Positions 1 to 50,667 of a stretch of DNA of 50,667 nucleotides are shown here, in pieces. The notes beneath the pieces are model-generated. The model was given only the letters and a program-made list of their open reading frames with translations, ran no database searches and had not been told where the DNA came from. The number at the start of each line of letters is the position of its first letter. Position 1 is the stretch's first letter. The stretch is from Candidatus Heimdallarchaeota archaeon (lineage in GTDB: Archaea; Asgardarchaeota; Heimdallarchaeia; Heimdallarchaeales; Kariarchaeaceae). Made by a program: the position numbers and the translations under genes. Location: the NCBI GenBank assembly GCA_027077875.1, contig JALWRB010000326.1, positions 1 through 50,667 of the forward strand, given 5' to 3'.

Positions 1-1784
1 GCGGAGAGCTCTATCTCCTACAGACCCGTCCCATCACCTCGCTGTATCCCATCGAGGGGCTGGAGTACCCCGAGGGGCAGTTAGGAATCTTCTTCAGCTC
101 GGGACACCAGCAGGGGATGACCAACGCCATGACCCCGCTGAGCAGGTCTGCACTGAGCATGATGGCACCCATAGGACAGGTAGAGGGAGAGTACAGGACG
201 AGGTACATGAGGAGTGCCGGCAGTAGATTGTTCATGGACATCACGCTTCTTCTCAGGCACAGGATACTCAGGAAGGGGGTGATGAGAGGGATATCCCAAT
301 TCGATATGCTTGCCCCCGAGGCCCTCCGTCAACTGATGAAGAGACCCGAGTTCAAGAGGTCGCCATCTGCCCACATCCCCCTATCCTTCGTTCCCAAGTT
401 CATGGGATTCGGCCGCAGGCTATACCTCGGCATTTGGAAGAAGAACCATTCGGGGTTCTTGGAGAGGACAAATGCCCTGATCAGGAAGAGGGTCTTCTCC
501 TTTGAGGACCGGCTGCAGCAGACCCCTGTCGGTAAGGAGAGACTTGAGGTGATAACGAGGGAGATGCAGGGGTTCTTCTCCTTCATCTTTGAGTTCTGGA
601 TACCAGAAGCAGCGGCGGGTATTGCCGCCACTAAGATGCTGGAGGAGGACACGGAGAAGTGGCTCGGAGAGGAAGCCTCGCACGAGATCAGCCTCGGGAT
701 TCCGGGCAATGTGATCAACGAGATGAACCTCATGCTCGGTGACATTGCAGAATACGTGAAGGCGCACCCCGATCTTAAGGATGCCTTCGAGAGTATGGGG
801 GACGACGTGGCAGGGTGGTTCGAGAAGGTCGAGGGACTGGAAGGCTCGAGCGGTTTCATGAAGATGTGGAGCAGGTTCATGGATACCTACGGTATGAGGG
901 GAGCATCCGAGATCGACATGGCCTCACCCCGTTGGTACGAGGATCCGCTACCCGTCCTCAAGGTGATTGCAGATAATGTCAACAGGGAGGAGAGCTACCG
1001 GCAGAGGTTCGAGAAGCAGGCGGCTCGGAGGGAGGAGGTGTTCGAGCAGCTGCTCAAGACGGCAGGTAGAGGATTTCTGGGAAGACGTGAGAAGAGGCTC
1101 AGAAGGCTGTACTCCACAATGGTCGAGATCGGAGGGATGAGGGAACACCACAAGTTCGCCGCTGTGAAGTACATGGCGGTTATCAAGGAGAGCCTCAAGG
1201 CAGTGGCGGAAGAGTTGGTCAGACGAGATCTCATCCAGTCATCCGACGACATCTGGTTCCTCGAATGGGGGGAGCTAATTAGGATCTGGGAGGACAGTGG
1301 TACGGACTGGAAGAAGCTCGTTGAGGAGAGAAGACAGGAGCACATCCGTGACCAGAGGCTCTCTCCACCGATTATCATCACCAGTGACGGAGAGACCCCG
1401 TTCGTGGATTACACGGTGAAGGACGCACCCGAGGGAGCCCTGCTTGGAAACCCCGTGTCCTCGGGGGTTGTAGAGGGGACTGTCCACGTCATCCACGATC
1501 CGGTTGCGGAGAACCTGTCCCCGGGTGAGATCCTCGTGACCAAGTTCACAGACCCGGGCTGGACACCGCTGTTCATCAATGCCGGAGCCGTGGTTCTGGA
1601 GGTCGGAGGTGCGCTCACCCACGGCGCAGTCGTTGCCCGTGAGTACGGGATACCCGCGGTCGTGGGAGTGAGGAACGCGACCTCGGAGCTGAGGACTGGT
1701 CAGAGAATCAGGGTGGACGGGAACCGTGGGATCGTCGAGGTACTGGAGGAAGAGACACCAGAATCTGGACATCCCAGACCATAA
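1..1784 (+). CDS. Rifampin-phosphotransferase (RPH)-like / PEP-synthase-family phosphotransferase, 5'-truncated by the window edge
   Basis: The frame is open from nt 3 and reads GELYLLQTRPITSLYP (end of the PPDK-type ATP-grasp domain), then GHQQGMTNAMTPL (RPH-like). The C-terminal phosphohistidine swivel domain has TDPGWTPLF and GALTHGAVVAREYGIPAVVGV. Confidence 0.85.
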   Translation, partial: GELYLLQTRPITSLYPIEGLEYPEGQLGIFFSSGHQQGMTNAMTPLSRSALSMMAPIGQVEGEYRTRYMRSAGSRLFMDITLLLRHRILRKGVMRGISQFDMLAPEALRQLMKRPEFKRSPSAHIPLSFVPKFMGFGRRLYLGIWKKNHSGFLERTNALIRKRVFSFEDRLQQTPVGKERLEVITREMQGFFSFIFEFWIPEAAAGIAATKMLEEDTEKWLGEEASHEISLGIPGNVINEMNLMLGDIAEYVKAHPDLKDAFESMGDDVAGWFEKVEGLEGSSGFMKMWSRFMDTYGMRGASEIDMASPRWYEDPLPVLKVIADNVNREESYRQRFEKQAARREEVFEQLLKTAGRGFLGRREKRLRRLYSTMVEIGGMREHHKFAAVKYMAVIKESLKAVAEELVRRDLIQSSDDIWFLEWGELIRIWEDSGTDWKKLVEERRQEHIRDQRLSPPIIITSDGETPFVDYTVKDAPEGALLGNPVSSGVVEGTVHVIHDPVAENLSPGEILVTKFTDPGWTPLFINAGAVVLEVGGALTHGAVVAREYGIPAVVGVRNATSELRTGQRIRVDGNRGIVEVLEEETPESGHPRP

Positions 1785-2961
1785 CCCTTTATTCTCTGCA
1801 AGAATAAGGGAGTTCGTGAAGCTCTTCCAGACAGCTATCGTCCTGTCGATTCTGTCGAATCCACTGATCCTCTTCGCTGATTTCGGGGTGATCGATAGCC
1901 TGGTTAACGTTCTCCTTCTGACAGCGACCTCGGCCTATATCGTGACACTCATGCTCAACCTTGGGATATCGGGTGGCTTCCCGTACACGAGGTCGACGCA
2001 TGACCTGACAAGGCTCCTCTCGATGAACTATCTCCCGATATACTCCGCCACCTACCTCTTCTCTGTCCTGACGAACTTTGAGCTGATCCGCCTCCTCCTT
2101 GGCGTGCTGATGGTGGTGAGCAACAGCTACGTTCGCTACGTCCATCACACGGGAGAATTGCGTCGGGTATTCGACGGGACATACCGTCGGTGGGAGGATG
2201 TTGCCACCTACCCAGACTATGCCTTCCGGGGGAAAGACCTCATGCAGTCCGACCTCATTTTCGCCCTGCTCTCAGCCTACATCTACCTCACGACCACGGA
2301 GTTTCTGGAGATGATGTACTCGTGGAATAGTACCATCGATCGGAAGGAGCTGGTGGTCTCTGAGAGCAGCACCCTGCTCTTCATGATACTCCTCCCAGCC
2401 TCCGCGGTGGGGATCTTCACCGTGGTGAGTGATCTCAGGAGTGAGTACCACCTCCTCACCGCAGGGGTGATCCTGTTCGAGGTCCTCAGAGGATTTAGTA
2501 CATGGACGACCCCGATTATGGTCAGTGTCGTGATGATGGTCATAGCGGTTCGACGGTACTTCATGACCTCTGGGGCCATTTCTGTGGTGGAGGACGAGCA
2601 GGGAGATCGCATGCTGTGGTACACCCTGATCCTTCACCTATCGGGAACCCTCGTTTTGCTACCGGCCCGAGCTGTACCTTCCCCGTTCTACGAACCGGTT
2701 CTTCCCGCCATCCTACTCGTCGGATTCCTCACCCTCTTCTTGATCCTTACCGGAAGAGGAGCCATTGTACCTGCAGGGCTCTACCTCGTGCTGAGCTCTG
2801 TCACACTCCTCCTTCCCGAGCCACCCACGGTCTTCTACGGGGTTCATCCTTGGTACTCCAAGTTCATCGACGGGCTATCCCTCGTGGTGAGTGTCTTCTC
2901 ATTGGTGATCATCTACCTTCTCTGGAAGTCAGAGAAACAGACAAGAAGCCGATTGGAATAG
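1726..2961 (+). CDS. Polytopic membrane protein of unknown function (true start probably the GTG near 1817)
   Basis: 411-aa ORF with about 10-12 hydrophobic segments and host-like codon usage. The annotated start overlaps the upstream gene. Confidence 0.65.
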   Translation: MGSSRYWRKRHQNLDIPDHNPLFSARIREFVKLFQTAIVLSILSNPLILFADFGVIDSLVNVLLLTATSAYIVTLMLNLGISGGFPYTRSTHDLTRLLSMNYLPIYSATYLFSVLTNFELIRLLLGVLMVVSNSYVRYVHHTGELRRVFDGTYRRWEDVATYPDYAFRGKDLMQSDLIFALLSAYIYLTTTEFLEMMYSWNSTIDRKELVVSESSTLLFMILLPASAVGIFTVVSDLRSEYHLLTAGVILFEVLRGFSTWTTPIMVSVVMMVIAVRRYFMTSGAISVVEDEQGDRMLWYTLILHLSGTLVLLPARAVPSPFYEPVLPAILLVGFLTLFLILTGRGAIVPAGLYLVLSSVTLLLPEPPTVFYGVHPWYSKFIDGLSLVVSVFSLVIIYLLWKSEKQTRSRLE

Positions 2962-3043
2962 ATTATAAAAAAAATACTAATTAATTATCGATAAGCAAGA
3001 CATGATCAATAGGGTTTATAACAAGTCGATTCCTTCCCAGTCA

Positions 3044-3727
3044 ATGAAGTTTAAATTAACTTTGTTCGTGCTTAGTATAGGGCTGCTCATCGCCACCGCA
3101 CCCGCGGTCAGGGCAGCAGAGACGGGTACTTTGAAATACACGGACGGCCTTAAGGTCGGTGACAAGCTCGAGTACACCTTGACAATCGATGACAACTATG
3201 ACGACAAGATCGATGCAAAGTCGGGAGACAAGACCACCTACGAGCTAATGGAGGTATACACTGATGCATCAGCAGAACTCGACACATTTTTGTTCACCAC
3301 GCTCAGCTACAACCCAACCGGGATGTGGAAGGCCACCTACCCCAATGGGACGACTGAGGAGGGCTCAGACTTCGATCTCGTGTTCCCCACCAGTTTCGAG
3401 ATGGACAATGGCACCACGCTCGGGGCCGCGGATACCATCGCGCTCGCCACAGGACTGTATAGCATTGGTGATACGTCGGAAGTGGATGGAGTTGTCAAAA
3501 TCCACATTGTCTTCTTCATCGTTCTCGATATTGAGTTCGACGCATCCACGGGGATTCTCCAGAAGCAGGTGCTCGAGGACTCTGACGGTGACGGCAAGAT
3601 CACCATTGAACTCACCAAAGGTGGTTCAGCTAACGCCTTGCCTGCATACGACCTCCCGGTTTTCATCGCACTGGCCATGACTGCTACCTCATTTGCCTTA
3701 TTGAGAAAAAGACGCTCCTCTCAATGA
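3044..3727 (+). CDS. Secreted/surface protein with N-terminal signal peptide and C-terminal TM anchor plus basic tail
   Basis: MKFKLTLFVLSIGLLIATAPAVRA signal-like N-terminus, acidic Thr-rich body, and C-terminal LPAYDLPVFIALAMTATSFALLRKRRSSQ. TTTATAA at 3015-3021 precedes ATG 3044. Confidence 0.75.
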   Translation: MKFKLTLFVLSIGLLIATAPAVRAAETGTLKYTDGLKVGDKLEYTLTIDDNYDDKIDAKSGDKTTYELMEVYTDASAELDTFLFTTLSYNPTGMWKATYPNGTTEEGSDFDLVFPTSFEMDNGTTLGAADTIALATGLYSIGDTSEVDGVVKIHIVFFIVLDIEFDASTGILQKQVLEDSDGDGKITIELTKGGSANALPAYDLPVFIALAMTATSFALLRKRRSSQ

Positions 3728-4007
3728 CCTCCGTCGTAGTTGTGAAAAGGACGATGCAGGAGACTTGTCTGGACAAGGAGATCGAGCTCTACTCGGAGTT
3801 CCTTACGGTCGACTGGATGAACGTTACACCCAGATGGATCGCCCTTAGCATGAGAAACGCAGGCACCGATCCGAAGGTCCGGATGTGCATAGCATCGATC
3901 TTCCTCCCGTTCTAGTTAGTCCTACCTATTTAAGGATCATTTTCTATGTTTTGAGCAGGTATCCTTCCCTCATAAGATACATCAAGCGGATAACTCATGA
4001 AGATAGA

Positions 4008-4169
4008 TTACATGTAGTCAGACTCTGTCTCGGATCTCCACTCATGACCACAGTGCTCACAGTAGTAGTTGTACCAGACGTCGCCGTACCCCCCACCCGT
4101 GTACTCCTGCTCTTGGTCATAGCTGACATTCTGCGATCCGCACTTTGGACAGCGTAGTTCATCCTGCAT
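4008..4169 (-). CDS. 53-aa zinc-ribbon protein (TFIIS-C/TFS-like ribbon), missing from the ORF track
   Basis: Manual translation: MQDELRCPKCGSQNVSYDQEQEYTGGGYGDVWYNYYCEHCGHEWRSETESDYM. Two CxxC pairs; divergent from queC. Confidence 0.75.
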   Translation of the reverse strand: MQDELRCPKCGSQNVSYDQEQEYTGGGYGDVWYNYYCEHCGHEWRSETESDYM

Positions 4170-4246
4170 ACTTATTCATACGGCCCGCAGGGATTTAGCT
4201 TTTTCTCCTCCGCATGATTTAATAGCGGGAGTTGTGAGGGGAATCT

Positions 4247-4975
4247 GTGACTAACAACAAGGTGCTGGCAATCGTCTCGGGAGGTCTGGACAGCACTACA
4301 ATGCTGTGGAAACTACAGGCAGACGGCTACGAGGTCATGGAGACGATCTCGTTCAACTACGGGCAGAGACACACCAAGGAGCTCGACGGTCTGGAGAAGA
4401 TCCTTAGTGCATTTGAGGAGCAGTTCGGAAGGGAAATTGAATCCAAGGTGGTCGACATCAGAGTCATGAGGGATCTAGCGGAGGCAGGAGCCGTCATGGG
4501 CAACGAGGAGTTACCAAAGCAGGCATATGACGCCGAGACGCAGAGGGTGACAATTGTCCCTAACAGGAATGCTGTCTTCATCAATCTGGCTGCAGCTAGG
4601 GCGGTGGCAATGGAGTACCGGTATGTTGCTTACGCAGCTCACAGCAACGATCACAGCGTCTACCCGGACTGCCGCCCTGAGTTCGTAGAAGCGATGGACA
4701 GGGCATTAGAACTCGCTAATGCATGGACGCCGGTGAACCTCATGGCACCTTTTGTCAACAGCTCGAAGGCGGATATCGTCAGGGTTGGCAAGGAGCTAGG
4801 AGTCCCGTTTGAGCTCACGTGGAGCTGTTACGAGGGGGGAGATCGCCCCTGCCTTCAGTGCGGTACCTGCATCGAGAGGACTTCCTCCTTTGTGCAGGCG
4901 GGCACCCCAGATCCACTGCTCACTTCCAAGGAATGGGAGGAGGCCAAAACTTACCTCCCGGCTCCCGAGCAGTGA
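4247..4975 (+). CDS. queC: 7-cyano-7-deazaguanine (preQ0) synthase
   Basis: SGGLDS, YGQRH, VPNRN, YPDCRPEF and TWSCY...CLQCGTC motifs. GTG start about 25 nt after TTTAATA. Confidence 0.95.
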   Translation: MTNNKVLAIVSGGLDSTTMLWKLQADGYEVMETISFNYGQRHTKELDGLEKILSAFEEQFGREIESKVVDIRVMRDLAEAGAVMGNEELPKQAYDAETQRVTIVPNRNAVFINLAAARAVAMEYRYVAYAAHSNDHSVYPDCRPEFVEAMDRALELANAWTPVNLMAPFVNSSKADIVRVGKELGVPFELTWSCYEGGDRPCLQCGTCIERTSSFVQAGTPDPLLTSKEWEEAKTYLPAPEQ

Positions 4976-5040
4976 TACACTTTCCAGATTATCACACTAC
5001 AACCAGTTAAATTTATATTTTCAGCACAACATAATAAATT

Positions 5041-6450
5041 GTGTACGAGAGTTACAATAAAATCAGGGAACGAAAGGAACAGCAAGAGAGGAACCTCCCA
5101 AAGGTGGATGATCGGGCTATCCTCTACCTCTCACTAGCTCTTCTTGTCGAGTTCTTCGCCTTCGAGCCAATCTCTGGAGGTACTGCGTTCAACTCTGGCC
5201 CAGGGCTTGGTCTCTACCTTGGTCTGGCCCTCTTCCCATACCTCCTCAGCTTGGTTGTGGTTGCTGGATTGCTCACGGAGGCAATCTTGCCCTCGTCTGT
5301 CGAGTGGTTTGCGAGGGGTATACTCATGTTCCTCATGGCGTTTGGGATAATCGGGGCGATCTTGGCTCTTACAAAAGCGATACAGTTCTACCTCGTTCTC
5401 AACCCTGTACTGACGCCTATTCCGATCGTGGCGATTGGTGCCTCGATCTATATCCTTCTCAACCTGAAGAGAGGAATCACGGGTGTCATGCAGGCAAGGG
5501 GAGAAGCGGTCTCACTCGCTCTGGAGGAGGAGTACGGCCTGAACCTTGAACCCAGCAAGAGAGTAGTGATGTACAAGCTACTCTTCGTGTTCTTCACCTA
5601 CCTTGAATTCATCTACCTCCTCTTCATTCCTTTCAGATCGGAGAACCCTTCGGAACCACTGGCCTCCCTCAGGATAAGGGATCCTCCACCCGTGTACGCC
5701 GTGCAGAACTACATCGGTACGGAGCTCTGGGTAAGACTCCCTGCATTTGTCCTCATCTCCGCCCTTGGCTTCGCACTATTCATCAAGCCCGTACCTCGGA
5801 AGGTGATGCTGGGTATCAGCCTCTTCAACTTCATCTCTGCCCTCTTGTACATGGTTGAATACCCGCTGTTCGAGACGGTCATTCTCATCCTTGCGGTTTA
5901 CATGTACAGGGATCCAGAGATCTCCAAGCATATGGAGAGCTATGCCGAGGAGACCATCAGGGAGAAAGAGGGCATGGGTGAAAGACCGAGGAGGATTACT
6001 CTTGCACTCGTGGCAATCGTCACGGGATTCGCCATCTCTTCAACCCATGTTCCGGAGGAGATTATCGCTTACTACCAACCTAACCTCACACCAATCGAGA
6101 GCTTTTTCAACGTCTACTCCTTTCTCCCATCGATCCTCGTTGCAGGGGTGTTTCTATGTCTCTTAAGCCTGAAAGACAGAGTCCTGAGCTACCCTATCGC
6201 ACTGATGGTTGTGGCAGACGTGGTCATGCTCCTCCTTGGAAGTAGAGCATACAAGATCGGATATATCTACACGGACGGTACGTACAAAATCGGAGTAGCT
6301 GACTACATCAGCTTTGCACTATTCGCGGTGGGGCTCGTAGTCCTCCTATCACCCAAGGTCCTTAAGGACAGGGTGAATACCTTCAAGATTGCACATGAGC
6401 TTCGGGTTGAGCAGCACAGCAGGACACGTTCAGAAGAAGTCGTCGAGTGA
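5041..6450 (+). CDS. Polytopic membrane protein of unknown function
   Basis: 469-aa ORF with many TM-like segments and no recognised motif. Confidence 0.7.
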   Translation: MYESYNKIRERKEQQERNLPKVDDRAILYLSLALLVEFFAFEPISGGTAFNSGPGLGLYLGLALFPYLLSLVVVAGLLTEAILPSSVEWFARGILMFLMAFGIIGAILALTKAIQFYLVLNPVLTPIPIVAIGASIYILLNLKRGITGVMQARGEAVSLALEEEYGLNLEPSKRVVMYKLLFVFFTYLEFIYLLFIPFRSENPSEPLASLRIRDPPPVYAVQNYIGTELWVRLPAFVLISALGFALFIKPVPRKVMLGISLFNFISALLYMVEYPLFETVILILAVYMYRDPEISKHMESYAEETIREKEGMGERPRRITLALVAIVTGFAISSTHVPEEIIAYYQPNLTPIESFFNVYSFLPSILVAGVFLCLLSLKDRVLSYPIALMVVADVVMLLLGSRAYKIGYIYTDGTYKIGVADYISFALFAVGLVVLLSPKVLKDRVNTFKIAHELRVEQHSRTRSEEVVE

Positions 6451-7254
6451 TAGCTGTGGCATAAAGCCCTCGGCATTAAGCCCCCGTCTCTCGAGCTCTT
6501 GATGGATCTTACGAGCATCAGCAGGAGCATTTCCAGAGAACTGGTTGGAAACAAAGATATAGACCATTCGGGTACGCTCGTCGAACGCCTTAAGAATGTC
6601 AACCAGCGTACTGATCTCAACCCTGCGGTCGAGTGACTTTTTCCCCACCTCATCGTCCCCTAGTTCCCGCGCATCACTGAAAAGGCGGATGTAGATATCG
6701 GGACCAAGGTGATCGAGATGCATGCTCAGCTGTCTGCTCAAACTGGCATGAAGGAAAGGTGTGGCAACCAGAATGCAGTCCTCCAATAGCTTGTAGGTGC
6801 TCTCCTCGAACCACGAGAGGGACCTGAGCTCCACAGCTATTCGTGCGCGGGTCAGGGTCTTAGTCGCCCTGATTAACCGGATGAGGAACTGGGTATTTGC
6901 AGTGGTCTGGATAAACGTCGGGGGCATCTGAAATAGGACGAATCCTAACTTCTCCCCCAGTTCCTCCATGGTCTTCAGGAAGGTGGTGAGAAGTTGGGAA
7001 TCAAAGTTCCAGATACCAGATTGGTGACTGATATTCATGGGTGTCTTTACACTGAAAGAGAAGTCAGGGGGAGTCCTGCTGTGCCAGTCCTTGACCAGCG
7101 ACTTCTTCGGGATCTCGTAGAAGGTACTATTGACCTCCACAACTGGCGACTCATTGGCGTAGTACTCTAGGTAGTTCTGGGTGTGGTAGGGGTAGAATGA
7201 ACCTTTCCAGAAATCGTAACTCCAACCAGAGGTCCCGATAAAGTACTTCGCCAC
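6430..7254 (-). CDS. DUF72 (YecE/UPF0759) family protein
   Basis: IGTSGWSY, VEVNSTFY, FSFSVK, LFQMPP and AVELRS motifs. Confidence 0.9.
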   Translation of the reverse strand: MAKYFIGTSGWSYDFWKGSFYPYHTQNYLEYYANESPVVEVNSTFYEIPKKSLVKDWHSRTPPDFSFSVKTPMNISHQSGIWNFDSQLLTTFLKTMEELGEKLGFVLFQMPPTFIQTTANTQFLIRLIRATKTLTRARIAVELRSLSWFEESTYKLLEDCILVATPFLHASLSRQLSMHLDHLGPDIYIRLFSDARELGDDEVGKKSLDRRVEISTLVDILKAFDERTRMVYIFVSNQFSGNAPADARKIHQELERRGLNAEGFMPQLSLDDFF

Positions 7255-7337
7255 AGGGATGTCATAGGTCGGTTCGGATATAACGTTTCTGTGGTCCTCT
7301 CGGATTCGGGTAGTATTCTGCAGAGATGTACAAAGAC

Positions 7338-8225
7338 TTAGGAGCTTTCATCCTCAGATCGGATTTCAGAGTTGGCATCCGTCTTCTCCTCGGTCGCCCT
7401 CTTCAGATCGTCGAGACTGCTCATCTTCTTGAGCCTGTTGAGCTCCTTGAGCTTCTCTGCGAGCTCCTCCTTGTGTTTCTCCAGTCCTTCACGCATATTC
7501 TCCTTGAGCTCGATGATCTCCTCTCCCAGCGTGCTGAGGACCTCGTCCCTGATGTCGTTGAAGTCGGATGTGGGTTTCACCCCCTCTAGCCCCTTCCTGA
7601 ACTCCTCTATCTCCTCTTTGACCTCCTGTATGTCCTCCTTAAACTCAGCGATACCTTCCTCGATCTCGGAGCGTACGCTCTCCAGCTCATCCTTGATCTC
7701 GGACTTCACACCGTTTATCTCCTCCTCGATCTCCACCTTGACGTCCTTGAACCTGTTCAAACCTGCACCCTTTGTCTTCTCGATGAGGTCAATGATCTCA
7801 CGAGCGAGCTGCTGGATCTGCTCCTCACGGACATGAGTGAACGATTCTCTCAGCCGTTCCTCAATCATCTCAAGACTGTCTTCGAGGTGAATATTGACAC
7901 CGACGGAGCCGCTGACATTCAGCCGTTCCCTGATGAGGGAACCAACCTTCTGTTCGAAGTCCTTATTGAGCTCCTTCAGTCCTACATTCGCTATCTCGAC
8001 TGCCATCTTTACCGTCGAACCAATTGTCTTCTCCAGACCCTTGAAGACCTCTTCGAGACCGAGGGAAATCGAGCCTAAGTTGATGCCCTCCGGTGTCACG
8101 TCAAACGGGACCTCATCTTCCGAGGTCTCCTCGAATCCCGTGCTCTCGATATGTGTTGACTCCAGTTCTTCCTTGACACTCTCGACCCTCTTGCGGATCT
8201 TCTCGAGTTCGTCTTCAAGACTCAT
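7338..8225 (-). CDS. Acidic coiled-coil / amphipathic-helix protein of unknown function
   Basis: E/K/I/L-rich 295-aa ORF with helical repeat periodicity. Confidence 0.75.
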   Translation of the reverse strand: MSLEDELEKIRKRVESVKEELESTHIESTGFEETSEDEVPFDVTPEGINLGSISLGLEEVFKGLEKTIGSTVKMAVEIANVGLKELNKDFEQKVGSLIRERLNVSGSVGVNIHLEDSLEMIEERLRESFTHVREEQIQQLAREIIDLIEKTKGAGLNRFKDVKVEIEEEINGVKSEIKDELESVRSEIEEGIAEFKEDIQEVKEEIEEFRKGLEGVKPTSDFNDIRDEVLSTLGEEIIELKENMREGLEKHKEELAEKLKELNRLKKMSSLDDLKRATEEKTDANSEIRSEDESS

Positions 8226-8327
8226 CTAGGGTCTCATCCTCCTTCACCTTCTTAAGTTCTCTTTTCCGGAAATCGGAGAATACACCATTCAGGAGGAGGG
8301 GTGTGACGATCACTGAACATCAACTTC

Positions 8328-8726
8328 TCACATGTCGTCCATATCGTCGACATCCACATCGTCGATGTCCACATCGATGGTGACCCCCATGTCTGAGCCA
8401 AGGCTCTCGTCAACTATGTCCTCCACGACCTCCTCAATTACCACACCTACTCCCTCGAGAACCTCACCTACTGACTCCATGACACATTCCACACCCTGAA
8501 GCGAGACCTCAATTTCTTTGAAGATACCACCGGAGAGACCACCTAGTGTGGTATGGATTGCACTATCTGCATTTTCAAGAGCCGTGTGTACTACTGCACG
8601 TATCCCATCGGGAAACACCCCGTGAAGACAGTCATCGATGTCGTCGGACTCGGGGATCTTCATGTTGTTTATACGTTGTCTGGTCTCTTCGACCTTGTTG
8701 CGGATGTACTCAAATTCGTCCTGCAT
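8328..8726 (-). CDS. Very acidic small protein, probable paralog of the adjacent coiled-coil protein
   Basis: N-terminus QDEFEYIRNKVEETRQ resembles EDELEKIRKRVESVKE of 7338-8225. Asp-rich tail DVDIDDVDVDDMDDM. Confidence 0.7.
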   Translation of the reverse strand: MQDEFEYIRNKVEETRQRINNMKIPESDDIDDCLHGVFPDGIRAVVHTALENADSAIHTTLGGLSGGIFKEIEVSLQGVECVMESVGEVLEGVGVVIEEVVEDIVDESLGSDMGVTIDVDIDDVDVDDMDDM

Positions 8727-8803
8727 AGTATACTCTAGAGCTGAAATTTATTTAAGGAGGTGTAAAATTCATGCTGTATGGTATTCACTCAGAGGTGTAA
8801 CGT

Positions 8804-9613
8804 GTGAGCGGAAAGTCGGTGCTCGTCACGGGAGCCAGCAGCGGTATAGGACGGGCAACAGTGGAAGAACTCCACAAGACCGGCTACATGGTGCACGCAA
8901 CCGTGAGGAAGCAGGAAGACGCGGATATCCTTCAGGACGATTTGGATGGGGTAGTGACACACATCGTTGACCTGACCGACTCCGCGGGGATAGAACAACT
9001 GGCAGATTCGATTGGGGAGCTCTATGGACTGGTGAACAACGCAGGCGTGGCCCTGCCTAGTGCAGTGCTCAAGGACGACATGCCCTCCCTGAGAATGACC
9101 ATGGAGGTGAACTTCTTCGCACCGGTGCATCTGACCTCCCTCCTACTCCCAAAGCTCATTGAGAGCAAGGGCATCGTGGTGAACATGTCCTCGGTGTCAG
9201 GCAGGTTCGCACTCCCGTTCTTCCACCCATATGCGTCGAGCAAGTACGCCTTGGAGGCATTCTCCGACTCCTTGAGAAGGGAGGTTAATCATCTCGGGAT
9301 ACGTGTGGTCGTGATCCAACCCGGGAGGGTGAAGACCCCGATCTGGAAGAAGGGCACATCCGTCGATCTCACTCGCTACGAGGGGACACCGTACGAGAAG
9401 AGTGTCAAGCACGCACTTCCCCAAGCTGTGAACAACAAAGGACTGGAGCCTTCTGAAGTCGCCAAGCTCGTCTGCAAGGTGATGAGGAAAAAGAGACCGA
9501 GACCACGTTACCTGATAGCTGAGAGAACCTTGTTGTTCAAGCTTATGCCCCTGCTCCCTACGTGGCTTGTTGACCGGATGATGAGGAAGCAGATGGGACT
9601 TGAACGAGGATGA
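8804..9613 (+). CDS. Classical short-chain dehydrogenase/reductase (SDR)
   Basis: TGASSGIG, NNAG, catalytic S and YASSK (YxxxK), IQPG. Confidence 0.92.
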   Translation: MSGKSVLVTGASSGIGRATVEELHKTGYMVHATVRKQEDADILQDDLDGVVTHIVDLTDSAGIEQLADSIGELYGLVNNAGVALPSAVLKDDMPSLRMTMEVNFFAPVHLTSLLLPKLIESKGIVVNMSSVSGRFALPFFHPYASSKYALEAFSDSLRREVNHLGIRVVVIQPGRVKTPIWKKGTSVDLTRYEGTPYEKSVKHALPQAVNNKGLEPSEVAKLVCKVMRKKRPRPRYLIAERTLLFKLMPLLPTWLVDRMMRKQMGLERG

Positions 9614-10445
9614 CACCAGAAAGCACGAGGAGGAAGCCAAGGACGGCCACAAGTGACATCTCCTCACCGAGAATAAGAGCTGAGGCGATCGCCCCCGAGA
9701 AGGGGATGATGTTGGTGGAGGGGGCCACCACCCCGGGGCCGAGAACCTCCACCGCCCGGTAGTGCAGGATATAGGAGAAGACCGAGGCGACGATCCCGAT
9801 GAAAAGGAGCCAGCCCCAGAACTGGAAGTCACTGCTCCCCAACTTCCTGTAGCTACCAAGTGTCAGCGGTGCCAGCATCAACGTCCCAACCACCTCAGAC
9901 CATGCCGTCAGGACGAGAGCTGAGAATCCGTGGTTGCTCAGCTTCTTGGAGAAGGAGAAGGACAAGCCCCAGATGCTGGCAGCGAGAAGGATCAGGAGAT
10001 TACCAATCAACTGCCCGGAGGAGACATCCCATCCGACGAGGAGTGAGACCCCGAGCATCCCCAGGACGACACTTCCCCACTTGCGGGGGGTCATCCGCTC
10101 ACCGAGGAGCAAGACTGCTGCGAGCATGGTCATCAACGGATTGACCGAGACGATCATAGAGGCGATTGAGGCGTCTGTAAGAGCGAGTCCCGTGTAGAAG
10201 ATGAGGTTGTTGACGGCGACACCCGTGACCGCGAGACCGATGACGGACAGCCATTCCCTGCCCCTTGGTACCACCTTCCCGTCGCTGAGCAACAGAACGG
10301 GAACGAAGAACACCGAGGCGATGAGGAACCTGAAGTAGACGATCTCGATGGCAGTTAAGCCGAGACCGCCGAGGACCTTTGCTCCGACGATGGATATTCC
10401 CCAGACGGTTGTGGAGAAGATTGGGTAGAGATAGACTTTCCGCAC
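9558..10445 (-). CDS. EamA/DMT family transporter
   Basis: About 10 TMs with duplicated WG-S motifs (VWGIS, IWGLS), FRF, and LLGE/ILGE loop motifs. Confidence 0.9.
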   Translation of the reverse strand: MRKVYLYPIFSTTVWGISIVGAKVLGGLGLTAIEIVYFRFLIASVFFVPVLLLSDGKVVPRGREWLSVIGLAVTGVAVNNLIFYTGLALTDASIASMIVSVNPLMTMLAAVLLLGERMTPRKWGSVVLGMLGVSLLVGWDVSSGQLIGNLLILLAASIWGLSFSFSKKLSNHGFSALVLTAWSEVVGTLMLAPLTLGSYRKLGSSDFQFWGWLLFIGIVASVFSYILHYRAVEVLGPGVVAPSTNIIPFSGAIASALILGEEMSLVAVLGFLLVLSGVILVQVPSASSSSGQQAT

Positions 10446-10469
10446 TAAGCTTCACTGAGGTCTCCGAAT

Positions 10470-11120
10470 TTAATCCTGAGCTTTGGGGAAAATGCCGCTC
10501 GCCCGCTTGACCATGAGTTCCACGAACGGATGCCCCGCCATCACGAGGTTGAGCAAGTTGAGGTAGACCGCCTCGGGCTCTTCCACGTCCTGCTCGTCCA
10601 ACCAAGCTGACAGTTGCTGTGAGACCTCGGCTCTTTGCTTAAGGTACTCCTCCATGTGGGCACTCACCAGTTGATCCCCGGGAGTGATGAGCGACACCGT
10701 GTACCTCAGGCTCTCGTCAGATAAGAGATTCTGTATGTACAAGTACGTCCTCCCCGTCCTGACGTAGAACACCGTGTCGTACCTCCCGTTGCTCAGATCA
10801 GCGATCTCGCGGACATGACCGCTGTCTATAAGTTTCTGTAGGTGGAAGTAGATGATGGTAAGCTTGGTCCCAATGCAATCGTGGATCTCAAGGGCACTCA
10901 TGGCCAGTCTCGGTTTACCACCAAATGATATCCCCTCTGCGAGGACGTCGAGAATTGCCCTGCGTGTCTTCTGCTTCGGCAGTCTTTGGACCTCTGGATT
11001 GAGGACATGGATGCTCGGTAGCCGGTAGTCCTCTAGCATTGCTATCTCCTCAGGACTGTTGTACTCCCTCATCTCTGACCACTTGAGGGCCAGTATATGA
11101 TCCTGTGGAAAATCGGGCAC
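10470..11120 (-). CDS. Winged-helix (ArsR-like) transcription regulator
   Basis: RRAILDVL...MSALEIH...IYFHLQKLIDSGHVREI helix-turn-helix and wing. Confidence 0.7.
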   Translation of the reverse strand: MPDFPQDHILALKWSEMREYNSPEEIAMLEDYRLPSIHVLNPEVQRLPKQKTRRAILDVLAEGISFGGKPRLAMSALEIHDCIGTKLTIIYFHLQKLIDSGHVREIADLSNGRYDTVFYVRTGRTYLYIQNLLSDESLRYTVSLITPGDQLVSAHMEEYLKQRAEVSQQLSAWLDEQDVEEPEAVYLNLLNLVMAGHPFVELMVKRASGIFPKAQD

Positions 11121-11158
11121 AGAAGCATCGAATCTTCAGAATTATAAAAAGGTATGTG

Positions 11159-11181
11159 ATATTCAGCAACAGACTGAATAT
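11159..11181. promoter_or_regulatory. Perfect inverted repeat ATATTCAG-N7-CTGAATAT, candidate operator
   Basis: Read directly. It lies just upstream of the TATA-like element (11141-11150) of the wHTH gene, in a divergent intergenic region. Confidence 0.45.
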
Positions 11182-11183
11182 AG

Positions 11184-13028
11184 ATGGAAGAAGTGAACGA
11201 ATTCGTGCATGTTGGGGCAGACATCTCTGGTACAGAGAATGATTTTTATCACAGAGGGAATAAATACATGAACTACTCACCTACACTGATGACGAAATCC
11301 GAGGAGAAAAAACACGATGAACAGAAGGATCAGGAGAGGAAGCAGAGGGCATCGAAGAAGGGGAGCGCCATAGGAAACGCCTTCAGGAATAACTGGAAGC
11401 GTGTCCTCATCATCCTGTTGTCGCTCGCCATCATCCTGATGATCATCCAGATCTCGGCTCTGATTGCCCCCGACCGATCGGACATCAATGTTCAGAACGT
11501 CATCGGATTCGACCAGGTGCACATGTTGCTCATCATCCTTTCGACAGTACTCACCTTCATGACCTTCTGGATATTCACAAGGATAATCTTCAGAGACCAC
11601 CGCGAGGATTTTGGTATCACCTCCGATTTCTCCGTCAAGGCAATTGTGTTCAGGATACTCATCCTGCTGTTCATCTCGGGTGTTTTCATCCTCCTTGACG
11701 TCGCACTGATCAACATCTACATCACGCTTCCCGCAGTGACGGTCGGGTGGTGGCTGAGCAATGTCTACGGCTGGGGATGGGGTGCGGGAACGGATCTGCT
11801 GACCTACGCCAACATCCGCTCCAATCTCTTCTACGGTTCCTTCGTTACCATTCTAATCTTCCCTGCGCTGATGTTCTTCCTCATCCTCACTCGCCTGGGC
11901 CGCCACAAGCTCATGGACGTACCTAAGGTCCCGGTGAAGAGCTACATCAAGGCGTTCAACAGGTTCGGGATAGTCAACTTCGTCATCGCTTTCATAACAG
12001 CGTTGTCGTTCTTCTCCGGAGGGTTCATCAGCGTGTTCGAGGCTGTCCCTCTAATCATCGTGTTGATGTTCTTCATACAGGCGATCTTCTTCTTCGTCCT
12101 CGTCTTCTTCGAGGTCTTCCGCAGGGTCTTCCACCTGACATCATCCTACATCCTGATGGTCATCCCGATCATCTTCATCTTCTACGTCATCCCTGTACTG
12201 TTGTGGGCTGTTTGGGATACCATCGTCGTGACCGTGGGCGGGGATCTGACCAAGACTATCTTCACCTCACCCCCTGCAGTGACAGATTTCTCCCTATTCG
12301 TCGTGGCCATACAGCAGAACAGCACGGCGATCCTCAGGATACTGGAGCTGGACTTCGTGATCATGATCGGTGTGGCAGCTGTCGTCATCGGCTTCGCGGA
12401 AGGCTACTCCCTGTTCTCCATCGTCCGGAGCATCTCCCAGGGGCAGAAGATCACAAGAGCAGGGACAATTATCTCCGGGACCTCGTCAACGGGGGTCAGG
12501 GTCACGCAGTCGTTCTTCCTCGCCACGTGGTTCTCCATGCTCTGGGACAAGGCGATAGAGAGCCTAAGCTTCCTCGCGGTAGACCTGTCACTCCCCTTCG
12601 ACTTCGCCGTCGACCTTCCGTCATTCATCACGCTGTCTATGGACTTCTCCGCCCTGATAGACCAGCAGTTCTTCCTGCCCCTGACCTTCTTGGTGCTCCC
12701 GGCGTTGATCGTCGTCAACTCCCTCTTCAAGTTCCTCTCGGTCTCGATCATCACCCAGTACACCAAGGAGGACTACCAGATCTTTTTCCTGCTGATCTCC
12801 TCGACCTTCGTGCTGATCATCATCAAGATCTACAGCGACATCGCATCGATATCCACCCTGCAGGGCCCCTTCAGCCAGTTGATCCCCTTCTCCTCATTGT
12901 CCTCGAGCAACCTGCTGATCTTCTCGGTCAAGGTCTTCAGCAATCTGGAGGCCTTCGCCTTCTTCGCAGGGTTGTTCACGGTTATCTATCGGGCGATATT
13001 CAAACGCTCGGACGAGGGGAAAGAATAA
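11184..13028 (+). CDS. Large polytopic membrane protein of unknown function (start more likely 11268 or 11289)
   Basis: About 12-13 TM segments and strongly GC3-rich host-like codon usage. Confidence 0.75.
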   Translation: MEEVNEFVHVGADISGTENDFYHRGNKYMNYSPTLMTKSEEKKHDEQKDQERKQRASKKGSAIGNAFRNNWKRVLIILLSLAIILMIIQISALIAPDRSDINVQNVIGFDQVHMLLIILSTVLTFMTFWIFTRIIFRDHREDFGITSDFSVKAIVFRILILLFISGVFILLDVALINIYITLPAVTVGWWLSNVYGWGWGAGTDLLTYANIRSNLFYGSFVTILIFPALMFFLILTRLGRHKLMDVPKVPVKSYIKAFNRFGIVNFVIAFITALSFFSGGFISVFEAVPLIIVLMFFIQAIFFFVLVFFEVFRRVFHLTSSYILMVIPIIFIFYVIPVLLWAVWDTIVVTVGGDLTKTIFTSPPAVTDFSLFVVAIQQNSTAILRILELDFVIMIGVAAVVIGFAEGYSLFSIVRSISQGQKITRAGTIISGTSSTGVRVTQSFFLATWFSMLWDKAIESLSFLAVDLSLPFDFAVDLPSFITLSMDFSALIDQQFFLPLTFLVLPALIVVNSLFKFLSVSIITQYTKEDYQIFFLLISSTFVLIIIKIYSDIASISTLQGPFSQLIPFSSLSSSNLLIFSVKVFSNLEAFAFFAGLFTVIYRAIFKRSDEGKE

Positions 13029-13035
13029 AGTTCTA

Positions 13036-13359
13036 ATGTCAGGTGTGGACAGGATCATCATGGATTGTATAAACTGCGGAGCTAGGGTGAATCCCAATCA
13101 GAAGTTCTGCTCCAACTGCGGGACAAGAGTTCAGACAATGGAGTCACAGCAACCCGTCAGGGGCAGCACCTACGCCACGGGGAGAACCGCTGCTTCCAAC
13201 TGCCTGTGGTGCGGACAGAATGCAGGGTTCAAGGAGGAGGAGGGGAAATTGGACTCCAAGTGGGGGATGACCGCCCACAGGGTAAAGCTGTACATCTGTA
13301 ATAACTGCGGCTTCGTCCACCAGTTCGGGCTGGGCCGCACGATCTTCGACTTCGACTGA
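13036..13359 (+). CDS. Multi-zinc-ribbon protein
   Basis: Four CxxC pairs: CINCG...CSNCG and CLWCG...CNNCG. Confidence 0.8.
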   Translation: MSGVDRIIMDCINCGARVNPNQKFCSNCGTRVQTMESQQPVRGSTYATGRTAASNCLWCGQNAGFKEEEGKLDSKWGMTAHRVKLYICNNCGFVHQFGLGRTIFDFD

Positions 13360-13362
13360 GCC

Positions 13363-13461
13363 CTATATGCAGTTTCTCTCCTGGCGAAGGAGCAGCTTCC
13401 TGAGGTTGTCGAATGACCTGACCAGCGGATCCGCCAGTCTCTTCTCCGATCGACAGTCCAT
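13363..13461 (-). CDS. Candidate 32-aa small protein
   Basis: MDCRSEKRLADPLVRSFDNLRKLLLRQERNCI, preceded by GAGGTGA-tata-ATG (SD-like element overlapping the upstream stop). Confidence 0.45.
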   Translation of the reverse strand: MDCRSEKRLADPLVRSFDNLRKLLLRQERNCI

Positions 13462-13465
13462 TATA

Positions 13466-13564
13466 TCACCTCAGGACGTCGAGGTAGTGGCTGTACCTCT
13501 CCATCATGATTTTCTTCTGTACTGTGTTTCTGTCGTGTGTCTTCTTGATCTCGTTTGTCTTCAT
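13466..13564 (-). CDS. Candidate 32-aa small protein
   Basis: MKTNEIKKTHDRNTVQKKIMMERYSHYLDVLR, preceded by AAGGTGA-catcc-ATG, with a TTATATA element further upstream. Confidence 0.45.
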   Translation of the reverse strand: MKTNEIKKTHDRNTVQKKIMMERYSHYLDVLR

Positions 13565-13818
13565 GGATGTCACCTTTCGGGAATTTTATCCCTGACAGTA
13601 TATGGGGGTGAATGTATATAATGAATCGTCAAAACTAGGGTTTGAGTACCTAATACACGAGTGTACAACAATCTATGGCTGGTGATGACCCTTCACCCAC
13701 AAGTGTACGAAGAGGAGTGGTTTGTTGTAGCGATCCAAAATGCCCAAGGACTGTACCTAATACTGTAAGCACAACCTAATCGGTAATAGTTGGAAAATGC
13801 GTACTTATGTTCGGTAAA

Positions 13819-15015
13819 TTAACTCCCTGTCCTGAATCCAGACCTCTTTCGATTTAGAACCCCATAGAGTAATAAGAGTAAGGTGTAGCTAAGCTGTTTG
13901 AGGATCAACGCAGATATTGGTACAGGGAAGTACTCAACATTCCAGTTTACAGGGTGGAAATACTCGAACATTGGAATAGGAGAGATTGTCCCATCGCTCG
14001 ATAAGAGTATAAGTAATGGGACCACAAGAATTGACAACCTCGTCATTTGTAAGGTATCGAGTACATTCACATGCAGGATTATCAAGTTAATTATCACGAT
14101 TGAGACCAAGAAATAGGCATAGATGTGAACAGAGAAGAAAGTCCCATAGCCAGGAAATCTACCATTGCGGGAGAATCCTCCTATTAAGAAATATAGTGTG
14201 AAGAACACCCATGAGATCCCGGTCCATATCGAAACTCTTGCAAAGTATTGCTTCAGAGTAGATATGGGCATTGTCCGATACACCTTCAACCTCTTCTGAT
14301 AAAGCGACCTCATGAAGGATAGTCCGAGAATTGAATAGATTAATACATCCCTGTAACCGAATCTGGACAGTAGCTGAGACGCTATTGCCTCGATGTGAAG
14401 AGTCACAAAATAATATCGTGTGATCAAGATTCCCGGAGAGTAATCGTAATTTACGAAGTAACCGATTTCGCTCTGACGGAAGAAAAACTGAACTATCAGG
14501 AATAGAGGGATCACAATGCCAACAATACTTATAGACCTGATTTCCTCCTCTAAATATGGGAACTTGTGTCTACGGATGAGGATTTCCAAGACCACCCCCG
14601 TCAAAATGAGAAGAGCGGCAGCGGTATAGAATATGTATCGAACCTCATTTCCACCCTCTACATATGCATAAATACGTGTTGGAGCAGGATTGTCAGAAGA
14701 TATTGAGATGCTCAAAAATCCAGATCTATCACTGAAGGTTCTATTATACTGAAAATTAAGTATCTGTCCAGTATAGTGAATCTCTTCAATACCAGATATG
14801 TAGATTATTTTGGTTTCCGGACTGGAGGACTGAATAAGTATATACACGGTCTCTCCGATGTTGACATAGACAGTAATCTGGTCGAACGGGTTGATCGAGG
14901 TATTTCTGACCGTCACATCTGCTAAGACCTTCTTGCTAACTGGGAGTCCAACGAAAGAGAGGCAGATCATACCCATGAGGAGAAAAGCTATGGTGATGGT
15001 ATACGGTCTTTTCAT
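13819..15015 (-). CDS. Putative ABC transporter permease (extracytoplasmic domain plus TM bundle)
   Basis: N-terminal TM, soluble beta-rich domain, then multiple TMs. ATGA overlap with the upstream permease, in an operon with an ABC ATPase. Confidence 0.65.
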   Translation of the reverse strand: MKRPYTITIAFLLMGMICLSFVGLPVSKKVLADVTVRNTSINPFDQITVYVNIGETVYILIQSSSPETKIIYISGIEEIHYTGQILNFQYNRTFSDRSGFLSISISSDNPAPTRIYAYVEGGNEVRYIFYTAAALLILTGVVLEILIRRHKFPYLEEEIRSISIVGIVIPLFLIVQFFFRQSEIGYFVNYDYSPGILITRYYFVTLHIEAIASQLLSRFGYRDVLIYSILGLSFMRSLYQKRLKVYRTMPISTLKQYFARVSIWTGISWVFFTLYFLIGGFSRNGRFPGYGTFFSVHIYAYFLVSIVIINLIILHVNVLDTLQMTRLSILVVPLLILLSSDGTISPIPMFEYFHPVNWNVEYFPVPISALILKQLSYTLLLLLYGVLNRKRSGFRTGS

Positions 15016-16178
15016 GATTGCACCTCAGCCTGTAAGTAGTTTCTCTTGAGGAGAGAGTATGAAGCGGTAATGGTAATGGGGAGGAGGATACTATCCCACC
15101 AGATTGCGGAGGCATCTGCTATGTTGGATAGTCTGAAAGGTAACACCGATATGTGGTCTGAGATAAGGTATAAAGCAATCACGAGTATTACCCTGATCTC
15201 AGGATTGCTGATGTGGACAAAGAGTAGACCCAGAACTATGAGGTACTGTACCAGAACCAGCCCTTGCGACACGAAGACGGTCAAAATCTGTAGAAATCTA
15301 TCGGTGGTTACAGTCCTCGCGGATAGGTCGAAGTAGACAATGGTAAAATAGTACACAAATGACTGAATACTTATTGACCATGCACTCTTTACCATCTCAA
15401 CCATCCTCCAGTAGAACATCTTTGTTTTACCGCCGGGGTAGGACCAGAAGTATTGTACAGCCTTCTTATCCAATGTGAAGTATGTCGAGACTACCACGGT
15501 TAAGAATACCCACCAGAGAGCGGCATATTGATACCTACTTAGACGATACATGATTTCTATAGGCTCTAATTGAAAGATCTTATAACTAGGACTGAATACA
15601 ATTATAGAGAGCAGGACTGTAAAAATAATTTCGATGACATCACCATCCCTGACAGATGCTATATATGCCCACAGACTTCTTGGTCTCCAAAGAATTGACA
15701 TGACCAGTCCTACAACCGCTCCTACGGCATACGGAGTTAGTATTTCGGTCAGGCGCTGTGGATCGACCTTGACCACGAGGTCAATAATGTACTCCCCAAG
15801 AATAAATTCTCCAGTGTGTGTGCTTCTCACTGATATTTTCAGTACTCCAGCAGTGGGGAGAGATATGTAAATGTTATCGGAGACTAACTCATCACTATCC
15901 CGACTAGATTTAGTGAGATTATTGGAGTATAAGGTCTGGACTTCACCTCCATCCAAGAGCAATGATATCTCTATACTAATTGAGAAATTTGAAGTGATTT
16001 GCCCCCTGAAGTAACTCGGTCGGTACACCTTGAATGAATTTGTGTAGATCCAGTCTCTATCTGTGGTTATTTCCTCCTCTTCTGATATGTCCTTGGTATT
16101 TCTGATGATATTTCCCCAAATTATGAGAACCAGGAGGAAAGATATGGATGCCTTCTGGAGGGTATTAATTGATTTCAC
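15012..16178 (-). CDS. Putative ABC transporter permease (extracytoplasmic domain plus TM bundle)
   Basis: Same architecture as 13819-15015. The FWSYPGGKTK loop resembles the ABC-2 permease 'xxPIS/xR' loop. Overlaps the ATPase stop. Confidence 0.65.
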   Translation of the reverse strand: MKSINTLQKASISFLLVLIIWGNIIRNTKDISEEEEITTDRDWIYTNSFKVYRPSYFRGQITSNFSISIEISLLLDGGEVQTLYSNNLTKSSRDSDELVSDNIYISLPTAGVLKISVRSTHTGEFILGEYIIDLVVKVDPQRLTEILTPYAVGAVVGLVMSILWRPRSLWAYIASVRDGDVIEIIFTVLLSIIVFSPSYKIFQLEPIEIMYRLSRYQYAALWWVFLTVVVSTYFTLDKKAVQYFWSYPGGKTKMFYWRMVEMVKSAWSISIQSFVYYFTIVYFDLSARTVTTDRFLQILTVFVSQGLVLVQYLIVLGLLFVHISNPEIRVILVIALYLISDHISVLPFRLSNIADASAIWWDSILLPITITASYSLLKRNYLQAEVQS

Positions 16179-17067
16179 CCCCTACGAGATCAACGAAGAG
16201 TTGCTCCAAGATGCTGCGTGCTGGGGTCATTTCGTACTGAACCAGACTACGCAATTTATCTAAATCTTCTCTCTCCTCAGTATGAATCTCAAGTGCCAGA
16301 CCTCGTTCCCTTACACAATAATTCTCCTTCTGAAGAATGTCCTTCATCTCCCGGTGCTTTACAGGATCCTTAAACCTGATCCTGTAATCCTTCACCCATC
16401 CTTCCTCAAGAATCTCACTCATCGACGACTGCATTAATAAGCTCCCCTCATGGATGACAACAACCTCATCACAGACCCGCTCAAGATCATGAAGTATGTG
16501 GCTGAGGATGACGAAGTTCATGTCCTTGGTGTAGGCGAGGTCCTGAATATACTCCAAGGCAGTAGTTCTGGCATTGACATCAAGATTAGCGGTTGGTTCG
16601 TCCAAGATAACATAGTTTGGGTAACCAATAATGGCCTGAGCGATCCCAAATTTCTGCTTCATACCTGCAGATAGCTTCTGGAATTTCTCGTCAGCCTTGT
16701 CGGCAATCCCGAAAAGCTCTAGCGTTGCCAATCCATCATCCTCTGCGTCTGATGGATCAAGCCCCCGGAGCTGCCCAATGAACCTCAGGTGATCCCGAAG
16801 TGTGGCCCACTGTGGGAAGTCAGAATCCTCAAACATCACACCGACACGTTTGAGTACCTCCTCCCGCTTTTTGTGTACGTCCAAACCATCAATTGTGATA
16901 CTTCCCTCCTTTGCCCGTAAAAGTCCAATCATCAGGTTAACAAGAGTGGTTTTCCCAGCACCATTCTGTCCAATGAGTCCAGTTATCTTTCCTCCAATCT
17001 CCAAACTGAATGCCTCGAACAAAGGCTTTTTGCCATACCCAAAAGTTATCTGATCAATGTTAATCAT
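16165..17067 (-). CDS. ABC transporter ATP-binding protein (multidrug/ABC-2 exporter type)
   Basis: Walker A GQNGAGKTT, signature LSAGMKQ, Walker B ILDEPT, switch LSH. Confidence 0.93.
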   Translation of the reverse strand: MINIDQITFGYGKKPLFEAFSLEIGGKITGLIGQNGAGKTTLVNLMIGLLRAKEGSITIDGLDVHKKREEVLKRVGVMFEDSDFPQWATLRDHLRFIGQLRGLDPSDAEDDGLATLELFGIADKADEKFQKLSAGMKQKFGIAQAIIGYPNYVILDEPTANLDVNARTTALEYIQDLAYTKDMNFVILSHILHDLERVCDEVVVIHEGSLLMQSSMSEILEEGWVKDYRIRFKDPVKHREMKDILQKENYCVRERGLALEIHTEEREDLDKLRSLVQYEMTPARSILEQLFVDLVGGEIN

Positions 17068-17092
17068 AGCACAATTTTTCTAGCGAACTATG

Positions 17093-17130
17093 GACTAATA
17101 AACGTTAAGTTTATTTAGTCAAAAAAAAAA
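17093..17130. promoter_or_regulatory. Symmetric back-to-back promoter: inverted repeat followed by an A10 tract
   Basis: GACTAATAAAC (17093-17103) and GTTTATTTAGTC (17109-17120), each arm giving a TTTATT on opposite strands. A10 at 17121-17130. Confidence 0.5.
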
Positions 17131-17137
17131 CTAATCA

Positions 17138-17830
17138 ATGACGAGGAGAAACTTCAACGTCAAAACACAATCATTTGTGTTACTATTTGTTCTTGCAGTA
17201 TCCATGTACGGGACAATTAACGCAAGTGCGGGCTACTGGATTTCAGTCCAGGATGATGACTTCGTAGGATATACTGGAAGTACGCTTCAGGGTACATTGG
17301 GCTCTGGTGGTGGTTCGGGTACATTAAGATGTGATACAACGAGCAATTTGGCCTACCTCGAAGCGGAGAGCGGACAGGGATCCGGAAATGCATACTGCAA
17401 ATACGACACGGACTATGGTGCGGGTCATGATGGATACGCAGGAAAAAGCGGAATAAGATACTTTGCAAGTGCAACTCTTCACATAAAAGGGTCTACAACG
17501 GATGAAGAAGCGGGATCAAATGCTTATCTAAGGATCACGGTTGAACTCTACTATTCCAATGGCCCTGATGACCATACACTGCGGAGCAAAGTGATGACCT
17601 TCTACTCCACATCCACGAGCAATGACTTCGATCAGGACCTGACACTCTCAACATCATATGTCAGATTATCCGTTGACACGAGGTTGTACATCAGAGTGAC
17701 GGTGAATGCATATGCAACAACCGGAAGCGAGTATGGAGGAGAGTCGAGTGTAGATTTTAGTACACAGGGACGAGTGATCACACTCAAGCACTGGTACCTA
17801 TACAAGTACTACGAATCCAATATCTTTTAA
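17138..17830 (+). CDS. Secreted beta-rich protein of unknown function
   Basis: Signal peptide (basic N-terminus, FVLLFVLAVSM, ASA cleavage-like site). Mature part is G/S/T/Y-rich with two Cys and no C-terminal anchor. Confidence 0.75.
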   Translation: MTRRNFNVKTQSFVLLFVLAVSMYGTINASAGYWISVQDDDFVGYTGSTLQGTLGSGGGSGTLRCDTTSNLAYLEAESGQGSGNAYCKYDTDYGAGHDGYAGKSGIRYFASATLHIKGSTTDEEAGSNAYLRITVELYYSNGPDDHTLRSKVMTFYSTSTSNDFDQDLTLSTSYVRLSVDTRLYIRVTVNAYATTGSEYGGESSVDFSTQGRVITLKHWYLYKYYESNIF

Positions 17831-18170
17831 TGAATTCTATCAAGATAAAATTATTGAGATGTAAAGTATTTCCTACATAAAAAATATTGCCAAAAATTAA
17901 GTGAAAACTTAATGTAGACCATTTTCAATTGTTGAAGATAAATTAATCATAATTATTCATCAAAATTTGAGTGTGCATTACTGAGGGAGGGCAGGATCTT
18001 GTGCACACCGATGACTTCCCGCTGTACCCCTGCATCCTTCAGGGAATCATAAGCGGGAACAGGTGAAAATCCCGTGGTCGTAAAATAACTCTGCAAGAGG
18101 GTGGAGAGACAACTAGCGCTCGGAATGATTAAATACAAAGACCCCAACTTAGGAGTATGGAGGGCGAGGA

Positions 18171-19952
18171 ATGAAACTGACCCAGATCCAGCTGAAGAAC
18201 TTCCGAGGTTACAAGGACGTTCAGACGAACATAGACCAATTCACCGCATTCGTGGGGAACAACTCCTCGGGGAAGTCTACGATACTGGTTGCAATACAGA
18301 AACTGCTAGACAGCAAGGACAAGCTGACCGCTGATGACTTCTACATGCGGAGGGCCGAGTCCCTCGAGATACAGGGCACCTTCGAGCTGAGCGAGGAGGA
18401 GAGGACGGATCTCTCACGGATCCTCGGGATTCCGCTGAAGGAACTGGTGCTCATCAGAAGAGCGGAGGCGGATGATCCAAAGAAATTTAGGTACTACGTC
18501 ATGGCACCCGAGTACGGAGACAAGCTCTTGGACCCGTCTTACGCAAGCTCCAAGACGCTGAAAGACTACAAGACCGCAGCCAAGGAGGGGAAGCTCCCTG
18601 AGGAGTTCGCAGCCGTCACCAAGGTCGGGGAACTCAAGGAGGTGCTTGCAGCGTATCTTCTCGAAGGGAAGGCGGAGCCAACGGGTCAAAAGAGGATGGA
18701 GGTGAAGATCAAGGACATCGCCCCCTTACTCCCCGAGGTGCTGTATGTCCCCGCGTTCGAGAGCATCGACAACCACACAGAGTACAAGAAGACGAACTTC
18801 TTCGGAAGGATGCTGCAGAACGTCTTCAGGAACCTCGAGGAGGAGCCAGATTACAAGAAGTTCAGGATGCAGTACGAGAATCTCACCAAGAGGATATTTG
18901 GGCACGAGGCGAACAACAGGGCAAGACCACTCGTGGAGTTCGAGAACAGCCTCACCTCGTACATCAACGAGATCCTACCGACGGAGGTCTCGCTGAACTT
19001 CAACGTACCGTTGGTGGAGGACGTGATCCTGAAGAACTTCTCCATCTACCTCGACGATGGGGTGAAGACACCGGTGAGCGCTAAGGGTCACGGAGCACAG
19101 CGGGCCATTGTTTGGGCGCTGCTCCGCTACTATCTGGACAACAGTGGATCGGGAAATGAGCCGATGTTCCTCGTGGAGGAACCCGAGCTCTACCTACACC
19201 CACAGGCGCAGAGGGTCATGCTCAAGACCATCAAGGAGCTGTCCACCAAGGGACAGGTCATTTACTCGACGCATAGCCCGATCTTCGTCGACCTCGAGCA
19301 CCCCTCCTCCATCAGGGTGATCAGGAAGGCGGACGGAAACGGTTCCATTTACCAACTCCCCGACGTCAGTGACGACGATAAGCAGCAACTGAGATACCTG
19401 AAGTGGATGGGGGATGCCCACAACGAGATCTTCTTCGCCAAGTCCGTGGTCCTCTACGAGGGAGCGACTGAGAAGCTGCTGCTCACTCACATGAACAAGA
19501 ATCCCACAACCGACGTGGGCAATGTCCAGCTACAGAGGAGGATAAGCAGACCGCTCAACTTCGATGAGCTTGGATGCCAGTTGATCTCAACTGGTGGTAA
19601 GTTCTCGATGCCGTTCTTCACAAAGCTCCTGAGCCACGCCCGCATCCCCTTCTACGTGATCTTTGACAACGACTCGAGCAGCAACACCGGTCATGTGGAC
19701 ATGAACACGCACATCAAGCGTAACGTGGACAAGGCGAAGAAGGCAGGGCTGAACTCCGGACTCACCATCCACTACCCGTTCTTGGAGAAGGACTGGAAGA
19801 TCGCGTACACCAATGATCAGAAGGTGGAGACGGTGTACAGCTTGCTGTCAGCAGACAACTGGGACAGCTACTTCAGTGAGAAGTACGAGACCCTCAGCAG
19901 CAGGCTCTACAACTTCGCGTGGTGCTGCTACTTGAACGTGAGGTTCTCGTAG
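18171..19952 (+). CDS. OLD-family ATP-dependent nuclease (ABC ATPase + TOPRIM)
   Basis: KNFRG, GNNSSGKST, KGHGAQR, EEPELYLHPQAQ and STHSP, then TOPRIM FFAKSVVLYEGATE and DxD (FDND). Confidence 0.9.
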   Translation: MKLTQIQLKNFRGYKDVQTNIDQFTAFVGNNSSGKSTILVAIQKLLDSKDKLTADDFYMRRAESLEIQGTFELSEEERTDLSRILGIPLKELVLIRRAEADDPKKFRYYVMAPEYGDKLLDPSYASSKTLKDYKTAAKEGKLPEEFAAVTKVGELKEVLAAYLLEGKAEPTGQKRMEVKIKDIAPLLPEVLYVPAFESIDNHTEYKKTNFFGRMLQNVFRNLEEEPDYKKFRMQYENLTKRIFGHEANNRARPLVEFENSLTSYINEILPTEVSLNFNVPLVEDVILKNFSIYLDDGVKTPVSAKGHGAQRAIVWALLRYYLDNSGSGNEPMFLVEEPELYLHPQAQRVMLKTIKELSTKGQVIYSTHSPIFVDLEHPSSIRVIRKADGNGSIYQLPDVSDDDKQQLRYLKWMGDAHNEIFFAKSVVLYEGATEKLLLTHMNKNPTTDVGNVQLQRRISRPLNFDELGCQLISTGGKFSMPFFTKLLSHARIPFYVIFDNDSSSNTGHVDMNTHIKRNVDKAKKAGLNSGLTIHYPFLEKDWKIAYTNDQKVETVYSLLSADNWDSYFSEKYETLSSRLYNFAWCCYLNVRFS

Positions 19953-19976
19953 TACAATCAATTTCTATGATAAAGG

Positions 19977-20432
19977 CTAGCTCTTCTGAACCGCGGTCGT
20001 CTTGACGTTGATGTCTATGCCCTCCTTGATGGAGGCCGAGACTATGCAGTAGTTGAAGAACCGCTCCTTGCACTTCTCGAACTTCTTCATCGTCTTCTCG
20101 TCCAGCTGGTCGAAGCCTGCGGTGAGCTCCACGTCGACGTTCCTCACCCTCCAGTAGCCCTTCTCGTTCCGGTCGATATGGACTGTCGTCGTCGCTTCGA
20201 GGTCGTCGAGGGGGTTGTGCGCCTTCTCGAGGCAGAAGGTCAACGACGCCGAGAGGCAGTTCGTGATCGCTACAGCGAGGATCCGGGAGGCGTTGGGATA
20301 CTCATCCCTGCCACCGGGGACGTTCTCCGGCTCGTCGAGCATGAGGTCCTCAAACTGTTCCTTGTCAAATTTCGCGACGAATTGCATGTCGCGGAGACGT
20401 TTCATTGTTATGGTGAACTTTCCACCTGCCAT
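19977..20432 (-). CDS. OsmC/Ohr family protein
   Basis: DEP...GG...PNAS.ILAVAITNCL and the second Cys in YCIVSASI. Confidence 0.85.
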   Translation of the reverse strand: MAGGKFTITMKRLRDMQFVAKFDKEQFEDLMLDEPENVPGGRDEYPNASRILAVAITNCLSASLTFCLEKAHNPLDDLEATTTVHIDRNEKGYWRVRNVDVELTAGFDQLDEKTMKKFEKCKERFFNYCIVSASIKEGIDINVKTTAVQKS

Positions 20433-20557
20433 GGTCTACTCTTCGGGTAGAAGAATTTATACCACGTGATTGATGGAGGAACTCTGACCAAAATGACCGC
20501 GAGAATATGCGAACGGACGAACCGCACCACTCTTAAGTGCCAAGCGGATTCTGGCGT

Positions 20558-21373
20558 ATGTACGTCCGCAAGCAGATTGAAGATCTGCAGCAGCTGAGGA
20601 GCGATATCGACCGAGCGGTAAGGATCTGGACGGAGATCCTTGAACCACACGTGGAGTACGCCTACCTCAAGGGATCTGCGGCGAAGGAGATCCAGACTCC
20701 CATTGACTACGTACCCGAGGTCAGCGACCTCGACATCCACATACATCTAAGAAAGGGAGCGTTCGAGGAGGGAAGGAGGGGGGTCCGCCAAGCTCTTCAT
20801 ATCGCAGCGGAGTACGAGGATCTATTCACCCGTGGGCAGTACTGGCACCTCCCGAGGACGCAGATCATCGACATCTCCAAGATGCACGAGCTCGGGACAT
20901 ACTACACACCGATGAGGAGGAACATCCGGGTGTTGACCGGAGACCCGAGGTTCCCCGAGACACAGGAAGATATTCCGCTGACCATCGAGGAGCACCGGAA
21001 AATTGACAGGGAACGGGGCGTGGAGAACGACCAACTACTCGTCTCATTCAGAGACTCCGTTCTCGACCGGACAACTCTGGACCTGTGGGCAGGGTTGAGA
21101 AAGATCAACTGGAGGGTCTCACCAAGTGTCAACCGGCTACTGTCGCAGACCGAGAACCCATTCGAGATCTGGGAGATGAACCGGACCAGTGTCCTGCAGT
21201 TACTGGAGAAGAAGTACCCCACTATCGCAGAGCTGTTCAGGAGGTACTACGAGCACGCGTGGGAGCTGTACAACAGTAACTTCGAGAGCAGTGCAGCCTA
21301 CCGGAGCTGCCTCGAGCTAGGCTACGGGATCATGTGGGAAGCGAGAGAGGCACTTCAGAGATTAGAAGCATAG
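20558..21373 (+). CDS. Pol-beta-superfamily nucleotidyltransferase-like protein
   Basis: AYLKGS...SDLDIHI matches hG[GS]-x-DxD, followed by a helical C-terminal domain. ATG 20558 preferred over GTG 20537. Confidence 0.65.
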   Translation: MYVRKQIEDLQQLRSDIDRAVRIWTEILEPHVEYAYLKGSAAKEIQTPIDYVPEVSDLDIHIHLRKGAFEEGRRGVRQALHIAAEYEDLFTRGQYWHLPRTQIIDISKMHELGTYYTPMRRNIRVLTGDPRFPETQEDIPLTIEEHRKIDRERGVENDQLLVSFRDSVLDRTTLDLWAGLRKINWRVSPSVNRLLSQTENPFEIWEMNRTSVLQLLEKKYPTIAELFRRYYEHAWELYNSNFESSAAYRSCLELGYGIMWEAREALQRLEA

Positions 21374-21405
21374 AGACTACCCCGTTGGTGAAGCTTCCAT
21401 GACCT

Positions 21406-22416
21406 TCATAGGCTATGAGAAAACCTATGAAGATTGAAAAATGGGTCTGAATCGAGAATCTCTGATAATTGATCATCCGTCATCTCATGGAAACTCGTGT
21501 TGAAACCGACCCTGTTTGCAACAAGAATATTGATTCTTTCCTTCGGAACTTTCTCTATCAATGTCCGTAGAAAGTATGGACTGTGTGTCACGAGAACATA
21601 CTGGTTGTCAGGATTGTCCGCGATGAGTTGCGCGAGGTACTTTGTGTAGTAAGGGAAGGTATGACCCCCTGGTTCCTCAAACAGAATGATCTTGCCTTTA
21701 TTGCTCAATACTGCGATGGAGTAGAATATAACCTGCTTTATAGTATCGCCAAGTGTCGTGTATGGAAGGTTTACAAGGATGTCATCCACTTGCTTCTGAA
21801 TCTCAAAAGTATTTGATTGTGGTCTGAATACTAGTGAGAAGTTAAAAGTATCAAGAAAGGACTTGACAAAGCCTCTAAGACCCTTCGAGGAATAGACCAC
21901 CCTGAATAGATTGTCACCGAAGGGATGGACTAGAGAGGCAAGAGAGTTGTTCGGATAAGAGTGTAGATCCTTATACTTGTAGAATCTGACTCTATCAACT
22001 GACGGGTTCGACAATCCCTGCGCGATAGATCCTCTCGAACTTCCATCGATAGCGAAATCAGCCCTTCGATCAGCAATTTTGTTGTCTCCCTGATATACTC
22101 GTAGATGTGATTTGAACACACCGTCGATAAACGTGAGATCAGCATCTACCCGCATATCACCACCATTAACCTCAATTGATATACCATGGTCTATGAATTC
22201 GTCAGTGAACAGGTTCTGCATGTTCTCCATACGTACCATCTGGCGAAGCTTCCCCCAGTTCTTCCAAAAGATATCGAGCAGGGAGATACTCTCTATGAGA
22301 TTCGATTTCCCGGCATTAGTATCACCGATTACTACAGTAACATCCCTCAGCTCAATCGATACATCCTTCAAGGTCTTGAAGTTCCTGACTGAAATAGAGT
22401 TGAAGTAGCGGCCCAC
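21406..22416 (-). CDS. AAA_15/AAA_21-type (ABC-like) ATPase without a nuclease domain
   Basis: VRNFKT, GDTNAGKSN, ILFEEP and VTHSPY. The ORF is open to 22626, but GTG 22416 lies about 25 nt after a TTTAATA element. Confidence 0.8.
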   Translation of the reverse strand: MGRYFNSISVRNFKTLKDVSIELRDVTVVIGDTNAGKSNLIESISLLDIFWKNWGKLRQMVRMENMQNLFTDEFIDHGISIEVNGGDMRVDADLTFIDGVFKSHLRVYQGDNKIADRRADFAIDGSSRGSIAQGLSNPSVDRVRFYKYKDLHSYPNNSLASLVHPFGDNLFRVVYSSKGLRGFVKSFLDTFNFSLVFRPQSNTFEIQKQVDDILVNLPYTTLGDTIKQVIFYSIAVLSNKGKIILFEEPGGHTFPYYTKYLAQLIADNPDNQYVLVTHSPYFLRTLIEKVPKERINILVANRVGFNTSFHEMTDDQLSEILDSDPFFNLHRFSHSL

Positions 22417-22735
22417 AGAGTTCTGCACGTTTGGTTCTATATTAAACAGTGACTCTCGGAGTGGATCAGAGACCCCTTTAGGATCAATGTTCATAATACA
22501 GAACACTAGACTCCTGATATCGGTAGCCACGTAACGTGCGGAGTACATAGAATCCCCACCATCCTCGTCAAAAGATATGCAAACTGGTAATTCAAGTCTA
22601 TTAACTACCACACAATAATTCATCAACGAGGGCTGTTATCCAGTCATGCAAGGTGTAAAATGCGGATAAATTGGAATGTAAACAAGGTTGCACCAGAGTT
22701 AATCATTGAGACTCCAAAGAGGTATAGCAAGACAT

Positions 22736-23986
22736 TCAGTACGCTAATCTCTCCGGGCGACACACTGCTTCTCGGATCTCCTCGTCCGTGAGGATCTGAC
22801 CCGTGCGCTTCGCCATCTCCAGCAGCTTGTCTGCACAGTCGTCGCTGTACTCCAGCCCCATGGACTGCAACTTGAGCAGCACGTTGCTCTTACCCGACAT
22901 CGGCCCGATCTCAATCGACTGGTTGCGCCCATAGTCAGCGGCGTTCACCCCCGAGTAGACGTTGTTGCACCAGTCCAATCCCATCTTCTGCGCCTTGACC
23001 AGTGCTGCAGCATGCACACCCGTCGCCGTCTTGAAGGCGTCCTTACCGATGACGGGGTAGTTCACCGGGATGGGGATGCCCACCAGCTCGCTGACCAGAT
23101 GGGTGTACTCCGAGAGGCTACTGAGGTCGTTGTCTATCCAGCCGAGGAGCTTGAGATTGACCAGTAGCTGATCGAGTGGGGTGTTACCGCACCTCTCGCC
23201 CACGCCTAACCCCGTACCGTGTATGCGTTCTGCGCCTCCTCGAAGGGCTGCTAGCGAGTTAGATACGCTGAGACCGCGGTCGCGGTGACCGTGCCAGTCG
23301 ATGCGGACATCCTTGTAGCCCTCGTCGTCGAGGAATTCACGGACAAATTTGGAAAGAGCGTAGGCCCCCTCTGGGGAGGCGTGCCCCACGGTGTCGGAGA
23401 TGCAGACTGCCTGAGCTCCCTCGTGAACCGCGGCGAGATAGATGTGCTTGATGTCCTCGGGGCGGGAGCGAGTGGTGTCCTCCGTGACGAACATCACCGG
23501 TACGTCGTTCTCGACGCACAGGCGTACTGCAGAACGGGCCAGATTCTCGAGCCGCTCCATGTCCCACCCCTCGACTAACTGCCTGATCACCGAGGTGCCT
23601 AGGAATGCACAGACCTCGACGGGAATGCCCACATCATGCGATATCTCGATCACGGGTTTGATGTCGTACTCATGCGTCCGAGCGGCACAGTTCGGCTGAA
23701 TCCGCAGACCCTCGTCCCGTATCATCTCGCAAATCTGCTTGACATCGGAGTACATCTTGGGCGAGGAGCTCGGGTACCCCACGTCAGCGGTGTGCACACC
23801 GAGCCTCTCCATCAGTCTCACAAGCCTGAGCTTTCCAGAAATATGTGGATCCCGAGTGGAAGGGCTCTGCAGACCATCACGCAGGGTCTCATCATTGATG
23901 ATGATCTTGGATGGACGATGGGAACTCTGGTGGGTGTTCCAATCGTATATCCCAAATATGTCGGATTCGTTCTCGGAGTCCATCAA
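22736..23986 (-). CDS. LeuA-family DRE-TIM Claisen condensation enzyme (isopropylmalate/homocitrate/citramalate synthase-like) lacking the C-terminal regulatory domain
   Basis: DETLRDGLQ, EDTTR, SDTVG, HGHRDRG, GVGERCGN, GVHAAA and SGKSN motifs; only 416 aa. Confidence 0.88.
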   Translation of the reverse strand: MMDSENESDIFGIYDWNTHQSSHRPSKIIINDETLRDGLQSPSTRDPHISGKLRLVRLMERLGVHTADVGYPSSSPKMYSDVKQICEMIRDEGLRIQPNCAARTHEYDIKPVIEISHDVGIPVEVCAFLGTSVIRQLVEGWDMERLENLARSAVRLCVENDVPVMFVTEDTTRSRPEDIKHIYLAAVHEGAQAVCISDTVGHASPEGAYALSKFVREFLDDEGYKDVRIDWHGHRDRGLSVSNSLAALRGGAERIHGTGLGVGERCGNTPLDQLLVNLKLLGWIDNDLSSLSEYTHLVSELVGIPIPVNYPVIGKDAFKTATGVHAAALVKAQKMGLDWCNNVYSGVNAADYGRNQSIEIGPMSGKSNVLLKLQSMGLEYSDDCADKLLEMAKRTGQILTDEEIREAVCRPERLAY

Positions 23987-24048
23987 AGTTGTATTTGATA
24001 TAGAATATTTAGCATTTTCCCAGAAAGGGGGTCGCGTATTGATACAGA

Positions 24049-24348
24049 TTAGCCACCAGTGAGAAAGAGCAGGAAGCGTATCTCCGAATTTTCATGCACA
24101 TTCAGTTGCGGGTTCTCCTTCAGCAGGATCAGTTGGTCGTCGATGACCAAGGCGTAAGGTGACCTGATCCGACCACCCTCCACGAGCTGTGAACCCCAGT
24201 CTTGGGACTCAACCGCCTTCAGGAATGAGTGGATATCATTGGCATCCAACTCCAGTAACCGCTGCTCACCGAACTTCTCACGCATTGCCGATGGTAGCTT
24301 GACCCTGACCTGCACGGAGTACGTACCTCGTGAGGATTGATAAACCAT
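24049..24348 (-). CDS. MoaD/ThiS/SAMP ubiquitin-like sulfur carrier (start possibly GTG 24315)
   Basis: Beta-grasp-sized protein ending LLFLTGG, divergent from a tungsten AOR gene. Confidence 0.85.
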   Translation of the reverse strand: MVYQSSRGTYSVQVRVKLPSAMREKFGEQRLLELDANDIHSFLKAVESQDWGSQLVEGGRIRSPYALVIDDQLILLKENPQLNVHENSEIRFLLFLTGG

Positions 24349-24668
24349 GTGGGGAGCGTAGTGGAAAGGAGAGCAGTGAAAGACAGAATTGTAGGAATAC
24401 CCTCCTAGAGATTACTACAGTTATTTTGAGGGAATAGTTACTTAGAGCGGATGGAGAAAAGGTTCCAAGCCATTGGAGATGTGGAGAAGAGGATTCAATC
24501 ACTTGGGGTAGATAGAGAGGAGAAATCAATCCACTGGAGCGGAAATACCTCGTGGTCAAACGTATAAGGAGTAGAATGAGAAAAATTGATACCTTGGTAT
24601 GATCGCCAGTTCTGAGAAAAGATAATAAAGGAAGTAATTATTTGGAAATTCGTGAGAGGAACCCGCTA

Positions 24669-26498
24669 ATGCATTTGCAGAGAAAGACCGCAAAGATCAA
24701 CCTGAGCACGGGTGAGATCGAGATCTATCCGACACCGCTCAGAGACATAGAGAACTTCCTCGGAGCACGGGGTATGAATGTCCTCGAGCTGGTCAGGAAC
24801 CTTCCCGATCCGAACATCGACCCATTCGACCCAAGAAATCCGCTGATCTTCGGGGTGGGGTTGCTCACCGGAACCTCTGCGCCCAACGCTGCACGATTCA
24901 ACGTCACCGCCCTGTCCCCGGAGACGGGAATACTGGGGGACTCCAACGCAGGGGGATTCTTCGGTCCCGCGATGAAGTACGCGGGCTTTGACCGGTTGAT
25001 CATCACAGGGGAAAGCAAAGAGCCCTGCTACATCTACCTCGACGACGGAAAGGCCGAGATCAGGGATGCCTCGCACCTGTGGGGAATGGACACTCAGGCC
25101 ACACAGCAGACGATCTGGGACGACTTAGGGACAAATCACGAGGCTGCGGTCATCGGACCAGCAGGGGAGAACCAGGTCAGGATGGCGTGCGTGATCACAC
25201 GGAAGAAGAACTCAGCGTCAAGAGGAGGGATGGGAGGCCTGATGGGGGCAAAGAGGCTCAAGGCGGTCGTCGCCCGGAACACGGGGTCGCTCCAGCTGCA
25301 CAAACCACAGGAATTCCTGCAAGCAGTGATCGGGCTGAAGGACTACCTCAACGGCTCCAAGGTCGTGCAGACGCTCAGGAAGTTAGGAACTCCGTTGCTG
25401 TACATGCCCAGCAACACCCTGGGGGCCATCCGCACGCTCAACTCGAACAAGACCCAGTTCGACGACAGCCTCCGGGCGGAGGAGTTCCACAAGTTCAGCA
25501 AAGGAGCAATGGCCTGCGCAGCGTGCATGGTGCACTGCAGGCACGCTAACAAGCAGGGAGGTGAGGGACCCGAGTACTCTACCCTCGTCATGATGGGCTC
25601 CAACATCGGGCTGTCCGACCCTCAGCAAGTCATCGTGCTCAACAACATGTGCAACGAACTGGGACTCGATACCTCCAGCACCGGGACGATCATGGCGTGG
25701 TACATGGACATGGCTCAGCGGGGGATGATCGATGAAGACCTTCCGTTCGGGGACTACGGTCTCGCCCGGAACCTGCTGCTGAAGATTGCATACCGAAACG
25801 GGATCGGCGACAGCATGGCCGATTCCTACCAAGCACTGGACAGGTTGCCAGAAGGAGCTGACAAACTCTTCATAGGAGTCAAAGGACTTCCCCAGTCCGA
25901 CCCACATGACTGCCGCTACATTAAATCCTTCGCCCTGGGTATCGCCACCTCCTCGCGGGGTGCCGACCACCTGAGGAGCAGACCGACACTTGAGATCTTC
26001 GACCTCCCCGACGAGCTGAGCGAGGAGATCTATGGCAAGAGGGTCAACACCTCACCGACCTCCTACGAGGACAAGGGCTGGATAGTCAGCACCCACGAGG
26101 ACATCTACGCGGTCGGTGACGGGTTGGGCATATGCAGGTTCGTGACGCACGGCTTCAACTCCCCGCACCTGCTGAAGTACGGGCACTTCAGGGAGCTCGT
26201 GGAGACTGCCACGGGCCTGCAAATTGAGGACTACCGCCAGATCGGACGGAACATCAGGGACCTCGAACGACTGTTCAATACCCGCTGCGGTGTCAGCCGT
26301 AAGGACGACTATCCCCCGTGGAAGTACATGGAGGAGGAGGCAACCGCCGGCATCGCCAAGGGACACCGAATAGTACGCGAGAACTACGACCAGATGCTCG
26401 ACGAGTACTACGAGGTCAGGGGTTGGAACGGTGACGGCTCACTTAAGCCCGAGCGGATCAGGGAGCTGGAAGAGATGATCAGGGAGGAGAGATCATGA
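24669..26498 (+). CDS. Tungsten-containing aldehyde:ferredoxin oxidoreductase (AOR/WOR family) catalytic subunit
   Basis: GLLTGT, SPETG..GDSNAGG, IGPAGEN, RGGMGGLMGAKRLKA, CAACMVHC, EGPEY, LGLDTSSTG, RGADH, DGLGICRF and YYEVRGW motifs. Confidence 0.93.
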   Translation: MHLQRKTAKINLSTGEIEIYPTPLRDIENFLGARGMNVLELVRNLPDPNIDPFDPRNPLIFGVGLLTGTSAPNAARFNVTALSPETGILGDSNAGGFFGPAMKYAGFDRLIITGESKEPCYIYLDDGKAEIRDASHLWGMDTQATQQTIWDDLGTNHEAAVIGPAGENQVRMACVITRKKNSASRGGMGGLMGAKRLKAVVARNTGSLQLHKPQEFLQAVIGLKDYLNGSKVVQTLRKLGTPLLYMPSNTLGAIRTLNSNKTQFDDSLRAEEFHKFSKGAMACAACMVHCRHANKQGGEGPEYSTLVMMGSNIGLSDPQQVIVLNNMCNELGLDTSSTGTIMAWYMDMAQRGMIDEDLPFGDYGLARNLLLKIAYRNGIGDSMADSYQALDRLPEGADKLFIGVKGLPQSDPHDCRYIKSFALGIATSSRGADHLRSRPTLEIFDLPDELSEEIYGKRVNTSPTSYEDKGWIVSTHEDIYAVGDGLGICRFVTHGFNSPHLLKYGHFRELVETATGLQIEDYRQIGRNIRDLERLFNTRCGVSRKDDYPPWKYMEEEATAGIAKGHRIVRENYDQMLDEYYEVRGWNGDGSLKPERIRELEEMIREERS

Positions 26499-26992
26499 GG
26501 AAGCTCAAGATCCTGCAAGGAGACTGCGGGCTGTGTGACCTCTGTGCCATCGCATGCTCCACCGTCAAGTTCGGGGTGCAGAATCCTCAGATGTCGGCCA
26601 TCAAGGTCAGGCACCGTCCAGAGGACACCAACGGTAGACCAACTGGTGCTGTGGACGTCCTGCCCTGCTGGCACTGTGACGATCCCCCGTGCCTGCCCGC
26701 CTGCCCGTACAATGCTATGCTTCTAGATGAGCACAACGTGGTCTCGATAGTCCTCACGGATGCCCCTGAGGGCAAGAATGTGTGCATCTCGTGCATGAAG
26801 TGCGTACGCGCCTGCGAGGAGATGCACGGTGTAGCATCCATCTTCATCAGTCCCACGAGAGACCGCCCCGTGATCAGCAAGTCCGGAAAGACGACGATGA
26901 GACGCACACTGTACAAGTGCGACTGCTGTGGGGGAGACCCCGCGTGTGCCAAGATCTGTCCAAGGGACGCCATAGTCTTCGTGGAGGAATAG
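26495..26992 (+). CDS. Poly-[4Fe-4S] ferredoxin-like subunit of the AOR complex
   Basis: CGLCDLCAIAC, CWHC...CLPACP, CISCMKCVRAC and KCDCC...CAKICP. ATGA-type overlap with the AOR gene. Confidence 0.9.
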   Translation: MRKLKILQGDCGLCDLCAIACSTVKFGVQNPQMSAIKVRHRPEDTNGRPTGAVDVLPCWHCDDPPCLPACPYNAMLLDEHNVVSIVLTDAPEGKNVCISCMKCVRACEEMHGVASIFISPTRDRPVISKSGKTTMRRTLYKCDCCGGDPACAKICPRDAIVFVEE

Positions 26993-27082
26993 CTGAAATT
27001 CTGCACGGAGAGCGATGTGACAGAGTGCAATATAATTTTTCTTACAAATAAGATTTACATACTCTGGTAAAAAAGAAGATTA

Positions 27083-27946
27083 ATGACTTCCGGTTTTAGT
27101 TTAAACGGTAGACAAAGGAGGAGGAACAGTAACCCGATTGGACTGGCTATCGGCCTGTTGATCATCGGGATCATCCTGTTCTTCGTCTCGATTTTCATGA
27201 TCATGGCAGGTGCACAGAGTAACTCATGGGCGGCAACCGATGGCATCGTCACATCCACCTCTATCCGCGAGAAGTACGACTCGGACGACGGTGACTACAC
27301 GTACTATCCTGAGATCACCTACTCTTTCCAAGTTGATGGCAAGACATATACTGGAGATAGATGGGATCCAACGGGAATACAGTCCGGTTCAAGCATTCGT
27401 AGCTCAGCACAGAACAAGATAGACAAATATCCAGTGGGAAGTACAGTGACTGTCTACTATGATCCAAACAATCCGAACAAAAATGCCCTTACCAAGGGTG
27501 TTAACGGTATCGCCATCATCATGTTGGTCATCAGCATCATCATGGTGGTCATCGGGATCGTCATCTTGGCAGTGCTGGGTAAGATCCTGAGCTTCCTCTT
27601 CAAAGGTAGATCGAACAGAGGCTTCATGGGTAGATCACCTACCTACACTGGTCAAAGTCCCAATTACTCGGACGGGCAGGTGGGAGCTAGTCAGACAACA
27701 CCCAATCCCGAAACAGCAGCTTGGTTTGGGGAGGAAGTGAGTCCAACAACTAGTCAGTCGGAATTGACAAATGAGCCAGTCTCCAATTCGACGTCCTCAA
27801 GCCCTCCAGTCTCAGATACGTATGTAGAATCAGCACCAGCTGCACCTTCAGGCGGTCTGTTCATGAGCAAGAAAAACTGCCCTAGCTGCGGTCATCCGAA
27901 TGAAGTGACCGACAAGTTCTGTGGAAATTGTGGAACTCAGATTTAG
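27083..27946 (+). CDS. DUF3592-like membrane protein with C-terminal zinc ribbon
   Basis: TM, then W...GIV...YYPEITYSFQVDGKTY...YPVGSTVTVYYDPNNP, a second TM, an S/T/P linker and CPSCG...CGNCG. Confidence 0.8.
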   Translation: MTSGFSLNGRQRRRNSNPIGLAIGLLIIGIILFFVSIFMIMAGAQSNSWAATDGIVTSTSIREKYDSDDGDYTYYPEITYSFQVDGKTYTGDRWDPTGIQSGSSIRSSAQNKIDKYPVGSTVTVYYDPNNPNKNALTKGVNGIAIIMLVISIIMVVIGIVILAVLGKILSFLFKGRSNRGFMGRSPTYTGQSPNYSDGQVGASQTTPNPETAAWFGEEVSPTTSQSELTNEPVSNSTSSSPPVSDTYVESAPAAPSGGLFMSKKNCPSCGHPNEVTDKFCGNCGTQI

Positions 27947-28923
27947 ATCGAAACCTTCTGAATTGATTATTCTAATAATTAATATTTATTATCTTTTATT
28001 ATTCAGAAAATACTGGTATATTCAAAATTTTCATAATATTCAAGACAATTAATTGATTTATTCATAATATGAGATTATCTTCTTTCTAACGTTTTATAAT
28101 GAGTAATTCTAATACACCAATCAGATTTTTAATTAATTTTTTTAAAGGCTCCGCCCTAACGTTAATACATATAGGTTTACCATTAGCTATGATAAAGCTA
28201 TCCTAAAAATAAGTGAATTATAAGTACGATTTTTTAAAATTATATTATAGGTATTTAGCATTATTTTTGTTCAATGTAGTGTAATAAGCAGATACATAAT
28301 TTGAAGATGCAAAATATTAATTTAGATATTTAATTTATTATTTAGTCATTAATTACAATAATAATCTTATTAATAGCATTATAATAACTAATAATTACAT
28401 TTACAAACATGATATGGATAATTACTTACAGGTTAGTTCTGAAATAATTTTGTATAGATTCAGTATGTATATCCAATATAATTTACAATAAATTGTAATT
28501 ATAATAGAGATTATTCATTCATTAAAAGAATTAGAGCTAAAATAACATATAATTTCAGATAATTGAGGGTAGTGAGCTTATTACATCGATCAAAATGGAG
28601 ATATTTCGTTAGATATATATTATATTATAATTTATTTTGATAATATGTTTAGCATATTATAGAAATTATACCGAATATTAATTATAAAATGAGAATTATA
28701 TTGGATTAATTTCATATTTTTAATATATTGTCAAAATAAATAGTAATACATACGAATTAATCAGAAACTCCACCGATTAGGTAGCTGAAATCCATTATAA
28801 AGATAATAGAACCTTCCTTTTCAAATATTTCCCACAATTTCACCCATAATATATAAACTTCAAGATCTACCCCAGACACCTCGCCCACATCATCGAGAAG
28901 ATTCTCCTCCACTAGAATGTCAA
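27947..28923. other. About 1-kb extremely AT-rich ORF-free region between convergent genes
   Basis: No ORF of 60 aa or more in six frames. Counted examples: 7/60 G+C at 28321-28380 and 8/60 at 28621-28680. Confidence 0.85.
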
Positions 28924-29709
28924 TCAAGCAAGTCCATACATATTGTCGTTACGTAAAATGAATCCCTCATCAATCAAATCGTCGATCAACTTGGTCAATT
29001 TTCCCTCACTAACTCCAATGACCCCGGCAAGCTCAACTGCATTCATTGAACCATTGAGCAAATGACGGAGGATTGCTCCGCGATAGTATCGATCAGTTAG
29101 TTCGAATGGCTTATCGGATGGTTTTGCTGAACGTCTCCGTGTCCGGTGAGCCGAGCCATAGTCCATGAGTGCGTTGTGGTAATCCCTCGACCTTCCGAGC
29201 GGGAGCAGTTGATCTGCAACACTCTGAACGCGGCTCAATGGCCAATCACTTTCGATGAATCCATGCATGAGGAAGACATTGCGAACGTTGGTGTCTACAG
29301 CTGCGAAATCACTGTTGAACGCAAAGATAAGAATAGATCTAGATGTGTATGGACCTATACCCTTCAGACACATTAGCTCCTCAGGTGATTGAGGAAATTC
29401 ACCGATTTCAACAATTTGCTGGGCTGCTTCCCTTAGCCATTTTGCTCTCCTGTTGTACCCCAAACCGATCCATTCAGCAAGTACATCCTTGAGTTCTGAA
29501 GATGCCAGAGCCTCCACAGATGGGAATTTATCGAGGAATGAGAGGTATTTAGGGACAACTCTGCTCACCTGTGTCTGTTGGAGCATGAACTCGGAGACCA
29601 TAATGCGATAGGGATCAGTGGTCTTTCTCCACGGGAAGTCCCGACGGTTCTGTCTCCACCATCCAAACAGCATGCTGTGGAATTTTTCAGGAGAGGGTTT
29701 TACGTCCAC
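28924..29709 (-). CDS. mutY: A/G-specific adenine glycosylase (HhH-GPD), variant lacking the Fe-S motif, with a C-terminal HTH-like tail
   Basis: RDFPWR, SEFMLQQT, WIGLGYNRRA, LKGIGPYT, VDTNV and ALMDYG motifs. No Cys cluster follows LMDYG. Confidence 0.85.
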   Translation of the reverse strand: MDVKPSPEKFHSMLFGWWRQNRRDFPWRKTTDPYRIMVSEFMLQQTQVSRVVPKYLSFLDKFPSVEALASSELKDVLAEWIGLGYNRRAKWLREAAQQIVEIGEFPQSPEELMCLKGIGPYTSRSILIFAFNSDFAAVDTNVRNVFLMHGFIESDWPLSRVQSVADQLLPLGRSRDYHNALMDYGSAHRTRRRSAKPSDKPFELTDRYYRGAILRHLLNGSMNAVELAGVIGVSEGKLTKLIDDLIDEGFILRNDNMYGLA

Positions 29710-29748
29710 GATGGAAAGTGAAGAAATGTCTTAAAGTGCCTGTCGGTG

Positions 29749-30993
29749 CTACTCTGCAACCTGCGAGGGCTTGATGGAGAATACCGCGAAGAGCAGAATA
29801 CCAAGAACGACAAGAGCTGCGAGATCGAATGCCAGTCCGAATCCGAGGCTGTCGACGATGTATCCCGCACCCAACGGTCCAAGGATCCTTCCGAGAGATC
29901 CGACACTGGAGTTTATTCCAAGCCCGCCACCCTGCATATCTTTGGGGATTCTCCGGGACAGGGCTGAGTTCAGAGGAGGGTTGATGAGCCCAATTCCAAT
30001 CGCCAGAGGAGCCAAGGCGAGCCCGAAGAGCCAAGGGTTCGAGGTCATTCTTGACGAAGTGACGAAGCCGAGTGCGACGACAAGTAACCCGAGGAGGATG
30101 GTCTTCTCCTCGCCAAGTTTGTCGACAATTCTTCCGATGAGTCCACCTTGGACGATGATTCCCCACACACCTACATAGAGAAAGAACAGTCCGAGGACAT
30201 ATGGTTCTGCACCAGGTATGATGACCTCCTTAATGTAGAGACTGAACACCGCTTCGAACCCCGAGAAGGTATAGGTGTTGATCCCGAAGATTAGGATCAG
30301 GGCGAAGACGCCCGGAAAAGCGAAGAATCCGAAGAATCGCTGTATTGATTGAACGACAGATCCACGAGGTACTCTTTCGCCTTTCTGAAGAGTCTCAGGT
30401 AGGTTTCTGAATGCTATGTAGAGATTCACAAGTGAGAGAAAAGCTGCGAAGACCGAGGGGTAGAAGTGGACCGCCACCTCTCCAGGTATTGATGCGAAGA
30501 GCCCACCTATTGCAGGTCCGAGGGTGAATCCCAGCCCGAAAGCTGCACCAAGGAGCCCGAATCTTTTGGCCCGTTTCTCGGGTGGAGTGACATCTGCGAT
30601 ATACGCTCTGGCGGTGGGAAGAGTGGCTGCAGTGAAGAATCCTGCGATGGCTCTGGACGCCACGATGAGCGAGTAGTCCGAGGTGAGCCCGAAGCTCAGG
30701 AAGGCAAGAACTGATCCTCCTACACCGATGAGGATGACTGGCCGTCTACCGATTCTATCCGATATTCTTCCCCAAATAGGAGAGAATATGAACTGTGCGA
30801 TGGAATATGCGGAGATAATCCACCCGAGTCTGATTGCCTGCTCCGATTCAGGGAACTGCTCCACCAGATAGGGCAGTACAGGAAGTATGATACCAAAGCC
30901 GAGAAGGTCGATGAACACCGCCATGATCACAGGCAGGAATGATCCTGCAGGGGCGTTCTCACCGCCATTTATTGGTTCAGGGTATTCCGACAT
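29749..30993 (-). CDS. MFS drug:H+ antiporter (TetA/DHA1 family)
   Basis: FIDLLGFGIILPVLP, motif A GRISDRIGRRP, AYIADVT and motif C GLGFTLGPAIGG; 12 TMs. Confidence 0.92.
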   Translation of the reverse strand: MSEYPEPINGGENAPAGSFLPVIMAVFIDLLGFGIILPVLPYLVEQFPESEQAIRLGWIISAYSIAQFIFSPIWGRISDRIGRRPVILIGVGGSVLAFLSFGLTSDYSLIVASRAIAGFFTAATLPTARAYIADVTPPEKRAKRFGLLGAAFGLGFTLGPAIGGLFASIPGEVAVHFYPSVFAAFLSLVNLYIAFRNLPETLQKGERVPRGSVVQSIQRFFGFFAFPGVFALILIFGINTYTFSGFEAVFSLYIKEVIIPGAEPYVLGLFFLYVGVWGIIVQGGLIGRIVDKLGEEKTILLGLLVVALGFVTSSRMTSNPWLFGLALAPLAIGIGLINPPLNSALSRRIPKDMQGGGLGINSSVGSLGRILGPLGAGYIVDSLGFGLAFDLAALVVLGILLFAVFSIKPSQVAE

Positions 30994-31056
30994 AGACCGA
31001 AGTCGCTGCTGATGTTTATACGGCTGACGGTCGTGACAAGGTCACCCCGCCACGTC

Positions 31057-31509
31057 TCAGGGTAGGTAGTATCGCTTACCCCTATTGACGAGTATCCCCG
31101 CCTGCACCATCGCGTCGAGGTTCTTCTTTGCCGTTGAGGATGTCTTCTGCCTTGCCTGCATGAGTGAAATCCCACTTCCCTGAGACTCCTTGACGAGTTC
31201 GTAGATTGTCCTGGAGTTTCTCCTCTGTCGCTCGGTCCTCAGTCCATCGAGGAATTCTTGGAATCTATCGGGTTCGAACTGATTATGTTGCACGGTCACG
31301 GGGAACCGGGAGGTGCTTTGGAGGATGTCGAGGATTGCGTCGAGTTTCTGCTCAATGGAGCCAGTCTCAGAGGTCCCTTCGAGCGTCCTGTGAGCTGTGA
31401 TCAGGTAGTCCTTGAGGGTCATTTGCCGCCGGGCAGCTGCGTCCTTAATGGCGTCATAGTCCTCGTCCGAGAGGTAGAAGCTGATCGACTTGCTGTGCTT
31501 TCTGGCCAC
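31057..31509 (-). CDS. Ribbon-helix-helix protein with a short coiled coil and a C-terminal winged-helix-like domain
   Basis: KSISFYLSDEDYDAIKDAAARRQMTLKDYL (RHH strand-helix-helix), IEQKLDAILDILQ, and GISLMQA...KKNLDAMVQAGILVNRGKRYYL (wHTH-like). TTTATA lies 22-27 nt upstream of the GTG. Confidence 0.75.
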   Translation of the reverse strand: MARKHSKSISFYLSDEDYDAIKDAAARRQMTLKDYLITAHRTLEGTSETGSIEQKLDAILDILQSTSRFPVTVQHNQFEPDRFQEFLDGLRTERQRRNSRTIYELVKESQGSGISLMQARQKTSSTAKKNLDAMVQAGILVNRGKRYYLP

Positions 31510-31543
31510 GACAAACCTGCTCGTTTGTGATATAAAGTTTACC

Positions 31544-31744
31544 TATGTCATGACATACTGTCGCGTCACAAATTTACCAATACAGTGCACCTTGGATCAT
31601 TGAAAATTAATTTCAGCAAATTATGTCATGACACAATGATGACAGAACCACACATATGAGATGACAATGACATGACATTCCATAAACAGGACATGACAAT
31701 GACGCGACAGTCATGACATCGACATGACACCGACGCGACAGTCA
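31544..31744. repeat. Array of nine 10-bp nGWCRYGWCA elements (iteron/operator-like) upstream of the RHH gene
   Basis: Copies start at 31546, 31559, 31624, 31668, 31689, 31700, 31709, 31720 and 31731. Includes the perfect palindrome TATGTCATGACATA (31544-31557) and a 24-bp duplication with 31-bp period (31690-31713 vs 31721-31744, 2 mismatches). Confidence 0.85.
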
Positions 31745-32242
31745 CCGTACAGAGGCTGTAGACGGAGGATTGGAAGAGATAAGCATAATTCCGCCTAGTC
31801 AATAGGAGAGAAGACACCTACAGAAGACTGCGGAAAATGGATAGGCACAGGAGAAATTAGAGACAGAATAGAGGTACGGGAGAGCAGAGCATATTTAGGA
31901 CGATTGTGACAACATTGGGAATCCTCTGAGACCAAATGGTATCTGGACGACACACCCCATCGATCGCATACCACACTAATAGCCGAACTCCGAAAAGACC
32001 CTATATTCAGCCTTACAGCATGTGAAGAGGCAAATTCCGGAGGTTCAATATACTTTCTTCGTACATGTTGCACAACTGTCCAAATATCGAAGTAGATGAT
32101 ACTACACGGACTGAGATTGCAAGAGAGCAGTTCAGTATTGACACCTACCACCCCGATTGGCGCCAAAAGGGACAGAGGGTAAGAATCCACGAGCATCAAA
32201 TCTCAGTCAAGGGTAAAGTAAGACGAATCCGGAGTTCATGCT

Positions 32243-33190
32243 CTATTGAAGCTTGGGGATTACAGACTCACTGAACGTCCTCATGGAGGAGACCTCCTCG
32301 CCCTTGGGAAACATGAAGATGAAGTCGGTTATTCCGAGCTCCGCGTATGCCCGTAGCTTCTCCACAATTTCATCCGTCGTCCCATGCAGCGCCCCGGCCA
32401 TCCTCTGCTCAAGCTGTTCCATGCTGAAGCCCCTGCGATCACATATCTCTTCCCACGCCCGCTTCTTCTCCTGCTCGTCCCTGTAGATCCTCGTCCACAC
32501 ACCGTAGCTCTTCCGCAGCGTCGAGGGATCCCGGTCGATCCGGTCGCAGAACTCATCGATCCTCTGCAGCTTTTCCTGGTAGACATCGGGAGCAAACGAC
32601 CATGCGATGTTGATCCCATCGGCGTACTCCGCGGCAAGCCTGAGCATCTTGGGCTTGGCCTCCATGGTGCCCACCCATATCGGAGGGTGCGGATCCTGCA
32701 GTGGCTTGGGGAAGGATATGGCGTCGTTCAGCTGGTAGTACTTCCCACTGTAATTCACCCGTTCCTCCGTCCAGAGTTTGCGGATGACATTGATGCCCTC
32801 AGCTAGCTGTGCGATCCTTGTACCCGCAGAGGGGAAGGGGATACCGTAGGCGTTGTACTCGATCTCTTTCCATCCTGCGCCGTAGCCGAATTCCACCCGC
32901 CCCCCTGAGAAGTGATCGAGGCTGGCGATCTGCTTAGCGAGAACCGCAGGATGCCTGTAGGAGTTGCAAAAGACAAGTGATCCCAACCTGAGGGTTGTCG
33001 TCTTGGAGGCGGCCGCCATCATGGCGGAGAAGCACTCATAGGAGATGAGGTCAGTGGAGTCCTTGGTCATCATGAAGTGATCCGAGAACCATGCGGTGCT
33101 GAAGTCGCTCTGCTCGGCGGCGTTGCAGATATCAAAGATCTGCTGGAAGTCGTATCCGAACTGCGGCTCTATCTGTACTCCGAAATTCAC
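32243..33190 (-). CDS. LLM-class (probably F420-dependent) oxidoreductase
   Basis: WFSDHF, RLGSLVFCNSYRHPAVLAK, LDHFSGGRVEFGYGAGW and PKPLQDPHPPIWVG motifs. GTG 33190 preferred over 33376. Confidence 0.9.
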   Translation of the reverse strand: MNFGVQIEPQFGYDFQQIFDICNAAEQSDFSTAWFSDHFMMTKDSTDLISYECFSAMMAAASKTTTLRLGSLVFCNSYRHPAVLAKQIASLDHFSGGRVEFGYGAGWKEIEYNAYGIPFPSAGTRIAQLAEGINVIRKLWTEERVNYSGKYYQLNDAISFPKPLQDPHPPIWVGTMEAKPKMLRLAAEYADGINIAWSFAPDVYQEKLQRIDEFCDRIDRDPSTLRKSYGVWTRIYRDEQEKKRAWEEICDRRGFSMEQLEQRMAGALHGTTDEIVEKLRAYAELGITDFIFMFPKGEEVSSMRTFSESVIPKLQ

Positions 33191-33593
33191 AGATCTACCT
33201 GACCTTCCTCGTTGAAAACCCTTTTGGGAGCGGTAAATTTGCAGGACCACGGTCAATATGTGCTGTTGACTCTGCACGTATGAGCGAAGATTACCCGTCA
33301 GCTTACTACCAAAGGGTCGTTGGAAAAAGAGACCCGCGGCTGAGGAATACAAGGATAAGTCCTGAGAAGCTAACATTCATTATTGATGACGTCATCTGGA
33401 TTCGGCCGACGAGCAGGTATTCGTAAGACTGGGACAATTGCACACTTTATCATAAAACCGTATAGACGTGAGCTGCTAGACTTATCAGGAGAAGAGCTAC
33501 AGAAGATAAAATCCGAATTTCGGAAATTTTGCTATAGCAACGGATAGTTTTGAACAAAGTTTAAATTTGATTAAAGATACATAACTGCATAAA

Positions 33594-34745
33594 ATGAGGA
33601 TTGGTCAAAAAAATATACCGTTCTATTATCTAATTGAAGCGTTGATCCCCCTGCAGATTGTATTCATCATTTACCTCACTTCATTAGGTATTGCGGGACT
33701 CACAGATTTCAACACCGCATCTACAATGATGATAAGGTTTCTAGCTGTTGTCATCCCAGTTGATGTGACTATCATATCGAGGATGGGGATTGCAGATATC
33801 AGATCCAAGCTCCTTATTCATCTGACCCTAATCACGTTATTGGGGACGACGCAGGCAGCGATGCTTGTGCCCAACGAGGGTAGCTTATTCCCAGTTTCCA
33901 ATGACCTACCTGCGTTTGCTATACTCGCTGCAATGAACACCATAATGGCAGTTAGCACCATCTTCGCCGTATTTGACACCATCTCCCCATTGTCCCGTGC
34001 AATTCAGCGGGTGAATGCAGAGGTGAAGAGAGGTAACCTTGATGCCCGGATCACCGAGGAGAATATCCTGAAGGACAACCTCCTATCTCCAAGTGCCGTA
34101 GCGGTGAACGACATCCTCGACGAGTTGAGCTCGCTGGTGCAGACGCTGGCACGGAACGCGGAGACGACTTCTACGAACATGGAGACATTGGGGGCCAATG
34201 TGGAGGAGATCAGTGCATCGGTTGAGGAGATCACGGCATCGACGCAGAACATGGCCCAAGGAGCCTCCGAGCAGACGGATATCCTCGAGACCATCTATCG
34301 CCGTCAGCAGGAGCTTTCGGAGGTGGTGAATCGGATTGTAGGTCAGGTCTTCGAGAACACCAAGGTCATACAGGACATAGCCCTCAAGACGAACATCCTC
34401 GCCCTTAACGCGGGTATAGAGGCTTCAAGGGCAGGTGATTATGGCAGGGGTTTCTCCATCGTCGCAGCGAACATCAGGTCCCTCTCGGAATCTACGAACG
34501 AGTCGATCAATGTCATAAGGGACACCACCGCCACCATCGCCGAGCAGCTGGAGAGCTATGTCTCCCAGCTCTCCGCGGATATTGAGAACGTGTCAGTGGT
34601 CTCGGAGGAGACTGCTGCCTCCGCCCAGGAGGTTGTGGCGACAATGGAAGAGATCAGCTCCAATATCTCACAGCTCAGTGAGATGGCTACTGATTTCTCC
34701 AAGATCGTGGAAAAGAGTTCTGGTCTTCTCTCCAAGTACAGATAG
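33594..34745 (+). CDS. Methyl-accepting chemotaxis protein (TMs + HAMP + shortened signalling domain)
   Basis: KTNILALNAGIEASRAGDYGRGFSIVAANIRSLS hairpin-tip signature. Confidence 0.92.
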   Translation: MRIGQKNIPFYYLIEALIPLQIVFIIYLTSLGIAGLTDFNTASTMMIRFLAVVIPVDVTIISRMGIADIRSKLLIHLTLITLLGTTQAAMLVPNEGSLFPVSNDLPAFAILAAMNTIMAVSTIFAVFDTISPLSRAIQRVNAEVKRGNLDARITEENILKDNLLSPSAVAVNDILDELSSLVQTLARNAETTSTNMETLGANVEEISASVEEITASTQNMAQGASEQTDILETIYRRQQELSEVVNRIVGQVFENTKVIQDIALKTNILALNAGIEASRAGDYGRGFSIVAANIRSLSESTNESINVIRDTTATIAEQLESYVSQLSADIENVSVVSEETAASAQEVVATMEEISSNISQLSEMATDFSKIVEKSSGLLSKYR

Positions 34746-34890
34746 TTTACGAATCCAGAAGAGAGGAGTCTTTTTCTTTACTGTAGAATTGCATGGTTCA
34801 TGATACGTGATTTAACAATGTCTGACGAGGACGTCCCAGAATCGATCTTATCAAGGATGTGGACTGCACACTCAATAGCCTGTGCAAGGC

Positions 34891-35268
34891 TCACTCCAGG
34901 ACCTGATCAGATACCTGCTTGACGGCGAAATGGTTCTCCTCGATGTCCCAGCAGTGGAAGACGTAAACACCGGGTGCAATCTCTACGATTGCAGATGTCG
35001 CCCTCCCCTTCTCCGCGAGGTGGCTCTTGGCCCCGTGGATGTCCTTGGTGCTGAACGTGAAGACCGGGCAGTTCTCGACCTTACTCCCCTCTCCGCCACT
35101 GTGTAGGCTGAGTGTACACTCGCCCGTGGAGAGAGTGACCCAGGACTCATGGCTGTAGTCGTCGGCTTGGGGGTATTTGACCTCCAGCCCAATGACGTCC
35201 CTGTAGAACTCGACCATCGCCTGCATGTCCTTCACGTACAGCACGATCTCGATGATTTTTCCGAACAT
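34891..35268 (-). CDS. VOC/glyoxalase family protein
   Basis: IVLYVKDM...VEFYRDVIGL, LSLH and FHCWDIEEN motifs. Confidence 0.85.
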   Translation of the reverse strand: MFGKIIEIVLYVKDMQAMVEFYRDVIGLEVKYPQADDYSHESWVTLSTGECTLSLHSGGEGSKVENCPVFTFSTKDIHGAKSHLAEKGRATSAIVEIAPGVYVFHCWDIEENHFAVKQVSDQVLE

Positions 35269-35301
35269 AGATAGTGCTTGCCCACACAGTTGATAAATAC
35301 G

Positions 35302-35823
35302 TCAGATCAGCCAGCGTACCAGTGCCTGCTTGGCTGGCAGGACGAAGAGCTCCTGTCGGGTGATCCGGTTTTTCGACAGATAGGCAATTGCACCACCCCG
35401 GCGCTTGGTCCCGCTCTCGCGGGTCAGCTCGTCTATCACGTCTCCCAGCTCGACAAGCCCCCCCTTCAGCCTCTCAACGATCTCCATCGGCATGTAGACC
35501 AGTGTCTCCCCTCCCCATGAATGTCGTCGACCATCAGAGGCATATGTAGCTCCAAAGAGATACCAGTCACCATGCACCTCTACAACACCGCCTTCGTGCC
35601 CCACGGTGATTGATCCTGGAAACAACCTCAGTCCATTCTCTACACGGACTCTTGCACCTCTACGGCACTCCTCCTTGGACATCGGCATCTCGGATACACC
35701 CGACACCACCTCGACAGTCTCAATCTCCACCTCAGTCCCGAGAACTTCCTCAGCCGCTATTCTGGTTGCCTCCACCTTCGTGGGGTTCGTGCTGGTCACT
35801 ACTATTCTCACATCCCAAGCCAT
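35302..35823 (-). CDS. yjjX: Inosine/xanthosine triphosphatase (YjjX/DUF84 family)
   Basis: STNPTKV, SGVSEMPM, GARVR, GHEGG, ELGDVID and GAIAYLS...R motifs. Confidence 0.88.
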   Translation of the reverse strand: MAWDVRIVVTSTNPTKVEATRIAAEEVLGTEVEIETVEVVSGVSEMPMSKEECRRGARVRVENGLRLFPGSITVGHEGGVVEVHGDWYLFGATYASDGRRHSWGGETLVYMPMEIVERLKGGLVELGDVIDELTRESGTKRRGGAIAYLSKNRITRQELFVLPAKQALVRWLI

Positions 35824-35882
35824 GTCCCTGTTGATTTAAGCATTTGCAGAGTGATTGAGAAAAGAGGAGTTGCCCACAGTAA

Positions 35883-37916
35883 ATGTTCATATATGGAGAG
35901 ACGCCTCTGTACCTAATGAACAGAGAGAGGAAGAGAACGCTTAACTTCTATATGTTTCTCCTTCTCACTTTCGCGCTGGCTTCTGCCTTCCAGTACGCCA
36001 TTGACACATTTGTAGGACACGTAGGGAACGTGATCTTCGCATTGGCTCTTGTCTTCGCCTACGTCAAAGGCAGAGAGAGTTTCTTTATCTACATCCCCAT
36101 CCAATTCCTCTACCTTCTCCATCAGATTCCACCAATTGATGCCGCTGTGACCAGCCTGACCTTCGGTATCATGGGGTTGCTACTTCAAGGGGTGTTTCGA
36201 TCGTTCTGGAGAGTTGATCTAAGCTTCAGCAGGTTCAAAGAGTGGCTTAAGTACAGCACGCAGGCAACGTTCATCCTCCTGTCCTTAGAGATCACCAGCT
36301 TTTTCCTCCTTCAAGAGTTCATGATACAGAACATCGAAACCCATATCTTTCTCTCTATGCTTATTGACCTCTCGAATGTCGTTCTCGTCTCACCAATGCT
36401 TATCACCTTTGTGCAGACGACAAGGAATTTCACCCTGTGGGATTTCACTCAATTTGTTATCGACTCTATCAGACCGTACAACAACGATGGATACCTCCTC
36501 TTCACTGCAATTTTTGCCGTCCCTGTTCTTCAGTTCACTGCACTCTTACAAGTGACCTTGAATCCACTGATTGACTACTACTGGCTAACTCTACCGTTAC
36601 TCATGTTCGTGGCGTACAAATTCGATAAGAGATTTGTCTCTATCTATAGCTCATTTGATGCGGCCTTCGTTACGACGACCATACTCATCGCACACTACTC
36701 AAGCAGCATAGAGATCAGGGAGACTCTCGAGGTCTTCTCCTATTTGTTAATCTTCTCCATCGTCATGGTGGCCATTAGTATCCTTGCCAGTAATGAGAGA
36801 GCATTACAGATGGACAAGTATGAGATACAGTCAATCCTCCTCAAGAGCAGAGCGAACCAGATGATGGGAGAGCTCACGGGGGGCATTGCTCACGATTTCA
36901 ACAATACCCTGCAGGCCATTTATGGAAGCGCGGAGCTTCTTAAGCTGGAGTACAGCGAGGAGGTGGTTGACAGCATACTCAGTAGGGTAGAGAATGGTCT
37001 GCAGTTGACCTCGGAGCTCCTAAGATTAACTCGTCGCCATCCAGGAGAAGTGACCACCTTCAGTATCGACAAGATGATAGCATCCTTCACCCTTATACAG
37101 AATAGAATACTCCGCAGACGCTGGACGATTGTACCCGATCTCAACTCAGGGGCCAATGTCAGGATGAACAGCAAGCAGCTGAGCAATATACTCCTCAACC
37201 TTGTCAAAAACGCCCAAGAGGCCATGGCCGATGGAGGTCAGATCCACATAAGAACAAGGGTTGAGAAGGTCAGGAGGAGCACACTCAACGGGAAGTACGT
37301 GGTCATCGAGATAGAGGACTCCGGAGTTGGCATTCCACAGAAGAACCTGCAAGATATTTTTGTCCCGTTCTACACCACCAAGAAGGAAGGGAGTGGACTC
37401 GGTCTGGCCTCTGTGAAGTCTCTCCTTGAAGCGGTTGGAGGTGCCATTGAGGTCACTAGTACCGTCTCGGTGGGAACAACCTTTACGCTCTACATCCCCG
37501 TGTCTGACGAACAGGTATCAACTTCCTCCGTCTATACCGAGAACGAGTGGCCAGATATCGACGGGAAGATCATAATTATTGACGACGATGACGAGATCCG
37601 GGAGACACTCAGTACCTACCTGAGATCAAGAGGGTATGTTGTGGAGAGCTACCACTCTCCGGAAGAGGTCCTCGAACACCAAGGTTTGAGTCAAGCAGGT
37701 CTTCTGATCACAGACGTGATCATGGAGGGAATAAGTGGAACAGAGCTAGTGAAGAGGCTAAGAGATCGGGGAATCGAGGTTCCGACCATCCTCATATCCG
37801 GGTACCAGAATATTGAGTCCTCTGAGTTCCCGAGCGGGAGGAACATATCCTTCCTCCAGAAACCATTCACATTCAACGACCTCAAGCAGGTAATGGTCTT
37901 GGTTCTGGAAAAATGA
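35883..37916 (+). CDS. Hybrid sensor histidine kinase (multi-TM sensor + HisKA + HATPase + receiver)
   Basis: GIAHDFNN, NLVKNA, DSGVGI, PFYTTK and GSGLGL, then receiver IIDDD, ITDVIM, ISG and KPF. Confidence 0.93.
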   Translation: MFIYGETPLYLMNRERKRTLNFYMFLLLTFALASAFQYAIDTFVGHVGNVIFALALVFAYVKGRESFFIYIPIQFLYLLHQIPPIDAAVTSLTFGIMGLLLQGVFRSFWRVDLSFSRFKEWLKYSTQATFILLSLEITSFFLLQEFMIQNIETHIFLSMLIDLSNVVLVSPMLITFVQTTRNFTLWDFTQFVIDSIRPYNNDGYLLFTAIFAVPVLQFTALLQVTLNPLIDYYWLTLPLLMFVAYKFDKRFVSIYSSFDAAFVTTTILIAHYSSSIEIRETLEVFSYLLIFSIVMVAISILASNERALQMDKYEIQSILLKSRANQMMGELTGGIAHDFNNTLQAIYGSAELLKLEYSEEVVDSILSRVENGLQLTSELLRLTRRHPGEVTTFSIDKMIASFTLIQNRILRRRWTIVPDLNSGANVRMNSKQLSNILLNLVKNAQEAMADGGQIHIRTRVEKVRRSTLNGKYVVIEIEDSGVGIPQKNLQDIFVPFYTTKKEGSGLGLASVKSLLEAVGGAIEVTSTVSVGTTFTLYIPVSDEQVSTSSVYTENEWPDIDGKIIIIDDDDEIRETLSTYLRSRGYVVESYHSPEEVLEHQGLSQAGLLITDVIMEGISGTELVKRLRDRGIEVPTILISGYQNIESSEFPSGRNISFLQKPFTFNDLKQVMVLVLEK

Positions 37917-37976
37917 TCCTTGATCCAATGTGGTGTTGAGATCCGTGTATACGCCAAACCATACCAGCAGTGATCA

Positions 37977-38774
37977 CTAGGAAGATAAGTCCGAATCAGC
38001 GAGCAGTTGAACCGCTTCGTCAATCAATTCTACGGGGGACTTGAGCATGACGGGGGTAATGGTTATTGTGTTCTCAAAGATGACCTTGTAGCTGTCCTTA
38101 TCCTGGTCGAGATGCTCGCGTTTCGTTCCCCATAACCAGTAGTATTTCTCTCCTTTAGGGTCCTCACGTTCGTAGAGATAGTTCTTGTATTTGTGAGTCT
38201 CTAGATCCACAACCTCGATCTTGGAGCTGTCGTCAAGGTCGTGGGGGAAGTTGACGTTGACGAAGAGCGTCCTATCCCAGAACTGCTGTGATGCGCCAAG
38301 GTAGACCCTTACGATGTCTATTGCGAGGTTGGCTGCCCTGTCAAGATCGAACGGGAGCTTCTTGGAGAAGAAGAACTCCTCGGGGACGTCCATTGAGAAG
38401 GCAAACGACGGAATGTTTCTCAACCCTGCCTCCATGGCAACGGCGCATGTCCCAGAGGTGAGGATACTGTGGATAGAGGTGTTCTCACCTCCGTTGATCC
38501 CGGAGACCACGACATCGGGATGACCGTCCTCCAGATGCTGGTAGATTGCGATGGCATCAGCAGGGAGACCGTTGTATGCCATCACATCAAGTCCCGAACT
38601 ACTCTTCTCCTTGTGAATACGCAACGGGCGCTGGAAGGTCAAACCCTTGGATGTGGCCGTCTGTTGTTTCTCAGGGGCGATGATCTTGACCTCCCCGAGA
38701 CCAAGAGCAGCCCTTGCAAGAGCGTCAATTCCCGTGCTCTGGAATCCGTCGTCGTTGCCTACAAGAACCTTCAT
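37977..38774 (-). CDS. surE: 5'/3'-nucleotidase SurE
   Basis: NDDG, AP, G.PAD, SGINGGEN, SGT and VNVNFP motifs. Confidence 0.93.
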   Translation of the reverse strand: MKVLVGNDDGFQSTGIDALARAALGLGEVKIIAPEKQQTATSKGLTFQRPLRIHKEKSSSGLDVMAYNGLPADAIAIYQHLEDGHPDVVVSGINGGENTSIHSILTSGTCAVAMEAGLRNIPSFAFSMDVPEEFFFSKKLPFDLDRAANLAIDIVRVYLGASQQFWDRTLFVNVNFPHDLDDSSKIEVVDLETHKYKNYLYEREDPKGEKYYWLWGTKREHLDQDKDSYKVIFENTITITPVMLKSPVELIDEAVQLLADSDLSS

Positions 38775-38882
38775 GGCTCTCGGAATGATAGACTGAATAA
38801 ATCAATTGTCATGGGTCAAAAGAGGAATTTGCAATTTCTTACCTAGTCCTATCGAATTCTTTTCTAAGAGTACTGCTCAACC

Positions 38883-39845
38883 GTGTCTATGGGACACCTA
38901 CTCGAAGAGATCGAACATGCTCACCAGCGTATCTCCCCGATGATCAATCGGACACCGGTGATGACTTCATCGACGGTGGACTTGATGCTCGGGTGCTCTG
39001 TCTTCTTCAAGTGCGAGAACTTCCAGAAGATGGGGGCGTTCAAGTACAGGGGAGCATGCAACGCGCTACTGCAGCTTGACGAGGCAAGTAGGGAAAGGGG
39101 GGTCGTGACGCACTCTTCGGGGAACCATGCACAGGCACTTGCTCTTGCAGCCCGCAATCTCGGGATTAGAGCAGTCATCGTGATGCCCAGTAACGCACCG
39201 GTGGTGAAGCGTAAGGCAACGGAGGGATATGGAGCAGAGGTCGTTCTCTGTGAGCCAACGCAACGAGCGAGGGAGGAGACCTGCAATGCACTTGTCGAGG
39301 AGAGAGGGCTGACGCTGATTCATCCCTACGACAACGACGATGTCATTCGCGGTGCAGGAACTGTAGCTAAGGAGCTACTAGAGGATGTCCCACTGGATGT
39401 ACTCATCACCCCCGTCGGTGGCGGTGGTCTGCTCTCAGGGTCATCTGCTTATGCTAAGCTCAGTGGAAAAGTCAGATGGGTATATGGAGCAGAGCCCTCT
39501 GGTGCGGATGACGCCTACCTGTCACTGAGGGAGGGGAGACCTCTACCGCAGGCCAATCCGAGAACAGTGGCAGATGGGCTCAGGACATCACTTTCTCAGC
39601 GAACCTTCGACATTATCAGCAAATATGTCGATGAAGTTATAACCGTTAACGACGAGCTTATTATTGACGCTATGCAACTGCTCTTTGAGCGGATGAAGAT
39701 CGTTGTCGAGCCCTCGGGAGCCACACCTCTGGCTGCACTGATGAGGGCACGGGAAGAGGGGCTGATAGCCGAGGGAGCGAGGGTAGGACTGGTGCTGAGT
39801 GGTGGGAATATTGACCTCTCGGCATTCTTCAGGGAGTACAGATAG
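38883..39845 (+). CDS. PLP-dependent serine/threonine dehydratase / serine racemase family enzyme
   Basis: FKCENFQKMGAFKYRGA, SSGNHAQ, PVGGGGLLSG, VEPSGA and SGGN motifs. Confidence 0.92.
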   Translation: MSMGHLLEEIEHAHQRISPMINRTPVMTSSTVDLMLGCSVFFKCENFQKMGAFKYRGACNALLQLDEASRERGVVTHSSGNHAQALALAARNLGIRAVIVMPSNAPVVKRKATEGYGAEVVLCEPTQRAREETCNALVEERGLTLIHPYDNDDVIRGAGTVAKELLEDVPLDVLITPVGGGGLLSGSSAYAKLSGKVRWVYGAEPSGADDAYLSLREGRPLPQANPRTVADGLRTSLSQRTFDIISKYVDEVITVNDELIIDAMQLLFERMKIVVEPSGATPLAALMRAREEGLIAEGARVGLVLSGGNIDLSAFFREYR

Positions 39846-39846
39846 T

Positions 39847-40512
39847 ATGAACAGGAAAGAGATTGGTGAGTGGTTTAAGCTGGACGATGAGATCCTCGAG
39901 CTCGCGCTCAAACCCAAGTCACTCGGAGGTAAGAATGAGTTCAAGGCCCTGGCCCTTTTCGGTGACCTCGTGATTGACCTAGTACTACTGGAGTTCCTAA
40001 TGGGGAAGTACCCGAACTTCCGCAATCTCGATCAGGGTAAGCTTACAGAACTGAGGAGTGCAACGACCAACCGCCGGACGTTCTTGAAGTTAGCAGAGCA
40101 CCTTGGTCTGAAGGAGATCCTCAACGGTGCTTCTGACAACGACATCAAGGAGGCGATCGAGGCACTCGTTGGTGCCTGCTTCCAGAAGAACGGCTTCGAG
40201 GATTCGAGTCACGTTGCCATGAAACTCATCCTCATCATTGCACAGGAGAACTACTTCGACGACAACCCCAAGAAGCTACTTCTCGAGAAGGTCCAAGCGG
40301 TGATCTCCGAGGGGGACAAGGATTCAGAGCTCCCCAACTTTGACACGACATATAGGGCAGGAGGTTCTGACCACCAACCACTTTTCATCTGTGAGCTGAA
40401 CTTCATGTACAAGGGCAAGATGATTACGAGCATCTCCGACAAATTTGGTGATAAAAAATCAGCTCACCGCAATGCGGCGAGAAAGGCACTCGAAATCATA
40501 AAACAGATGTAG
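39847..40512 (+). CDS. RNase III-domain protein with C-terminal dsRNA-binding domain and divergent catalytic signature
   Basis: LALFGDLVIDL, QGKLTELRS...N, EAIEALVGA, and dsRBD-like GSDHQPLF...KKSAHRNAARKAL. The ATG is 1 nt after the upstream stop. Confidence 0.8.
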   Translation: MNRKEIGEWFKLDDEILELALKPKSLGGKNEFKALALFGDLVIDLVLLEFLMGKYPNFRNLDQGKLTELRSATTNRRTFLKLAEHLGLKEILNGASDNDIKEAIEALVGACFQKNGFEDSSHVAMKLILIIAQENYFDDNPKKLLLEKVQAVISEGDKDSELPNFDTTYRAGGSDHQPLFICELNFMYKGKMITSISDKFGDKKSAHRNAARKALEIIKQM

Positions 40513-40570
40513 AGAAATTCCATCTGAATCTGAGGGAGTTTTTAAGAACCCTTTCCCATATCATTGTATT

Positions 40571-41758
40571 GTGCAAGACGCGGAGAGGTTAGAGAAGCTC
40601 ATCAGGAAACTCGCTCTGAACGACTTCAGGGAGATAATCCTCGAAAGCTCGAACACCCGTCTTGCAGGAGATATGCTCATCTGGCTTGATCTCGGTTGCA
40701 AGGATCTTGTTGAGATACCCCCTGGTACCTTCGACGGTTTTCACAATCTTGAGTACTTAGGACTCTACGGTAACCAGATAAAGGAACTACCTAGGGATAT
40801 CTTTGCCGACCTTCCCAAACTCCGAATACTCGATATCGGGGAGAATAGGCTCAGGACCCTCCCAGAGGAAATCTTCAAGAACAACTCACAGCTGGAGTAC
40901 CTCTGGATCTACTCCAACGACATAGAAGAGCTGCCCCTTAGTATCTTCGAATGCAACGTCAACCTCAGAGAGCTGATCCTGAACTCCAACAAGCTGACAG
41001 GGTTCAACTTCGAATACGTGGAGAACCTACAAAGACTGGAGATACTGGAGATTGCTCTGAACCGTTTCAATGAGTTAGATCAAAGGTTGCTCACAGGTCT
41101 TCCCCGGCTGAAGAAATTGGTCTTCAACAAGATCATCGACGGAAATCTCCACATAATCAACTACATTGACCACGAGAAGAAGGAAGTACCTTACGAGAAC
41201 CGGATTGATGAATTCGTTCTGGTGACAGGAGTGATGGGATCTGGGAAGTCGACAATCATGTCACAGTACACCGGGGTAACGGTCAACCCCAAGATTCCCC
41301 CAGTGGGGAAGAACATCCTCTACGACAACCTGTTCGGTATTGAGATCTGCGAGGGTTTCGTCGCCAACTTCTTCGAAATCGACGGTCCAACCGTGACCTC
41401 ATGGACCAAATTCATCGAGATCGCCCGCAGAGTCATTCTCGTGGTGAACTACGAGCACCGTTTAAAGAAGCTGGACAAGATCAACCATTTGATCAACCAC
41501 GTGCTGAAATATCTCGGAAAGGATGCGAGGTTGGTTATTATTCTTAATAATTACACCGGGTCAGAGCGTCCCGAGCTGGCGTTGATGGAGATTGTTCCAG
41601 TGCCGATGGACAACATTGACCTCTTCACCCTGGAGCAGGGGCATATCCTTCCTGATATCGGAGGTCTGCAGAAGGTCATAATGGATCAGGACAGGATCTG
41701 GCAGATCTTCAGGAAGATCCTTGACGACATCGAGGTCACCTCAGAACACTGCATCTAG
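40571..41758 (+). CDS. Leucine-rich-repeat protein fused to a degenerate Ras-like P-loop domain
   Basis: About 6 LRRs (LEYLGLYGNQIKELP, LRILDIGENRLRTLP, etc.), then VLVTGVMGSGKST; G3 position FFEIDG and G4 position ILNNY. Confidence 0.8.
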   Translation: MQDAERLEKLIRKLALNDFREIILESSNTRLAGDMLIWLDLGCKDLVEIPPGTFDGFHNLEYLGLYGNQIKELPRDIFADLPKLRILDIGENRLRTLPEEIFKNNSQLEYLWIYSNDIEELPLSIFECNVNLRELILNSNKLTGFNFEYVENLQRLEILEIALNRFNELDQRLLTGLPRLKKLVFNKIIDGNLHIINYIDHEKKEVPYENRIDEFVLVTGVMGSGKSTIMSQYTGVTVNPKIPPVGKNILYDNLFGIEICEGFVANFFEIDGPTVTSWTKFIEIARRVILVVNYEHRLKKLDKINHLINHVLKYLGKDARLVIILNNYTGSERPELALMEIVPVPMDNIDLFTLEQGHILPDIGGLQKVIMDQDRIWQIFRKILDDIEVTSEHCI

Positions 41759-41840
41759 AAAATGTAGGGCAAAAATTCAAGAGGTGGGAAAAACCTAGAA
41801 TTCGTACTCTGTGCAACCTTGTGTTCCAAGAACATCTAAC

Positions 41841-41847
41841 TTTATAA
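41841..41847 (+). promoter_or_regulatory. TATA box (TTTATAA) with no downstream ORF, flanked by a TGTGCAA/TTGCACA inverted repeat
   Basis: IR arms at 41810-41816 and 41854-41860. The predicted start near 41870 coincides with the 5' end of a long stem. Confidence 0.5.
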
Positions 41848-41871
41848 GGTAGTTTGCACAATTAATATTAA

Positions 41872-41994
41872 GAAGGAGAGTTCATCAGGCTCTTCTAAAC
41901 CACCGCTTGCAACCAAAAGCCGCAAAACCCCAACAACCAGCCAACCAACAGACATCGTCGGCCAAGTCGCTCATGGTTTTGATGACTCTCCTTC
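41872..41994 (+). ncRNA. Candidate ~123-nt structured small RNA (5'/3' fold-back stem, C/A-rich loop)
   Basis: GAAGGAGAGTTCATCA (41872-41887) pairs with TGATGACTCTCCTTC (41980-41994): 15 bp with one bulge. An inner AAACCA/TGGTTT helix follows. Upstream TATA and downstream pyrimidine run. Confidence 0.5.
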
Positions 41995-42506
41995 CCTCTC
42001 ACCTATCGTTTTACTCAATTTCTCTGATCTTCAGATCCTTGTCGTCTAAACGACAAAATACTGAGTAATTTCTCGACAATTTATAGTGGATTCCGCGCTA
42101 TATAATTATTTGCTCATTTCCTTGAATTTTCTACCCTCACTACGTCTTAGTCCAATTTTTCGAATATAATTAAGCGATTTTATACAGCATATTCTCTAAT
42201 ATTTTCATAAATATAATTCCGATAATAGTATCAGTTTAATTAAAAATAATTGTCTGGATAAATTATTGAAATATTATGTATTTTCCTAGATGTATGAAAT
42301 TATTCGATTATAGCATTTTTATTTCTTATATCACCCATTATCCATTATAGAAAAGATAGATACTGATATTTTTAGAGTAATTGTTGGAGATAATTTGATT
42401 CTTTTTCTTATTCCAAGATTTATTACTTCAACCCGATACAAGACCACTTAGTGAATGAGCAAAACCATCGCATCGCTTTTGTACAGACATGACAGTGTAA
42501 GATTAG

Positions 42507-44396
42507 ATGAGTTGCCTATCGTGTGGAACTGAACCGTCTTCCGAGCAACCAGCGTATTGCACAAGATGCTTTATACCAGTGCCTCTCCCAAGGACAAGGT
42601 CGGAGGATGAGACACTAAGAACCCGGAAGAGGAACAGGATGAATCTCGTCGACGAGATCGTCCGAAGGACACCTGCGTCCATCGAGTTTCTCCAAGGGCT
42701 GGGACTCGAACAGCTTCCCCTAAAGGATCTTGCTGCATCGCTCAGTGCCATCGGACAGGAGAAGCTCAACTTCATGAGCTCTGAGCATTCATGGACAGAG
42801 GCGCAGACGTACCTCGATCTGGGCTATGAGCTCGCACAGAGATTGGACTCCGACAGGTTGAAGGTCATCACTGCACAGAGACTTGCCATGCAACTTATCC
42901 GAGGGGGCTGGTTGGAGGAGGCGAGGTCTATTCTCCCAGATCCGAAGACCTTAGGTGAGAACCTGAAAGAGTACAGAGAGTCAGAGGAACTCGTCAGGGC
43001 GTTCACAGATCTCGAAACGGCCGCGGAGCTAGCCCTTGTCGACGCCATGGAGGGAAAGGAGTGGCAGAGAGAGAAGCTAAACACGGCGGTTCTGCACCTC
43101 TGGGACCTGATGAAGCCAGACATCACAGAGCTTATCCTGAAGGGAGGTGGAAAGAGCTTCTACCTTGGTTCCGAGGACAGGAGCCACAAAGTACCCCGAT
43201 TGGACAAGCTGGCCTTTGTGCAGTCGATACTCCTGCAGGCAGAGATTGCATCATCGAGGGAGCATCTCTCAGACCTCGCGGTGGAGGCACTACAGGTGTT
43301 GGGGAGGATGCTGATCATCATGGCAGAGATGGCACCAAGGGACGATCCGCTGTTCTACGGGGCGATAATCCGTGAGTACTTCCAACACTTCAACGGTATG
43401 TTCTGGCACAGGGAGGCACTGTACGAGAACGACGCAGATCTCGTGCAGACGACTATCGTCCAAGCACACTCCATCGTTATCCAGTGGAGTAAGTTGATCC
43501 CCCCGCAGTCGTGGATGGAGGCGAGACCATCGAGGTTCATTGAAGTCTTCTACAGGGCTTCTCGGTGGGCAGAGCAGCTGTCACCGCGCTATTTCCTCAA
43601 CCGCTGGATCAGCGCTGCGTCCTCTGACGTAAGACCCTACCTTCACTACTTCGACGCTGAGGCCCTCCTCAATGACGGGCAGAAGGAAGAGGGTGAGCGA
43701 ATTCTGCTCCAAGTGCTAGAGAGGGAGGACATAGATCCGTCACTCAAGGAGGCAGCAAGGACATTACTCCAGCGAGCTTCCTTGGAGAGCATAGGTGTGT
43801 TCATTGGCAATCCCTACCTCTCCCGACTAGAGAGGCTCGAGGTCATACTGGAGGTTCCGAGCGGAGGGAACATTGGGGATTACGCACGGCTGGAGGAATT
43901 GATGGGAATAGAGTTACCCAGTCCTTCGAACCTCATGCGGATGGAGTTCAAACCAGTGAAGGACTGGTTGGGGCGTGAGCTGGCAGTATCAGGTACGTCG
44001 CTGGAGAACCTTATCTACCGCACACCAGAGACCACTCGCCAGTACCTCAACCAGACGATAATCATCGCGGGAAGCTCATACTACCGTGACGTGCACTGGT
44101 GGACCCCCTTCAGCGCAGTGGGGAAGATGGTCAACGGCCTGAGGACTGACATCGTGGTCCTCAGGATCAAGTTCAATAAAGACATCCTCTCCCTGCTCTT
44201 CGAGGCAGAGAAGATCTCGTTGGATGAACGGGACAACCATGTCTTCATTGGCACTCCAGACTTCTACCACCTCACAGGGATAGACTGGACACCTCATCCT
44301 CCTGAGGAGGTTATTGAGGCCCTAGTCAATCTTCTAGAGGGCATCTCAATGCACGAGCAACTGGACATCTACACGCTCAAGATCGACCTACCCTAG
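42507..44396 (+). CDS. Large hypothetical protein: N-terminal zinc ribbon plus helical (TPR-like) region
   Basis: CLSCG...CTRC at the N-terminus, amphipathic helical repeats and host-like codon usage. Confidence 0.7.
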   Translation: MSCLSCGTEPSSEQPAYCTRCFIPVPLPRTRSEDETLRTRKRNRMNLVDEIVRRTPASIEFLQGLGLEQLPLKDLAASLSAIGQEKLNFMSSEHSWTEAQTYLDLGYELAQRLDSDRLKVITAQRLAMQLIRGGWLEEARSILPDPKTLGENLKEYRESEELVRAFTDLETAAELALVDAMEGKEWQREKLNTAVLHLWDLMKPDITELILKGGGKSFYLGSEDRSHKVPRLDKLAFVQSILLQAEIASSREHLSDLAVEALQVLGRMLIIMAEMAPRDDPLFYGAIIREYFQHFNGMFWHREALYENDADLVQTTIVQAHSIVIQWSKLIPPQSWMEARPSRFIEVFYRASRWAEQLSPRYFLNRWISAASSDVRPYLHYFDAEALLNDGQKEEGERILLQVLEREDIDPSLKEAARTLLQRASLESIGVFIGNPYLSRLERLEVILEVPSGGNIGDYARLEELMGIELPSPSNLMRMEFKPVKDWLGRELAVSGTSLENLIYRTPETTRQYLNQTIIIAGSSYYRDVHWWTPFSAVGKMVNGLRTDIVVLRIKFNKDILSLLFEAEKISLDERDNHVFIGTPDFYHLTGIDWTPHPPEEVIEALVNLLEGISMHEQLDIYTLKIDLP

Positions 44397-44447
44397 CTTT
44401 ATTTGACCAAGACTCGTAAGGCTTAAAACGAGAGAATAGGCACTTGA

Positions 44448-45056
44448 GTGGGAAAGATGCTAGATTACGGAGATCTGAGGGTCACCACCATCTACCACAG
44501 ATCACAGAGACTTCGTCTCACGCCCCTAAGAAGGGACCACATGGACGAGCTGTCAAGGTGGCCGAAGTTCAACACCTTGGACATGCAGTGGGCGAACTTC
44601 TTCCCCACCAATATCGTGCAGAAGAACCGTTGGTTCAAGGACAACACCGGTGGGAGAAAACTGTGGTTTGCGGGTGAGAGGACCTCGGACAACTGGAGAA
44701 CCTCAGAGCTCATCTGCAGGATAAGCCTCACCATACCGATCCATGGTGAAGATATCATCTTCGGCATTGTCGTTCACCCCAACCTCCTCGAAAGGGGGCT
44801 TGGCACCAAGTTTACACAGATGATCTTGGCAGCTATAGCCAGTAAAACCACAGCCTCTGGTGTGTGGCTGGAGACCCATCACACCAACAAGAGGGCACAG
44901 CATGTCTACGAGAAGGTCGGTTTCGAGAACTTCGGATACTCCTACCACAAAGGCTTCACCCCCGATCACGACCAGTTCCTAAACTACCGGATCAGCCGGA
45001 ATAGGATGGAGAAACTCGACTCGGTTGTTATGGTTCTCAATGATGCCAATGCTTAA
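44448..45056 (+). CDS. GNAT acetyltransferase (RimJ/RimL-like)
   Basis: RLRLTPL, HPNLLERGLGT and N.RAQHVYEKVGF motifs. Confidence 0.85.
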   Translation: MGKMLDYGDLRVTTIYHRSQRLRLTPLRRDHMDELSRWPKFNTLDMQWANFFPTNIVQKNRWFKDNTGGRKLWFAGERTSDNWRTSELICRISLTIPIHGEDIIFGIVVHPNLLERGLGTKFTQMILAAIASKTTASGVWLETHHTNKRAQHVYEKVGFENFGYSYHKGFTPDHDQFLNYRISRNRMEKLDSVVMVLNDANA

Positions 45057-45083
45057 GACATGTGAAGCTGTACATGAACTATC

Positions 45084-45293
45084 ATGTCACTGTTGTCATT
45101 CCTGAAGAGGATCATCATCCACCAACCTTACCAGAGGTTGCGGAGGTACAGTATCTTCAAAGGGGAAGGTTCTTTTCTCCAGAAGTGGAGAGGTCATCAC
45201 CCAAATGTTGACGAGGACGGTATGTCCGTTATCTACGAGGAGGCCTCTATCCCTGGAACTACCTGTGCGCTCCCTTTCACCGGAATAAAGTAG
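45084..45293 (+). CDS. Small hypothetical protein
   Basis: 69-aa ORF that fills the gap between the GNAT gene and the convergent rhodanese gene; host-like codons. Confidence 0.45.
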   Translation: MSLLSFLKRIIIHQPYQRLRRYSIFKGEGSFLQKWRGHHPNVDEDGMSVIYEEASIPGTTCALPFTGIK

Positions 45294-45296
45294 ATC

Positions 45297-45629
45297 CTAG
45301 ATGGGATTGAGTGAGGGGTCAAGTTTTACGGCCCACCTCTTAATACCCCCGGCTATATTGAAGACATTGTCAAAGCCATTCTCCCTGAGGTAACGGGTCA
45401 CATTTGCTGACCTATTCCCCGACCTGCAGAGAATACCCACGGGTCTGTCCTTCGGGATCTTATCCATATTGTAAGGAATGTCATTCATCCGGATGAAGAT
45501 CGATCCTTCGACCTTCGCTGCGTCAATTTCCCTTGCTTCCCTGACGTCAATAATCGTGATTTTTCCGCTGCTGAATTCTGGGAGAATCTCCTCTGGAGTC
45601 CTGCTCGGTACTTTAGAACCAAACATCAT
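45297..45629 (-). CDS. Single-domain rhodanese (sulfurtransferase)
   Basis: IIDVRE, active-site CRSGNRS and NIAGGIKRW. Confidence 0.9.
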   Translation of the reverse strand: MMFGSKVPSRTPEEILPEFSSGKITIIDVREAREIDAAKVEGSIFIRMNDIPYNMDKIPKDRPVGILCRSGNRSANVTRYLRENGFDNVFNIAGGIKRWAVKLDPSLNPI

Positions 45630-45670
45630 ACTCTGAGTTCGTCTGACCGAATTAAAGGATTGGGATAACT

Positions 45671-46108
45671 CTATAGGGGCACCTTGGCTTTATTCTCAGT
45701 TTTATTCTGCATTTGTACTTTCTCGACGAAGTGGAGGACAAGATTGTCAATCTCCTTGACAACCTCTTGATACCAGTTGTCCACCTTTTCCTTCAGCTCT
45801 GCCTTCACCTCGATAAGAGAACGAGGATGGTAGATGTACTTGTATCCTGACTTACCGTCCACGCTCACCTTCTCTCGGGTGACCAACCCTATATCGATAA
45901 GTTTGTTTAGAGCTCTGTTGATCTTTGTGCGATCCGACCGATCCATGTGCTCCATCAGACCATTTATGTCCGATACCCGCAAGAGCTGTAGTGAGCAAAA
46001 GGTCTCGAACTCTAGATAGTTCAGCCCGTAGATACACTGCACCAACTGCTCGCAACGAGGATTAGAGTTAATGAATTCAGCTGTAGAGAGTGGCTCCTTC
46101 CTGAACAT
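45671..46108 (-). CDS. Archaeal TrmB-like HTH transcription regulator (COG3355 type)
   Basis: C...CIYGL, DRTKINRALNKLIDIGLVTREK and GYKYIY motifs. Confidence 0.8.
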   Translation of the reverse strand: MFRKEPLSTAEFINSNPRCEQLVQCIYGLNYLEFETFCSLQLLRVSDINGLMEHMDRSDRTKINRALNKLIDIGLVTREKVSVDGKSGYKYIYHPRSLIEVKAELKEKVDNWYQEVVKEIDNLVLHFVEKVQMQNKTENKAKVPL

Positions 46109-46203
46109 CTTCGTAAGACTATATACATATTGCTATATAAAGTATATTTCCCTGCCCTAGATCAGATCGGATTATTCTTGAATTATGTGTAGAACTGAAC
46201 GAT

Positions 46204-46974
46204 ATGGTAGAGTATAATGCTTCCGCAGGATGCGTGACGATCGAGCAGGCCGCGGAGTCTTGGGAGCCTCTCCAAAAGTACGTGAAAAATGGGAGAATAG
46301 ACCTTGGGGATCCTGCAGCTCTGCTTGAGTACAACCGGGGAATATTGTTCCGACTGACGGGATTCTCCATCGAGGTTCCCCGGGGTAACCTCATACCTTC
46401 GATCTGCCTAAGACAGACCTACATCAGAATCATAGAGGATCGCCTACCCGGAGTGAGGACAGTGGTGGACGTGGGAACAGGAGCCTCCGCGATATTGGCC
46501 TTATTAGCTGCCAACCGCGGGTACAGAGTGCTGGCAACCGAGATCGACCAACGGTCACTGGAGTACGCACAGAAGAATTCAGAGGTCAATGACCAGCAGA
46601 TCGCCTTCTACCGGAGTACAGGAGGAATACTGGATGGAGTCCTCCCCGAGAATCTAAGAGGGGAAATCGACCTGTCAATGACCTACCCCCCGTTCTATCC
46701 CGATGATCGTCCAGGGTACACCTCCAAGAAAAAGCGTGGGTTCGGGGGTACCGACTCCGAGCTGTTTGGGGGTCGGACAGGGATAGAATTTATCAGGGCG
46801 TATATCGAAGATTGTTCAATATTTCGAATTAAGTATTGTACATTGATGGTTCACAAAAAGGTAGTTGTTGAGAATATTATAAAAATATTCGAGACATTAG
46901 GTCATCGAACAGAGGTCATTGATGTGATTGCTGGACGACGTAGACGCTATTTGGTCATCGGATACGACGAGTAA
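46204..46974 (+). CDS. RlmF/METTL16-related SAM-dependent RNA methyltransferase
   Basis: GNLIPSICLR, VDVGTGASAI, ATEID, YPPFY and GGTDSEL.GG motifs. Confidence 0.8.
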   Translation: MVEYNASAGCVTIEQAAESWEPLQKYVKNGRIDLGDPAALLEYNRGILFRLTGFSIEVPRGNLIPSICLRQTYIRIIEDRLPGVRTVVDVGTGASAILALLAANRGYRVLATEIDQRSLEYAQKNSEVNDQQIAFYRSTGGILDGVLPENLRGEIDLSMTYPPFYPDDRPGYTSKKKRGFGGTDSELFGGRTGIEFIRAYIEDCSIFRIKYCTLMVHKKVVVENIIKIFETLGHRTEVIDVIAGRRRRYLVIGYDE

Positions 46975-47145
46975 ATATAATGGGAAATTACTTTCTTCGA
47001 CATGTCAATCCATGACATGATTGTTTTCGAATTGTTGAATATTCTCTCAATACTGGGCAATAATTTAATTTATTTTGGGACATAAAATTTTTTTCGGGGT
47101 TACTCTTATAAACTACCTCTGGGAGCTTGGATAATAATAATCCGG

Positions 47146-47901
47146 GTGATTAATATCAAGTTTCTTGAACAAGTACAGAAATTTATGAAAGTATTTGTAG
47201 TCCTTGCAGTGGCTTTGCTACTGATTTTTCTGGCCTACGTAATACCTTCCAACTTTGCCAATCGGTACGACTTTACTGGTACGTACCTCATTGGTTTTGA
47301 GGCAGACGAGGGAGTATTCACCTTCGTTAGACTCTTCCTCATCATCATGGAAGCGATCTGGTTGATGTTCTGGGCGGTCTTCTACTTCAAGGTGGCCAAG
47401 GATGCCACAGGAGAGAAGGACGAGACCACACATGCTAAAGTCACAAACTTCGAGAAGTATTACTTCTGGGGTGTTGCCACATTCCTTCTCTTCCTTGTTA
47501 TCGCCAGTTTTGTCGTCCCCTACGCCTTCTATGGAGACAAGTTGACACATTTCCATGCACCCGATGAGCCCGATTCTATTACAGTCTACGTCAAGGGTAC
47601 AGACGGGTTCCAGTGGAAGTTTGACACGAATGGGGATGGTCAATATGACGACGATCCGAACAACTTCTTCATCAGAGGTCAGAAGTACAGACTTGTGGTA
47701 TCTGCGGAGTCATTCTCTCATGGATTAGGGATATATTCTCCGGATGGTGTGATGCGTGGGCAGACCAACATCAATCCGGGATATGAGGCAGTCCTCTATC
47801 ACACCTTCGAGCAGAGTGGTACCTACACCTTCCTCTGTATGGAGTATTGTGGAATTGGACACCATAACATGAAGACTGATGTTATTGTAGGAGGTAGCTA
47901 A
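47146..47901 (+). CDS. Heme-copper oxidase subunit II (CuA)
   Basis: N-terminal TMs, FQW, and CuA ligands in SHGL and CMEYCGIGHHNM. Confidence 0.9.
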   Translation: MINIKFLEQVQKFMKVFVVLAVALLLIFLAYVIPSNFANRYDFTGTYLIGFEADEGVFTFVRLFLIIMEAIWLMFWAVFYFKVAKDATGEKDETTHAKVTNFEKYYFWGVATFLLFLVIASFVVPYAFYGDKLTHFHAPDEPDSITVYVKGTDGFQWKFDTNGDGQYDDDPNNFFIRGQKYRLVVSAESFSHGLGIYSPDGVMRGQTNINPGYEAVLYHTFEQSGTYTFLCMEYCGIGHHNMKTDVIVGGS

Positions 47902-47902
47902 A

Positions 47903-49393
47903 GTGGCGATGGAACAGAACAACGACCTTGATATCGCCAAGGAGATGTCCCTCGGGTACTACCTCACAGGTGTAACTATCCTCGCTGTGGCTGCCCTCCT
48001 TGGGTTCATTGTGAGACTCAGTCAGACTGGGGCCTTGGGAAATGTACCCCAGCTCTACTACACCCTTATGACCCTTCACGGGATGGCTGCTTTCGTTGGG
48101 TGGGGCTGTTTCGTGGCAATGGGTCTCACATGGTACACACTCGTCAAGCACCTCGACTCACCACTCCATAGCACCAAGCTGGTGATGTTCATCTACTGGA
48201 ACTTCATGGTGGGAGTCCTACTCCTCGTTGTTGCCGCACTCTTTGGCAACTTTGGTGGTTCTTGGGTGTTCCTTTATCCCCTGTCCTTCTATGGGTACTG
48301 GGAGAACTGGGCTGCGTTCATGTGGAACCTAGGGGTTGCACTGGCAGGGATTTCCATCATCCTCTATGGTGTCGAGATCCTCCTCACGATAAAGAAAGCA
48401 GGTTTTGGTCTTCTGGATGCATTGGGCTTTGAGATCCTCAAACCCAGTAAGTGGAAGGAGGGCGAGAAGAGGGTACCCCTGCCGATTGTTCCCCTTGCGG
48501 TCATCGGATGGGGGATGATTATTGCCACACTGCCATTCGCCTATCTCCTCGTCTACACCCTCCTCGAGTTCATGGACCTTGTCCCAAGGATGGACACACT
48601 ACTTGCTAAGAACATGCTGTGGTGGTTCGGTCACCCTGTGGTCTATCTCATTCTCTTCCCTGTAGTCTCCTTTATGTACAGTATAGTCATGGACTACACT
48701 GGTCATGACATCATCGGGGAGAAGTGGGCAAAGAGCGCGTGGTTCGTTGCCACAGTAGTTCAGAACTTCATCGGAGCTCATCATGTTTACGCAGATCTTG
48801 CCCAACAACAATGGGTTCACGCAATCAGTGAGGTAGGAACCTACGCAATAATCCTGCCGTCGCTCGTATCCATCTTCTCCATCACCGGTACGATCTACTT
48901 GTACAAGTTCAAATGGGACGTTGCTTCAAGCTATGTCTTCGTGAGTCTGACATTCTGGCTCTTGGCAGGGATGTCTGGATGGGTCAATGCGACGATTGCT
49001 CTGAACGAATTCGTCCACAACTCACTATGGGTGGTCGCTCATTTCCACACAATGGCCGTTCTGGCCCTCTCAACCCTGCTCTTCGGTATGGCCTTTCACA
49101 TTATGGATCAGTACAAAGGTGTCTACTCCAAGAAGATGGCCAAGGATGCCCTCATAGTCTACGTCGTTTCAGGAGTTGGGTTCGTCCACCTCTGGTTCAT
49201 TCAGGGCCTGTGGGGAGGGATCCGTAGATCCTACCGTTCTACGCCCGAGAGCCTGAACCTCTTCACATGGATATCACTGGTCTTTGCCTTTTTCCTGATG
49301 TTCGGCTTGTGGATGAATTTCTACAACTCTTACATGAGTCTGACTCAGTCGGGTGAGAAAGTGAAGGAAGAGGTTGCTGTCGCCGCAGATTGA
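47903..49393 (+). CDS. Heme-copper oxygen reductase subunit I, B-family (ba3-like)
   Basis: TLHG, WWFGHPVVY (His-Tyr cross-link pair, no A-type HPEVY Glu), AHH, AHFH and RR motifs. Confidence 0.88.
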   Translation: MAMEQNNDLDIAKEMSLGYYLTGVTILAVAALLGFIVRLSQTGALGNVPQLYYTLMTLHGMAAFVGWGCFVAMGLTWYTLVKHLDSPLHSTKLVMFIYWNFMVGVLLLVVAALFGNFGGSWVFLYPLSFYGYWENWAAFMWNLGVALAGISIILYGVEILLTIKKAGFGLLDALGFEILKPSKWKEGEKRVPLPIVPLAVIGWGMIIATLPFAYLLVYTLLEFMDLVPRMDTLLAKNMLWWFGHPVVYLILFPVVSFMYSIVMDYTGHDIIGEKWAKSAWFVATVVQNFIGAHHVYADLAQQQWVHAISEVGTYAIILPSLVSIFSITGTIYLYKFKWDVASSYVFVSLTFWLLAGMSGWVNATIALNEFVHNSLWVVAHFHTMAVLALSTLLFGMAFHIMDQYKGVYSKKMAKDALIVYVVSGVGFVHLWFIQGLWGGIRRSYRSTPESLNLFTWISLVFAFFLMFGLWMNFYNSYMSLTQSGEKVKEEVAVAAD

Positions 49394-49456
49394 TCACCAT
49401 TCATTCTTTAAACTACTTTACTAAATTGTTATAAACATCCAAAATATGTATTTGAT

Positions 49457-50110
49457 GTGGTAAAGGACACGATTAGGTTAAATGATCTACCCACAGAGCT
49501 CCTCACCAAGACTTTGAATGAGAGTTTGGGTAGGACCAATCACAAGATAACCTTGGAGAGTACCGCGGAATTTGAGTTAAGGTACATCATTCAGAAATCT
49601 CGGCTCAGGACGATCATGATGATCCGCAGGTACCGCCACAAACCATTGTATGTTGAGGTCGATGTCAACAACAGGATCCTCAGGGATCTGAGCGAGGATG
49701 CAAAGAAGCAAGCCAAGAGGCAGGCATCGTCCGACCGCAACAATCTCGGATTGAGGTATGGCTACTTCTTTATCTTCTATGGGATCTTCTTTGTCGCAAC
49801 GTTGATTGCCACAAGTTCGGAGGTATTCCGAACTTGGCTTGAGCAGACGACGAATCAGATGATTTTTGGAGGAGCAATGGTCAGCATTGCAGTGGCCATC
49901 TTCTTTGTTATCCCGGTCATCCAGAACCGAAAGATCTCTGCGCTTGAGAGGTTCGACCATGAGATCCTAGAGATCGTCCGAGCAAGCCTAATCGATCTGC
50001 AAAAATCCAGTTTGGGAAATATCAAGTCTGTGAAGTGCTGGAATTGTTTCGAGGAGGTAGATGCCTCCAAGAGATTCTGTGAGAAATGTGGTAAAGAGAT
50101 AGCCCTGTAG
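49457..50110 (+). CDS. Two-TM membrane protein with C-terminal zinc ribbon
   Basis: Two hydrophobic helices and CWNC...CEKCG. Confidence 0.75.
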   Translation: MVKDTIRLNDLPTELLTKTLNESLGRTNHKITLESTAEFELRYIIQKSRLRTIMMIRRYRHKPLYVEVDVNNRILRDLSEDAKKQAKRQASSDRNNLGLRYGYFFIFYGIFFVATLIATSSEVFRTWLEQTTNQMIFGGAMVSIAVAIFFVIPVIQNRKISALERFDHEILEIVRASLIDLQKSSLGNIKSVKCWNCFEEVDASKRFCEKCGKEIAL

Positions 50111-50667
50111 TCACCTGAATCTGTCACTCTGATGGACTATAACATTTGTGTGCTTGAAGTCGATTTTAGAGAGATCCCCCCTACTGAACGCGGTCGAGGA
50201 TATGTCCAGCTGGACAAGTTGGTCAAGGATCTCAGGATCGATTGTCTCGAGGTCCGAGGCCCAAAGTCTGAGATCTTTAAGTTCGGGGAAAGAAAGGAGA
50301 GTATTCGCGACATGCTCTATATTAGTAAACGATAGATCAAGAGTCCGGAGGAGGGGATAGTGTTCTCCCACTCTAGGAATGTGACTGATTGGGTTGCCGG
50401 CTAGGATAAGGGTACGTAGGGTAGATTCATCTTCTGGGATGGGGAATTCCGAAATACTTGAGAAGCTACCGTCAAGGTTCTGGATATTCTTGATCCTCAT
50501 CGCCTCCTTGACCATCTCCTCGGAGCTGGATCTTATAGAGAGTGTCCTGAGATTGGGCATTTGCGAGAGGATATCACACATCCCTTCACTGTTTTTGAGC
50601 TTGTTAATCCTGAGCATCTGCAGGGATTTAAAATCGAGGATTTCCCCCGGGATCTCCCCGAATATCT
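50111..50667 (-). CDS. Leucine-rich-repeat protein, 5'-truncated by the window edge
   Basis: LRTLILAGNPISHIP, LRTLDLSFTNIEHV and LKDLRLWASDLETI repeats. The frame stays open to the window end (IFGEIPGEILDFKSLQ before M at 50617). Confidence 0.85.
   Translation of the reverse strand, partial: IFGEIPGEILDFKSLQMLRINKLKNSEGMCDILSQMPNLRTLSIRSSSEEMVKEAMRIKNIQNLDGSFSSISEFPIPEDESTLRTLILAGNPISHIPRVGEHYPLLRTLDLSFTNIEHVANTLLSFPELKDLRLWASDLETIDPEILDQLVQLDISSTAFSRGDLSKIDFKHTNVIVHQSDRFR

Follow-up and report, generated by a model that had tools for sequence, protein, structure and literature searches.

A 150-aa protein of a Candidatus Heimdallarchaeota archaeon and the array of short repeats in front of its gene appear to form one conserved module, a conclusion supported by the comparison of orthologous loci. 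The gene lies on the reverse strand at 31057-31509 (stop codon included) of the window, i.e., the whole 50,667-nt stretch of DNA analysed here, and was taken from the open reading frame list with a GTG start. Nine 10-mers of the form TGWCRYGWCA are found upstream of it, at 31546-31740. On balance, we think it probable that the product is a dedicated DNA-binding protein, which would occupy the promoter of its own gene cooperatively and so regulate itself.

The motif GWCRYGWCA occurs 23 times in the window, compared to 8.33 ± 3.29 times in 100 shuffled versions, none of which reached 23 (the maximum was 15). Fourteen of the 23 matches fall inside 31546-31740, where they collapse to nine 8-bp cores. 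These start at 31547, 31560, 31625, 31669, 31690, 31701, 31710, 31721 and 31732, that is, at −45, −58, −123, −167, −188, −199, −208, −219 and −230 relative to the start codon, and the distal six (31669 to 31732) are spaced 21, 11, 9, 11 and 11 bp apart. Site 1 (10-mer 31546-31555) is embedded in a perfect 14-bp palindrome, TATGTCATGACATA, located at 31544-31557 from the sequence and a repeat search, with 6 nt between the palindrome and a TATA-like box. Motif scanning placed the CG-centred site 2, TGTCGCGTCA, at 31559-31568, site 3, TGTCATGACA, at 31624-31633, and site 4, TGACATGACA, at 31668-31677, the last of these preceded by degenerate copies in 31634-31667 that were also picked up by TRF. 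Sites 5-9 follow as five 10-mers at 31689-31740 with core spacings of 11, 9, 11 and 11 bp. The repeat search further revealed a higher-order repeat of ∼31-32 bp at 31658-31744, with three copies starting at 31658, 31690 and 31721. Relative to the reference copy at 31690-31713, the copy at 31721-31744 is 92% identical over 24 nt and the third copy, at 31658-31681, is 79% identical; AT-centred, CG-centred and AT-centred 10-mers make up the 31-bp unit. Since the sites within a locus were partly born of duplication, they are not independent counts. The initial annotation had described the nine 10-mers, the palindrome beside the TATA element, the spacings of the distal six and a 31-bp duplication, and each of these descriptions held when the coordinates were recomputed.

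The TATA-like box, CTTTATAT in gene sense, was read from the sequence at 31530-31537 of the reverse strand (the reverse complement of ATATAAAG), and its function is putative. It lies 21-28 nt before the start codon, which implies that the transcript of the 150-aa gene would be leaderless or near-leaderless, with a correspondingly putative transcription start. The GTG start itself is supported by the homologs, every aligned one of which begins MARK or MVRK; the full-length alignment with eight homologs has 20 invariant columns. In the loci that were read, the proximal site abuts the TATA-like box or sits 10-25 bp upstream of it. When the spacers of the window and the orthologous locus L017 are compared, their distal 500 bp fail to align, whereas the array, the TTTATA of the box and an extended site 2 (TGACGCGACAGT in gene sense, identical in both) do align. 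A scan with sigma-70 promoter and terminator models gave results at chance level, and these models are not applicable to an archaeon. A non-coding RNA reading of the region was set aside, as Rfam gave no match at E ≤ 1 in 27000-34000 and there are no tRNAs in the window.

TRF assigned periods of 5 and 11 to the array and reported 31656-31729 as a period-5 array of 14.2 copies with 68% matches, and in 25 of 33 sites the W positions within a core agree with each other, a pattern that tandem pentamers would produce. These observations would suit a degenerate (ATGAC)n microsatellite, born of neutral slippage and without function, but we consider the probability of this close to negligible. The array has been retained in the same place across two genera whose proteins are only ∼30-38% identical, and between its sites are spacers of 5-130 bp that are not repetitive. 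Moreover, the cores appear unchanged while the spacers vary: among the differences listed for related strains, 155 short of the full number, at least 17 substitutions fall in 31510-31745 and none in an 8-bp core, two alter a flank position, at sites 5 and 9, each giving the consensus T, and paired insertions and deletions keep the spacing.

The predicted architecture of the protein, an N-terminal ribbon-helix-helix (RHH) domain followed by a helix and a C-terminal winged helix, is that put forward in the initial annotation, and was borne out by a structure model with a mean pLDDT of 77.3. The RHH domain covers approximately residues 5-45 (31375-31497, reverse strand) according to Pfam, a homodimer model and Foldseek; it starts at about residue 5-7, with some six residues preceding the ribbon, and the model places helices at 15-27 and 32-45 after the N-terminal strand region. 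Residues 3-38 match the NikA-like Pfam family PF21983 with an E value of 3.4e-5 and 24.4 bits, under its cut-off of 27. The same family is matched at E ≤ 0.01 by five of nine members of the protein family, and a precomputed match exists for three of four homologs. When solved structures were searched by sequence with the family profile, HP0222 (1x93) was matched weakly (E 0.053), no SegB- or HpaB-type proteins were found and the only other match, to a designed repeat protein, was spurious. Foldseek returned no match in the PDB at E ≤ 0.001, and its rows for the RHH antitoxins AtaR and KacA have E values of 0.2-0.3.

The strand-helix-helix is predicted to form an intertwined dimer with a two-stranded antiparallel ribbon. 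In the homodimer model the ribbon pairs 10:10, 9:11 and 8:11, helices 17-24 and 31-44 also pair, and the score was 0.42 versus 0.14 for the best control; contact agreement between runs was at least 73% and partner pLDDT at least 72. Among proteins solved as same-chain pairs, 20 of 30 passed the mark used for a homodimer, as did 1 of 23 single chains, and the pass recorded here may reflect likeness to solved RHH dimers. Further dimer contacts are predicted at residues 52, 55, 56, 59 and 63 of the central amphipathic helix, which the structure model places at residues 52-65 (31315-31356, reverse strand). A low-confidence linker (residues 66-78, pLDDT below 50) leads from there to the winged-helix domain at residues 80-150 (31060-31272, reverse strand; structure model and VIA-align).

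The modelled winged helix comprises helices 80-88, 93-108, 116-122 and 127-136 and strands 141-143 and 146-148, with pLDDT values of 84-91 for its three helices and hairpin. Aligned with VIA-align, residues 78-150 scored Z 9.5 to 7.4 against 50 winged-helix chains, the best being 9j89_D (Z 9.5, rmsd 1.2 over 59 residues). The Z-alpha domain of ZBP1 was at the top with Z 9.5, the winged helix of an archaeal AAA+ ATPase reached 9.1 and ordinary regulators 8.8-8.2; Z-alpha and the other winged helices are considered tied, since they lie within 1 Z unit. Pfam gave no match to the C-terminal part, and the best score in the ESM Atlas was 0.88, below the lead level of 0.9. The initial annotation had also called the module undescribed, and this part of its proposal stands: the array is conserved with the gene, none of the curated families names the protein, and a full-text literature search found no paper on this combination of RHH and winged helix. 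As to the function, which the annotation had left between a partition or chromosome-organising site and an autoregulatory switch, the centromere role was not upheld and autoregulation is favoured.

The protein family is tiny, with 33 matches among 1.84 billion representative proteins, and is present in 5 of 400 genomes of the phylum. A contig search with the window protein found no relative. Upstream arrays in homologs, a check named beforehand, were found at all six orthologous loci that were read (the window, L017 and L002-L005), with proteins 28-53% identical in the alignment. They comprise 3-9 cores between −258 and −41, and the proximal core is always at −41 to −63. Elsewhere in these 3.1-3.5-kb loci the motif matched once only, in the window, between the gene and the next gene. 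Chains of at least three cores occur only upstream of the gene in all five genomes that have it; five related genomes that lack it have a single chain among them, a tandem repeat of 39 bp that is unrelated. In genome G010 (93% complete), the 89 matches are dispersed apart from a single cluster, which again precedes the gene.

Paralogs offer a second view of the same pairing. Those of group B have the same RHH and winged-helix architecture and match the family profile over their full length (E 4e-13 to 6e-8). GACTAA is found upstream of them in 4-8 copies within 300 bp at four of four loci, once elsewhere in 13 kb, and never upstream of group A genes. In the sister genus the paralogs fall into at least three groups that each have repeats of their own, which looks like a family of transcription factors and not like a centromere. 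The strand residues that should face the DNA, at presumed positions based on an alignment to Arc, are S-S/T-Y in most of group A (I-S-Y in L005) and M-G-Y in group B; in the third helix of the winged helix, T123, S125, A127 and L131 are conserved among orthologs. These comparisons also bear on whether the array might be bound by some other factor, or be a shared upstream element, with the gene merely regulated and its own protein binding elsewhere. The motif is conserved, without change, across orthologs of 30-50% identity, as would also be expected for the site of an unrelated factor. However, the array is present only where the gene is present, group B goes with a distinct repeat and both putative DNA-reading elements are conserved among orthologs, and we judge this explanation decidedly improbable.

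The array is also singular within its genome. In the 3.94 Mb assembly (539 contigs) there are 300 motif matches, and a scan for other clusters, which the initial annotation had suggested, found none: the array is the sole 250-bp stretch with at least four matches. Full 10-mers outside it number 38 genome-wide, of which six lie outside open reading frames compared to approximately four expected from the non-ORF fraction of 11%, so that the evidence for a regulon is thin. Genome-wide, an order-3 Markov model predicts 760 cores and 66 10-mers, of which 593 and 43, respectively, were counted; the 89 matches in G010 compare with 159 for the reversed pattern. Motif avoidance across the genome is only mild. 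The match ahead of the neighbouring MFS transporter gene, at 31030-31038, has no counterpart in L017, and the MFS gene was accordingly rejected as a conserved target.

An assembly artefact, a concern that the initial annotation had itself named, was ruled out by contigs of other runs that span the array, together with related arrays in five other assemblies: a 475-nt contig of run X2 does so with 8 differences, and contigs of X4 and X5 with 81 and 95 differences, respectively.

Autoregulation appears to be the most likely function, and we propose the following scheme for it. The gene would encode a lineage-restricted, sequence-specific DNA-binding protein that dimerises through its N-terminal RHH domain, with each monomer carrying a winged helix on a helix and a flexible linker. 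As each monomer adds a winged helix, one dimer would have three potential DNA-reading heads. The target would be the 10-bp two-fold-symmetric motif aTGWCRYGWCAt, which could equally be taken as two TGWCA pentamers. One or two proximal sites directly precede the BRE/TATA, a distal bank lies 120-230 bp upstream, and cooperative occupation of this bank would control the gene's own transcription. The distal and proximal sites may be linked by looping or by a filament, and a few other promoters with single sites may perhaps be controlled as well. That the 150-aa protein binds the motif, which domain reads it and the sign of the regulation are points that we infer from sequence. Small archaeal RHH factors bind short palindromic promoter boxes, that of aCcr1 being 9 bp long (PMC9976878). 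Against an autoregulator, the only site cluster is that at its own promoter, leaving no obvious output, and nine sites exceed the need of simple autoregulation.

Some of the same features would suit a centromere-like or chromosome-organising landmark that is coated by the protein, with a motor or tether encoded elsewhere that would use it as parC/ParR, ParG, omega or SegB sites are used, although we find this doubtful. Each genome has one cluster, in which numerous short repeats adjoin the gene for an RHH protein, and a 31-bp higher-order unit is present. The sites are helically phased over ∼185 bp at the window locus: the nine gave R 0.85 at 10.8 bp, equalled by 0.4% of 5000 random placements, and the distal six R 0.96 at 10.4-10.5 bp. 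RHH centromere binders are, moreover, known in archaea, namely SegB and HpaB (for HpaB, PMC13722703). In a more specific form of this idea, the 31-bp unit would be the footprint of one dimer with its three DNA-reading heads, and several dimers would build a nucleoprotein body at a single landmark near an AT-rich island. This body would mark or tether the region for chromosome organisation, segregation or replication control, with partners encoded elsewhere, and so go beyond a self-regulating switch, which we regard as rather improbable.

Several observations stand against a centromere. The phasing is significant at the window locus only (p 0.004), with p values of 0.13-0.995 at the other five orthologous loci, and the array of G010 has just three sites. 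The initial annotation's remark that no ParA, ParM or TubZ is adjacent was borne out by Pfam for ten neighbours each in the window and G010, and no ParA-like gene forms a two-gene operon with the present one. HpaB meets its ATPase via its N-terminus (PMC13722703), and the present protein has no N-terminal tail. Finally, the sister-genus paralogs each go with their own repeats, and the gene was found in two of the six genera of its family and was not found in seven other family genomes searched (63-94% complete). The evidence favours autoregulation, and the case for a centromere is weak.

An AT-rich island of ∼1 kb (16-23% G+C) is located within 0-2.2 kb of the array in two genera, and that beside the array is the most extreme such island of this genome. 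The islands of the window and G010 have no common sequence beyond their composition (best blastn match 25 nt, 92%) and only weak inverted repeats. The orc1/cdc6 genes are on other contigs in all five genomes checked, and no equally extreme island lies around them; in G010, the lowest 400-bp G+C around them is 0.24-0.26, compared to 0.12-0.17 in the gene-side island. The idea of a replication origin in the array region is neither supported nor excluded.

The best RHH profile matches are to mobilisation proteins (PF21983 as above; NF041418, E 0.051) and the Foldseek rows include the antitoxins AtaR and KacA, which brings to mind a mobile-element remnant. The protein would then be an accessory factor of a relaxosome, similar to NikA/MbpA and paired with a repeat resembling oriT, or else a repressor for plasmid copy control or partition, or an antitoxin of the RHH type. 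Nevertheless, these profile matches are all under their cut-offs (13.4 versus 90 bits for NF041418), no relaxase, replication or toxin gene is adjacent, a search of 2.9 million viral contigs turned up no relative, and PHROG gave no match. The order luciferase-like oxidoreductase, gene, MFS transporter is common to the window and L017 (the transporter assigned by Pfam scan and by eye, respectively), and an HhH-GPD gene is close by in two genera. We therefore rate a mobile origin as very remote. In L002-L004, from the sister genus, the next gene is a convergent radical-SAM gene, MoaA-like by eye, and in G010 the gene is followed by a 1-kb non-coding stretch.

Heimdallarchaeota-like archaea are the group that is most often placed next to eukaryotes, yet, to our knowledge, almost nothing has been established experimentally about how they regulate genes or handle their chromosomes. 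The present pair is compact, a 150-aa protein and 200 bp of DNA, and offers a clear motif, predicted domain boundaries and a natural control in paralog group B with its GACTAA repeats. It could be studied in vitro without culture of the organism, and would allow one to ask how the reading of DNA is divided when a single chain carries both an RHH and a winged helix. Were the protein an autoregulator only, it would extend the RHH repertoire in a neat but ordinary way; were the array more than an operator, it would provide a first point of access to the chromosome landmarks of this lineage.

Among known systems, Omega of inc18, ParG of TP228 and ParR of R1 and pB171 are RHH repressors and centromere binders that act cooperatively. 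They are plasmid-borne, encoded with a partition NTPase, and have an N-terminal tail and no second DNA-binding domain. The likeness lies in the RHH dimer and in an array beside its own gene and promoter, theirs consisting of direct or inverted 7-11-bp repeats; here, in contrast, the gene is chromosomal with no NTPase nearby, and the RHH is at the N-terminus and followed by a winged helix. MetJ and Arc/CopG are chromosomal or phage RHH repressors of a single domain with 2-5 boxes, MetJ binding 8-bp metboxes and Arc as two dimers ∼11 bp apart, with neighbouring dimers in contact. Short two-fold-symmetric boxes in tandem are common to these and the present array, which differs in having up to nine boxes over 190 bp and a protein with an added winged helix. 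Winged helices of the PhoB/OmpR type bind head to tail on TGTCA-containing direct repeats with an 11-bp period (the Pho box), and this resemblance makes it plausible as well to read the array as pentamers; a receiver domain is absent here, and the likeness is one of resemblance only. The NikA/MbpA/MobA relaxosome proteins are set apart by the sub-threshold PF21983 score and the lack of a relaxase among the neighbours, and type II RHH antitoxins (ParD, CopG-like, AtaR) by the absence of a toxin gene immediately downstream.

Archaeal RHH proteins provide a further comparison. SegB of Sulfolobales is encoded in segAB operons and is reported to bind a centromeric sequence next to the operon that encodes it, and HpaB of Haloferax, of ∼150 aa, is encoded just downstream of hpaA in a two-gene operon (PMC13722703). 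The present protein is likewise archaeal with a predicted RHH, but has neither such an operon nor an N-terminal tail. It resembles aCcr1/CdrS in being a chromosomal archaeal RHH factor, theirs recognising a ∼9-bp palindromic promoter box (PMC9976878). Those factors are single-domain, whereas the 150-aa protein with its winged helix is set apart by architecture, and its putative sites are many, are located upstream of the TATA-like box and occur essentially at its own gene alone.

The RHH gene (31057-31509, minus strand), taken from the ORF list, encodes 150 aa from a GTG start and is preceded by a gene-free spacer of 733 bp, the first 240 bp of which hold the features described here. In gene sense, a TATA-like box CTTTATAT (31530-31537, minus strand) stands 21-28 nt before the start codon, and a perfect 14-bp palindrome TATGTCATGACATA (31544-31557) lies 6 nt further up. 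The motif GWCRYGWCA has 23 matches in the window, whereas 100 shuffles gave 8.33 ± 3.29 (largest 15); 14 of the 23 fall in 31546-31740, where they collapse to nine 8-bp cores at -45, -58, -123, -167, -188, -199, -208, -219 and -230 relative to the start codon. The distal array contains a 31-32-bp unit in three copies, the outer pair being 92% identical over 24 nt, and TRF detected periodicities of 5 and 11. Taken together, the nine cores are phased at 10.8 bp (R 0.85), which 0.4% of 5000 random placements equal (p 0.004); for the distal six R rises to 0.96, at 10.4-10.5 bp. Every element of the array described in the initial annotation (nine 10-mers, the palindrome by the TATA box, the spacing and the duplication) was borne out by the motif count and repeat search.

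The genome assembly is 80% complete, with 539 contigs totalling 3.94 Mb; the window is one of these contigs in its entirety. The genome holds 300 GWCRYGWCA matches, and the array is its only 250-bp stretch with at least four; the suggested scan for further clusters found none elsewhere in the 3.94 Mb. The array is not an assembly artefact, a concern raised at the outset, because contigs assembled from other sequencing runs also span it: one of 475 nt with 8 differences and two divergent ones with 81 and 95. The 134-aa TTG ORF in the upstream spacer (31795-32199) is probably not a gene, since the spacer here does not align to L017, a metagenome contig with an ortholog, and 31869-31993 is replaced by 126 other letters in the two divergent contigs.

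Six orthologous loci were compared, namely the window, L017 and four loci from a sister genus (L002-L005). L017 shows 49% protein identity and the same order as the window (luciferase-like oxidoreductase, the gene, MFS transporter), and the sister-genus orthologs are 28-38% identical in alignment. The same core, expected upstream of homologs under the initial annotation, was found in all six loci between -258 and -41, with the proximal core at -41 to -63; there are nine cores in the window, six in L017, and five, four, six and three in L002, L003, L004 and L005. Within these loci the motif is confined to the upstream region, save one match just downstream of the window's gene. This 9-of-10 match, GGTCGTGACA at 31029-31038, falls within the 63 bp that separate the RHH gene from the MFS gene and stands some 8 nt upstream of a TATA-like GTATAAAC; L017 has no counterpart of it. 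L017 has a separate tandem repeat of its own (about 1005-1075, units like CAGTGAGATACT), about 400 bp upstream of the ortholog and absent from the window.

Chains of at least three cores, no more than 60 bp apart, occur only upstream of the gene in all five gene-bearing genomes, where other core pairs are isolated or part of a coding tandem repeat; in five related genomes lacking the gene, the sole chain comes from a different, 39-bp tandem repeat. The sister-genus genome G010 (93% complete) has 89 scattered matches and a single cluster, located upstream of the gene. The 33 pooled sites give the consensus aTGWCRYGWCAt, with AT at the centre in 25, GC in 5 and GT or AC in 3, and the flanking T/A is there in 82% of cases after symmetrisation. 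Because its reverse complement is identical, the degenerate pattern suits a two-fold-symmetric dimer; in 25 of 33 sites, however, the W positions match each other, which makes a reading as two tandem TGWCA pentamers equally good.

In an alignment of the window with L017, no match exists for the spacer's distal 500 bp, but the array, the 12-mer TGACGCGACAGT and TTTATA align. Among the differences listed between strain-level contigs and the window over 31510-31745, there are 17 substitutions, 15 of them in spacers and none inside an 8-bp core. The other two change the base flanking site 5 and that flanking site 9, in each case to the consensus T, while the listed insertions and deletions come as compensating pairs that keep the spacing. 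By our own arithmetic on the listed differences, beyond which there are 155 more, the chance that random differences would spare all 72 core bases is about 0.002. This suggests a footprint-like sparing of the cores from substitution among the differences listed.

The protein has few relatives. Among clustered proteins of comparable length, 5.8 billion in all, four were found (95, 82, 51 and 49% identity), and a profile search of 1.84 billion representative proteins returned 33 at E ≤ 0.001, of which 9 reach E ≤ 1e-10. The gene is present in 5/400 genomes of the phylum, representing 2/85 genera, including all four genomes of the sister genus. The search did not recover it from the family's other seven genomes (63-94% complete), no relative was detected in 2.9 million viral contigs, and its own genome holds no second copy.

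The only Pfam match is that of residues 3-38 to the NikA-like RHH family (E 3.4e-5), with a sub-threshold score of 24.4 bits (cut-off 27), and five of nine family members match it at E ≤ 0.01; NCBIfam and PHROGs returned nothing usable. In the AlphaFold monomer model, built on a 9-sequence alignment (mean pLDDT 77.3), a strand region is followed by helices 15-27, 32-45 and 52-65, a low-confidence linker (66-78) and a compact domain (80-150) of three main helices and a hairpin. This C-terminal domain aligned with 50 winged-helix chains at Z 9.5 to 7.4, led by 9j89_D (rmsd 1.2 over 59 residues); the leading scores are tied, so that no winged-helix subfamily can be named. Foldseek found no match at E ≤ 0.001, and its weak rows include both winged-helix regulators and the RHH antitoxins AtaR and KacA. 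A two-copy model scored 0.42 versus 0.14 for the best control, passing a mark that, among solved structures, 20 of 30 pairs of one chain and 1 of 23 single chains reach. Runs share at least 73% of its contacts (partner pLDDT at least 72), and the interface involves residues 10:10 and 9:11, helices 17-24 and 31-44, and 52-63. This modelled interface is that expected of an RHH dimer, which is a likeness rather than proof because many RHH dimers have already been solved. Taken as a prediction from the monomer, fold-alignment and dimer models, the proposed order of RHH, short helix and winged helix holds.

Two paralogous groups in the sister genus share the N-terminal RHH. Group B has the full RHH-plus-winged-helix architecture (about 180-230 aa; the family profile aligns end to end, E 4e-13 to 6e-8), and the window's own genome also has a group B gene, truncated where contig C392 ends. 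Banks of T/GACTAAA repeats front all four group B loci (L010, L008, L012 and L024), with 4, 8, 5 and 6 copies of GACTAA within 300 bp upstream and the proximal repeat at -55 to -81; GACTAA occurs once elsewhere in 13 kb and is absent upstream of the genes in all six orthologous loci. Group C combines the RHH with an acidic tail, and two or three GAGTAYYC-like palindromes were seen by eye upstream. The motif is kept among orthologs while paralogs have motifs of their own, as would be expected if each protein bound the repeats fronting its own gene. In two genomes the group C gene is followed directly, on the same strand, by an EAP30/Vps22-36-family (ESCRT-II) gene (L009 292-1677, G008:C207, Pfam E 2e-15; L011 1477-2926, G011:C315, Pfam E 1.8e-11), and in G010 it has other neighbours. 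RHH factors control division genes in other archaea, an arrangement that this pairing resembles.

The RHH gene sits among ordinary chromosomal genes: aldehyde:ferredoxin oxidoreductase, ferredoxin, HhH-GPD glycosylase, MFS transporter, luciferase-like oxidoreductase, chemoreceptor and hybrid histidine kinase in the window, and UvrA, ClpB, a Ras-family GTPase and HhH-GPD among others in G010. No partition NTPase, relaxase, replication protein or toxin was found among the scanned neighbours in either, in agreement with the earlier remark that no ParA, ParM or TubZ motor is adjacent, and the orc1/cdc6 genes are on other contigs. This bears on whether the array is a centromere-like site coated by the RHH protein, which we consider improbable. 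One site cluster per genome and a number of sites, nine, beyond what autoregulation needs would fit such a role. However, archaeal RHH centromere binders have an NTPase gene nearby: SegB is described as encoded in segAB operons, and the HpaB gene is reported to sit just downstream of ParA-like hpaA in a two-gene operon, with the HpaB N-terminus predicted to meet the ATPase (PMC13722703). Here, the ribbon begins at about residue 7. Phasing, the most centromere-like trait, is significant in the window only, the other five loci giving p 0.13-0.995; the G010 array has three sites only, and the paralogous groups of the sister genus each have their own repeats. Between the two alternatives originally offered, promoter layout and own-gene arrays favour the autoregulatory switch, and the lack of an NTPase gene among the neighbours and the single-locus phasing speak against the centromere.

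Several other features adjoin these genes. A gene-free 978 bp of 22.6% G+C (27947-28923), 2.1 kb downstream of the RHH gene and flanked by a DUF3592/zinc-ribbon gene and the HhH-GPD gene, is the longest and lowest in G+C of 16 low-G+C stretches in the 3.94-Mb assembly; it has no Rfam match or tRNA and only weak inverted repeats. Directly after the G010 ortholog, a gene-free 1056 bp of 16.4% G+C (L013 10899-11953, G010:C2) precedes an HhH-GPD gene, so the pairing of RHH gene, AT-rich island and HhH-GPD recurs in a second genus, the islands being alike in composition only. In L003 and L004 the contig starts 1.4 kb before the gene, at 25-30% G+C, and no comparable island lies beside orc1/cdc6 genes. 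A divergent Ras-family small GTPase gene (L013 9492-10061; Pfam E 1.2e-28) adjoins the site array of the G010 ortholog. A milder patch in the window (41977-42525, 30% G+C over 549 bp) lies just upstream of a 629-aa ORF (42507-44396).

The module of protein and array is real and conserved, and the protein is most probably a transcription factor that controls its own gene and belongs to a new, lineage-specific family. It would dimerise through the RHH and occupy the site bank at its own promoter, where the proximal sites touch the BRE/TATA region and the distal bank lies 120-230 bp upstream, a layout that suits cooperative, possibly looped, autoregulation. In archaeal promoters, sites upstream of BRE/TATA are compatible with repression or activation. 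Of the full 10-mers elsewhere in the genome, 6/38 lie outside ORFs, against roughly 4 expected; four of these six (C507:1991, C350:1520, C406:2556 and C208:1849) stand 24-53 bp before an ORF start, three beside a TATA-like run. Judged by eye, the products of the ORFs behind them resemble an ABC ATPase, a nicotinamide-nucleotide adenylyltransferase and a small YciI-like protein, the fourth being an unknown protein. These single sites hint at a small regulon of candidate further targets, although the non-ORF count is close to expectation.

Membership in established RHH families was considered and rejected for partition (no nearby NTPase gene), relaxosome (no relaxase among the neighbours and a sub-threshold profile) and antitoxin proteins (no adjoining toxin gene). 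A search of full-text literature, supplements aside, found no paper on such an RHH and winged-helix protein, and titles and abstracts on Asgard plus ribbon-helix-helix described no such family. Omega, ParG, ParR, MetJ and Arc, RHH repressors that coat arrays of short repeats, are the closest in working principle. The small archaeal RHH factor aCcr1, with its palindromic boxes, is also near (PMC9976878). What is new is the RHH and winged helix on one chain, the confinement to a few Heimdallarchaeota-like genomes, and a family whose paralogs each carry their own repeat bank.
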